From assembly GCF_963506605.1 (NCBI RefSeq), contig NC_083277.1, forward strand, positions 33,542,001-33,606,000: 64,000 nt of DNA, written 5' to 3'. Positions 1 to 64,000 of the stretch are shown here, in pieces. The notes beneath the pieces were generated by a model, which was not told where the DNA came from, ran no database searches, and saw nothing but the letters and a program-made list of their open reading frames with translations. Positions within the stretch are counted from its first letter, which is position 1. The number at the start of each line of letters is the position of its first letter. The translations under genes and the position numbers were made by a program. The stretch comes from Zootoca vivipara. Taxonomy: Eukaryota.

Positions 1-328
1 ATGAAGCAGTCCACAAATCAATAAGAACAATATCAGTATCTGCTTAGGTGGCAGCTGGTTAAGGTTTTAGACCTTTTGAAGTTTTAGCTCTCCCTAACAC
101 AGATGGTTTTATAGTGGTTGGGATCTGACGTATTCTCCCCCACCACCACCACCACCACCTTGCAGGTTCTGTATTTTACTGCTGCATGTGATTGCATTGT
201 TATGCTTAATCTTGTTTTAACCTTACCAAGGTTCTTACAATCCAAACTCAAGATCCTCCAGGCTCACCGAGTCAGGATCTGGCAGATTTCCCACTCAGTG
301 GAGGCAATGCCAGCATAAGTCCCTCATA

Positions 329-533
329 TAGTGGTACCTCGGGTTACAGACGCTTCAGGTTACAGACTCCACTAACCCAGAAATAGTACCTCAGGTTAAG
401 AACTTTGCTTCAGGATGAGAACAGAAATCGTGCTCCGGAGGCACAGCGGCAGCGGGAGGCCCCATTAGCTAAAGTGGTGCTTCAGGTTAAGAGCAGTTTC
501 AGGTTAAGAACGGGCCTCCAGAAGGTACCACTG
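329..533. mobile_element. Non-autonomous Tc1/mariner (Tigger/pogo-like) MITE
   Basis: Termini TAGTGGTACCT / AGGTACCACTG are inverted repeats, flanked by TA at 327-328 and 534-535. The interior is near-identical to the copy at 23253-23471. Confidence 0.8.
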
Positions 534-911
534 TATTGGCTCAGGCAAAATCAGCTTAGTCAAGGCCCACAAAAGGGGTGTTCTAAAGGGTGTGGTGGAG
601 ACCTTGTTGGGAAGTAAGAAACTTACCTTGGAAGCAAACTTTGTGCAGTTCAGTGACATGAGTTGGCAACCCAGCAAAACGTACACCACCAAAAGACCAA
701 ACTTGTTTGAAGGGCTTGGGTTGTCTCAGCCAGCATTAGCCTTGCTCCTGAATTTGGATCTGGCATATTGCAAAGTAGTGTCAAGATAGCCAGAGCTAAG
801 AAATAAAGAGAAAGATTTAATAGGTTTTAGTAGTCTAACTTTTGTCTGTTTTAAAGTATGGCTGTGATTTTTTCCCCTTGATTTTACTGTTTTATCTTTT
901 GTAAACTGCTT

Positions 912-3900
912 CATGGATCAATGCCTTGTCGTGGCGAAGGGGCTTGAATAACTCAGAGAAGCTATGAGCTATGCCATGCAGGGCCACCCAAGATGGACAG
1001 GTCATAGTGGAGAGTTTTGACTAAACGTGATCCACCTGGAGAAGGAACTGGCAAGCCACTCCAGTATCCCTGCCAAGAAAACTCCATGGACAAAGACAAC
1101 AGGCATATAAAAGTTATGACGCTAGAAGATGAGCCCCTCAGGTCGGAAGGCGTCCAACATGCTACTGAGGAAGAGCGGAGGACAAGTACAAGTAGATTCA
1201 GAGCTGATGAAGCGGCTGGGCCAAAGCCGAAAGGACGCTCAGTTGCGGATATGCCTGGAAGCGAAAGGAAAGTCCGATGCTGTAAAGAAAAATATTGCAT
1301 AGGAACCTGGAATGTAAGAACCATGAATGGAGGTAAGCTGGATGTGGTCAAAAATGAGATGACAAGAATAAATATTGACATCCTGGGCATCAGTGAACTA
1401 AAATGGAAGGGAATGGGCGAATTCAGTTCAGGTGACTATCATATCTACTACTGTGGGCAAGAATCCCGTAGTAGAAATGGAGTGGCCCTCATAGTCAACA
1501 AAAGAGTGGCAAAAGCTGTAATGGGATGCAATCTCAAAAATGACAGAATGATCTCGATACGAATCCAAGGCAGACCTTTTAACATCACAGTAATCCAAGT
1601 TTATGCACCAACTACCGGAGCTGAAGAAAGTGAAATTGACCAATTCTATGAAGACCTACAACACCTTCTAGAAATGACACCAAAGAAGGATGTTCTTCTC
1701 ATTACAGGGGATTGGAATGCTAAAGTAGGGAATCAAGAGATAAAAGGAACAACTGGCAAGTTTGGCCTGGGAGTTCAAAATGAAGCAGGGCAAAGGCTAA
1801 TAGAGTTCTGTCAAGAGAACAAGCTGGTCATCACAAACACTCTCTTCCAACAACACAAGAGACGACTCTACACATGGATATCACCAAATGGGCAGCATCG
1901 AAATCAGATTGATTATATTCTCTGCAGCCAAAGATGGAGAAGCTCTATACAGTCAGCAAAAACAAGACCTGGAGCTGACTGTAACTCAGATCATCAGCTT
2001 CTTATAGCAAAATTCCAGCTTAAACTGAAGAAAGTAGGAAAAACCACTGGGCCAGTAAGATACAATCTGAATCAAATCCCTTATGAATACACAGTGGAAG
2101 TGAGGAACAGGTTTAAGGACTTAGATTTGGTGGACAGAGTGCCTGAAGAACTATGGATGGAGGCTCGTAACATTATACAGGAGGCAGCAACGAAAACCAT
2201 CCCAAGGAAAAGGAAATGCAAGAAAGCAAAATGGCTGTCCAACGAGGCCTTACAAATAGCGGAGGAGAGGAGGCAAGCAAAATGCAAGGGAGAAAGGGAA
2301 AGATACAGGAAACTGAATGCAGATTTCCAAAAAACAGCAAGGAGAGACAAGAGGGTCTTCTTAAATGAGCAATGCAAAGAAATAGAGGAAAACAATAGAA
2401 TGGGGAAAACCAGAGATCTGTTCAAGAAAATTGGAGACATGAAAGGAACATTTCGTACAAAGATTACCATAATCAAGGACAAAAGTGGTAAGGACCTAAC
2501 AGAAGCAGAAGACATCAAGAAGAGGTGGCAAGAATACACAGAGGAATTATACCAGAAAGATATGGAGGTCTCGTACACCCCAGGTAGTGTGGTTGCTGAC
2601 CTTGAGCCAGGCATCTTGGAGAGTGAAGTCAAAGGGGCCTTAGAAAGCACTGCTAATAACAAGGCCAGTGGAAGTGATGATATTCCAGCTGAACTATTTA
2701 AAATTTTAAAAGATGATACTGTTAAGATGCTACACCCAATATGCCAGCAAGTTTGGAAAACTCAGCAATGGCCAGAGGATTGGAGAAGATCAGTCTACAT
2801 CCCAATTCCAAAGAAGGGCAGTGCCAAAGAATGCTCCAACTACCACACAATTGCGCTCATTTCACACGCTAGCAAGGTTATGCTTAAAATTCTACAAGGC
2901 AGGCTTAGGCAGTATGTGGACCGAGAACTCCCAGAAGTGCAAGCTGGATTTCGAAAGGGCAGAGGAACCAGAGACCAAATAGCAAACATGCGCTGGATTA
3001 TGGAGAAAGCTAGAAAGTTCCAGAAAAACGTCTACTTCTGCTTCATTGACTATGCAAAAGCCTTTGACTGTGTCGACCACAGCAAACTATGGCAAGTTCT
3101 TAAAGAAATGGGAGTGCCTGATCACCTCATTTGTCTCCTGAGAAATCTCTATGTGGGACAAGAAGCTACAGTTAGAACTGGATATGGAACAACTGAGTGG
3201 TTCAAAATTGGGAAAGGAGTACGACAAGGTTGTATATTGTCTCCCTGCTTATTTAACTTATATGCAGAATTCATCATGCGAAAGGCTGGACTAGATGAAT
3301 CCCAAACGGGAATTAAGATTGCCGGAAGAAATATCAACAACCTCAGATATGCAGATGACACAACCTTGATGGCAGAAAGTGAGGAGGAATTAAAGAACCT
3401 TTTAATGAGGGTGAAAGAGGAGAGCGCAAAATATGGTCTGAAACTCAACATCAAAAAAACCAAGATCATGGCCACTGGTCCCATCACCTCCTGGCAAATA
3501 GAAGGGGAAGAAATGGAGGCAGTGAGAGATTTCACCTTCTTGGGCTCCTTGATCACTGCAGATGGTGACAGCAGTCCCGAAATTAAAAGACGCCTGCTTC
3601 TTGGGAGAAAAGCAATGACAAACCTAGACAGCATCTTAAAAAGCAGAGACATCACCTTGCCGACAAAGGTCCGTATAGTTAAAGCTATGGTTTTCCCAGT
3701 AGTGATGTATGGAAGTGAGAGCTGGACCATAAAGAAGGCTGATCGCCGAAGAATTGATGCTTTTGAATTGTGGTGCTGGAGGAGACTCTTGAGAGTCCCA
3801 TGGACTGCAAGAAGATCAAACCTATCAATTCTTAAGGAAATCAGCCCTGAGTGCTCCCTGGAAGGACAGATCGTGAAGCTGAGGCTCCAATACTTTGGCC

Positions 3901-4132
3901 ACCTCATGAGAAGAGAAGAATCCTTGGAAAAGACCCTGATGTTGGGAAAGATTGAGGGCACTAGGAGAAGGGGACGTCAGAGGAGAAGATGGTTGGACAG
4001 TGTTCTCGAGGCTACGAACATGAGTTTGACCAAACTGCGGGAGGCAGTGGAAGACAGGAGTGCCTGACGTGCTGTGGTCCATGGGGTCACGAAGAGTCGG
4101 ACACGACTAAACGACTAAACAACAACAACAAC
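912..4132 (+). mobile_element. Full-length BovB (RTE clade) LINE
   Basis: 9-bp TSD AAACTGCTT at 903-911 and 4133-4141. It has a BovB-type 5' leader, a single long EN+RT ORF, and the 3' end GAGTCGGACACGACTAAACGAC followed by a (CAA)n tail. Confidence 0.96.
1017..4067 (+). CDS. BovB ORF: APE-type endonuclease + reverse transcriptase (first in-frame ATG at 1086; premature TGA removes the last 17 aa)
   Basis: EN motifs IGTWNV, GISELKW, VYAPT, GDWNAKVG, QIDYI, SDH. RT motifs QAGFRKGRGTRDQI, FIDYAKAFD, GVRQGCILSP, YADD, FTFLGS. RTE-type C-terminus (LQYFGHLMRR, RRGRQRRRWLD). Confidence 0.92.
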   Translation: MTKRDPPGEGTGKPLQYPCQENSMDKDNRHIKVMTLEDEPLRSEGVQHATEEERRTSTSRFRADEAAGPKPKGRSVADMPGSERKVRCCKEKYCIGTWNVRTMNGGKLDVVKNEMTRINIDILGISELKWKGMGEFSSGDYHIYYCGQESRSRNGVALIVNKRVAKAVMGCNLKNDRMISIRIQGRPFNITVIQVYAPTTGAEESEIDQFYEDLQHLLEMTPKKDVLLITGDWNAKVGNQEIKGTTGKFGLGVQNEAGQRLIEFCQENKLVITNTLFQQHKRRLYTWISPNGQHRNQIDYILCSQRWRSSIQSAKTRPGADCNSDHQLLIAKFQLKLKKVGKTTGPVRYNLNQIPYEYTVEVRNRFKDLDLVDRVPEELWMEARNIIQEAATKTIPRKRKCKKAKWLSNEALQIAEERRQAKCKGERERYRKLNADFQKTARRDKRVFLNEQCKEIEENNRMGKTRDLFKKIGDMKGTFRTKITIIKDKSGKDLTEAEDIKKRWQEYTEELYQKDMEVSYTPGSVVADLEPGILESEVKGALESTANNKASGSDDIPAELFKILKDDTVKMLHPICQQVWKTQQWPEDWRRSVYIPIPKKGSAKECSNYHTIALISHASKVMLKILQGRLRQYVDRELPEVQAGFRKGRGTRDQIANMRWIMEKARKFQKNVYFCFIDYAKAFDCVDHSKLWQVLKEMGVPDHLICLLRNLYVGQEATVRTGYGTTEWFKIGKGVRQGCILSPCLFNLYAEFIMRKAGLDESQTGIKIAGRNINNLRYADDTTLMAESEEELKNLLMRVKEESAKYGLKLNIKKTKIMATGPITSWQIEGEEMEAVRDFTFLGSLITADGDSSPEIKRRLLLGRKAMTNLDSILKSRDITLPTKVRIVKAMVFPVVMYGSESWTIKKADRRRIDAFELWCWRRLLRVPWTARRSNLSILKEISPECSLEGQIVKLRLQYFGHLMRREESLEKTLMLGKIEGTRRRGRQRRRWLDSVLEATNMSLTKLREAVEDRSA

Positions 4133-5849
4133 AAACTGCTTTGAGGGTGTGTGTTTTTTTAAAAAAATTAAACAGTGTATAAGTTTTAGGAAATAAATTT
4201 TAAAAAATTAAAAATAAAAATAGATACTCATGGTGTGTCCTGTAACTTTTATATTGAGGCTGGTACTTGCCCATGTACAGATCCAAGATTAGCAATCTTA
4301 AAATGGGGAGCTAACTAGATGGTTCATCCTTGCTAAAGATTTTAGTTCGTGCTGCTGATGGCAATGCTCTGTTTAATTATGCATACTATTTGAGCCTGAA
4401 TTTTTAATAAAAAGAGACAGATGTGGAAAAAAATATGGTAAGGGGTGGATTTTCCTACAGCAGCTTTCAGTCATAGTGCAGAATCCATAATGCATGAAAT
4501 CCAATTGAAGCTGCAATTGTAAATCCATCAGATGGGAATAAGCAATCTAATACTGAGCCCTAGGTTTTCACTGTAAAACTATAGAACTTGTATACTGGGA
4601 GGAAAATGCAGGAGCTGGAGAAAAACTCATTGTGATTGCAAGCAATATCAGCTAATGGCCAGTACTTGCACCCTTTGCAGAAGGGTTTTAGATGGCTGTG
4701 CTCAGAAGCAGGTGGAAGATGGTAGAAAGGGATTTGCAGGAGAACTAGCTGCTCTGGATCATGTACTGTATTGAGTTGCTTGGGGGACATTCATTAATAT
4801 TTACACAAAGTTTTTCTAGGCCATTCAACTCCAATCCTAAGGACTTAGCAATAGTAGCCTTTGAACCAACCTGCCTGCCTAGGCTTCCAAATAGTATTTA
4901 TTTGTTTGCTTGGCAGTGTTGGAGGTGAAGGGTTTAAAATTCATCAGTAACAGAGGGAGCTCAAAAGTGAGGGTTAAAAGGAAGAATCTGCATTTTTATG
5001 TTTTGGTTACACATATCTTAAGGGGCTGTGCCAACTAAGAAGGTGGGTTTTGAGGGGAAATTGCAAGGAAGGCAGAGAAAGGCAACATCTTCATAAGAGC
5101 CCTGTGAGGAAAGTCAGGACAAGAAATTGCAATGGTCCAAGGTCACATGACAGTGCCAGATTAAAGCCTGTGGAGCCCCTGTGGGCAAGTCGAAACCTCG
5201 GGACGGCTTTTTGCATGTGCTCTTGTGGGATAACACTGAACTAAGAAAGCTTGATTGTAATTTTCTTTCAAGATCATATCAATATTATTTTGATCTTTTG
5301 TTGTGGGGCCCTTAAAAGGGGTTGGTTCCTACTCTGCCTATTTAGTAATCAAGCACTGTCAGCTAGGACATTATGTGGGCAAGCAGGGATTTGAACCTAG
5401 TCCAAACCCAAACTCTCTAACCAGTAGCCATTTGCTTGGCCATTTAAAGTACATGCATGGGCTTGGGAGAAGAAAAGTGCCAGCTCTCTTGCAAGCAGCA
5501 AAACATCTTTCCCTGGTTTCCTGATATACCTGTTAACTATTTTCAAGCCTAGATAACAATTTTCCTCTTGGTTTTCTGAACATCACCTTGAGATCTCATC
5601 AGGTACCAGGATTTTGTTTTTTGGGATTTGGTCATTCTAAACTGGGGCCTTCAGAAAAGCCAATGGCCTTGTGTGGTTGGTATGGTTGTTTCATTCCTTT
5701 CACTTAACCAATTTTGACTTCTTTAATAGGATTTGCGCCTTACTTTTCACCAACAAGGTGGATCACAGCAGTAGAAAGTATTAAAATGCATAAAAGTAAG
5801 AAAGTAAGAAATACAAAGATAGAAGCAGAAACTCAAACCATACCCTCAG

Positions 5850-5856
<7 letters not shown>

Positions 5857-5898
<42 letters not shown>

Positions 5899-7370
5899 TT
5901 TTATTTATACCCCGCCCTTCCCAGTCAAGACCGGGCTCAGGGCGGCTAACAACAAATAATATCAACACAAATATAAAAGAAACATTTCAGTTAAAACAAC
6001 AGAATAATACAATGTTAAAATTCAATTTTAAAATTAAAAATCTACGAATAAGATAAAACCATTATAAATAAAACCTTAGGGGAGGGTAACCGTGGGGTCA
6101 GACTGCGTCAGTCCGAAGGCCAAACGAAACAGCTCTGTCTTGCAGGCCCTACGAAAAGATGACAAATCCCGCAGGGCCCTAGTCTCCTGGGACAGAGCGT
6201 TCCACCAGGTCGGGGCCAGTACTGAGAAGGCCCTGGTCCTGGTCGAGGCCAGCCTAGCCACCTTGTGACTCGGGATCTCCAATATGTTATTATTTGTGGA
6301 CCGTAATGTCCTCTGTGGGTCATACCGGGAGAGGCGGTCCCGTAGGTACGAGGGTCCTAAGCCGCATAAGGCTTTAAAGGTCAAAACCAGCACCTTGAAC
6401 CTGATCCTGTACTCCACCGGGAGCCAGTGCAGTTGGTAAAGCACTGGATGAATATGATCCCGCAGCCGGGACCCCGTAAGGAGCCTCGCCGCGGCATTCT
6501 GCACCCGCTGGAGTTTCTGGGTCAGTTTCAAGGGCAGCCCCGCGTAGAGCGAATTACAATAATCAAGCCTAGAGGTGACCATCGCATGGATCACTGTGGC
6601 TAGATCAGGTTGAGAGAGATAGGGGACCAACTGCTTAATGCGGCGGAGATGGAAAAATGCCACCTTGGCTGTGGTTGCAACCTGTGCCTCCATGGAAAGG
6701 GAGGCATCCAAGGTTACCCCCAAGCTCTTGACAGAAGGGGCTGACACTAATTGGGCCCCAGCGAAAGATGGAAGTTGGCCCCCCCGCCCCATGTCATCCC
6801 GACCCAGCCAGAGGACCTCTGTCTTCGAAGGATTTAGCTTCAGCCGACTCCCACGTAGCCATCCAGCAACAGCTTCCAGGCACTTGGTCAATGTGTCCGG
6901 GGCCGAGGCAGGACGGTCATCCATCAACAGATAAATCTGGGTGTCATCAGCATATTGATGACAACCCAGCCCAAAACTCCGGACAATCTGGGCAAGGGGG
7001 CGCATGAAGATATTAAAAAGCATTGGGGAAAGGATTGCACCTTGCGGGACTCCACACACCAAGGAGTGCCGCGGTGACAACCCCCTCCCTAGCGCCACCC
7101 TCTGTCCCCGACCTGAGATAAAGGAACGCAGCCATTGTTGGACTGTACCCTGAATCCCCACGTCGGCAAGGCGGTGGTCTAAAAGCTCATAATCGACCAT
7201 GTCGAAGGCGGCTGACAGATCTAGAAGAATCAGCAGCCCCGACCCGCCTTGATCCAGCTGTTTACGGAGGTCATCTGTTAGGGCGACCAGTGCTGTCTCG
7301 GTCCCGTGGCCGGGACGAAAGCCGGACTGGAATGGATCTAAAGCCAATGTTTCATCCAGAAACCTACCGA
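5857..7370 (-). mobile_element. 5'-truncated young L2-clade LINE with (TTA)n tail
   Basis: RT ORF followed by a 3' UTR, terminal stem-loop (GCCGCCCT...AGGGCGGGGTATAAATAAA) and (TTA)n tail. Possible TSD ATATAAT at 5850-5856 and 7371-7377. Confidence 0.88.
6076..7347 (-). pseudogene. L2 ORF2 fragment (RT and C-terminal domain, 423 aa open, endonuclease missing)
   Basis: FQSGFRPGHGTETAL, LDLSAAFD, GVPQGAILSP, YADD, SLGV, and the L2-typical tail SRLDYCNSLYAGLP...LQRVQNAAAR...LHWLPV. Confidence 0.88.
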
Positions 7371-7407
7371 ATATAATGAAAAACTCAAGAAAACAAACTA
7401 TGGTACC

Positions 7408-7754
7408 AGGTTAAAGGTAAAGGGACCCCTGACCATTAGGTCCAGTCGTCACCGACTCTGGGGTTGCGGCGCTCATCTCGTGTTATTGGCCGAGGGGGCC
7501 GGCGTACAGCTTCCAGGTCATGTGGCCAGCATGACAAAGTCGCTTCTGGCGAACCAGAGCAGCACACAGAAACGCCGTTTACCTTCCCGCTGGAGCAGTA
7601 CCAATTTATCTACTTGCACTTTGACATGCTTTTGAACTGCTAGGTTGGCAGGAGCTGAGACCGAGCAATGGGAGCTCACCCCGTCGCGGGGATTCGAACC
7701 GCCAACCTTCTGATCGGCAAGCCCTAGGCTCAGTGGTTTAACCCACAGCACCAC
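7408..7754 (-). mobile_element. Sauria SINE (tRNA-derived), lacking the extreme 5' bases
   Basis: tRNA-like head with B box GGTTCGAATCC on the minus strand, a BovB-like 3' hairpin and (ACCTTT)n tail. Colinear with the copy at 60822-61169. Confidence 0.9.
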
Positions 7755-9080
7755 TGTTACGTTTGGTTAATGTACCTAACAGACTGTGGATTCAAATCAC
7801 AAAATGTGGCTTCTACTCAATCACCATTCACTTAAAATGAGGCTTGTGAAGAGGCAGTGAACTGCAGAATTAAATTGGGGATATCATAAGAACTTGTTCT
7901 ACAGTTGTTATTTCCAGGCAAGCAATAGAATGGATTGTCAAGAAAATACGCCTTCATTGTGAAACATGCCCATCCTTCAATGTTTTACTGCAACCTTTGA
8001 TTTATTTTAAACTTCTTGCTGATGTCAACTTAACTGATTTCTGTGGTGTAGTAATAGCTATTTACTGAGCTCTTGAACTTCTGCTCCAACCTGTTAGTGC
8101 CTTAATTTTGCCACATAATTAGTTCCTTGGGGATAATGGGTACTATTCCAAAGATCCTGCTGAAACAAAACAAAAAACAAAAAAACAGCTTCTGTAGTTA
8201 TTATAAAACACATCTTCTCCACCTGTTAGTAAGGCCTGATCTCAGTTCCAATGTGTGAAATATATTTTTAATCATTACATAATGGGGTGAAATGGCCAAC
8301 ACGTTCACACTTGCAAAAATAATATTGCATAAAAAGTCCAACAAGCTGGTTGGTATCATGACATAGAACATAGATGTTTCCCTTTCAAAGTCAGCATCTC
8401 TGTTATTACAGCATTTGCAAAAACATGTACAATATTTATGAGACTAAGATAAATAATATAGATTAATTCATAAGTCCCTTATACATAATTGATTGTGTAT
8501 TTAAACAGTAAAATAGTCGTAACCGAACAGATAGTGCAAATGCACTCAGTTAAAAGTTTAAGGGCATTTGTAGTGGTTGTTAAGAGAGTGAGCTTATTTT
8601 TTAAAAAGAAAAAGAAAAAAGAAGCACCCTAGTCTTTCTCAGTGATGCGTTTACAGAAATGCATAAGCTTGAAGAAGAAAAACAGCATTTGTGGAAGGTC
8701 AGGGAAGCATGCTAGAAGGACATTATGCATGAAATAGGGACTATTGTGGTTCACATGGCAGAATGCTGTACTTGGAAATTTGAAAAATGGGTGGAAATAT
8801 CTTGGACCTTTTAAAGGTTTTATTTATGGATAGCACATGCAAGTTTCCGCCACATAGCATGGGGAGGATTGTATACTCCCACTCTAGCAATTGTATGCCT
8901 CACTGAAAACAGGATGGGAGCATCTAGGGAACATCAGTGAACAGCCATTCTGTCATGGATACTAAAGGCCTTTCGACACTTACAGTGGGGGTGGGCATCC
9001 AGGTACACTTGTCCCAGGTCTCAAAGGGTTAAGCTGCGGGGTGGGGTCCATCAGGGACTGGCTGCTTTTTTTGTTTGAGT

Positions 9081-9478
9081 TTGAGGAACAGCTTAGGGAG
9101 CTGGGTATGTTTAGCCTGGAGAAGAGAAGGTTAAGGGATGATATGGTAGCCATGTTCAAATATATAAAAGGATGCCATATAGAGGAGGGAGAAAGGTTGT
9201 TTTCTGCTGCTCCAGAGAAGCGGACATGGAGCAATGGATTCAAACTACAAGAAAGAAGATTCCACCTGAACAGTAGGAAGAATTTCCTGACAGTAAGAGC
9301 TGTTCGGCAGTGGAATTTGCTACCAAGGAGTGTGGTGGAGTCTCCTTCTTTGGAGGTCTTCAAGCAGAGGCTTGACAGGCATATGTCAAGAATGCTTTGA
9401 TGGTGTTTCCTGCTTGGCAGGGCGTTGGACTGGATGGCCCTTGTGGTCTCTTCCAACTCTATGATTCTATGATTCTAT
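9081..9478 (+). mobile_element. CR1 LINE 3' fragment
   Basis: Translates as LRELGMFSLEKRRLRDDMVAMFKY...[12 protein letters not shown]...FKQRLD (CR1 ORF2 end) and finishes with an (ATTCTATG)n tail. Confidence 0.92.
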
Positions 9479-9676
9479 AACTTTATTCTAACAAGACTCC
9501 TGCCCTGGGGCTCAGACAAGCTGGGCACGGTGGCATGATTGCTATTTGATCCAACATTTTTTAGAGTAAATTTCTAGCTGATTGCTGCACCTTTAGACAC
9601 ATGTTGCTGTTATTAGAGAGTGAGTGTGAGGCTTTCCTTTCCACATTAAAGGCAGGCTGTGCTTCCATGTCTGTAG

Positions 9677-10108
9677 CATACCCCACAAGTCTGGAAAAAC
9701 CAGGACATCCCATTTTTTTTCTAGCGAGAGAACAGTGGCCTTTTGGGTGCTATGATCTCACACAATTTAAGATTGTTATTTCCATTTTTTGGGACCATGA
9801 TCTTGCACTGTGCCCCCAAACCAGTGGCGGAGTTAGCTGCAGGGGCGCCTGGAGCGGTGGCCATGCCGTGCACCGGGGGGGGGCAGGGCAAGCCTTTTGG
9901 TCACCCCCCCTCAAGGATGACACCCGGGGCGGACTGCCCCCCACCACCACCTTCCTACACCCCTGCCCAAACATGTTTCTGGGCACTATGCCCCACCCAA
10001 AGCACTTTGGGGGGGGGAGAAATCACACAAGATCACACAAGATCGTGGCGTGAGAAATAACAGGAAGATGGTATCCTGGTTTTTGCCTTTGAGGTGTTGA
10101 AGAGTATG
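9677..10108. mobile_element. Degenerate hAT-like non-autonomous element
   Basis: Weak TIRs CATACCCCACAA / TTGAAGAGTATG, CTGTAG on both flanks, and a GC-rich interior. Confidence 0.4.
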
Positions 10109-10458
10109 CTGTAGTCATACCCCTTATGTTCTCTTGTGTTCCTCCAGCCAGTAAATTTCAGAGTTATGAGCATACACCTGGGTATTGTGGCTTTTTATTA
10201 TTTATTTAATGCCTAGTATTTTAGAATTCTCATATTCAGCTTAGAAAAAGAACTCCCATATGTGCCTGCCTGAGCTATCGTGAACCTGGTTACGGTGATG
10301 AAATTTTGTCTGCTGCTAATGGCTGCTGTCACAGGCAATACTTTGACTCAGTACCGTCGTCTCTATCTGCCACATCTCCCCTCCAAGCTGAGCTCTCGAA
10401 CTGACAGCTCCCACCAGGCAGGGGGATGTTGTACATAAGAGATGTCTTCCAAACCTGT

Positions 10459-10832
10459 TGTCATGGGCTTTACCTGCTGAACAGCAGCCTGAAGGAGCAG
10501 AAGGTAGAGTGACTCCACTTGCTGCTGATCAGCCTTCTAGTTTCTGATGTGAATCAGCTGGCTCCAGCTTCTTACGCAGGATTTCCAGCCTCAGTCAGTT
10601 GCTGGAAACAACATTTGTCGTTCCTGGCCAGACCTTGCTGCCGCTTGTTTTTCAGGTTTCTTGACCCCCAGACCGTCTGACTACATAAACTGAGATACTC
10701 CTGACCTTAGGACCGGATTGAACCTTGCATACAGACTCTGCCTCCAGGCAAGTACCCCTCTGAGACTTGGCTGGTTGGCTGGCCTTTCCCGCCACTGAGC
10801 TCTGCCATAGTTGAGCAGCATGAGCTATGACA
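10459..10832. mobile_element. Solo LTR (Gypsy-like)
   Basis: TGTCAT...ATGACA termini with an exact 5-bp TSD CCTGT (10454-10458, 10833-10837). Confidence 0.7.
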
Positions 10833-11971
10833 CCTGTATAGGACACCACACAGATGATAATATTCAGGATCTTTCACAAAAATAGAAATTGTGATGAAAG
10901 AAAAAGTTTACTTGCTGAATACTGATATTATCATTTGGCAGCAAGCCAAAAAAAACCTATATTAAAAAAACCCAGCAACTATGCTACTATAAATGGTAGG
11001 TTCATGAAGGCCTGAAGAATAGGGCAGGAAAAAGTTGAAGAGGAATCGGAGGGGATTGATTTAGTAAGTTAATAATAAATAAATAGTCCACAATTACTAA
11101 ATGATAGCTAGAGATACCTCTGGAAGGTGAGACCCACTTTGGCTCTAGGGAAGTAATCTAGGGGTGTGTGGGTGTTTGGGTGTGGGTGTGTAAAAAGTAT
11201 CAATAGGTTGCAATCACATATACAGTTACCTGTGAGAATACCATTAAATTTAACAGAACTGATATCAGGCTAGATACATGTACAGTATAGAATTCTGCTG
11301 TTCAGCATCTTACAGCTAAAGGTTGCCGAACTACAGAAGACAGTGGTAAAGATTCAGCTATGTGTGTTTCTTAAAATTAAATAAACAAGCAAATCAAGTT
11401 CATTGTGGTGAAACATACACAGATGGTTTTCCAGGATTGTATGTGAACCATTAAACACAGCACTAGATAAACAAGAGCGATTTCTTATTGAAGAACGGGG
11501 CTATTGCTTAAGACGAGAGATGGAGAGCTCAGCTACTGTCAACAAGCTTTTCTTGTTTTACTTTAGCAAGACAAGATTGTTCATACATACCACTACCCTC
11601 ACTTCCCACATCCCATTTTGCACTTGAAATGGTCATACCATGTTCTACTGCACTTACATGCAAAGCCTTCAAAGTTTTTTTTAAAAAATTAATTCTTAAT
11701 GTGATTTCTAGGAAGAGAGGAGGAGGTTTATATAATAGCAGCGCCAGCTTTGCATACAATCCTTTTGTAAGTGTGGGGTGTAACAACAAAACAGGGATTA
11801 AGAACAAAGCATGCAAATCGTCGACATTTTTCATGCTTCTTTACTTGTGCCGCACAAAAGCTATAGCTATGTTATTCTTGTGCTAGATCAGACCAAATGC
11901 CTGCCTAGCCCAGCATCCTCTTGCAGGCCACAACGCAGCAGGCCGAGGGGGTGTGAATTAATAGCATGAAT

Positions 11972-12656
11972 ACTGTAAGAAAGACATGACACCCCCTTGG
12001 GATCAAAATGGCCACAACTTTATTGATCACAGATGTAGATCAGATTTGGCAGAGGCACTGGGTGTGTATTCTGAATCAGCCAACCTGGTTGCTCATCTCC
12101 ATCAATGTCTGTCCAGGTGAGAGGATATCCTCCACTGATGCAGTTCTGACAAGGAAATCCCACCAGGATGACATTCAGCTCCCATCTAGGCTTTTGGGCA
12201 GAATTCCTACCCTTGGACCTCCTTACCTGGGTACCCCGAGTTCACCCTGGAATTTTGGGGATGGGCTACCCGTCCTGCTAGCTTTTGACTAAGGTTCCAA
12301 TCCGATGCCTTTTCCCTCCAAAGTTGTGATAATTGCTATGAGGGAGGCAAAAAAAACTCCAAATAGCCCAATACATGTGCAGGTAGATTCCCTTTTTGGC
12401 CCCAAATACAGTGACTGGAAATTTCCCCAGCATGCATGCACTGCCCATTTTCCACTGGGCAGAGCCACAAAATACAACCATTTTGGACACTGCTAGCACA
12501 GCCAACTTTTATGCCCCACAATCAGACCAGATTGAGAACTGTCCCTGCCAGGTCCCCTCTTTTCTGGGTCTCTGAGTAGCCCATTTAAATTTTAATTAAT
12601 TGGTGGGCAATCCTTGCAGCCAGCCTAGGCCAGTCCTGATGCCAGCCGGCCACACA
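11972..12656 (-). mobile_element. Degenerate solo LTR of the AATAAAGTTGTGGCC family
   Basis: Shares the polyA-signal block GGCCACAACTTTATTGAT and the internal AAGTTGTGA..TTGCTA.GAGG.AGGC block with 40955-41666 and 53865-54620. Boundaries approximate. Confidence 0.6.
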
Positions 12657-13892
12657 AGGTGATCATTTCTCACCCTCGGCCTCTGCCACCACTGTCAGAG
12701 TTACGATATGTGGTCTTTCCCTACACTGGGCAATGGTGAGCTGGCTCCTGAGAATTATTTCAAGTCTGAAACATGGGGGTGGAAGGAGCCTAAGAAGTTC
12801 AGCATCTCATTGTCTGGGTCAAGGTGAAAAGTGCTCCGTGGTCATTCAGTTTCTCATCTCACCTCCAGCCAATGATGCCATTTATTTAATGAGAATAATG
12901 GGGCAATCTAATGAAATGTACCTAGCAGGAAAGGTAGTGGATAGGGACAGAAGCTCTTCAAGGTCTCTTTCAGACCAAGATCCCTGCTTCTGTGGTCACA
13001 GTGATAGATCTCATTGAGTCACATGTTAGGCAGGACACCTTTTCAGCAGCGGGGGAAGGAAAATCACAATCAAGTAAATTAAAATAAAGAACCATCAGTT
13101 TGACTATCAAGCTCTAGGTGGCTGTGAGCAATCATTGCTGTGTCAGCTTAACTGGACTAGCGACTCTTGGCTCAGCACAGTAGATTTCCCCAGAGCCAGG
13201 GGAACAATTCCTCTGCTCCAATGCATCAAGTGCAGTAGATGGTTGTAGATTGACAAGCACGTTAGTTTAGATTGAAGCCCTTCCATTCTAGGTCTCAGAA
13301 GGCCCAGTCAAATGGTTGTTCTGATAAACTTCTATTTCTCTTAGATAAAATCCCAATCAAGGGGAAAATGAAAGAAAGCCATTTTACACAGAGATTCGGA
13401 GACAACAAAACTACTTTATAATTAAGAGTTTGTCACTTGTCTTTCAGGGCCCGCTCTCTGTGCTGCCAGCAGCATTGCCATCTTCAAATCAACAAGTCTG
13501 TAACCTTCTTTTCCTGGAGTGAAAAAATGGAACATGCAGAGAGTTGAAAGGAAAGACGGCTTTTTGAGGAGCTGTAAAAATACGTAGAAGAAATGTGATG
13601 TTTCTGGTAGAAGCAGTTCTTTATGGGCTGAGCTGTGCATATTCTGCTATAGTACAAACACCAGAATTGTCCCCTGTGATTTCTAGTTATTTGCAGCCTG
13701 TGAGATTTGCGGTAGGTTGGCAAGGATTTTTGACTCATAGCTACTTAACAATAGCAGCAGTGAAAGGATCCCCCACACGCCAGGCTAAATGCAGAAATGG
13801 TGAGCAGAGGGGACAGTCCCGGGTAACAAGGAGTAGCTTTCACATGGAAGGACTGTGAGCTCCATGAAGTTCTGATACTCAATACCAGAGGT

Positions 13893-14023
13893 AAGCCACT
13901 GATGGTCCCTTCCAGATGTTGTTGCACTTCCAACTCCAATCAGTCCCAGCCAGCATGGTCTATAGCCATGGGGATAGGAGTTGCTGTCCAGCAAACCTGG
14001 AGGTACCACTTTGGCTCCCCTTG
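13893..14023. mobile_element. Old palindromic hAT MITE
   Basis: Diverged relative of 17190-17325 (TCCAGATGTTGTTG...CCAGCAAACCTGGAGG). Similar remnants lie at about 39027-39165 and 55667-55792. Confidence 0.55.
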
Positions 14024-15039
14024 CTTATAACGAATTCCTAGGTCCAGAATTATTTAATTCTGTGGATATGTCTTTTGCACAGAACTCTGGACAATGGGGT
14101 GTATATTAGCTCAAATGTAATCAATGGACTTACTTGAAACAGTTGTGCTCTGAATTAAATTGCATCAATAAAATTAGTGGGTAAATTAGTTGTTTATTCA
14201 GGGACTTAAAGAGAGTTGGTCACCCTTCTTATATTTCCCCTGCCTTTAAATGCCATACACCATGCATCTGATTCCGGCTTCCTGTTCCATTCATATAGAT
14301 GGGATATATATTTTAGTTGAAGTAAATTATGACAGAAGATAAGCAAAATTAAAAAATGCAATTAACATTAAAAGGAATAATGAATTGTTTAATTACCCTT
14401 AAAATGAGGCCTTGTGAAGATCTAATAAGCTTCGGAGTGTTTCTCTTACTAGTCAAATTAACAATCAAAGGAATGTGAAAATGTTTGCATGACATGCAGA
14501 AAAGTTGCCTGGTCCAGTAAATAAAAGGCTGGGCCCAGAAATTTGGTGTCCAAAGAAAGATAATGCATCTTCTCTTTTTGCCTAATCTTTTCCTGACAAA
14601 AGCTGTTCATCCTTATGTTGGATCTTGCAATATCTCCAGAACAGGGAGAATCACAGTCAGTGGAGGGTCCAGTAGGACAAATGGCAGGGAGATCATTTCC
14701 ATAAGACTCTCGAGTTTGCCATGCTTTGAGAGAGATCCTGGGGAACTTGCTTCTTTAGTCATTCATGCCCCCATCCCTCTGCAACACAGAGTTCCTCTAC
14801 AGAAAGTTTTTATCCTCTGCTCTGCAGGGCAAATCACTTTCCCAAGTGTTAAATGAGGGTTACTATACAGAAACTGGGAATATATAGATATCATAAAGAA
14901 TAGTGAGCTTCTTAAGGCTCAGCAATATCTGGAGGGCCATAGATTCCCCATCCCCACTCCAGAGCCAAATAACTTTCCATATATTGTATTTTTGGGATAC
15001 TTAGTTATACTATAAGATTGTCCTGATAGTTGTTCAGTA

Positions 15040-15251
15040 CAGTGGTACCTTGGTTTAAGAACAGCTTAGTTTATGAACAACTTGGATTAAGAATGCTGCA
15101 AACCTGAAAGTAGGTATTTGGATTTGTGAACTTTGCCTTGGAAGCAGAAGAGTCCCCTGCTGCTATGGGAAAGCACGCCTTGGTTTAAGAATGCTTTGGT
15201 TTAAGAACAGACTTCCGGAACAGATTAAGTTCATAAACCAAGGTACCACTG
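15040..15251. mobile_element. Tc1/mariner (Tigger/pogo-like) MITE
   Basis: TIR CAGTGGTACCTTGGTTTA / TAAACCAAGGTACCACTG with TA on both sides. Confidence 0.85.
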
Positions 15252-17189
15252 TATTTCCATGCCACCATAATGTTTCTGAAGTCTATTCAGTATAGATCTC
15301 TTTTCCAAACCATTCCTTCTGGGTGGATATATATGCATAACACAATGTTTCCTAAAGATGCATAGGACTGGGCCAAACATCAAATGTAAGTTTAGCATCT
15401 CTTTTATTCTCATATAAAGGGTTTGGCTGGGATACAAGGAGCTACTTCAAATTGAGTTAATCCATTGAAATATTCCCTTTCTTTTCCCCCCCTCTTCTTT
15501 GGCTCCATATTGCAAATGGTTTCAGATGAGGTCTTCCATGCAGCATGGAGGCATTGCTGTCAGAGAGAAAAAATCAAAAGCATTTGTGAAACTGATTTCA
15601 TGGTTCTTTGGACCCAGCCCTCTGTTTCCTTCCCAACACCTCCCAGCCACCCAATCCCAAAATTCTTCTTCTTCTTCTTTAATATTGGAGAGGGAAAGAA
15701 GAACAACTTGTACTCCTCTTTAATCTCACCTGCCAGGAACCCTCTTAGTCACTAATGCTTTTATTTTAATTTAAAGCTGTATCAGTCCTTTAAAACACAG
15801 GCTTGTAATAGTCTTTGGAATGTTGACAAGTCCTTGGCAGTAGAGGCAAATGGAGCACCTTTGTAATCTATAATTGCTTTTTCAGCCTAGTTAAAATTAT
15901 CTGATTGCAATTGTTAAGATTCTTTTGTTTAAGTTAGAATATACTGCTCTGATGCTGAACTGCAGTGCAGATTTGACCTTTCAGACTTTCACTGAGATCT
16001 CTGGAGAATCTCTCTTTTATGACAGTAGTGTGAGCAGATCCCCCGCAGGGCCGTCCTGGCAATTTATAGCCACGTCACTTTGCGAATTAGGCATAATTTT
16101 CTGTTTAGATAATTAGGTAGTTATTTAGTTAGTTACTTCTTGCCTCAAATATTCATCAGAGGAAACAGCATTTACAATTGAATTATTATTATTGTTTATT
16201 ATTATTATTATTATTATTATTATTTTATTACTGCAGTATTATTATTATTTATTATAAAGCACTAAAAGAACTTCTTGCTTGTCTGGCCACAGCATTTTCA
16301 GGGCTCACCAAAAATTGTTTCACAAGTGAGCGTACACTACTCATTAGCCACAGTAGAGGCAAAATATTATCTGTGGTTGGGAGTCAGCCCCCATAGATTA
16401 ATCACCTCGGACAGAACCAGCCCTGAACCATCCAGAGGCTGTATATGCAAGGATCCAAATGGAAAATCACCATATATGATTCCTTGGGTGGCAATATACT
16501 TCCTCATCTCATCAGCACAAGATTTTCCATCTGCTCAATGAAACTCCCACACACTTTCTCTCCCCATACACACCCCTTGCTTTCCCTGAAACTGCTGCAG
16601 TAGGTTGGCAAAACACCCAGAACAGATTTAAGGGCACAAAGGAAGAGATGCAGTAACCAGACCTAGACATGCTTAACATAAGCAAATTGGTGGCCTCATG
16701 TGCCTTCAGACCATACCCATCTCCACTAGCTTATTTGGGTCATCTGTGATTAATCTGTGACGACTAATTGACGCCTGCAAATCATGTGAGCACACCTTGG
16801 ACAGCTGATGCGGAGACCCAGCAGGTCTCAGCAGGGCCTCCCAACCACAGGTAAGCGCATGCAGCTTTGCAGCCTCAGGCAATATACGTTGATATAGCCT
16901 TTTGCTAAGACAACCTCCTGCTTATTCCTGACGACAAAATGCTTGCCTAGATAAAAGCACCTTGCATTGCTTTCAGAAATAATTGTGGTTTTTATTAAAA
17001 AGAAAAATAGGTTCCATTCACTTCTGAGCTTTTCAGAAATGCTTTCATTTTATTTTTATAAAGATTGCCGCAATCTTTAAAATAGCTGTGCTTTTGAAGC
17101 TAAGATTTCCAGCCTTCTAGCGCAGCAAAATGACCGCTAATGTACACAAATATCCTTCTGGTTTATTACCATTTTTAAAAGGTCTATAT

Positions 17190-17325
17190 CAGGCACCCCC
17201 AAACTTCGGCCCTCCAGATGTTTTGGACTATAATTCCCATCTTCCTCAACCACTGGTCCTGTTAGCTAGGGACCATGGGAGTTGTAGGCCAAAACATCTG
17301 GAGGGCCGCAGTTTGGGGATGCCTG
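17190..17325. mobile_element. hAT (Charlie-like) palindromic MITE
   Basis: TIR CAGGCACCCCCAAACT / AGTTTGGGGATGCCTG with an exact 8-bp TSD GTCTATAT. Confidence 0.9.
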
Positions 17326-20300
17326 GTCTATATGGATTATAAGGAACTAAACCTCAAAGGATCCATGAGACTTACTACCAGACAGATAAGCTTAACACTT
17401 CTGCTTCTGTTAACAGGTGGAAGGAGCCTCCCATTAGTGGCAGTCCCAGGAGGAGGAGGAGGTGGAGGAGCTGCCACTCATAGAAGCCGCATGGCCACTG
17501 CATTTGGCTCCGCCCTCAGCTCCTCCAAAGGCCCTGACGTCACACGCCCACTGTCACGACATTGCAACACGCATTACGTCACTCGCAGTGTTGCCCCGCA
17601 TCACCCTCACAAGCTAGTGCCTCTGGTTCACAGCAATGAAATTTACCAAGTGACCTTGAGCCAGTCACTGTCTAAGCCTAGTCTACTTCACAGGGTTGCA
17701 AGGATAAAATATGCTGCCCCATACCCATGTTTATCGCCCTGAGCACAGACACTGTGTGAGATGATATCATCCTGCTCTGAAAATATCCAAAAGCTGTGCT
17801 CCCTGGGGGGTCCCTTTCCACTTCACTTCTGATGTCACATAGCTAACATTTACTTTTTTGCTATGTGCTAATGCCAGTTAAGGCAAATGAAGCCTATTTA
17901 GAGTAAAGGCAATGATCCTAAAGAGGTGGACCTTTTTTTAGTCCTTTCATAGCAATTCCAGGGGGGGAATTCATTGTAAAGGGAAGCAGCTTCCAATGCT
18001 GATGAAAACATTAGCAAACCACCACCACCACTTTGTCTCAGCACTATATTGTGCAGAATTACCAGACCTGGATAAATAAATGATTCATGTGAGTTAGTTT
18101 TGCATGAATAAATGATTCATTTCTTCTCTAAGCCTTGTTAGGGAAGAATATGAAATTAATGCAATTCCACGTGAATCAAAAATTCTATTTTTAAAATGCT
18201 GACTTAATTATGAGTGTTTGCTAAGCCTGTCTGTCTGTCTATCTATCTATCTATACTGTATCATATTAATGCTGCTGAAGAAAAGAAAAAACCTGAACTA
18301 ACAATAGGATGGCCCATTTATGGACATTCATTATAGGTGAGCTATTAAATATTGATGTTTCCATGTTTTTTCCCCATTCCCCTTTGGAATTGTAGCTCAA
18401 CTGTTGTTCTGAACACTTTCTTAACACTACTCAGAGTGAAGGAGTTTATCAAAGGAGTTCTCAACAAGCTTTGTATCCTGAGAAACAGTCATTATCAATC
18501 AAAATGCTTTCTTTGAAGTGGTCTTGCCTCACCAAGAAATAGAGAGAATAAGTGCCAGATGATACAAGCCCAGTTTCCTGTCAGTTTGCATTTCTTAGTG
18601 CAGAAAGTATTGATCTGATGTGTAGAGATCTTTCCTATTCTACTTAATTCAAGAGGGTTCTAGAAGCTTCTTTGTGTGAAAGAAACAAGCAGAAGGTTCA
18701 TGATATTTGGGTTATACCTTCAGAGAAGCCGAGTACAGCTGGCTTAAACTGGTTCTGTTATCTCTTTTAGTCAAGGTCATGCTGACTATAAATAATCAAC
18801 ATGACTTCATAAATTAGCTGACGAAGGCGTCCACATTGAAAGAGGGCCCTGTCCTGGGTTTATATATAAAGCACTTTGGCTTTATATATAAAACAACTCT
18901 TCCGTGAACAATACTGGGGTCTTGCCCTGAATCGACTCAGCACTCCAGCTCTATATAAAATGACACTTTAGAACACTTTTGGAATCGGTTTGATTGTTAT
19001 TGTTTATTGATACCTTTTGTGTCTTTTCATTGTAAAGTACCATTATATATACACATTTTGTGAATTCTAAGGTGCAACACCTATTTGAAGCTACATATGC
19101 TCCTGTGAACCTGAAGCTCTTTTTGTGTTCTGTTTAAATCTGTTATTCTCACTAGAATACATACCTTTATTTGATTGCAACTCATGAGTAGGTTTTATTC
19201 CTTACAGTGAAATTTCTGGCCAGAGTTCTTGGTATCTTTCCTTTCAACTATAAATATAGGCCAGAAGGAGCCTGGGCTTCATTTTCTCTTTCTCTTTCCC
19301 TTCTGGTGTGGTTTTCTGTACATAGTATGCTTAGTGTTAAGGTTTCGACTTATTATAAGTTATTGTAAATTTAAGTTAAGTCTGCGGCAACTGGATTTCT
19401 TATGGACAGTGCCAATCCTGAATTTATTGAATTTGTGACCATTCTGCTCATGCACCTTCAGTAGAATTAAAGCTCCGCTGGATGAAATATAAGTGCCTCT
19501 GGTCTATTTTTTGGGAATCCTGCAACGTGTTTAAGTTTTTACTCTGCTAACTACCGTATACATTGGAGTTCTTCTATTGATTGAGTAGAATTCCGTGACA
19601 TTCCCATCATTTCACATGGCTTCTAGGTACTTGGATGTCTACCTAAACAAAGCAGATCTCCCCTGAATATAAGGCAGAATAAGATTTAAATAAAACAGCA
19701 AAGTCTTTAGCACCCATTAAAAACCTCAAATAAGGGAGCCATTTTAAGTTTTGTGAGAAGGAGTTCCTCAAGGGCCACCAGTGAAAGGTCCTGTCTTCTG
19801 TGCTTGCATGGCTAACTGAGGATAAAACCAGCCTTCAAACTTCTGATTAAAAACAAAATTTCAAGATCTTAGGCTGTAAGATTACAAAATTTCACAAAAC
19901 AGTGACAATAGAAGGGGGCAATAATTACTTTTTTTAAAAAAAATCATGAAATATTCATAAATAATATTCTCAGTTGTTGTTTTTTAAAAAAATATTCTAT
20001 TCATCCCCAAAATGTTTGCCCTGATGTTTCATTACTGGTTGAATGCCAATGCATTTAAAGTATTTCTAGACGATGCCTAGAGGCTGAAATAAATTTAAAT
20101 CAGGAAGCCAGATTATCAACCCATTTTTCAAAAATGCAATTTACATTGTGTTCCTATCCCCTTCCTTCCAAATCCATATGGACATTTCATCTGCAATCCA
20201 AAACTTTCAGCGCAGATGTACAACCGGCAGCCATTGGACAGTGTCCCATCACCATATGGTGTTCAGCCCACTTAGCTACAGAAATAAACTGAAGCAGAAT

Positions 20301-20456
20301 CTAACATTTAGCTTGTAGTATTTTCTCTACATTTAACCAGCATATGGAAAACTCTCAAATCCTTCTGCCACATCAGCACCCACTTATGCATTCCTACACA
20401 CACTTATCTGAGAGAAAGTTGCATTGAATGCAATGGAGCTAAATTCTGAGCTGGCT

Positions 20457-20715
20457 TCTGGCGGTTCCCTCGTTGCGAGAAGCCAAGATGCAGAGAACTA
20501 GGCAGAGGGCCTTCTCGGTGGTGGCACCTGCCCTGTGGAACACCCTCCCAACAGATGTCAAAAAGGAAAACAACTACCAGACTTTTAGAAGACATCTGAA
20601 GGCAGCCCTGTTCAGGGAGGCTTTTAATGTTTAATAGATATTGTGTTTTATTCTTCTGTTGGAAGCTGCCCAGAGTGGCTGGGGAGACCCGGCCAGATGG
20701 GCGGGGTATAAATAA

Positions 20716-20748
<33 letters not shown>
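20457..20748 (+). mobile_element. L2 LINE 3' fragment with (TTA)n tail
   Basis: AGGGCCTTCTCGGTGGTGGCACC...CTGTGGAAC (RAFSVVAP..WN), followed by the terminal stem-loop GCCCAGAGTGGCTGGGG...GATGGGCGGGGTATAAATAAA and (TTA)n. Confidence 0.85.
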
Positions 20749-20749
<1 letters not shown>

Positions 20750-20810
20750 GATTCCTAATAACACCACAGTTTGGTAGAAGTTTTGTAATAATTCTAAACA
20801 TATTTGAATA

Positions 20811-21122
20811 AGAAATCAAGATAACAAACTTTTTATAAAAGAATGGAAACGGTTTATTGAATATTTACAAACTAACTTTAAACAGATAAGGACATTGGCA
20901 GGATTATTGTAATAACCTGCAGTTTCAAAAGAGTATATATTTAAAGTAGATGAATAAAAGAATGAGTTAAGTTGATTTAGAATGTGCAGGAAATGCAAAA
21001 AAAACACCCAAATTTAAGGAACCACAGAAAGAGGAGAAAGTCGAGTTTTGAAATGTTAGAATGATTGTAAAGCTACTGAAATGTATATAACTGAAAATTA
21101 TAAATTGAAAATCGAAAAAGAA
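20811..21122 (+). mobile_element. L1-clade LINE 3' fragment
   Basis: A-rich ORF2 end (FIKEWKRFIEY) and 3' UTR homologous to 26033-26421. Confidence 0.65.
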
Positions 21123-21526
21123 ATGTATTTGAAATACCACTAAATATATAGAATCCCTTCTGCTAATAGAGGTTCTGTATTATGTTGAAGGTCCCCTTTT
21201 ATTCATGGAAGAAGCTTGGATATGGCAGATTTTTGCTGATTCCCCCTTCTCTCCATAGCTCAATGCCATCCTAGTTTTCCAAAGAATCCACAACTCCCCA
21301 GAGCATTATTTGGGTGGAATGGACAGAGGGGTAATAAGTCACAGGACATTACAGATTATGACATCCCTGCACCCCATACTGATTTTCAGAATGCAATAAC
21401 CTGAAATCTTCTGCAGTAACATTATGGAATGTTCCTCTCAGAGAAGATCATCTGTTACCTTTCATTATATAGCTTTAGGCACCAGGCAAAACATTCATCT
21501 TCACCCTGGGATGAATAAACAATCTA

Positions 21527-21730
21527 CAATGGTACCCTGTGTTATGTGCCGCCCCGCCCCCCCTTACGAATGCTTCCGCTAATCCGGAAGAAAATGCCCC
21601 TTGTTGCGAACTTTGCGGTGCGGCAGCAGCGGGAGGCTCCATTAGCAGAAGCTCGCCTCGTGTTACGAGTGGTTTCCAGTTATGAACGGACCTCCGGAAC
21701 GAATTAAATTCGTAACCAGAGGTACCACCA
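21527..21730. mobile_element. Tc1/mariner (Tigger/pogo-like) MITE, related subfamily
   Basis: CAATGGTACC / GGTACCACCA termini flanked by TA. Shares GGCAGCAGCGGGAGGC...CCATTAGC and GAACGGACCTCCGGAAC with the other copies. Confidence 0.75.
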
Positions 21731-23252
21731 TATGGCCTTTTAAACTGGACAGATATGTTGTTTCTATTTGTTACTATGTCATGCATTTTTGCGCCTATGT
21801 CCAGGCCCATTGAACTCAATAGGACTTACTTTTGAGTAGGCCCTCATAGATTTGTGCTGCCCATTCCCTTACAAGTAGAATGCACTCTGTTTTGTTTATC
21901 TACATTTAGAACAACTGCTTTGCAAATAGCAAATAGTACCCCTCACTTACCTTCCCACCATTTCAATACTGGGAGATCATTTACCAATAAATAACATAAT
22001 GTATTATAAAAAGGGTCGGAGGCCATATTGTATTTTTTTATTAAAAAACAAACAAACACTTCAAATAAATATTTCAGTGGTACTTCCCTCTTAGAAGATT
22101 CCAGTGTGCACAAAGAGCATCTGACGTGAGCATCAGCAATAAAAGACAGCCTGATCTCTAAAATCTGTGAGTGTGGAAGTGGGGAGGGTGTTGCTTGCTT
22201 TTCAATATACAGTATGTATGCAAAACTGGGTTATTGATTGGGCAGAGAGCCAGAGATGAGAGCAGATGGAAATGGCATCATCTGAATCCTGTGAAGCAAA
22301 GATAACCTTCTGCACATTTGGACACATGTTTTCTCCAATACAGAGGGTTGGTATATTTATTTTTCTTTCCCTTTTGGCTTTCATATCTCTTTTTTGTTCA
22401 AAAATGGGTAAATATCACAAAGTTGCACTGCTTCTTTTTCTGGTAATATTTCATTTGCAAGTTTCAACAGAATTAATGTTAATAAAAGGAAATATTTAAT
22501 ACAAAATAACACTACCGGTACTTCAGAAATTCTCCCACTCTTTGAACATTCCGTGCCTAAATCAAAAAGAAGTTTTCATCCGAGACCTGAGATTCTGGCT
22601 CTCGTATGTCCTCCCTATGAATCTGCCGATGTCCCATGATTAGCTTCAGCTGTTCTCTCTCATCCCATTATGTTCCATTGGATTCATTCGCCTGTAAGTG
22701 TGGATAAGATTGGACTCTGAGTCTATTGATTGATTTATTATTTTATTTATTTGAAAAGTTTTATGACGTTGCCACATTCATTGTTTTTGGATGTCGCTCG
22801 TTGCCTCAGGAGTCCTAGGCTGAGAGAGGACGTAGAAATGTTTTAATAAATTAATCCATTGTTGGTTAACTTTATTTGAACACCAAACACGGACTGGACA
22901 GCCTTTCAGGAGACTGCCCTGAACAAATTAGGACACATGACCACCTTAAATATAAAAATGCAGAGGTGGTAATGTTAGAAATGCTAAACCTTAATTATTT
23001 CTTTACAGCTGAAACTTAACCACATTCATGTGGAAGTCGATCCTGTTGATGCCTTTGGGGGAAAGCCAAAAGCATGCCCCCATCTCCCTTAAACGCAAAA
23101 TTGATTGCACAGTCTGTTCCCTTTTTACTTTACTTAGGTCTTATTTGCAATTCAAACACCATTAAAAGATTTGACAGCATTGCTCATCACAAGTGGATAG
23201 TATTGTGCTTAAAAAACACAGAAGCAGCATTAAGAGGCAGTTAGAACTGATA

Positions 23253-23471
23253 CCACAAGGTACCTTGGGTTACAGACGCTTCAGGTTACAGACTCCGCTA
23301 ACCCAGAAATAGTACCTTGGGTACTTTGAACTTTGCTTCAGGATGAGAACAGAAATCGCGTGGTGGCAGCGAGAGGCCCCATTAGCTAAAGTGGTACCTC
23401 AGGTTAAGAACAGTTTCAGGTTAAGAACGGACCTCCAGAATGAATTAAGTTCTTAGCCCGAGGTACCACTG
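23253..23471. mobile_element. Tc1/mariner (Tigger/pogo-like) MITE
   Basis: Near-identical to 329-533. The right end GAGGTACCACTG+TA is intact and the left end is eroded. Confidence 0.8.
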
Positions 23472-24416
23472 TAGTTAAATTTGGGACATTAGGCAGCGAG
23501 TGATATGAGGTAGACATTTTGCTGAGGCCATGATATAACCCCTGGAGATAATTATGGCAATGTTCCCTTCTGTAAAATGGAAAAAACTTATGACTCGGCT
23601 CTGTGTGTGTGTGTGTGGAGAAGGAAATGAATACTGTATTATTTACATATTAAGGAGTTACATATTATTTACATATTAAACAGTTCTTAACAATTCTGTG
23701 AATTTGTGGTGGCTTTCTTGCGTTTTCTGTCCACATGAATAGAACTGAAAACTGTTACTTACAAGGTCATTGTGATTTCTTTCCTGCCTCTCTGAAGAAG
23801 ATTCTTGACAAATTTGTTATCACCTTAAATCCATCAACAAAAGAGATTTGGATGTTATCATGAGTAGAGGTGAGAAAAAGTCAGTGCTATTAATTGCAAG
23901 ATGACTGGGTGCTGAAAAGCTATGCAAGGCCATTTGGATAGTTCAGAAGCAAACTAATTGAGGTTGAAGGCCAAAGCAATAGTTTCCCTACCGCCAGGAA
24001 GCTAGAAAGCAGTGAAGTTTTCTTCCACTTTGCATTGTACATTAATCTAGAAAAGCACTTGCATAAAGTGCTTAGAACTTACCAGTATCATCTCCAATGT
24101 ATTGAATGTTTTGTGGTTGCAGCACTGACACAGAGATAATATTTTTAAAGGACCCTCATCCACAATATAAATACTCAGTGGAATCTTAGGGCTCATCCAC
24201 ACTTCCTCTTGTCTGACTGCAAACATGGAAAGCGACTCATCTCTGCCCAAAATTGCAAATCCAGGACCTCATTGGTATGTTGAGATTTTTAAGTATAATT
24301 GGTTTAATTGACACTGAAATGGGAATGTCTATGTATTGGTGGAAGGATTTAACTGGAATATTCCATTGAAGCTTTAGAAAAGCAAGAAGAGCTCTCTCTG
24401 AGCACTAACTGAGTTG

Positions 24417-24520
24417 AAACAAAATTTAAAACAATCCTTCCAGCAGCACCATAAAGACCAACTAAGTTTTTATTTTGGTATGAGCTTTCGTGTGCATGCA
24501 CACTTCTTCAGATGCACTGG
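24417..24520 (-). mobile_element. Penelope-like element terminal repeat fragment
   Basis: Minus strand carries a minimal hammerhead core followed by AATAAAAACTTAGTTGGTCTTTATGGTGCT, the usual layout of a PLE pseudo-LTR. Confidence 0.75.
24478..24515 (-). ncRNA. Minimal type I hammerhead ribozyme motif
   Basis: Minus strand reads GCAT-CTGAAGA-A-GTGTG(CATG)CACAC-GAAA-GC-TC-ATAC: CUGANGA box, stem II, GAAA box, UH cleavage site and stem I with one mismatch. Confidence 0.72.
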
Positions 24521-25632
24521 ATAACTGCGTTGGTAATTGATTGTTGATTGTTGTGTTTTAGTACCGAACATGTGAGTGAATAGCCTTTGGATCATGTGAA
24601 AAGCATTGAATTGCAAATTCACCATCTTGAGAGGGTGGTGGCTGGTTCCTTTGTCCTAAAACTCTGAGAGTGAGGGTGTAAAATAAATGAAGCTCTTCAG
24701 TTAAACAGTCGAAGGCAAGATACATCCTGGAATGCAGGCAATGGAGAGAGAGAGAGAGAGGTGCTTATCTGCTCTGATTATAAGTTTTTTGGTTTTTTCC
24801 TAAGATGCTAAGCCAGTGCTGGACAGCGCAAAACTTTGTATAGTTATCTTGGAAGTATATTTGAAGTATATTTGTTCTGTTTTTTTGAAGAAAGTTCTGC
24901 AAGTAAAAGTTTGGATAATATCTAATGGTTCTGGACAATCCTTCATTTCCCAAAGGGCTCACTTTTCATGCATCCAGTTGCTTCGAACTGTGCAATATGA
25001 ATATCTGCAATACAGACTTTACAGTCAGTGCTGTTTTTATCCAATAAAGTGTTCCAGTTCTGGAATACTTGTTTTGCTTCTCATCCATAGCTTGCAGAGA
25101 AGCCAACTGTTTGCAATGCATATATCCTATTCTATTTATTTCTCCAGTGAAGTTCCCTAGGGGGGGGGGGGCGGGAAAATCTCTTTTAGCTAACTATAGA
25201 AGATCACCCTTTAAATCAATGACCTACATCCCAAAGTGTTACTGTTAGCTGGTGTACTGTACTCAAAACAAAGTTGCCCCAGAGGAATGCTACTGGGAAA
25301 TGTTCCTTCATCACTTGAGGGTCTCCGTACAGGGCCATCATTCTGCAAACTGGAAGGTTTTGCATCCTGTTAGCCAGACAAGGCATCTGACCTTCATCAT
25401 AACAAACATTTTTTGATGAATGCAGTAACTGCCACATGTTTCAATGGCAAAACTTGCCTATTCCGTACAAAACAAGAAACACTTCACACTCCAATATTAC
25501 ACTCTGTCAGCTCTGTAGCAGGTCATTAATCATGGTACCACACTTTTCTTGCAATGTTCTTCAGGCAGACTTTCTTTTATCTTCTCTTTGCTTCCCTTCT
25601 CAAAAGATTCCTTAAGAAAGGAAGACCTTAAT

Positions 25633-25634
<2 letters not shown>

Positions 25635-25692
<58 letters not shown>
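25635..25692. repeat. (GAAA)n microsatellite
   Basis: Perfect tetranucleotide run. Confidence 0.95.
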
Positions 25693-26032
25693 ACTGGTAA
25701 GGATTAAATGCCAAAGTTTCAGGCAATTATGAGTCAGAGCAATTATGTGATACGAACCTGAAAATATTTGTGTCAATTTCATGAAACCTTAAAGCACTTA
25801 AGTACGTGCTCTGTTCTAGTGAGAGAGAAAAGGAGTAGTCATTAAAAATAATGCATCTGCCCACTTTTAAATTGTTTGTTCACATGACGACTATCACTAT
25901 AAGGTCCACTTCATCTCTTCTCAGGTGGTGAGGGAAGGGGTGACTCTTTCCTGCCTCAGAAACAGAGCAGAGGAAAAGTTTGAGGTATTTGCACGTGAAA
26001 AAACCTGTGTACATATGGTACAAGATACCCCA

Positions 26033-26421
26033 TTTTTATAAAAAAAATTATTTATAACAAATATACATTTCAGCAATAATTAAACATTTCAAACCTCGAC
26101 TTCCCTCCCCCTCGTTCTGCGGCTCAAATGTATTTTCACCCTGCATATTCCAAATTGTCTCAACTTATTCTTTTACTCATCTGTTTTCATATACCAGTAT
26201 GTTTTAGAAACTGCAAGTTTTTACAGTAGTCTTAATCTATTTGCAATTTGTTTGAAAATATTCAATAAACCATTTCCATTCCTTTATAAAAAAAATTGTT
26301 GTCTTGATTTCTTATTCTTCTGGTAAGGTTCACCATATCTGCATAGTCCAGTAATTTCTGTAGCCATTCTTTTCACATCGGGACTTCTACTTTCCATTTT
26401 TGGACAAATATCACTCTTGCA
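26033..26421 (-). mobile_element. 5'-truncated L1-clade LINE
   Basis: 11-bp TSD AAGATACCCCA (26022-26032, 26422-26432). The minus strand gives an L1 ORF2 terminus (EWLQKLLDYADM) and an A-rich tail. Confidence 0.75.
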
Positions 26422-27780
26422 AAGATACCCCAGAATTTTGTTCAATTATTACTAAATCCTATAAGATATGGTGGAGTCGAAGCGAACACAGTAAATCAGA
26501 TGAGGTGATGACATCTGCTCCCTGTTAATCAGGGAGAGATGATCCTGACCATATTTTTGCAATGTTGTGGAGATTCTGATCCACGGTGCCCATGAGACTC
26601 AACAGGGAAGTCTATTCCCCACCCACACTGCAACACATGAAGATTTTCAACCCTCCCAGGGTAGAAATCACACTAAATAACTCCAGATGTCCATCATGAT
26701 GTTGATGACCTTGATATGCTGCTGGATCTCTGCATCTCATCTGTGCACCCCAATTCCCATCTCATCCACCAAGGGAATCAATCCATAGGTGGATTGTACT
26801 GGCAATGTAGGTTCTCTGTGGGGGTGGTGGAAATGAAGCCATTTCTTCTTTGTCCCAGAGGCAAAGGCAGGATGACACTGTTACCGATATGACAACTGTA
26901 CTTTCTCTTGAAAGGTTCTCAAACATTATTTAATGTAATGCTCTTCCTCTTTCAGTGACCTTTGTAACAGGGTAAATATGGCAGAGCAATATATAGGTGC
27001 AGTGCTTTTTTTGCTTGACTGCAGCATCCATCATAACTCATAAGTCTGAGCTGCGCTGAGAAGGGCTTTCAGATGGAAGCACGTTTATTTCGTTCTAGGT
27101 AAGTAAAGATGATAAGCGCACCTTGAGGAAAACAGATTTCATATCTTACTGCAAGCACACAGCGGCATGGTTACCGCCTGAAAGAATGAGGAGCGGCGGA
27201 GGGGAGGAGGGCGGTGCTTTAATTGATGTAAATGAAGCATGTTGATTCAGGTTAACAACTATTAATCAACCCTCCTGAACAAGTAAATGAACTCGAAATT
27301 AAACAAATCCTGCAGCATGCTCCCATAGTAGCCTACCCCCAAAACAAATTGGGCAACGCTATTTTAATTGCTACTGTCTGGAAAAGGAAACAAGTGAAAG
27401 TCCAAGACTCAGAGGAGCGCAGGCACATGCAAACAAAAGGAGAAAACAGAATGTATGCTGATTATGTAGACATTTGGACATCTCTAAGCCATGTCTCCAC
27501 TCACGTTCTTGTCATCTGGAGAAGGAGCACAGGGTTATGCTCCAGCCACGTAAGTCTGAAGGGAAGAGAGAAGAAGGGACCTGCTGTGGTAAAGGCCAGA
27601 TGACAGCAGGGGAAAAGATCCCACAGCTCCAAGAGTGGGAGGATGCAGGAACCAAGGAGCACAAAGCTGTGGCAAACCTAGCTAGGACCAGGTTTGGAGT
27701 GACAATCACCCACTGCTTAACTGCATCTTTACTTTAGGATTTATTTGCAAACCTCTCACTATATTAATAACAGATGCATT

Positions 27781-28547
27781 CATACCCTCCAACATTTCTC
27801 CAATGAAAATAGGAATGTCCTATTCCATAATGATAATTATACTATTTATACCCCACACATCTTACTGGGTTGCCCCAGCCACTCTGGACAGCTTCCAACA
27901 TATATAAAAACATAATACAACATTAAACATTAGAAAAAAACTTCCTTAGACAGGATTGCCTTCAGATGGCTCAGGGGTCAGATAACTCCATGCCCTCCAA
28001 CATTTCTCCAATGAAAATAGGGACATCCTGAGGAAAAGTGGGACATTCCAGGATCAAATCAGAAACTAGGGTGGTTTCTCTAAATCAGGGACATCTCTGT
28101 AAAATAGGAACAGGGCTGTCTTTAAGAAAAGTGGTGCTGGGATGCAAATATCCACCCAGCGCCCCCAAATTACCACGGATAATGTTGGGGTGGCCATAGC
28201 TGCGCATGGCCAGCCATCCGAGGGGGGCGCAACTCTCCCCCATGCCGCTGCGGGAGAGCGATTCCCACAGAGGCTTGGGAGTGAAGTTGCGCCACTCCCA
28301 AGCCTTCGTGGGAGGAGAGCAATATCTGCAGAGGCTTAGGAGGCTTGGGATGGAAGCTGCATGCACGCCAGCCTTATGGTTGGTGGGGCGCAGCTAGCGG
28401 GCGTGCAGAGAAAGGGGAGGCCGCTGGCAAAACCACACAGCTCCCCCCCCACTTGCTGGGGTGCCCCTGAGAGGCTAGCGCCCTGCCGCAACACAGCACT
28501 AAGCCCTATGGGAAAGACAGCTCTGGATAGGAACACTTGGAGGGTCT
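27781..28547. mobile_element. Composite hAT-like element with duplicated left end, embedded L2 tail and nested insertion
   Basis: ACCCTCCAA / TTGGAGGGT terminal inverted repeat. About 41 bp of the left end recurs at 27989-28029, an L2 tail lies on the minus strand at about 27835-27968, and TGCATT occurs on both flanks. Confidence 0.6.
28111..28525. mobile_element. Nested hAT-like non-autonomous element
   Basis: TIR CAGGGCTGTCTTT / AAAGACAGCTCTG (1 mismatch) and 8-bp TSD AATAGGAA / GATAGGAA. Confidence 0.72.
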
Positions 28548-29788
28548 CTGCATTTGGGTTTTTAAAATAGTACTGTTCATGCAGCTATACAGAGGATAGT
28601 CAATGCCTGGGGTAGAGGGCGACAGCAGCAAGACTTACCTCTGTCCTCTTCTTGTTCATGGGTCTTTCTGCACATAGCCTACAGTATGTGCACATTGTGG
28701 TTGTGTAGACCAGGGCCAGCCCAGGATGTTTTGTTGCTCGAGGCAAAACAGAAGATTGTGTCCCTGCACCCACCTCAGAGGCAGTGAACAGTGCTCTCCT
28801 AATGGGCCCGGATTTGCCGCTTCTCCCAGCTGTGTCCCCAGATTGCTTCATGCACCGAGCCTCATGCCAATGTAATTCCACTTTTCCCCACACAGATTCA
28901 GTTTGGTCACACGAACAGGCCAAATACAGGACAATGGGACAAGGGTCCACGGGCTGTGCATGTGAGGGTGGTGGTGGTGGTGAGAATCACTGCTTTTGTC
29001 CATTTCAGAACATGGACTTTATAAATGTTTCCTTCTAGAAACTCTGACGACTTTCTCTCAGACAAGATCAAAAGTCTATCCTTTTCCTTCTTTCTCAACA
29101 TGTTTTCCCCCTTCAAAAGTGTCAGTTCTCAGGATAAGCTCAGCTTCAGTTGATAATATCACAAATAATCCTCTGTACTGAATAACCTTTCAACATAATG
29201 ATGTCCTGCGAATCCACCCAGACCAATACGCTGATTACTTTTGAGCCCTTCAAAAAGGTGCACCAAGTAAAACAGGAACTGAATTCTAGAATATGGTCTG
29301 TGATCTTGCAAACAGAGAGAAATTCTTTTATCCTGTGCACCTAAGGCTGGTTTCATTGCTCATACTCCACATATACCAAAGCAACCCTAAATCAAGTGTT
29401 AATGTACATGGGGCATTGTGAATTGGCTGGGGGGTTTTCAGTGTTGATTTTGGCTGTATAAGGCCTAAGCTCAGTTTTCAGCTCAGCCACAGACTTTCTG
29501 GGTAACGATAGATGTGTCTTTCTCTCCCTATCTCAATTGTCCATCTGTGAAACATAAATAGTGGCTTGATGTTACAAGGCTGTATAGATGACAGAGAAGA
29601 ATGATAAAGCTGCCTATACTCTGAAAGGGCTGTAAACACTAAAAAGAAGCCATTCTTTTCTGGTGCCACATCCCGGGCTTCTACCTTGTACATCAAATCT
29701 AACCATTTTGCAAATAACTGAAAATTGCAAACTGCAATTCTGTTTCTTATGTTCCAGAGATCAGAATGGTTTCAGCTAAAGTAGGAAC

Positions 29789-30245
29789 GGTTTTCCCAGT
29801 AGTGGTGAGAGCTGGTGTGGAGAGAGTGGTGAGAAGTGAGAGCTGGACAATAAAGAAGGCTGATCGCTAAAGAATTGAGGCTTTTGAATTATGGTGCTGG
29901 AGGAGACTCTTGAGAGTCCCATGGACTGCAAGAAGATCAAACCTATCAATTCTGAAGGAAATCAGCCCTGAGTGCTCATTGGAAGGACAGATCCTGAAGC
30001 TGAGGCTCCAATACTTTGGCCACCTCATGAGAAGACTCCCTGGAAAAGACCCTGATGCTGGGAAGGATGAAGGGCACAAGGTTAAGGGGACAACAGAGGA
30101 CAAGATGGTTGGACAGTGTTCTCAAAGCCACCAACATGAGTTTGACCAAACTGCGGAAGGCAGTGGAAGACAGGAGTGCCTGGCGTGCTCTGGTCCATGG
30201 GGTCACGAGGAGTCGGACATGACTAAACGACTAAACAACAAAAAA
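29789..30245 (+). mobile_element. BovB 3' fragment with frameshifts and scrambled 5' junction
   Basis: Aligns to about 3689-4130 of the full-length copy. Confidence 0.93.
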
Positions 30246-30670
30246 AGAGATAAATTCACCATTTTTCAATAGAGCAGCTTCTCCTCAAGCTGGGTTTTTC
30301 GAGGGAGGGACTTTCTGTGTTTAGGCCAGCTATCAAATGAATACAACCTGCAATTTTCTGCTTTTTATTCTAAATATCCAGGTCAAATGGTAATTTTACT
30401 GGACTGGATAACATAGGCTTGGTTGTTAATGTGCTCTTCGCTGGCAATTGAGGTCATTTCAAAGTGTGCTCTTTCCTTTGTCTCCTTTTTAATATATAGG
30501 TCCAAGATTTTCACATCTTTTATGGGCATATGTGCAGTGATTTATACAGGGAACAAACACAGACAGGGTTTTCTTTCTTAATAGATTGTGGCTGTTTTCT
30601 CTCCAGCCCTTTGTTATAACATATTCCTGAGGTTTTTTCCCCCTCTGGTAGTGTTTTGAAGTCAAGTTTA

Positions 30671-31365
30671 TTTTTATTTTTTTTTTAATTATATTTTTTA
30701 TTAAACATTTTATCAACACACATACAGAACACAAATACAAAAAGTAAACATCAAAATACAGAAATACAAAAATACAAAAATACAACAACAACAAAAAAAA
30801 ATATCATCTCTAATCCATTTTAATATTCATTGTCCTCTGGCTTCCCCAATTCCCTACTATCTGATTTTCTTTTTTATAAACTTCTGTAGCAGTTTCTAAA
30901 TCATCCTTCTTACCCATCATATAGTCTCTTTAACACTTCAAAAATTTCATCTTTATATCATCTATCATATTTTCTCCCTTTCAGTCTTCTATTATTTCCC
31001 TATTGCCTTAACTTCTTTATTTTCCTGGATGTTCAAAATCTAATTTTCAAATTCATACCCTATGTATATTTTAAATTTCTTCCAATCTTTTAAAACTTTG
31101 TCATTTGTTTGGTCCCGGAGTCTTCCTGTCAATTCTGCCAATTCCATATAATCCATCATTTTCATTTGCCATTCCTGCCTCGAAGGCAGTTCCTCTTTTT
31201 TCCAATATTGTGCTATTAAGATCCTAGCGGCTGTGGTGGCATACATAAACAAATTAACATCGTCCTTGGGAATTTCTTCCCCAATTATTCCAAGCAAAAA
31301 GGCTTCCGGTTTTTTCAAAAATGTGTTTTTAAACATCTTTTTCAACTCATTATAAATCATTTCCC
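30671..31365 (-). mobile_element. 5'-truncated L1-clade LINE
   Basis: 15-bp TSD TTGAAGTCAAGTTTA (30656-30670, 31366-31380), poly(A) tail, and ORF2 C-terminus KPEAFLLG...YATTAARILIAQYWK...EWQMKMMDY. Confidence 0.88.
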
Positions 31366-32547
31366 TTGAAGTCAAGTTTAAACTGCTGGAAACACAGCAG
31401 CATATGAACTGGAGCTATTTGAAGAAAAGGAAAGGAAACAGAAATTTTAAATAGGGGTAGCAATTCATGTTCTGAATCTTTACCATGCATATTTATAAAC
31501 AAGCAGAAGAATTTAGTGCAGAAAACTTTGTGGCTATTTAATATCCAGAAATGTAACAATCAAATAAGCAAACAGACAAAAAAAATGTTGGCTGGTTCAA
31601 ACCGGCATTTATAAACCAAACTTCAGGATACCGTTGACTGAGATGGTAGTCCAAACCAGGCAAACAAATACTCTCAAGACAATACATCACTTGGCATCAA
31701 CTGGTTTGCAATGTTTGTTCCAACTCTGATCGCAGAAGTAGAGGAAACGACTCAAATTGTATCTGATTTTTTAATTATAAATTCATTTGAAGTGTTTTGA
31801 GTTCACATGATGAGGACCCCAGAACAGCTTGCATAAGACCAATAAAGTCAATAATATTGCATTAAAATCAGTTACGAGAAGGTTTTAGCAGAAGATTTGG
31901 CTGACCTGTGTGAATTTGGAGGCGAACACTGTCGGGTGTTGTGGGACCGTGTGATTTGGAAAGTTGACTATCATTTGGCTGTCATGGACATGTGGCCTTT
32001 AGAAGGTTGCCCAGAAGGCAATGAGCTTGGGCTTTAAAAAGGGGGGGGGGGTCCCTTGCTTTTCTGTTTACCGAGCTAGAAGCTATTAATGACACAATTC
32101 AGTACAGGAATAGAGTGCACTCTATGTTGTTGAGACTGAACATGGAATAATTAACTGAAACCTGTCCATGGTATCTCCAAGTAGGGCCTGAAACCCTTGA
32201 GTGTTGCTGCCAGTCAGATCAAAACTGAACAAAACAGACTAGTAATCTGACTTGGCATACCCCCGTGTCCTTTGTTCCTAAATGGGTAACTTCTCGCACA
32301 GTTAAATCCTGTCTCTATTTCAGCTTGGTCTCTGGATATAAATATTGTTATGGGTTTGGCTGTGTTGATTATAGTAAGTTGCACCAGACAATTAATGGAT
32401 TTGCCACATAACAAACTTGTGGGTTGTGATGGGCTTGATGGCTAGCAGGTTGTACAGGCCTGGAATACTTGAAATGGAAACAGATCCGATGACTTTTGTC
32501 ACGTCCCCTTGCTTGATACTTGCATGCTGGACATAAGGTATGTCGTG

Positions 32548-32682
32548 NNNNNNNNNNNNNNNNNNNNNNNNNNNNNNNNNNNNNNNNNNNNNNNNNNNNN
32601 NNNNNNNNNNNNNNNNNNNNNNNNNNNNNNNNNNNNNNNNNNNNNNNNNNNNNNNNNNNNNNNNNNNNNNNNNNNNNNNNNN
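32548..32682. other. Assembly gap (135 N)
   Basis: Run of N directly next to the tail of a SINE. Confidence 0.99.
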
Positions 32683-32900
32683 CCGCCTTTCACGCCCCTT
32701 AAGGAGTCTCAAAGTGGCTAACAATCTCCTTTCCCTTCCTCCTCCACAACAAACACTCTGTGAGGTGAGTGAGGCTGAAAGACTTCAGAGAAGTGTGACT
32801 AACCCAAGGTCATCCAGCAGCTGCATATGGAGGAGCAGAGACCCGAACCTGGTTCACCAGATTATGAGTCCACCGCTCTTAACCACTACACCACAATGGC
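32683..32900 (-). mobile_element. tRNA-derived CORE-type (MIR-like) SINE with L2-like tail
   Basis: The minus-strand head TGTGGTGTAGTGGTTAAGAGCG...CAGGTTCG has A/B boxes, followed by the CORE block GATGACCTTGGGTTAGTCAC...CAGCCTCACTCACCTCACAG. Confidence 0.8.
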
Positions 32901-33324
32901 TTTTTTTTTAAATTCTTCCAGCCTAACAGCACTTGGCTATAATGAGCTTGTATCATCCTACCAACAAAGAACAAGCAGAGCAGTAGAAATGTTCCCTTAC
33001 TGCAGCATTGAAATTCAAAGCTACCAAAAACTGAAGTGGATGGCACTGAGGTTTTGTAATGTTGTTTTGGCTTGCTGTGAAAAATAATGATCTGTTGATC
33101 TGAAACTGTCAGTCACACTGAGTGCCCATTACGTTAGCATCTGTCTCCTCATTGGATCCCTCTCTGAAATATATGCTAACTGCTAAAAACAAAGAGGATC
33201 CTCTTGTGACATAATCTAAATTGTAGTTGTCAAGACTGGCAAAAAAAAAAAGAAAAGCCATCGATTCACAGCAGATTAAAAGAAGTGCCACTGTTGGGCT
33301 TAGACACTAACGGGAAATCACTAA

Positions 33325-33487
33325 TGGTGCAATCCTATACACTCTGCTCAGTGGGATTTACTCCCAGGTAAGTGTACAGAAGATTGCAAGATGAACAGTG
33401 CCATCCTATACTTGCCTATTCGAAAGTTAGCCCCATTAAATTCAATGGGAATTATTCCCAGATACGTGTGTACAGGTTGCTGCCTTA
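33325..33487. mobile_element. Two adjacent short palindromic MITEs (GCAATCCTATAC...GATTGC family)
   Basis: Each unit is self-complementary around ACTCCCAGGTAAGTG / CCCATT..AATGGG. Degenerate relatives lie near 11210, 21800 and 39200. Confidence 0.55.
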
Positions 33488-33527
33488 ATCTTAGAAGTCA
33501 GAAGTTCAGAATGAATGAGGTATTTTG

Positions 33528-33897
33528 TTTGTTTGTTTTTTAACATTTAAGAAAGCTTTATTTAAACTAGAGGTCATTTAAGTGCGTAATGGTTTCATGT
33601 GTACAGGCTCTTAGATCATATTCTTAGTTTCATTTAACAATGGCTAGATAATATAATTCTAGAAAACTCCTCAGAACACTTTAAGATCTCCTACTCCTAC
33701 CCACACGCTCCCTCTCAACTCCCACAACCCTCTCAACCGAATTAACTGCCTCCCATACCTTTTAAACGTGTGGCAGTCCCGCCCCCTCAGGAATGGAATG
33801 CGTCATTTATCTAGGAGGTTGGGGTTTAACTCTTTACACCCTGGAGTTCTATTGCAAACCAGCCCAATCCGTCACATCTCTTCCCTCCCCCGAAAAC
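33528..33897 (-). mobile_element. Retroposed LTR-element 3' end (PPT + U3 + R + A-tail) bounded by a 12-bp TSD
   Basis: TSD TGAGGTATTTTG at 33516-33527 and 33898-33909. On the minus strand the PPT GGGGGAGGGAAGAGA abuts TGTGACGG, and AATAAA lies 15 nt before an A-rich tail. Confidence 0.65.
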
Positions 33898-34099
33898 TGA
33901 GGTATTTTGAAGCCGCTAGGAAGCAATATTTGTAAACTAAATACTGAATAAGTTCAAAATCTTAAAGGTAGTGAGCAGAAGGTCTTGGAGATAATACAGG
34001 AGGCCTTCACTTTTGTATATACGTGAAATCGTACATCTAGAAATTCTAGGCACTATTCACACCACATTCTGGAACATAGAATGTTGCCTTTCACAAGGT

Positions 34100-34390
34100 C
34101 AAATTAAGAACACAAGGACATAAGATGAGCCCTGCTGGATCAGGCCAATGGCCCAGCTAATCCAGTATCCTGTTGTCACAGTGGTGAACCAGATGCTTGT
34201 GGGAAGCCTAAAATTCTGAGCACTAGAAGAGGATTTTTCTATTTGTGAGTCTAGCAACATCTGAGCCCAGCAAAAGTCTCTCACATAATTTTGTGTCTGA
34301 GAGCCTTCTAGCTGGGGAGGTTAGGGGTTGACCCTGGAAACTTCTACATGCAATGCATGTGCTCTAACCCTGAGCTACAGGTGCCTCCCC
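34100..34390 (-). mobile_element. tRNA-derived SINE (Squam3-like head) with CR1-type tail
   Basis: Head GGGAGGCACCTGTAGCTCAGGGTTAGAGCAC...CAGGGTCAACCCC and tail GGCCATTGGCCTGATCCAGCAGGGCTCATCTTATGTCC. Confidence 0.65.
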
Positions 34391-34745
34391 TTAATCATCA
34401 TGGGTGGTGCCCACTATTGAAGTCTGTAAATCCCTAACTACTTTATCCTTGACTATTTCAAGCAGAAAGGCTCTCCCTTACCATGTGATGCTATTATGGC
34501 ACATTGCCAAATGTGTGGCAACCTTAGCTGCCCAGGTTTCCCTTTCAAGAGAACCATTTCAAATTTTACTTGGTTGGGGGGCGGGGATTTCAGAGCATGG
34601 AGAAGAGGGAAGAGATTATACCCAGGAACACATTCTTCCTGTAGTTTAGTTTAGTCCAGTACCTAGCTGAATAGATTCTATCTTTAGGAGCAATAATTTA
34701 CTGTACAAAAAATGGAAATAATATCCTTTTTTCAAAAAATAGAAT

Positions 34746-34767
34746 ACACACACACACACACACACAC
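34746..34767. repeat. (CA)n microsatellite
   Basis: Direct observation. Confidence 0.9.
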
Positions 34768-37700
34768 TTTATTCTATAAAAATGACACCTGTATTATGTT
34801 TCATTGCTTCCTTCCTTTCATAATACTCTGTCACCTTTTACTTTATCTTTCTTCCAGCTTTGTCATTTTGGGCAAATAAAAACATGTGGATCGTTCTACA
34901 TCCCATCCCCTTTGCCCTTCAATATGACAGAGGGGACAAATCAGACAAACTTGTGGGATCTTCTGGTAGGATTTCAAATGCTTCTCCTTTCCACGAGATC
35001 AGTCCTTGATTTCAGTCTTTAACTCTAGGGTGCCCTTCTCTGTGACATGTTGTAGAAATTAAAAATGTTAAAATGTGTCCAAAATCAATGCACAGGGTGG
35101 GAGGGAAGTCTCAGTTGAACTTTTTCAAAATGGCAGCAGTTCTGCCCCACCCAGGAGGAGGAGGAGGCCATCAGGACAGTGAGCCGGGGGGGGGGGACAG
35201 CTGGATGGGAACAGCTGTAAAACATTAACCAGATGAGGGTGGCTACATAAAAGGCAAGATGGGGGGGGGGGTGTTGGACAGGTTGCAGGAAATTTAACAA
35301 TGGAATGAACAGAAACCGGAAGGAAAGGGACAAGACAAGATAGGCAGAAAAAACCCCCGATAGAATCAGAGGAAAGAGATTAAGACAGTAAGGGAACATT
35401 GCAGAATAACATGGGCAGGTGAAGAGAATCACTACACTATAGGCAATTAGACGAGGAACAGGAAGGAGAACCCCACACCTTGGAAATAAAAATAGAAAAG
35501 GGATCCTGTGGTGAAAAAGGTATTTCCAAGCTCTAAGGCTGAGGTTTCCCCCAGGCAATCTCTGGAGTTAAAGGACCACCTGGGGTTCTGAGGATCCTAG
35601 GGAACCTAAAGGAGGAGATTCTGACACCAGTCTTTCTCTCACTTATTTCTTCTTCATTCAGAATGGGATATTTTCTTTGAAGAGCTAGATACGACTGTGG
35701 AAAATGAATTGTCTCCCTCGCTAACAAGGGTGTCGGGTATTTCACTGGCCCTGGTACAGCAGCCTGGTGTGCTGAAATGTAGCTGGTGAAATTTCCATTG
35801 AATTTGGTCGCTAGATCTGACCTCAAAACTAGGATGCAATATTCAAAATGAGGGTGCAACCCCTTCACATATGCTTAAAGCGACCTTCATGTGATTACCA
35901 GAAAGTGGATGCGATCTCTTGTGTTTCCATGGCTTCCTCTCTCGCACATACACTCTCAGTCTCCATGCATTGATTACGGATGTCTGCAGGGTAAAAACGT
36001 AGGCTTTCCCCAAAGTTGGAATGCTTATCACAGGATTCCATCTCCACTGGAAATATACTGACATCCATGCAGACATCCATGCTCAATGCATGAATATCAG
36101 GGGCCAAGTGAGCAGCGTAGCCTCACGCCCCAGTAATTCCATGAAGGGGGGCTTTAGATTTCTGATAGTAATTGCTGTTTCGTTTCCGATCTCTTCCTAC
36201 ATCAATGGTAACACTGCAATTTGCCTTTTCACTGTCATAGTTCACAGAGTTGACAGTGGAAAACACTAACGGGGAAGAAAAGCCATTATCCTATTAGTCT
36301 GCGCTGCCTATTGGCAACAAGCAGAGTGTGGCTGGTGTTGCTGTGAGGGTCTGGGGTGAAGCCTTGATAACAGCCTGCTTGCACATCAGTGGGAGCTCAA
36401 TGCTGTCTTTGTTCTTTTCACTGAAACAATAACAGCAAAATGTCATCAACAGCTCTTCAATTAGTTCCATGCCCTGCAAAGAAGAAGTCTAAGGATTACT
36501 AACCCTGCTGGTGCTACTCCCCACATACCAACTGTGCTTTGTAGACTGAGGAACAAAACTGGCTAGAGTTTATTATTTCGGTGTCTAACAACTCTCAGAG
36601 CCAGATCTGCAGGACAGGAATATATTTTAGATGAAAGCTTGAGTCGTGGCTATTTCTGGTCATTAAGTACCAAGCTATTAATTAAAAGCAAAGGAGTGTT
36701 ACAATAGTTGCCCTCATCAAATCCCGCTCTGTATAATTGCTCTTCTCCAATACAAACTTTCTAATCATTTCATTTCAAATGATCACATTTTACCCGCCCT
36801 CCCTCCTTCAGTTTCTGTCAAATGGCTGCCATACTCCATTAACACACAACCCCATCCCAACGCCAAGATGATTGCGCTTCCAGTGATGGGTGAAATGATT
36901 TTGTATTGCTGGATTCCACAGAATCTCACTCACTGTAAATGGTTGCCACAGAGAAGAGAGACCTCAGTTCTTTTAACTTAAGACAATGCCTTTCAGATGT
37001 TCAAGATCGCTTCCAGTGGAAAATGTGTTATTCACTCAATATGCGACATAAAATCAAGCTTTAATCTCTGTTTGTCTGTCTGTCTGTTTGTTTGTCTGTC
37101 TGTCTGTCTCTTCGCCTATCTCCTCCGAACCCCATAAAACCATTTGTTCCTCACCAAAGTGGGATGCATGCTCTGAGCCATTCATGGGGCAGCTGAATTC
37201 TTACAATTAGGTAAGTATTATCTTTAACCATGCAAGATCTACTGCTTCCTTAATTTTTAAAGGGCATTTTGCCCAAACCACCTCCAAAATGTAACCAAAG
37301 CAAGAGACCCTCCTGGATAATGAAAATAGCTGCAATGAACATGAGGCAAAATGTGAGGAATCCTCTACTGATTTTCAGTGCTGAAGTGTGACCCAGGTGT
37401 AACCCTCAGACTTTCCCTGAGGTGTAGCCCCTGTTGTTTATGGAAGATCGATTTTATATCTAATGAAGTTTTGTTGATTTCAGCATTTGTGTGGATGGTT
37501 TTATTGTTTTTAGAGCTTGTGTGTGTTTATTGTATTCGGTTTTATCTTGTACACTTCTTTGATGGCTTTATGCCATGAAACAATCTATAAATTTGCTTAA
37601 TAATTAAGATTATAAATATAATAACCCAGAAAACTCTTATCTTATCCTGTGAGGAGGATGAATTATTCTTGAAACTCACAACTGGAGAAATGCCCAATAA

Positions 37701-38058
37701 CCCTCTCAGGGGTTTTACTTACACTTCACTCAAAGGACCCAATAGTGCCATTTCTGTTTGGAGGGGGCATCTGTCAGGTGGAACAATGATACAGTGTTAT
37801 CACATGGCTGTAGATTAGGGAGAGGCAAGACTTCATCAGATTGGCTGAGGATAACTGCCATTTTGCTCTTCCTTTCCCAAAACTGTCTCCCAAAGATCAT
37901 TCCCTCTAGTGGGTAAACATTTATGTAGAATAAGTGCCTGAAAGTGCTTCTTCTCATGAAGGATAAGGCTATCAACAGCTGCTAGTCATCTTGGTTACAT
38001 ACTACCTCCACAATCAGAAGTCCTCCTTTGGGGTTTTCTGTAGGCATCTGGTTGGCCA

Positions 38059-38424
38059 ATTGATGCTTTTGAATTATGGTGCTGGAGGAGACTCTTGAGA
38101 GTCCCATGGACTGCAAGAAGATCAAACCTCTCCATTCTGAAGGAAATCAACCCTGGGTGCTCACTGGAAGGACAGATCGTGAAGCTGAGGCTCCAATACT
38201 TTGGCCACCTCATGAGAAGAGAAGAATCCTTGGAAAAGACCCTGATGTTGGGAAAGATTGAGGGCACTAGGAGAAGGGGACGGCAGAGGACGAGATGGTT
38301 GGACAGTGTTCTCGAAGCTACAAACATGAGTTTGACCAAACTGCGGGAGGCAGTGCAAGACAGGAGTGCCTGGCGTGCTGTGGTCCATGGGGTCACGAAG
38401 AGTCGGACATGACTAAACAACAAC
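38059..38424 (+). mobile_element. BovB 3' fragment inserted into an older CR1-tailed SINE
   Basis: 9-bp TSD GGTTGGCCA (38050-38058, 38425-38433). The rejoined flanks match the SINE family at 34100-34390. Confidence 0.93.
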
Positions 38425-38799
38425 GGTTGGCCACTGTGAGAACAAGATGTTGGCATAGATGGGATGTTGGATTAGATGGACCATTGGCCTAAGGCAACAG
38501 GCTCTTCTTGTGTTCTTAGAATGCATATTGAAAATAAGATGTATTACCTGAATTTCTATGTTATTTTCCTCATCCAATTCTATCCATTCTTACTAGGTAT
38601 AGCCCATTAGGTACTAAATGTTTGGTGACTGTCTCAGTTAATTGGTAGGTGTTAATGATCTCTCCAGGGAGATACTTAATTTTGCACTGAATTTAACTTT
38701 GCTTTTTACTTTTTGGGAGATGGGTCCTAAAGGTCTGGATGAACTAATTGCCTCCTGTTCCCACTGAGAGTCCCAAAACTGCAGTAGCTGAAATAAAGC

Positions 38800-38960
38800 A
38801 TCATTAAGGATAGGAATAACATTAGGAACAAAGGAAACTGCTGTGAGTCAGGAACCTGCTGGATGGCAGTTTCCCCAACTCTCTCTGGAGATGGGGAAAA
38901 TAGAACCTGGAGACTTTTGCATGCAAAGGAAGTGTTTTTCCACATAGCAATGGCCCTTCT
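38800..38960 (-). mobile_element. Degenerate Squam3-like tRNA SINE
   Basis: Minus strand GAAGGGCCATTGCT...CTTTGCATGCAAAAGTCTCCAGGTTC with a TTCCT-repeat tail. Confidence 0.5.
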
Positions 38961-40954
38961 CTCCATCTTTGAAAAACTATGTTTGGATATAACAGCAGCA
39001 AGCATTTTATATGACTTTTACAGCATCAACGGGGAATCTGAGGCATTCCAGATGTTGTTGAATTATAACTCACATCAGTCCCAGTCAACCTGACTAATTG
39101 GTTAGGAACAATGGGAGTTGCAGTCACACAACCTCTGTAGGGCTACAGGTCCCCCCCCCATCCCTGTTTTAAGGAATGCATCATCTTAAAGTCTATGCAT
39201 GTTCACTCATAACTTAAGGAAATTCAACTCTATTCAATAGACCTTAAGCCCAAATAACTGTGGATGAGATTGCAGCCTCACAGTGGAAGCCTATACATGC
39301 TTACTCAAAAGTAAAGACCCTTGCACTTGATGTAGGTTGCAGTCAAGTAAATGATAACTTGAGAGGCACCCGAACCTGTGCCAAAGAAGTCACACCGAAG
39401 TCACATTTCGGTCCACCAACAGTTTCCTCCTCCATCACTATTCAGAAGCAAAAGGGTGAATTTTAGTAACCTATTGAGCAAACTCACCCTTTGTCCTCTG
39501 CCAAACAAACATGAAGGGGTGAAGTGGGTAGCAAAGGTGAGGGATGAGAAAAAGGTCCATTGAGCTCCCTCACCTCACCACCCCAGATTCATCACCTCCC
39601 TACCATCAGGACCAGGGTCTCTGCTCTGCTCTGTGCAGCTGCAGAATAGAACGAGTCAAAGTCATTCTCTTTCTGCTTCACAGAAAATACTCTGTCCCAT
39701 TGACATAGCAGGCATCCATCAGATCCTTTTTAACAAAAAGCAGCAGTGGCTGAGGCTTTTATGAATCAGCCCTCTGTGTACAGCTGCCTTGCTGGGCGAG
39801 GGATACTAAGCACTGACTTATTCATGACTTTTCAGCAAACTACCCCCCCCCCCCCTGTTCCCAAAAGAAAGAAAACAGAGTTTTATGGGAAGCTTTTTTT
39901 AATGCTGCTATTTCCGGTTTAGCCGAGGCTCCAAGCACCAGGAGTGTTGCTTGCTCATAGTCCAAATACGGCTTTCGTACGCAGGGAGGAATGGCAGATT
40001 CCTCACACAGCAGAACCATGCAAGCTATGAGAGGAGTCCATCGCAATCAGTATTGCCAGTATCTCAGCAAATGGATCCCTCTCCTTTATTCTTCTAATAA
40101 TTTGCATCCTGATATTTTCCCCGCTTACAAATGAATCGGCCTTGATTGTTCCAGCAATAGCAGGAAAGAGTCATTTAAAAATCTGCCGGCATCAGACTGT
40201 GATAATCTTACACTAGAGATATGTAATGGGGCCTGCCAAGAAAGTGTCCATTGATGGAAAAGGCCCTCCACATCGCTAATGAGGTGTAGGTGCTGGCACT
40301 GTAGATAAGATGCCTATAAAGCGCTCACTTGATAGAGCGCATGGACCAGAATGGTCCTTAAGTGCACCAAGTGGCCACTATGCCTTATAATTGGAGCCAA
40401 TAAAAAGGAGTGTTTGTTTAAAGTTTTAGTGGAGAACTGTGGAAAGAGAGGCAATAAAGCAGTTGCCAAAATTAATGTGCAGAGCGAATTTTGTGAGTTT
40501 GTTTGTGCTGGGTTGTTATTAATATTTCTTCTATAATATATGCATTTCGCTTGATCCAACCCCGCAACTTTTTATTCACAACTGGCAGATAAATTAAACT
40601 TATTACAGCTAATTAACGCAAGCAAATTGCTTATTTATTCTTTGATATTCAAATGGATGCTCTTTGTGCTTTTGATCCAGTGGTGATGTCCACTGGTGTA
40701 AGAGGAGGATAGTTTCCCTTGTCACTGCAACCCCCTAAACTACCTTCCACCTTGTTTTGCAGGGTCATCTCACCCTCAGAAGCTGATTCTGGGTGGTGGG
40801 CATTAGTTAATGTTTTTTTTTTCAGTTGCTGACGTTTTAGGGAGTGATCCTCCAAATCCAAGATCCATTTGGGTTTGGATGAGTGAGTGAATCTCCAACT
40901 CAGCAGGCTGATTCTTGGCATAGCCAGACTACAACTCATCCAAGACAGCAATTG

Positions 40955-41666
40955 TGTGGCGAACCCCGATGCCTCCCCAGAATGAATAATGACACAGGAC
41001 ACATGGCATAAGGTCAATGGGCGTAGAAGGCCACAACTTTATTGATTACGGATGTAGAGAGGTATTGGCATAGGCATTGGATCTAACCGTCTATATCCGA
41101 CTCCAGCCCGCTGTGCTGGCAGTCTGTGAAGGGTTAACCACCGTTGGGTGAGCCCTGTGATGCACATCAACTGGGAACTCACCCTGGGGCCACCGCTAGG
41201 GGTCGTGCCTTTAGGCCCTCACCTACCACGGCTTCGGACTTGGCCACGCCCCGGACTCCTTAAGGGAGTACCCTTCAGCATTTTGGAGGAGGTGATGGCA
41301 GCAACCTCCCCCCCCCACCTGTAACCTTTCAGAGATAATCCAATGCCTACCGCCAAAACCAAAGTTGTGACGAGTTGCTACGAGGTAGGCGAAAACCACC
41401 AGGCCAGAGCCAATTTGCCCAGTGGGAAAATTCCTACCAGGCCCCTCAACGGCGACCAACTGATGTCCATAGCAATGTCAAATGAGAGACCTGCCTAAAG
41501 GGAGGGTGGGTGGGAAAACGAAGCAGCTGGAGGTTAAAATGAGGAGAGAGGCAGATTCCCGGCCGCGGGCTTGCTTAAATCAGCAAGCCGCGCCCCCTTG
41601 GAACGTCCTGATTGGATGCCAATGGGATGCCACCACCCCCCCACGTGTCGGCCTCATGGGCCCACA
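40955..41666 (-). mobile_element. Solo LTR (AATAAAGTTGTGGCC family)
   Basis: TGTGG...CCACA termini. On the minus strand CCAAT, a GC-rich stretch, TATA-like ATTTAA and AATAAA occur in promoter-to-polyA order. CpG-rich; no clean TSD found. Confidence 0.7.
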
Positions 41667-41785
41667 ACTTTCACTCCTCCTTACGGCGGAATGGACTGAA
41701 TTTGACAACATCAGGGTAGTATCACAGAACTGATAAAGTGAAAGGATGTGTGACTAGTCCAGCATAAATCCACCACTAATGTATA

Positions 41786-42174
41786 TAAGATAAGATATCT
41801 TTATTGTCATTATCCCCTTGCGGGAACAACGAAATTACTCGGTTGCTACATCCACTCAGATAAAGCATTCCGCATAATCCAAAATTACAAAACCTAATTA
41901 AAAACAGTAAATATAATACAAATAACAAGTAAAATAAGATGAATTCAAAGCCCAGGCTTTCCATTTAAGGCCAAAATCGCTCTAGAGAAGAAACTGTTCC
42001 TGAGACGGCTCGTTCTTGCCTGCATAGTTCTATATCTCCGTCCCGATTGCAGGAGCTGAAAGAAATGGTGACCAGGGTGCGTTGGATCTCTTGATATGTC
42101 TAGTGCTTTTCTATGGCACCTGGTGGTATAGATTTGTTCTAAGGTGGAGAGTGAGCAGCCAATAATGCTCTCTC
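41786..42174 (-). mobile_element. Rex1/Babar LINE 3' fragment
   Basis: IIGCSLSTLEQIYTTRCHRKA...DPTHPGHHFFQLLQSGRRYR...RTSRLRNSFF is the characteristic Rex1/Babar ORF end. Followed by AATAAAG and a (TATCT)n tail. Confidence 0.85.
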
Positions 42175-43328
42175 TTATTCCATCAATGGCATGCTGCAAA
42201 ATATACCTGCCCCCCCCCCAAGTCTGCAGTCTTAATATCCTCATGAGGATATTAAGCTCCAGTGAAGGTTGTCAGTTGCGGGGCCTCCAATGAAGATGCT
42301 GGTGTTTGATGCAATGTGATATCAATGTTTATGCTTGTGATGTTTCTGGTAGAAATGGTTGTTTCACATGGGAGAATTAACTCTCCTTCTTTTAGCCACA
42401 TTCCATTAGCTTAAGACACAGCATTTTAACTACAATGGGATGTGGAAACAATGATATCCAATGCCACACCTTGGCACAGACTGTGCAAATTAAATCGGGA
42501 TAAGCAAAAGAGAAAAGAAAAGAAATCTTTTGAATTAAATTTTCCTTGCATTAAATTGATTAAAGCCCATCTTTAGACAGATACAAATGAGCAGCACAAA
42601 GTTGGCAATTTAACCTCATTGGCATGCAAGTGATGAAATGTTCCACCCTGTCAAGCGCTACCTCAGAACTTACCCGGCTTACCCAATATCTCTTCCAGGT
42701 GCTATGTCTTCCGTGAAAAATTCTGCTTGGTCCAGCAAGCTACTTTGCCATAACAGAAACATTCCCTGTAAGAAATGGTGTCTATTGTAGCCATGCATAT
42801 TATTTTAAAGATCTTGATAGTTCACTCTTAGAGATGAACTGATCAGTCTATTTCTGTCCTGTCTCATTTTCATGAGTCTTTTCTACATCTGCTCCATCCT
42901 GATTCCATTTCTACTTGCAGTGTTAAACGAGCACACCACAAAGTTTATAAGGAAAGATTTCTCTCTCTCTTCTCCCCATGAACCCACAAAATATGCTCAG
43001 AGGGACCCCCAGTGCAGTGGAAGAGCAGCATTAGATAAAACCCATAATGTACCATGGAATTAGGAAGCTGTTCAAGGCATGCTTTTAAACTTTTCTATTA
43101 TTCTCTTTCCCAATCCCCCCCTTTTTGGGGGGGGAGGGTGTCCTAAAGGATTTGAATGTGGATTTTTAATTTTCAACTTGAAAACCAGAAACCACAATGG
43201 ATGGGGTTTAAACTACAGCTGGCATAATAAGGAGTCTCCCCATGCCTCTGCCCGGCAGAGCAAGCCAAGTGACGGCCCCGGATGGAGCGGAGGGGGAAGT
43301 CTTCCAGGACTTGGGAGATTTATGAAAA

Positions 43329-43605
43329 TCACTGGAAGGACAGATCCTGAAGCTGAGGCTACAATACTTTGGCCACCTCATGAGAAGAGAAGACTCCCTG
43401 GAAAAGACCCTGATGTTGGGAAAGATTGAGGACACTAGGAGAAGGGGACGACAGAGGACGAGATGGCTGGACAGTGTTCTTGAAGCTACAAACATGAGTT
43501 TGACCAAACTGCAGGAGGCAGTGGAAGACAGGAGTGCCTGGCGTGCTCTGGTCCATGGAGTCACAAAGAGTCAGACACGACTAAACGACTAAACAACAAC
43601 AACAA
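43329..43605 (+). mobile_element. BovB 3' fragment
   Basis: Aligns to about 3856-4132 of the full-length copy and has a (CAA)n tail. Confidence 0.93.
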
Positions 43606-43753
43606 TGTAAATAACACAGGAAAATAGACAGACTGAACATTTAAAATGGCAGGTTTCTTAGACCATTTTCAATAGCCTGAATGTGAGTTGCTTCTGTGGT
43701 AGCTGGGATTCTGTTTTCTACAGGTTGGTGGATAATTATAGATGTAGCAGTAA

Positions 43754-43987
<234 letters not shown>

Positions 43988-44195
43988 TGATTTTCAGCAC
44001 CCTTGTCTACAAATTTGGAAGAACTGAAGAACTATGGGCTTAAGAGTACTTTTTTCTTCATCTTGCTTAGCAAGGCTTTTATGTAAATATAACATGCATT
44101 TCTGTTTTATATTTTTCCAGATAGATGTTGCATTACACCTTTTGTATGTTTACTTATTTTTGGAAAGTGAACTGAGTTAAATATTCTGCTCAAAG

Positions 44196-44325
44196 TTAGA
44201 AAACATCTGAAGGCAGCCCTGTTTAGGGAAGTTTTTAATGTTTGATTCTATTTTTAGTATTCTGTTGGGAGCTGCCCAGAGTGGCTGGGGAAACCCAGCC
44301 AGATGGGCGGAGTATAAATAATAAA

Positions 44326-44368
<43 letters not shown>
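44196..44368 (+). mobile_element. L2 3' end with (TTA)n tail
   Basis: Same family as 20457-20748. Confidence 0.8.
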
Positions 44369-44369
<1 letters not shown>

Positions 44370-46119
44370 TGTTAAACACAATTCTACAGTATTGTGAAAA
44401 TGCAGTAATAATTTAAAAAATAGATCATAAGCAGTTTACAGCATACCTTAAAACATCACATGTAATATTACATAATATTAAAATAAAACATATCAAATGA
44501 AAACCAAATGCAAAATATAATACAGATCTATATTTAATGCAGGATAATGAGCAATAAAGCAAAGCATTCTCTTAAACATAAAAAAATTACAAGTGAAAAT
44601 CAATCACAAAAATACAATGAAAATTCTGCCTATTAAAACTCCATTAGTTTCTTAATGGCAGCTCTCTTGCTTGCCCTTTTCCCACTTTCTAAAGCTCTCC
44701 AATGTGTCTTGTTTTATTTTTAAATTTAATTCCAGAAAAATACAGTACTTGAATTGTTCACAAATGCCACTGCATTGATTAATTTTGAATGACGGGAGAT
44801 TTTTACGCAAGTTCAAGAAGATGATGGAGAAACAAAATATCTGCTCCTGACTTCAACATGCATAGTCCTATTGTTTTTTTTAATCTACATTTCAAATTTT
44901 CTAAAGCCTTGTGGATTTCTGGCAGCACTCAATACCAGAAGCAAAATCCGGTGGGAGCTTTCTTCCTGAAAAGACTTAACTTGGTGCTTATATTCAGGAA
45001 GGATCAGGTTTCATTTTCTCTGGCTGTTATTTGCAGCAATCAATATTGAAGTGATGAGCAAATGGTCACCTGGAGTTTATACTTTGATGGGGATGCAGAA
45101 GTAAACCCATCTTTCTTCTGGCTCTGAAGACCTTATTCTAAACATCATGGGAATTATTTTTCATCACTGAAATATTTATGGAATGGCCGTGGCCGTTAAA
45201 GAACCCTTCCATTATTTCTGTATACCCCGTTTCCTTTAAGCATAGCAAGTGCACAAGTTAATCACTCGCTGGTGACAGCCAGGGGAAAATGTTACACTAT
45301 TGTCATACATTCTGGCAGAGTCCCGTTATCTCAGAGATAGAAAGCTTTAAGCAACACAAAGAGACTGGAGTGAGATGCCCACTTCAGGCATTATTACCAT
45401 AAGGCGCAAAAAGGGGTATAGTTGGGTCTGTACAGGAGAGCCAGTTAGCCCCCACCCCTAGGTTGCACGAATTCTCAGAGCCCCTCACCTTTTTAAAGTA
45501 AACTTCTGCAGTGCAGATCTTGCAGGGTTCTCAGTCATCATGCAGGGAGTTTCCACAGAATCTTCTGGCTGCAAAAAAGTTTACTTTAATTACGTACGGG
45601 GCTGGTAGGATCCCAACAAGCCTATTCTACCTGTTTTGTCCTTGCTCACATTGGAGGATGAAGAACTCAAATTCACATTGCATTTTCTGTCAAAAACGTT
45701 AATGTTTAAATCAGTATGGTACATACGGTAGGCCAAACAAGTAAAGACATTTATCCAACAAATGACATGGGTCCTGTTTTTGTGGGATGGGTTTTAACAG
45801 GTAGGAAAGGATATATTTTAATTGCAGTTTATCCCTCCAGGTGCCCACTTGTGTGGTTTGAACAGAGTTTCAAAATCCTGTCCTTGGCAGCAAAATTAAA
45901 AGCATAGGAATTAGCCTGTAAAGCTTTGTTTTGAGCAACTCCAGCAAACGAAGTAAGCTGGCTTCCCCCTTCTTAACCCACTTAACAAAGAAGCTGGCAA
46001 CAACTTAGGAAGTAAGTCTTAAAATATAATTTACTTATAATCTTGCATTGGTTTACAACAATGGCAGCAGTAAAAACTATGCAGGCAAAGTATTTATGTT
46101 TACAGTATGATCAGCTTCA

Positions 46120-46195
46120 GGCATGGTTCTGTTAGCTAGGGATGATGGGAACTGTAGTCCCAAAACATTTGGAGGGCCGAGTTTGCCTATGCCTG
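46120..46195. mobile_element. Half hAT MITE
   Basis: Right half of the 17190/48079 family, ending AGTTTGCCTATGCCTG. Confidence 0.65.
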
Positions 46196-47186
46196 GTGTA
46201 GGCCTGCCCTCATGGATGGTCACAGGAAGATGGAGACAGGAGAGAGCAACAGGAAGTTCTATATGTTCCTTCCTCTCCATGGGAGGAGGAGAAATGACAT
46301 CACACAGAGCCCTTTCTACCAATTGGTATTTCTATGGTCTGAGTATGTGCCTATCAGCAATACAGCTCTGTGGACATAGCCCCTTCTCATGCTAACTAGG
46401 AAGAATATGCATTTGTTAGGTTTGGCTGCTAATCTACCACAGTTATGTGGGAATGTGGTGGGCACAGCTTCAGCATGGCAAATGGGAAATTCCTTTAGAC
46501 TGAGCAGGCAAACTTTAGAGAAAAAGGTTGTTAATGTCTCTTGCAACTTACATTCCTGCCTGAGACAATAGACATGAGATTTAATGTCTTCTTATACTTT
46601 GTGAAGGATAGTATCAACTACGGTAAATTTCACACACCCCATGTAAAATATTGCATTCCGTTACCAAATATAAAACTACAGATGAGATGGCAAAGAAGAT
46701 CCGTCTTGATAAGTGCATTGAGCCACAACTTACGTCAATCATCACAGATTTAAGAATGCAAATGTAAAGAACAGTAGTATATTCTGTTGGCGTATTAAAT
46801 GGAGCTGGCCTTCATATACTATTTGTTCTTCTGTTTGTGCATTTATTAAATACATTTGTAGCTTTTTATTTTTATTTATTAAAATTGTATAATGCCCTTC
46901 ATCCAAAGTTCTCAGGGCAGTTCACAGCATAAAAATACAAAATGAAAACACAAAAACACAGTAAAAACAACATCAAAACCCCACAACTCCCCCTCCCACA
47001 AACACATCTAAAATGACATAGAATGTTAATCAGCATGACCTTCATGAGAAATCTCAGGGTGGGGTACAATAAAAATTACTATCCCCCCAATTTATAAAGC
47101 ATTCAGGGAACAATCCTATACACAAGAAGTTGGCATAAAGCAAGCCCATGTAAATTAAGCTGGCATAAAGTTACACCAGATCCAAA

Positions 47187-47494
47187 CATAGGTGCCAACT
47201 CCCAGATTGAAAAATCCAGGATCGGCACCGGAAGTCGTGCTGCGGCCATTTTGGAACTGGGCAGAGCAGCACCAGAAGTTGCTTCTACGCATGCTCGGCC
47301 CATTTCCAAAATGGCCGCTGTGCCAGAAATCACTTCTGCGCATGTCCAGAGACTCCGGACATGCACAGAAGGAGCCTCCCCGGGCCGGTAAGAATCCAGG
47401 GGATTTACGGGTTTTTTTTAAATCCGGGCTGCCAGCAGGAAACGGCTGGAAAAACGAGGGTTTCCTGGGGAATACGGGAGACTTGGCAGCTATG
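47187..47494. mobile_element. hAT non-autonomous element (CATAGCTGCCAA-type ends)
   Basis: TIR CATAGGTGCCAA / TTGGCAGCTATG with an exact 8-bp TSD GATCCAAA and internal hairpins. Confidence 0.85.
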
Positions 47495-47544
47495 GATCCA
47501 AACCCCATTAAGCAGTGGGGCTACTTCTGGCTGAGCCAGCCTTA

Positions 47545-47807
47545 GGGTTCATCCACACTTCTGCTTGCCCCATGCTTTCTAGGCAAGAATCCAATCAGTT
47601 TTTCATTTGCCCCACACTTCCCCCCAGGAAAACCTACTGTTTACTACTGAATCATAAAAAAACGTCCACTGGGTTTTCTGCAGATTAGAGTTTGTTCCAA
47701 CTCAGCGATAAACAGCAGGTTTTCCTGAGGAAAGTGGTAAGGAGAATGAAAAACCTCCTGTGACAAGCAGAAGAAAACACAGAACAAGTGGACGTGTGAA
47801 TGAGCCC
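47545..47807. mobile_element. PIF/Harbinger-like palindromic MITE
   Basis: TIR GGGTTCATCCACAC / GTGTGAATGAGCCC flanked by TTA/TAA, with internal inverted repeats (CAGGAAAACCT / AGGTTTTCCTG). Confidence 0.65.
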
Positions 47808-48078
47808 TAAAATAGTGTTATGCTACCCTTTTTCTGGCTTAATTTACACTGGGTTGTCAAGTCAGATCATCAAGTTGAATGGGTTTAGGAACTAGCCTAA
47901 ATTGAATGAGTTTAGGATCCAGCCTAAGTCCCTCCTCTCTGGCATCCACTCCCACCACACCTCCAGAATTCCTCCTTTTCAGGCCTTTCTTTTGCTGGAT
48001 TAAGGTCTGTCAGGTTCAGTCAATCCGCTGGATGCTGGCTGAGCTGGGATGCAGAGATATGTGAGTATAACTCTAGAT

Positions 48079-48214
48079 CAGGCATCCCCAAACTTCGGCC
48101 CTCCAGATGTTTTGGACCACAATTCCCATCTTCCCTGACCACTGGTCCTGTCAGCTAGGGATCATGGGAGTTGTAGGCCAAAACATCTGGAGGACCACAG
48201 TTTGGGGATGCCTG
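48079..48214. mobile_element. hAT (Charlie-like) palindromic MITE
   Basis: TIR CAGGCATCCCCAAACT / AGTTTGGGGATGCCTG with an exact 8-bp TSD CTCTAGAT. Confidence 0.92.
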
Positions 48215-48532
48215 CTCTAGATGAACTAAGGACGAGCGAATTCAGCTGGCATAGCCCAGATGCACTGGGAGTCTCCTGGCCCAGCCGGATATCTGCTGGA
48301 TCCCAGCCCACTCATCCTGGCTATGATTGCTCCCTAAACAATCAAACCATAAATCAGTTTACAAAAAAAGTGCAGATAATAATAACAACTGCAGAGAAGA
48401 ATTCACTTCACATATAAACATTAGCAACATGCACATCCCCAGGCTCATATACGAGTCTTTACCTGGTGCCTGAAGGATAAAAGTATAGGCAGTGCCTGTG
48501 CCAGACCTACTTCTAGGGGAAAGGCAAACCAT

Positions 48533-48662
48533 AGCAACCTTTTTCAGCTGTGGGCCGGTCCACCGTCCCTCAGACCATGTGGTGAACCGGACTATATTTT
48601 GAAAAAAATATGAACAAATTCCTATGCTCCACAAATAACCCAGAGATGTATTTTAAGTAAAT
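48533..48662 (+). mobile_element. hAT left-end fragment resembling OposCharlie1-type elements
   Basis: GGGCCGGTCCACCGTCCCTCAGACC...CCGGACTATATTTTGAAAAAAATATGAACAAATTCCTATGC. Recognised from memory only. Confidence 0.5.
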
Positions 48663-50505
48663 AAAACAGATCTGAAGCATTAAAGACTTCATATGTGAAT
48701 AAGAAGAGACGTCACTTACCGTACTTACGCCACGTCTAATAGCTCTTGCTTCAATCCCCAGGCTTGCCTGTCAGCGCTGGAACCGCATGCCTATTTATGC
48801 ACATGTTGGAAATACACAATGATTACCTCAAACCAGCAACCTAATGAAATGCAAAGTGGTTTGTATCTCCACTGTGAGACAGTTGCCCTGATTTAGATGA
48901 AAAGCCCAGTGCAGCCAAATACTGCAGGATTTCTTCAACATGACACTGACCCTCACTAAAGTATGTTCCATGAACTTCTTTGTTTGCAGACCCTCCAACT
49001 GAGATTATAGCAAACAATTATTGCCCAGTAGCTCTGGAAATTTCATCATGAAAGTGTCACCTCCTTCGGCTATACAGGATCTTCAAACAACAAAGCAATG
49101 GCAGCGGTATGACTTAACACACAACTGTTGAAAAGAAAAAAAGTTGGGGGGAGCACTCATAATATCAGTGCAGTGAAAACAAGCAGACCTGGGGGGGGGG
49201 GGTTCTTCATCACTACAAAACAGAGGTCTGCTTTCCAAGAAGGTCCCACCAGCCGATGGACAGGTGGCCTTGGATGTTGCTGCTGACTCCGAGCCCAAAA
49301 AGGACAGGGCACTAATACTTCCCATCTGTCATCAGAGAAGTCTGTTCAGGCTTTCTGTTCATGTGAAGGAAGAGGGTGTTCATACCTCTGAATGCACGCA
49401 GGCCCTCTTCTCATATGTGAGGAACATGCACCTTTCAGGCATGCTTGGAATTGGAGGGTGGCCAGTAAGTATGATTGCTTTCACCCTATGGCCTCACACC
49501 TTTGGTAAAGATGTGAGAAGCTGAATTGCCTCCTTTTGTCCTCTCCACATTCAATCAACTAATTTTGTTGGGTGATCCTGAATAACATGTAACCTCAATT
49601 GTGTCCCTTTCCAGAACTGAAAAGGCCCAGCTGAACAGCCCAGATCTGAAAACCCTTAAATAGAGGCGATATTATGATTGTTTTATTTTTCGGAAGAAGC
49701 AGCTCTTGTTTTTAAAGAAGGTAGAAACAGGCGGCTAGATCATTGTAACCATTAATCTAATGCCGCCATACAAGGCAGTCAGGTTTTGTTAATAGCTTTT
49801 ATACTACACTTAACTTCCAATTTGTTGAGATGTCAGTCTGGGAGGCTTTGTTGGAAACCAATGAGTTGAGATTACTCCAGCAATTACCAACAATAATGGA
49901 TTACTGCATTTGACAAACCTGTAAATATATAAAAAAAAATCTCACACACATACCCCTGTCCATTAGAGAAATAATCTGGAGGAGGGAGTGCACTAGACAC
50001 ATCGTATCTGAGAAGTCACTATTAATATATATGAGAGATTTATGCAGCATCCTTTCTGCAGTGGCTTCTGGGTAAACCTTTAACAAAGGAAATTGATAGG
50101 TTAAGCAATTGCTCTGCAAACTCCTTTTAAAAATATTTAAAATGTCCACTGAAGGTAGATGCAGCAGAGCCAGATCATTTCAAAAGACTAAATTAAATGA
50201 CCCTTATTCTATACACTACTAGTGATAATCAGACGCTCAATGGGTTGAATGTCTGCCTCTCCTGACAGGAGTGTTGTGCTGAAAACCTATCCTGCATTTT
50301 TTTTGCCATTCTCCATCAATTAATGAGACAAGAACCTGCCAAAGGGAAAAGAAAATTTCAGTGAAATTCTTATGAATGGAGTACAAAGGTTTTTTCTTGA
50401 GCTTTTCATAATTCTGGGGGCTTTTAGTTGGGCCTTCCTGTCAGGGTCTGGAAACCATGCCTTATGAGCGCTTGAAGGAGTTGGGTACATGAAATATACG
50501 GTACT

Positions 50506-50879
50506 TGGAGTCATGTTTAACCTGGAAAAGAGGAGATCAGATTGCTATCTTCAGATATATCAAGGGCTGTCACATGGAAGAGGGTACAATCTTGTTTTCT
50601 CCTGCTCTAGAGCGTAGGAGTTGAACCAATGGCTTCAAGTTACAAGAAAGGAGATTCTGACTAAAATGCAGAAAAAACTTGCTGTCAGTAAGAGCTGTTT
50701 GACAGTGGAATAGTCTCTCTTGGGAGCTAGTGGGCTCTCCTTCATTGGAGGCTTTTAAGCAGAGGTTGGATGGCCATCTGTCATGAATGCTTTAGCTGAG
50801 ATCCTTGCATTGCAGGGGGTTGGACTAGATGACCATTGGGTCCCTTCCAGCTCTATGATTCTATGATTCTATAATTCTG
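50506..50879 (+). mobile_element. CR1 LINE 3' fragment
   Basis: Homologous to 9081-9478, with an (ATTCTATG)n tail. Confidence 0.9.
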
Positions 50880-53207
50880 TGCTGACTGGGGAACCTGATT
50901 GCTGTGCACTGCTATTGTTAAAGTGAAGTTAAAGAGTTCAGCCCAGAAACATTTTTATAAGCTAAAAGTAATGAAGCTGGCCCATTACCAAGAGGATATC
51001 TGCCTGTGCAACAGGACTTCCTCTCCCCACATGCCCCCCCCCCAATCTCATTGGTGATCACCAGAGCAGATTTAGGGCAATGTGCAGGGTACACAGGAAG
51101 AGCAGGGGGGAAGCCTGTTCTGTGGCACCCGCTAATGTGCATTGCATCAGTATTTGTCCAGTTTGCCTGAGTTTCATGGGGCAAGCAAGTGAGTGGATTA
51201 TTGACTGGGTTATGGGAGTGGTTGCAGAGTGTGGGCAATGTGATTAGAGTGTGTGCTAGAAGAGTGAAATTTGAGCACATTTGGTTAATAGTCTTTACTT
51301 GTTTTATTGTTGTGGAGGTGTTGATTATGTAAGGGTGCATTTGAGTGGAACTCAGTGAAATGTATTTTTTGCTGTAGCTTCATTTATTGTTCTATAAGAG
51401 GCTGAAAATTTAACTGGATTGGTTTGTTTAATTGTATGATTGATTGGGCATATGGTGGGTTGAAAAGAATGAGCTTATTTTTCTGTTGCTTAGTTGGTGT
51501 TTTTGAAAGTGGAATCAGTATTATGTTTTTTGGTAACTGGTTTTCATCTGTAATGTTTTGTGCTGATGTTTAGTTGGCTCTGTTTAGTTTAGCTGCCTAT
51601 CATAGCGTTCTATAATGTGGGGATGTTTTGGTATTTGATTTTTATTTGTGATGTTTTAAATGTAAGTGGCATATAAATTGTCTCAGTAAATACCAAGGAG
51701 GACTGCCCTTAAATTAGAGGCATCTGCAATAGAGCCACATGCAGCAGTATAAAATGCTTTATGCAAAACGCTCTGGTTCAAAGATTTATCTTTCAAAGCA
51801 TCTTTCGGATACACCACTAATCAGAAGCACACTCGGTTAAAAAAAAAAAGTACTGAAGTTCCTAAGTTTTAGAGAGTTATCTAGTTTCAAGATAATTAAT
51901 CCAATGCGTTTTTGTGTGTCTTTGCAAATAGCCTAAAGGAAGACCATTTTTAAAAAGTGTATCTTGTCCAAGAAAATGCTGAGTATCTTTAAACCAGTCA
52001 AGTAAAATGTTGTTCAGCAAGAAAAAGCAAACTTTAATGGTCACTTGTCACATTTAAATGACAAAAATTGGGGTGCTCACTACATTTGTCAGGCTGACTG
52101 CCCATCCAATCTCCTATTATTTCTGGTTTTAGCAAGTTGTTATAACATTACACCTTGCCTCCCCTCCCCAATAATAATAATCCAAACCCATTGTATGTAG
52201 CCAACGGTCATTTTCCCATCTTTTCCATGCTATGGAAATGTTATGTATTCATCCAAGCAAACATCGAGTTGGCTGATTTCTTTTGTAAAATGGACTTTTA
52301 AAGAAGATTTGCATTTTGCATCTACAATAATAATAAAAAAGCTACATCTGTTTTCTGTACTTTGAAACTGTTTCCTCTGCTTACTCAGACCTGCTGGAAA
52401 TGTGCTCACTAGTTCTATAAGGCAGGGATGATTGAAACTGTGGTCCTCCAGAAAAGGGCTGTCCGTCCCATTTCACCACCTGAGGTGAAATGGAAATGTT
52501 CCACTCCCTGTACCCGCCTCTCCCACACTCCCACTTTCACTGCATGCCAGAACACCCCTCTTGGAGCATTGATTCTCGTCTTCTCTGTCCCAAGCGCAGA
52601 TAAGATAAGCGGCCAAGCGGCACAGCAGAACACTCCTGGTGAGGTGGGCATTCCACCAGCAGTAGGAGTCATGGGCTCTGCCTCCAGAGGTTTTTGGACA
52701 CCAACTTCCATCAGGACCAAAGCTCGGGGAAGATAGGAGCTGATGTTCTTACAGTCTATCAACATAGCCAAGGCACTCTTTCAAATAAACTATTTGGGAT
52801 GTTGTTGAGGTAAAATAAAAGTTTTCAAGAGCTAAAATGAAATAAATCAAATGAACCTAAACCCAATAAATATATTGAAATTTATCCACTCTTGAATATT
52901 CATTTGTTTTGATGAGTATCTCTGAAATCATATTCACACCCTTGAGGAACCTCAACAAAATTTAGCTAATTTGTAATTTGTAATATGCATAATTAGCAAT
53001 CTGCATTTTCTAACTTGCAAGAGTTGATGTATGGTTTTGCTATTGATAATTTAGTATTTCCCACTTCACGTTTCTGAAACACATTAAGTATATTCTGTTT
53101 GAGGCCTGGCCAAAAGAACAAAAGCCCACCCTGACTATGCTTAGTTGTATCTACATTGTGACCTGGCTTCGGCCATTTTGGCACCACTGAGTCATAAATT
53201 GCACAAA

Positions 53208-53238
53208 CACACACACACGCACACACACACACACACAC
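53208..53238. repeat. (CA)n microsatellite
   Basis: Direct observation. Confidence 0.9.
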
Positions 53239-53864
53239 AAGAGAGTCTGCAATGTGCAGTGCTTTTGTGTCCTTCTTTACACTAATTGTCTTCCTCACAT
53301 TACCTTATAATTCCTAACCAAAATAACATGACCTATTTGCTACCAGAGAAAAGGTTGCCCCCTACAGATATATTTTAGAGGGGGTAATTCAGAATATGGA
53401 AAGGAGTTATTAGGACAGGGGGGAAGAGACATTCTATTAATTGTAGATGTACTGCAGGGCCGGCCCACCCATGAGGTGAGGCGAGGCATTTGCTTCAGGT
53501 GACAGATCGACCTCCTCTGTCACTGCCCTCTGCTGTGCTCCTTACTCCGTGTATACCTCCCATCAGGCTATATGAAGGACCATATTTTCCACATGAAGCT
53601 GTCCAGGCTCTACGGTAGGATCTTTGGCGGTGGCCTTTCTCTCAGCTCCTGCACCATCACAGCCAAGGATGGTTCCCAGGCTTTCAAAATCCCTTCCTAG
53701 AGCGCCTTAACTGGCTCCCTCCTTGTTTTCCCTCTGCTGGCAGCAGCTAAATGCCTTTTTATTCTGACAGGCTTTTGGGGGAACTGACTGCTTTTAAGGA
53801 GTGGGCTCTTAACAGTGTGCTGTTTGTATATAAATCGGGTCCTCCCTCACAAGAGGGCACGTGC

Positions 53865-54620
53865 TGTGGTGGGACCTGGCAACCAGACCCTGTGTTGTGG
53901 GTGGGAACATTGGAGCGGCCACAACACCCTATTGGTGGTCCCTCGATCTTGGGTGCAATTGGGCCTGAGGGACGTCAGTCAAAGCGATCGAGGGACCACT
54001 ATTTAACCAGATGCACGTGTCCCTGAGCTTCCTCTTTCGGGCTCTGTGCATCGGAACGCCCGCCCACCTCTCCCTATATTTAGGGCTTTTGCTTGACCTT
54101 GCTATGCCGTCGTGTGTCGCCTGTCGTTGGGACAGGGGCACGACAAGAAGTTCCCCCACCTGGCTGATTGGCTGGTGCCACTGGGGTTTCGCCTGTCGTG
54201 TAGCAAATCATCACAACTTGTAAGGTTGTGGATAGGCTCTGGTTCAGGTGGACAGGGGTGGCAGGATGCCTAGCCATCCCTATGCGTTGGGTATTCCTTT
54301 AAGAAGGAATCCACGGACTCATGGTTGGTTTTCCCTGTGAGGGGTTGTGCCCTGTGCCTGAGTCCAGGGTTCATCTGGGTGGAGGCCTAGCAGGGCTCCT
54401 GCTTGCCACTGTCCCAGCTGTTCACCCAAGGCTGACTTATGGTTGGTGCCCAGAGTCAGCACAGCCTGCAGGGCTGCAGGTAGCTAGTCGAATCAGAGTC
54501 TATGCAACCACTCACTTGATTGTAATCAATAAAGTTGTGGCCGAAATTCTGCCAAAAACCAAACCAAAAATTTGAGTCTTGTCTGAATTTATTTCTGGGG
54601 GTGGTTAAAATGTCTCCACA
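53865..54620 (+). mobile_element. Solo LTR (AATAAAGTTGTGGCC family)
   Basis: TGTGG...CCACA termini. ATTGG, CRE-like GACGTCA, TATTTAA and AATAAAGTTGTGGCC occur in order. CpG-rich; no clean TSD. Confidence 0.7.
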
Positions 54621-56239
54621 TGCAACTACTACATCTGTGTTTTAATACATATTTTAAATTTTTTTTTCCACTGATAATTTAATTATTTTTTAACAATAAC
54701 CTTTACATATTTAGCTATGTGTGTTTTTATCTGCATTTGCTTTAATTTTTTTGAGCCTCCCTGAGTCCTGGTTCTTGACTCTGAATATAGTAATGAAAAA
54801 AATGTCAAAGAAATCATTGCCATTTCACTTATAGGTCTAGATCTGAGCAGGCCTTTTGCATCTGGCCAGGGAATGACATAAATGAAATTGTCCTTTGCAA
54901 GCTTCCTTGGACCTGTCCTTCCCCTCCCTACATCCCCACCCAGTCTATCTTGCAAGAGACTCCAAGGTATATGACATTAGAAAGCTGGTGCAAAAGAGCA
55001 ACTATTAGATTAGTGCACGTTTAATACTTATGTAATAAATGTCTTTTAATACTAAATTGGAAGGTCAAAATCTTTGGTGGACGAAATGAAATAATCTTAA
55101 TGAGAAGTCAAATTGTATTTTATACTTCACTGATAACTGCCAGACAGATCAGCCGCCACCGGCAATTACTGATTGCTTTTTGTTCGTGGATGTTTTTTCT
55201 TAAAAGGAAGAAAATTAGTGATGAAGGGACTGATTTTTTAAAATTATAACATTTATGTGGCAATAAAAAAAACTGGCACAAATGCTGTCCAAGTGAGACT
55301 ACACTTTGTATCCTGTTTAAAAGATAAATGAAGGAAGGTTGTAAGTGGTTGGGTTCCACATGTTTTTAAACTATGGAATCAAACAGAATCTGAATGAAAA
55401 ACTGAAATAAATCTTTCATTTTTACTGAACTGAACTGGAAGAGAACTTAACAGCTAATTGACAGTCTCTACTGAACTTGATACAGAATAGACCAGCAAAG
55501 GAAAAACGAGTTTGTTGGTTCCAAATAAGGGTTTGACCAAAAAACACCTGATTTGCTCCCCCAAATCAGAATGTGCGAATGAAATAAAACCAACATGTGG
55601 GTGCTTTCCCACTGTCTCAGGAGACGGACAGAATACCAATATCCAAGTTGCAGTCTGGTAATGACAGCAGTAGCCAATGTAGTACCTTCTAGATATTGTT
55701 AAACTACAGTTCCTGTCGACCCCATCATGGTTGGGAACAATGGGAGTTGTAGTCCAACAATATCTGGAAGGTACCAATGTTAGCTACCTCTGCTAATGAT
55801 AAACCTTTTTGCTGATGCTTGTCCTGAGCCACATGGAGATATCTTGGAGGAGCTAGCAGGCCAGAATGGGCACAATGGGTCTTGCAGGTGGTCCTGGATT
55901 GTTCAGGGTGTCAACCCTGGGGACAAGGGGTTGTCCAGCCCACAGACACTTCTCAGCATCCTCATGGGGTGTGTCAGCCATTGGATCAACATCTTAGTTC
56001 ATCTGGCCATGCATTACATCTGATGCACTTTTAACCCTCCCTTTGTCTACATTCCGTAATGATCTGAGCATTACAGTTTGGGCTCAAAACCGCAATCCAG
56101 GTTCCAGTTGCTCATCCACCACAAGGTTAAGGGTGTCTAGCTCATCCTAAAATAAGTTTCCTATACTTCTTTGCCTAAGGATCAGCATAAAAGCAAATAA
56201 AAGGAGAGAGGACCTAACAGACAAGATGTTAAGCTGTAT

Positions 56240-56416
56240 GGGGCTGGGGCTGTAGCTCAATGGAAGAGCACAGAAAATTCAAGGTTCAGTCTCTGGCTTC
56301 CCCACAAAGGACTGGGAAAGAACCCTGTCTGGATTTCTCGAAAACAGCGTTCACGCAGTGAGGGCAATATGTTAGATGGATCAATATTCTGACTCGGAAT
56401 GAGGCAGAGTCCTGTG
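56240..56416 (+). mobile_element. Degenerate Squam3-like tRNA SINE
   Basis: GGGGCTGTAGCTCAATGGAAGAGCAC...AGGTTCAGTC head and TAGATGGATCAAT..TCTGACTCGG tail. Confidence 0.6.
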
Positions 56417-57829
56417 CTGCTTACAATGTCAGTGGCAGTAGAAAGAAAGGAATCCACAATAACTAGGAGCAATGTAGCTATGAGCAATGGCAGCACAGCA
56501 AAACGAGGAACAAACGGCTACATGCTTATCAAGTTGTACTTTTTATTTTTATATGACATTTTTTGAAGTGCTCTAAAAGAAAAATTTAAAAATGGAAGGG
56601 CAGAAAGCCCATTACGATTGGGCAAAATGTGCATCCCACTCAGAAATGTGTTCACAGGGACCTAGTATACAAAAGGGATCAAGAGATGCTTAGAACAAGG
56701 TGAAAAATGGATGAAGAAAAATCATATGGAATTGACAGCCTATAAAGCATGAGTTTCCCAGTGCTTCATCTTCCCAAATACAAAGCAGCTTCACTGAAAG
56801 GAAGGATGCCACTGAGGTTACAGTGTAGGCAAGCACTTTGGAAGAAATGGCACCTTTGAATGCCATAGTGGAAAATAACCACTGAGCATTGCTGCACAAC
56901 TTTCGCTTGTTTAAATAGGTGTCCCAAGGTGTTTCAACCACTTGTTTCAAGGTGTGCAGCCTTGAAATGAATGGAGCCTGCCTGACAGTGATTCTTGTTG
57001 TGCATCATTCCATTCCCAGCAGTCACTAGATTCTTATCGTCCCCCCTGTAACATTGTTGAGCTGATATTTCCAGTAGCATCTGTGTGTTAAGGCACTTGG
57101 AATTATAGGATCAAGGCCAACTTTTTAGGCTAATAGGTACATAAAAATGCATTAAATTGGAACAGAAAATATATGTCCCACCTTGTACAGGAAGCAGTAA
57201 AAAAAATTGTGCTGAACTGAAGTACTCCCAAGTCCTTTATAATTGTCTTGCTTTTAAACAAGCCTTACCTATTGATTTGCTAACAGACTTGTTCTTTGCT
57301 AAACTGGAGGGATCCTTTCTTTTTACTGAGTAAATTCATTGTTGTTGTTGTTGTTCACTTGCAGTTGTGGAGGATGAAATAGTAATAAATAGAGTATTTA
57401 TTCATTTCCTGTGTGTGGAATATCGTGTTCACTAAAAACAAAACAGTTTGTGGCAAAGGACCCAGCCCAGTCTGTGCCTGAGTGTAGCAAAGCATATCTG
57501 TAACCCCATTAAAGCACAGCTTTATGTAGGCAAATGTAGGGGTGCTTATTTAGATAAATTATATGCATTGAGGAGAGTATGTTGGAAAAGAAAAAAGAGA
57601 TGCCATCAATTTTAATTATCATTTTTGTACAATGCCACAATGGTTTTCTGTGAGTTGGAAATTTATAAATATTCTTATAAATAAATAAAAATGACAAAAG
57701 AAAAACCCTGCTAGCTCAAACTAGAAGCCCATCTAATCCAGCATGCTGCACTGCATAGTGGCAACTTCTGCAATGAGGACACAAAAGCAATAACCTCCTG
57801 CAGTAGCCTAGTGTCTCTGACTCTGACAC

Positions 57830-58261
57830 ATTGATACTGCAATGCACTCTACATAGGGCTACCTTTGAAGGTGACTCAGAAACTACAGGTAATACAGAAA
57901 GGGGCTGCCAAATTGGTGACTGGAGTGGCTGATGGGACCATATAACACTAATCCTAAAGGATCTACATTGGCTCCCAGTACGTTTCCTAGCACAATTCAA
58001 AGTGTTGGTGCTGACCTTTAAAGCCCTAAATGGCTTCGGCCCTGTATACCTGAAATAGTGTCTCCACTCCCATCATTCAGCCTGGACAGAAAGTGAAATT
58101 ATAGGGAACCAGGCAGAGGGCCTTCTTGGTAGTGGCTCTTGCCCTGAGGAATGCCTCCCAGGCAGCCCTGTATAGGCAAGTTTTAAATGTTTCATGTTTG
58201 TCTTACTGTGTTTTTATACTCCTTAAAAGCCACCCAGAGTGGCTGCAGCAACCCAGTCAGA

Positions 58262-58311
<50 letters not shown>
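57830..58311 (+). mobile_element. L2 3' fragment with internal deletions and (GAT)n tail
   Basis: Encodes CNALYIGLPLKVTQKLQ...LHWLPV...FKVLVLTFKAL and has the terminal stem-loop of the 20457 family. Confidence 0.85.
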
Positions 58312-60821
58312 AAGTCCTGTTCTACATGAATTTCCCTCTTTAAAGCCCTCTAAGTTTTAAACATTATGTGCCCATGAATTTCATAAACTAATTGTTTTGT
58401 ATGAGGAATTGCTTTCTTTTGTCTGCCCTGAATCTCCTTCCAACCATGACTCTGAGTCCTAATAGTAGACAAGATGAAGATAAATGTCTCTTTCTCCACA
58501 CCAGGCAAAATTTTATTCAATTAACCTTGGGGCTGAAGATGTTGCTATAAGTGATTTTCATGTTCACCCACAGCTCCAAAATGCCAGGAAATCACAGCTG
58601 TTAATAAACATGCCCTCAATGGATGTTATTTGGGCAATCTTCATATAGCTTGTGGTTAGGTTTGGCTTCAGTGGACTTTGAAGCTGAATAGCTGTTAGTG
58701 GAAGAGTGATGACCCTAAGTCCCAGAGTTGACTGTTCGCTAGAATAAGCACATGGGATCTATGCAAATGAAGCTACTATTCTACGTTACAAGTCCTCAAC
58801 ATCTAACTACGTTTCGAGAGCTGCCTAACTCTGCCTAATGGTAGAGCCACTGCTACCTGAAATGTTTCCAGTTTTAAAAAGTAGAGGGGCTGGTAACCTG
58901 GTTTGTATTGGATTCTCCTTGATGGCTACATAGGTGCCTTGGGAGTCGTGAAAGAGGCTAATAAAGAAATGGTCAGAACATGCAGGTTTTCAGCCCTGCT
59001 TGATATCGAAACACATTTTATACCACCTTTTATGAGAGAACCTGCCTTGGTTACACACTCTCTGGCTTATTTTGCAGAAGCCAAGAAACTTGGCTGAATC
59101 TCAGACCCTTAGATTTGTATTTATTTTCGCAGCATCCAAGTGACTCTTAACCACATAGTGGTGACAATTATGAAGAAATAGTCCTAGCTAGCATGATTTG
59201 CTGATGGAGTTTTGCTTCCTGGGCATTAAAAACTAGAAAATGTTGCCTAAATATTTTGCTGGTACAAGAACTTTGGAAGGTAGAGATTCCATATAGGAAG
59301 CACAAGTATGTTTGCATGGGCAAACTCTAAAGCAACAGTTTTCCCATGCAAAAGCTTCCAGGACGTAGGGTGGGCAAGGCTTTCTGGGGCCAGAATCTAC
59401 TGTGTCTATTTTAGGAAGTCATTTGGAATATATGCACAACTGGATAATTGGAAACCTCCGGAAACAGCTATAAAACCCACAGACCATGAAGGACACCATC
59501 CATGAACCCACAGATTGGCATCACTTATTTCCCATCACCTGATTACTCAGTGCTTGTTGACTCAGCAAATGGATGAACTGTCTGCATGGGAAAGTCTTAT
59601 GCTTGAGTTGACCTAAGGTGATACAAAAGCCGACTTGTGATGGTTCAGTCATACATATAAGCTACGACTTCGTGCTGCACTGCAGGCAACATAAATTTGC
59701 ATGTGTGAAGCAGCTCTCAGAAGACAGAGCTCCACACAGATATAGAAATGTAGGCTAAACTGGGTGTTTTTAGATGCTGCATATTATAGATCAAAATATG
59801 GACAGCACTTCAGAAAACACTATTGATTTTTCAAGCATAAAGTCGAGCTAATGTACTAGTAATGGGGCAACAGGGGCGTTCAGTGATTTGCAAGGATCTA
59901 CTCTACTCTACCTTTTAAATAAAAAGTGCAATGTCAACATTCTTTACATAATAATCACTGAGGGGACCCATGAGAACTGAAACACACAGCCACCCAAATG
60001 ACCCACCATTGGGAAATATGTCAGAGCTGTGTTCTGAAACATCTATGAAAGTCAGCAGCTGTGCACCAGTCTTTTCTGTACATTTAGATAGCCTTCATTG
60101 ATAATTGATCTGGGGGTACAGGAAAGAGAAGATTTTTTTTTAATTGTGGTAATGTGGTAATAAGTAATAAAGTTTGGATCTTCTAGATGCCAGGTCTTGT
60201 ATGTTCAAGGACTACATCTCAGCTCTGCTATGTTGCAAATGGCCAATAATGATGTCACAGACTCCATTCTGCTTCAGAAAGAGGCTTCATCGTGACTTGT
60301 AGGGAGGGAAACCATAGCTGGCATTGGGACTACATACAATGTTTAGTTCCTTGTTAAAGAATAAATGGAGATCAGGAACTGGAACAAAACTCCTTAGCCC
60401 ATTATCACTCCCCAGAGTGTACTTCCTTCCTGATCATCAAACCCATGTAAACATCAAAGGCGCCTGACTCAGCTGAGTACTTGGAAGATCAGGTCGATAA
60501 GAATATGAGAGTTGTGTTTAAATGGGCATAACATGACAGAAGAGGAGAGTCTGACTGGAAAACTTTTCCTGTACTTCAAGTATAGCCACCAGATAACTGA
60601 TCTTAAAAAGTGCACTATGGAGAAAGAGAAGAAGAGTAACTAAAGAAGACAAAGAAGATAACAGTATATGCCCAGGTCTCGTTACTACATGAGTAATATT
60701 TTGTAGATCCCCAGGTCAAACAAAGATGGAAGCAAAACCATTTGACAAATGCTGTGTAATCAGTATCTCCAATGGTTGAGGGGGTAAACCTAACATTATG
60801 CTATCCGTACACTTTCCACTA

Positions 60822-61169
60822 GGGACCCAGGTGGCACTGTGGTTAAACCACTGAGCCTAGGGCTTGCTGATCAGAAGGTTGGTGGTTCGAATCCCTGTTA
60901 CGGGGTGAGCTCCCGTTGCTTGGTCCCAGCTCCTGCCAACCTAGCAGTTCGAAAGCACGTCAAAATGCAAGTAGATAAATAGGAACCGCTACAGCGGGAA
61001 GGTAAACGGCGTTTCCATGTGCTGCTCTGGTTTGCCAGAAGCGGCTTTGTCATGCTGGCCACATGACCTGGAAGCTATACGCCGGCTCCCTCGGCCAATA
61101 ATGCGAGATGAGCGCGCAACCCCAGAGTCGGTCACGACTGAACCTAATGGTCAGGGGTCCCTTTACCTT
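60822..61169 (+). mobile_element. Full-length Sauria SINE
   Basis: Exact 14-bp TSD TACACTTTCCACTA (60808-60821, 61170-61183), GGTTCGAATCC B box and ACCTTT tail. Confidence 0.94.
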
Positions 61170-61194
61170 TACACTTTCCACTAACATTCTGAAC

Positions 61195-62152
61195 CATCAT
61201 CATCATCATAGACTTTTATTGCCATGGCATCATTCAGGGGGGAAAAACAAAAGGAAAAACAGCAATAACCATAAAAATCATCAGGCACCACACATACAAT
61301 ATAAACCACGGTCACGGCTACTAAGATGGTTTGTTGCATAAAATAGAATAGCAGAAGATTATCTAGTAAAATGTGCCAAATTAAATATCTGAATCCCCTT
61401 TGCAGTTGACCGCTATTTTATCTAGTTCTTTCCTCCCGATATTCTTAGCTGCCAATGCATAGAGTGCTACTTTATAAGTTACAAAGTCATCAGTATTGCT
61501 CAGCAGCCATTTCACCCTTTCCACCCTATTCAAGTGAGTTCCATTCGGAAACAGGGGTTTTATGAATCGGTCTCTTGGGTCTATATATAATGGGCACTGC
61601 AATAAATAGTGGCACAGGTCCTCCACACAGGGTTGCCCACAAAGACAAAGTCTCTCTTCATAATGTACTTTGCCATAGTGTCCATCCAACACCACCAAGG
61701 GCATCGATTGGAATCGTAATTCTGTGAAAGCGATTCTAAGCATGGCATGTGGGAGCTTTTACAGGTAACTGGCCCGGGTATGCTCTGTTTTAATCATGGT
61801 TAGATCCCTTTCTGCATTGGACCTAAAGAGACAATCTCTTAAGTGCCTCTTGACCATCTTCATAGTCATCTGAAAATCTTGTAATTGGTATTGAGACAAG
61901 AGGCGTTGGGAAGCAAGAGCACTTTCCTGAGGAATTTGTTTTGCACTATTTCTAAGGCTTTGTTGGCATTTGGGTCCTTGCCCCCATATCACTACATCTG
62001 GGAGACCACTTTACTGGCAAAGATTTTCAATGCAGGTTCCAATAGCTGACCACCCGCCATAAAACAGAATTTCCTTAATGCCCCACAAGCTTTCTGCGCT
62101 TTGAGTTTCATAGCCTCGATGTGCCCCTTCCATGATAGTGTCTCAGTGAAAA
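61195..62152 (-). mobile_element. RTEX-like LINE 3' fragment
   Basis: C-terminal AFTELRF...ERLCLCG..VEDLCHYLLQCPLY zinc-knuckle region, an upstream LSWKGH block, and an AATAAAA plus (ATG)n tail. Confidence 0.7.
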
Positions 62153-62579
62153 GAATTGAGGATAAAAATCAGGACTTCTGTATGTTGATCTTCTATAGGA
62201 TAATCTTTGCCACAGTCATAACATTTCCAGGTTTGACACCTAAATGGAAAACCCTATAGTATCATCAAATTTGATGTAATTCTTTTGACTTGAAAGTAGT
62301 CGAACAGATGTGGAGAACACTGTGAGTTCTGTTTGATTGCAATTTCCTGGAAACAGTAAAGCAAATATTTGCACACACATTCAGGAGACGCTAGTTGGTG
62401 TGCCTCCTTCTGTGAACCTTGGTGATGAATAGAAATCTGCTGTGAAAAGGGATGGTTTGTAGTACAAATGACACCCTCCTTCCTTTCTCACCACGCCCAA
62501 TTCATCCCATAATAAAGTCCACCATTCTGCTATTTTTAGCTGATAGAACAGGTGGCATGTGGAGTAAAATCATTTAGGA

Positions 62580-62900
62580 GCATAGAAGCGTAGAACAATA
62601 GAGCTGGAAGGACAACCCCCTGCAATGCAGGAATTTCAACTAAAGTCTACATGACAGATAGCCATCCAACCTCTGCTTAAAAACCTCCACAACCTCCCGA
62701 GGGAGTCCGTTCCACTGTCGAACAGCTCTTACTGTCAGAAAGTTCTTCCTGATGTTTAGTTGGAATCTCCTTTCTTGTAACTTGAAGCCATTGGTTCAGG
62801 TCCTACCCTCCAGAGCAGGAGAAAACAAGCTTGCTCCATCTTCTATGTGACAGCCCTTAAGATATTCGACGATGCCTATCATATCTCCTCTCAGTCTTCT
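62580..62900 (-). mobile_element. CR1 LINE 3' fragment
   Basis: Reverse-complement homology to 9081-9478 and 50506-50879. Confidence 0.88.
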
Positions 62901-62923
62901 GCTTCCAAAACAGATGCTCCACC

Positions 62924-63172
62924 CATAGCTGCCAACCCTCCCTTTTTTTGCGGGAAACTCCCTTAATCTAAGCCACAGCTGTCAACTTTCCCTTTTTTTT
63001 GCTGGAAATTCCCTTATTCCAGCGCCGTTTCCCACTGCTATCTTGGATTGTTAGATATACCGTAGACTGTCCCCAGGACAGGTGAGGCTACTGATCCCTT
63101 ATTTTCAAATCCGAAAGTGGACAGGTGAGGCTGCTGATCCCTTATTTTCAAATCCGAAAGTTGACAGCTATG
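62924..63172. mobile_element. hAT non-autonomous element with internal tandem duplications
   Basis: TIR CATAGCTGCCAAC / GTTGACAGCTATG with an exact 8-bp TSD GCTCCACC. Confidence 0.88.
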
Positions 63173-63541
63173 GCTCCACCACTGAGCTGCAGCCCTTCCC
63201 CACAAGGTCCCTCCTCAGAATGCCACTTCTGTCAGCTCCCGCTGATCTATTACCCATCTGTGCAGCATATGTAGTGGGGAAAATAAATATGAGAAAACTG
63301 TACTTACTGAAGCAATACGCAAACTGAAACACACTTCTCCAAATTCTGTGGTGCACTTATCCAATTAAAAAATGTATTCTGTGAACAAACTTGCATATAT
63401 TACTAAAATAACATTGTGTGCATTATATTAGAGAGAAAATACGTGCTCAAATGGCAGAATTCAACACAGAAATGAGTTTCTTATGAGAAATGCACACCAA
63501 AAGCATGCAAATGTTTGTGTGCATCAGTTGGGGGAAGCTTT

Positions 63542-63633
63542 TTTTCGTATGCATTTTTGTATGCAGAAATGAAATAAACTGAACTCATTTTTGTATGCAT
63601 TTTTGTATGCAGAAATGAAATAAACTGAACTCA
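63542..63633. repeat. 46-bp tandem duplication
   Basis: TTTTYGTATGCATTTTTGTATGCAGAAATGAAATAAACTGAACTCA occurs twice. Confidence 0.85.
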
Positions 63634-64000
63634 AGACTTGAAAAATGGGAAACAGTTTCTTCCATCCCTATGAGTACCTCCATATAGTGCATGACTAGAG
63701 AATCACTGCTCCAATGTGGGCGGGTCTCCTGTAGCATATTTTCTTTCTGAAAGCCTGGAAAATGAAAGGGGCAACCCAGAAAAAAATCTCCTGTTTCTGT
63801 AACATGAAAGATTTCAGCACTATGGCTGAAAATCCTTCATGCAGACTATTAAGGGAGACGCACCGATATGTTTTCACCACAGAAGAGAAGTATTAAAATT
63901 TTACAAAGCTACAATGAAATAAAGGCAGCAGCCAATGCCATCTGCCAGAACAAATCGATATATGAGGGACCATCTTTCATTTAAGATTCAAGATGGTCAC

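What the first reader, a model, noticed from the sequence alone, without database searches (positions are those of the whole stretch)
41384..41438. Covarying U-rich internal-loop hairpin (ENE / triple-helix-like) conserved in three divergent solo LTRs
Seen, in LTR sense orientation: copy B (41384-41438, minus) reads GGTAGG-AATTTT-CCCACT..AAATTGG..GGTGG-TTTTCG-CCTACC. Copy C (54139-54200, plus) reads CACGACAAG-AAGTT-CCCCCA..GATTGG..TGGGG-TTTCG-CCTGTCGTG. Copy A (about 12341-12395, minus) is a degenerate GGGAATCT..TATTGG..GGAG-TTTTTTTTG-CCTCCC. The outer stem changes sequence between B and C but keeps its pairing (C has one mismatch). The opposed U-tracts, the apical ATTGG and the following TAGCAA..TCACAACTT block are retained, although much of the rest of these LTRs barely aligns. 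The motif lies downstream of the TATA-like box and roughly 300-350 nt upstream of AATAAA, so it would be transcribed. Known: U-rich internal loops between helices (ENEs of KSHV PAN, MALAT1/NEAT1, and plant and fungal transposon RNAs) clamp poly(A) in a triple helix and stabilise the RNA. Inference: a candidate RNA-stability or export element in a lizard LTR family. Function is untested, and copy C has short U-tracts.
Basis: partly seen in the sequence, partly recalled or inferred. Interest (0 to 1): 0.7.

Follow-up and report, generated by a model that had tools for sequence, protein, structure and literature searches.

The report
Ngaro retrotransposon three-way RNA fold
These repeats are leftover ends of a Ngaro jumping gene, not LTRs, and very different families keep the same predicted three-armed RNA fold with a U-rich loop, which likely grips and protects the RNA's poly(A) tail, though that is untested.

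Summary
The hairpin is real, but the repeats are not LTRs. They have no target-site duplication and no TG..CA ends. They are solo A-spacer-B units of Ngaro tyrosine-recombinase retrotransposons. In full-length elements the hairpin occurs once, in a unique spacer between A2 and B2 (16 of 16 elements with B2, 0 of 4 without). It is one arm of a ~120-nt three-way junction whose lower stem covaries between subfamilies. Intact copies show 42 G-U and 0 A-C pairs, pointing to sense-strand RNA. Helices P5 (covarying) and P4 (invariant, weakly supported) would fold the poly(A) site back beside it. Family RNA is sense-biased in 2 of 3 runs and ends about 26 nt after AATAAA. The loop is GG-AH-U3-5 opposite U3-7-CG-CC: ENE-like, but often only three U per side and offset by two extra bases. 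Best reading: a poly(A)-clamping stability element (about 0.45). Main rival: a Gag/RT recognition signal (about 0.25). Function is untested. Rfam and my paper searches found no description. This scan noted the same fold before on other DNA (this genome and others).

The parts
40952..41699 (-). Copy B: solo A-spacer-B unit of a Ngaro-type retrotransposon, ending CACACAA, with a short deletion near its 5' end relative to most family copies
   Evidence: 70-72% identical over about 500 nt to the A2-spacer-B2 end of YR elements
41575..41580 (-). TATA-like ATTTAA in repeat A of copy B; in full elements repeat A ends about 60-65 nt after it
   Evidence: A1/A2 boundaries
41494..41512 (-). Pyrimidine tract and TAG|G, a splice-acceptor-like site at the start of the spacer (use not shown)
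   Evidence: 10 of 13 representative copies have YAG|G with 12 or more of 15 pyrimidines, against 90 of 4320 background windows
41361..41484 (-). Three-way-junction RNA domain of copy B: P0 from 41479, P1 41475-41468 with 41382-41375, P2 41457-41440, P3 41438-41384
41384..41438 (-).
41362..41371 (-). P4 5' arm GTCACAACTT at the spacer/B boundary (B begins near 41356)
   Evidence: (preB1 junction reads at 41356)
41340..41349 (-). P5 5' arm TAGGCATTGG at the start of repeat B
41071..41080 (-). P5 3' arm CCAATGCCTA
41030..41043 (-). AATAAA (41043-41038) overlapping the P4 3' arm AAGTTGTGGC (41039-41030); family RNA ends near 41012
53832..54625 (+). Copy C: solo A-spacer-B unit of another subfamily (TATA-like 54000-54006, AATAAA 54528-54533)
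   Evidence: C-like B repeat follows a YR and hydrolase-position ORF in L128
54090..54220 (+). Three-way-junction domain of copy C, with the hairpin at 54139-54200 carrying private substitutions
12320..12442 (-). Decayed domain of copy A (older subfamily; AATAAA at 12024-12019; outer ends of the unit not mapped)

Best explanation
The three repeats are solo A-spacer-B remnants of Ngaro retrotransposons, and the hairpin is one arm of a conserved predicted three-way RNA junction whose U-rich loop likely clamps the poly(A) tail in a short triple helix and so would protect RNAs that end at repeat B2. Shown: element identity and layout (A1-ORFs-B1-A2-spacer-B2), one copy of the domain per element, compensatory changes between subfamilies, G-U without A-C pairs in intact copies, sense-biased family transcription, and an RNA end about 26 nt after AATAAA. 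Predicted: P5 and P4 fold repeat B out as a large loop, so the tail starts about 15-20 nt beyond P4, next to the junction. Inferred and untested: 3-5 U.A-U triples form on the in-register U-tracts, with the invariant G-C pairs, the A and the CG below them serving as A-minor or pocket contacts, and this slows deadenylation.
For: The U-tracts are in register on both strands. The shorter tract has a mode of 3-5 U in every subfamily group, and the two strands lengthen together, which fits a stackable triple helix better than a fixed-size protein pocket (inference). The G-C pairs bordering the loop are almost invariant (62-63 of 65 rows) while the rest of the lower stem swaps freely: U-A, C-G and A-U at one position; G-C and A-U at two others. 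Flanking G-C pairs were essential in the Evade ENE (PMC12501189, first 10,000 characters read). RNAalifold found the junction unprompted, and single-sequence folding gave P1+P3 in 10 of 11 copies. Full-length copies: 261 of 264 cells paired, 42 G-U, 0 A-C. P4 and P5 formed in 12 of 12 solos tested, with P5 covarying. Reads: 120 vs 3 and 50 vs 1 sense-biased depth at 41372-41397 in X16 and X17, with coverage ending at 41010-41030. An acceptor-like site precedes the domain in 10 of 13 rows, so it may also sit in spliced mRNAs.
Against: No binding or stability test exists. Three of eight groups (C, A, short-apex Y4-Y6) have only 3 U on the shorter strand; this includes L123, which has open ORFs and 99.3% identical B repeats. 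Two extra bases (A-H) lie between the lower stem and the 5' U-tract; from recall, KSHV and MALAT1 ENEs have extra bases only on the 3' strand (the MALAT1 2-nt bulge is in PMC6379651 passages). P0, P1 and P2 with its bulged G are as conserved as the loop and have no counterpart in the ENE descriptions I read. P4 never varies, so it has no covariation support, and the spacer-to-poly(A) duplex alone is no better than shuffles (36-135 of 200). 'Pairs with a change on both sides' was not above control on the unfitted alignment (8 vs 7.2; 189 of 500), and the shuffle control ignores relatedness. Run X18 showed no sense bias (7 vs 10), and 0 raw reads were 99% or more alike to window copy B itself.
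Confidence: 0.45

Rival explanations
1. The junction is a cis-acting replication signal: Gag or RT binds it to select the RNA that has read through B1 and ends at B2, the only form that carries the B1|A2 junction needed to rebuild both ends.
For: The domain lies only in the unique A2-B2 spacer (16 of 16 elements with B2, 0 of 4 without). The whole junction, with a bulged G and an invariant A and CG, is conserved, as expected of a protein-recognition site. How DIRS-order elements start reverse transcription is unknown (PMC7192593 passages).
Against: U-tract length and the apical stems vary widely. The A2 promoter and the acceptor-like site would put the domain on short or spliced RNAs too, which is awkward for a genomic-RNA tag. 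Self-priming at the loop or at P4 is disfavoured: unique bases downstream of both (for example 6 nt in Y3, about 4 in Y2) are inherited and could not be copied from such a primer (inference).
Confidence: 0.25
2. The domain is a 3'-end-processing module: with the acceptor-like site, P4 and P5 it defines the terminal exon and favours cleavage at B2, while a different helix formed at B1 hides the first poly(A) signal.
For: B1 forms a long helix with the end of the hydrolase ORF, -40 to -63 kcal/mol, 0-2 of 200 shuffles in 7 of 7 elements, with different sequences in three subfamilies. At B2 the same stretch is predicted to be open. The acceptor-like site is conserved.
Against: The predicted cost of opening the AAUAAA was higher at B1 in 7 of 13 elements and higher at B2 in 6 of 13, so there is no consistent hiding. 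This reading does not explain the U-rich loop itself. No spliced junction into the spacer was seen.
Confidence: 0.15
3. The domain is a nuclear-export or localisation element bound by a host protein (CTE-like).
For: Unspliced retroelement RNAs need export (general knowledge). The position in the 3' region fits.
Against: No Rfam match. The loop is U-rich and variable in length. No positive evidence here.
Confidence: 0.1
4. The pattern acts as DNA (inverted protein-binding sites such as NF-kB-like or CCAAT boxes; labels recalled) or is neutral, and the fold is incidental.
For: GGAATTTTCC and ATTGG resemble transcription-factor sites (recall). The domain lies about 140 nt downstream of a TATA-like box.
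Against: Compensatory changes, 42 G-U against 0 A-C in intact copies, four nested helices kept across barely alignable families, and ATTGG missing from 15 of 16 full-length elements.
Confidence: 0.05

Closest known systems
Ngaro superfamily of tyrosine-recombinase retrotransposons with SGNH hydrolase (Xenopus DIRS-53_XT, PMC9210276, first 10,000 characters and passages; solo AB repeats of Cafeteria Ngaro, PMC8547959, passages)
   Same: A1-ORFs-B1-A2-B2 split direct repeats, overlapping RT and YR ORFs, a hydrolase-like ORF after YR, solo AB units; A about 225 nt here against 236 bp in DIRS-53_XT.
   Different: Here a unique 160-nt spacer (about 370 nt in L123) with a structured RNA lies between A2 and B2, and B is about 395-445 nt against 152 bp. 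The word 'spacer' and the phrase 'secondary structure' do not occur in PMC9210276.
Single-domain ENE (KSHV PAN) and transposon ENEs such as Arabidopsis Evade/Copia93 (PMC12501189; reviews PMC7583470 and PMC13541005, passages)
   Same: U-rich internal loop between short helices, G-C pairs flanking it, 3' location in a retroelement RNA, in a spacer before the terminal repeat as in Evade.
   Different: Two extra bases on both strands below the U-tracts, often only 3 U per side, a single loop set in a three-way junction, about 330 nt from the poly(A) site and predicted to be brought near it by long-range helices. Host is a non-fish vertebrate YR element; the 2020 review lists only stickleback retroviruses among vertebrate transposable elements. 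Function untested.
Double-domain ENE with pocket motif (rice TWIFB1; review passages only, primary papers not held)
   Same: Conserved non-U bases next to a U-tract might form a tail-end pocket, as in the lower dENE domain.
   Different: Only one U-rich loop; no adenosine triad or pocket was tested.

Membership tests
LTR retrotransposon / ERV solo LTR | TG..CA termini and 4-6 bp target-site duplication | tested here: not met
   0 of 25 and 0 of 21 parsed copies with an exact duplication; ends AA..CAA
LTR retrotransposon / ERV solo LTR | The whole repeat flanks an internal region on both sides | tested here: not met
   The only close pair (L032/L033) is a tandem segmental duplication holding a LINE; in YR elements the repeat is split
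Ngaro YR retrotransposon | Split direct repeats A1..B1-A2-B2 | tested here: met
   B1/B2 at 99-100% in 16 of 20 fetched elements; A1/A2 in 6 of 20, whole in 2 (fetch edge cut the rest)
Ngaro YR retrotransposon | RT and tyrosine recombinase ORFs, overlapping | tested here: met
   RVT_1 in 3 of 3 RT ORFs scanned; Phage_integrase in the 1 YR ORF scanned
Ngaro YR retrotransposon | Hydrolase ORF after YR and no methyltransferase (against PAT-like) | tested here: inconclusive
   Lipase_GDSL_2 E 1.3e-6, below its curated cut-off, in 1 of 3 fourth ORFs; no methyltransferase family hit in 9 proteins; no RT tree was built
Ngaro YR retrotransposon | Window copies belong to these families | tested here: met
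   29 of 30 YR loci carry the window repeats downstream, 17 of 30 already showing the split order within the 1.5-kb flank; relatedness is 70-78%, and no full-length member of the exact B or C subfamily was fetched
ENE stability element | U-rich internal loop with U-tracts on both strands between helices | tested here: met
   Modal shorter tract 3-5 U in all groups of 88 parsed copies; loop open in the folds except decayed copy A
ENE stability element | G-C pairs directly adjacent to the U-tracts (A-minor receptors) | tested here: inconclusive
   Upper CC:GG and lower GG:CC are near invariant, but A-H and C-G sit between the U-tracts and the lower pairs
ENE stability element | Close to the poly(A) tail of a real transcript | tested here: inconclusive
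   About 330-370 nt away in sequence; predicted to be adjacent through P5 and P4; RNA end seen near 41012; P4 lacks covariation
ENE stability element | Binds poly(A) as a triple helix | not testable with these tools
   needs melting, gel shift, probing or a structure
ENE stability element | Raises the level of an intronless reporter RNA | not testable with these tools
   needs a cell assay
Any curated Rfam family | Match at gathering score | tested here: not met
   0 in the window; in 6 loci none of 10 weak matches is an ENE-type family and all are below gathering score

The most novel reading that the evidence does not exclude
A new class of tail-clamping RNA: a single U-rich loop with a built-in A-H/C-G pocket, held in a three-way junction and docked to the poly(A) site by helices spanning 300 nt. 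It would be the first ENE-type element in a tyrosine-recombinase retrotransposon and in a tetrapod mobile element, present in thousands of solo copies that could stabilise host transcripts ending in them, and possibly a module shared with CR1 LINE 3' UTRs of other vertebrates (recall and earlier scan notes; not shown here).
Probability: 0.3. Interest if true: 0.8.

Novelty: new variant of a known kind. Interest (0 to 1): 0.6.

Why it matters
Almost nothing is known about the cis-acting RNA of DIRS-order elements; even how they start reverse transcription is open (PMC7192593). A 120-nt fold kept across all Ngaro subfamilies seen here, in the one stretch unique to B2-ended RNA, gives a small, defined target for bench tests. 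If it clamps poly(A), it extends ENE biology to a new element order and to tetrapods and shows that three U.A-U triples plus a scaffold can suffice. If it binds Gag or RT instead, it is the first replication signal mapped for Ngaro. It also corrects the annotation of thousands of 'solo LTRs' in this genome.

Tried and rejected
LTR pair: L032/L033, 9978 bp apart, proved to be a tandem segmental duplication containing a LINE. The same fold outside Ngaro in this genome: one pattern gave 0 matches; another gave 17, of which 16 were Ngaro spacers and 1 unrelated. I recall a similar hairpin in CR1 3' UTRs of turtles and frogs, but that is recall only, and a paper search listing offered nothing on it. 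Scans of viral contigs (19 matches) and metagenome contigs (9 matches) gave only chance-like hits without the flanking helices. The covariance model could not be run over the whole genome, so non-Ngaro carriers were probed by exact patterns only. Consistent hiding of the B1 hexamer: not found, 7 of 13 against 6 of 13. Self-priming at the U-loop or at P4: rejected by an inheritance argument. Splicing into the spacer: no joint seen in 6% of three runs. Run search: no RNA holder listed; only laid raw reads were used as evidence. One search used a mistyped structure string for its first 8 pairs and was redone. The primary ENE papers (Tycowski 2012 and 2016, Torabi 2021, Conrad 2014) are not held, so ENE geometry rests on reviews, the Evade paper and recall; their figures and supplements may list a Ngaro or reptile element that I could not see.

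Full report
Observation. Alone, hairpin B folds well (z -2.72), C weakly (z -1.90) and A not at all (z +1.50). The window has no Rfam match. Each copy belongs to a large family in the window's own 1.44-Gb genome: 3349, 4256 and 269 first-look candidates for B, C and A, of which 40 each were scored. A loop pattern has 2870 exact matches against 44 for the reversed control.

What the repeats are. They begin AA and end CAA and have no exact 4-6 bp target-site duplication in 25 of 25 C and 21 of 21 B copies whose ends parsed (of 29 and 30). The one close pair was a segmental duplication with a LINE. A search for tyrosine recombinases gave 62 matches. Of 30 loci fetched, 29 carry the window repeats downstream and 17 show them in split order. 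Of 20 longer stretches, 16 have B1/B2 repeats of 394-445 nt at 99-100% identity, and 6 show A1/A2, whole in 2. ORFs carry RVT_1, Phage_integrase and, weakly, a GDSL hydrolase. This is the Ngaro layout (PMC9210276, first 10,000 characters and passages), and solo AB units are known from Cafeteria (PMC8547959, passages). Repeat A ends about 60-65 nt after the TATA-like box in all 6 cases. A unique spacer of about 160 nt follows A2, and the hairpin lies in it, directly before B2. The model finds it once in each of the 16 elements with B2 and in none of the 4 without. The window copies are A-spacer-B solos, 70-78% like these elements; I fetched no full-length member of the exact B or C subfamily.

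The fold. I added a 3-pair P0 by eye. Of 677 cells 91.9% pair, against 35-56% when partners are slid. 50 cells change on both sides, against 17.5 in shuffles (0 of 500). The count of pairs with such a change was not above control (8 vs 7.2; 189 of 500). On 65 distinct rows fitted to the model it was 13 vs 9.1 (7 of 500), which leans towards the model. These controls ignore relatedness. The honest unit is the subfamily: one lower-stem position holds U-A, C-G or A-U, and two hold G-C or A-U, which needs at least four double-sided events in that stem. Single-sequence folding gave P1+P3 in 10 of 11 copies and the model P2 in 8 of 11. In 12 distinct full-length copies 261 of 264 cells pair, with 42 G-U and 0 A-C, which points to the sense RNA strand. 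Window copy C's unusual stem is mostly its own decay. ATTGG is absent from 15 of 16 full-length elements.

The loop. In 88 parsed copies (4 misparsed; subfamily labels set by rule, a few misfiled) it reads GG-A-H-U(n) opposite U(m)-CG-CC. The shorter tract is modally 3 in C (27 of 30), A (7 of 11) and the short-apex group (5 of 5), 4 in B (22 of 27), D/F (4 of 4), Y3 and E, and 5 in Y1/Y2 (5 of 5). The U's start at the same offset on both strands.

Long-range helices. P5 closes repeat B with clear covariation (AGGCATTGG:CCAATGCCT, AGGCTCTGG:CCAGAGCCT, AGGCGTTGG:CCAACGCCT, AGGCTTTTGG:CCAAAAGCCT). P4 pairs CACAACTT with the AAGTTGTG that overlaps AATAAA. Both formed in 12 of 12 solos, and both P4 arms are intact in 25 of 30 B and 26 of 29 C copies. 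P4 never varies, and the spacer duplex alone is no better than shuffles (36-135 of 200), so it is the weak link. At B1 a different, much stronger helix with the end of the hydrolase ORF is predicted (0-2 of 200 shuffles, 7 of 7). It does not hide the hexamer consistently: opening costs more at B1 in 7 of 13 elements and more at B2 in 6 of 13. An acceptor-like YAG|G precedes the domain in 10 of 13 rows against 2% of background windows; no spliced read was seen.

Expression. About 6% of three raw RNA runs was laid on copy B at 82% likeness. X16 and X17 are strongly strand-biased (120 vs 3, 50 vs 1 at 41372-41397), in the sense direction under the usual library convention; laying on a + strand element gave the mirror result. 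Coverage stops at 41010-41030, and 5 molecules end at 41012 in X16. X18 was weak and unbiased (7 vs 10). No raw read was 99% or more alike to copy B, so the window copy itself is not shown to be transcribed. Reads from several subfamilies are pooled, so the start of these RNAs cannot be read off.

Mechanism. I commit to a poly(A) clamp at about 0.45. ENEs are U-rich loops between short helices with G-C pairs beside them (PMC7583470 and PMC13541005, passages). The Evade ENE sits in a spacer before the terminal repeat and needs its U's and flanking G-C pairs (PMC12501189, first 10,000 characters and passages). The conservation pattern here fits that, and variable tract length fits a stack of triples. 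Against it: often three U only, two extra bases on the 5' strand, a conserved junction that known ENEs do not need, and no assay. The main rival is a Gag/RT recognition signal marking B2-ended RNA (0.25); priming is unknown for this order (PMC7192593, passages). Self-priming at the loop or at P4 is disfavoured, because unique bases downstream are inherited. It works like an ENE on present evidence; membership is untested on both functional features.

Novelty. Searches for Ngaro with secondary structure and polyadenylation (2 irrelevant hits), ENE with DIRS and triple helix, three-way junction with ENE terms and ENE with transposable (4 listed, none on Ngaro by title or abstract start) found no description; I saw listings only for these. 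The 2020 review names stickleback retroviruses as the only vertebrate transposable elements with ENEs. The primary 2016 survey was not held, so its tables may bear on this. After I had formed this reading, the scan's index showed the same fold noted in another piece of this genome and in other genomes. These are unchecked AI notes and no independent support. My one search does not bear out their claim that the first poly(A) signal is consistently hidden. Verdict: a real, apparently undescribed structured RNA of Ngaro elements, a new variant of a known kind, interest 0.6.

Noticed in passing
L125, L127, L130, L133, L135, L137, L123 (end of hydrolase ORF with repeat B1): The last codons and stop of the hydrolase-like ORF are complementary to the 40 nt before AATAAA in B1, with different sequences in three subfamilies, so identical B1 and B2 are predicted to fold differently.
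   Followed up: partly
window 41494-41512 (-) and the same place in most subfamilies; several repeats in L123 spacer: Conserved splice-acceptor-like pyrimidine tract and YAG|G at the start of the spacer; an acceptor-like site also precedes the hydrolase ORF in L092, L096 and L120.
   Followed up: partly
directly before B1 in L123-L141: A short strong hairpin flanked by a repeated TGGCGG marks the 5' boundary of B1 in every subfamily seen.
   Followed up: no
B1|A2 junction, e.g. L125:6960-7010: Inverted repeat around the junction (CACAA at the end of B, TTGTG about 30 nt into A, enclosing a further stem), a candidate recombinase attachment site; the same CACAA/TTGTG word recurs in P4, so a DNA-level role of that word is possible.
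   Followed up: no
L122, L128, L129, L132: 4 of 20 YR elements end after B1 and lack A2, spacer and B2; in L132 and L134 the element abuts a 146-bp tandem array.
   Followed up: no
L091 (G000:C11:22045300-22054900): A 10-kb tandem segmental duplication (99.3% over 3.4 kb compared) holds a LINE with open 306-aa and 990+270-aa frames.
   Followed up: partly
G000, 62 places: Many YR frames of 330-336 aa are open and B repeats are 99-100% identical, so several Ngaro subfamilies spread recently.
   Followed up: partly
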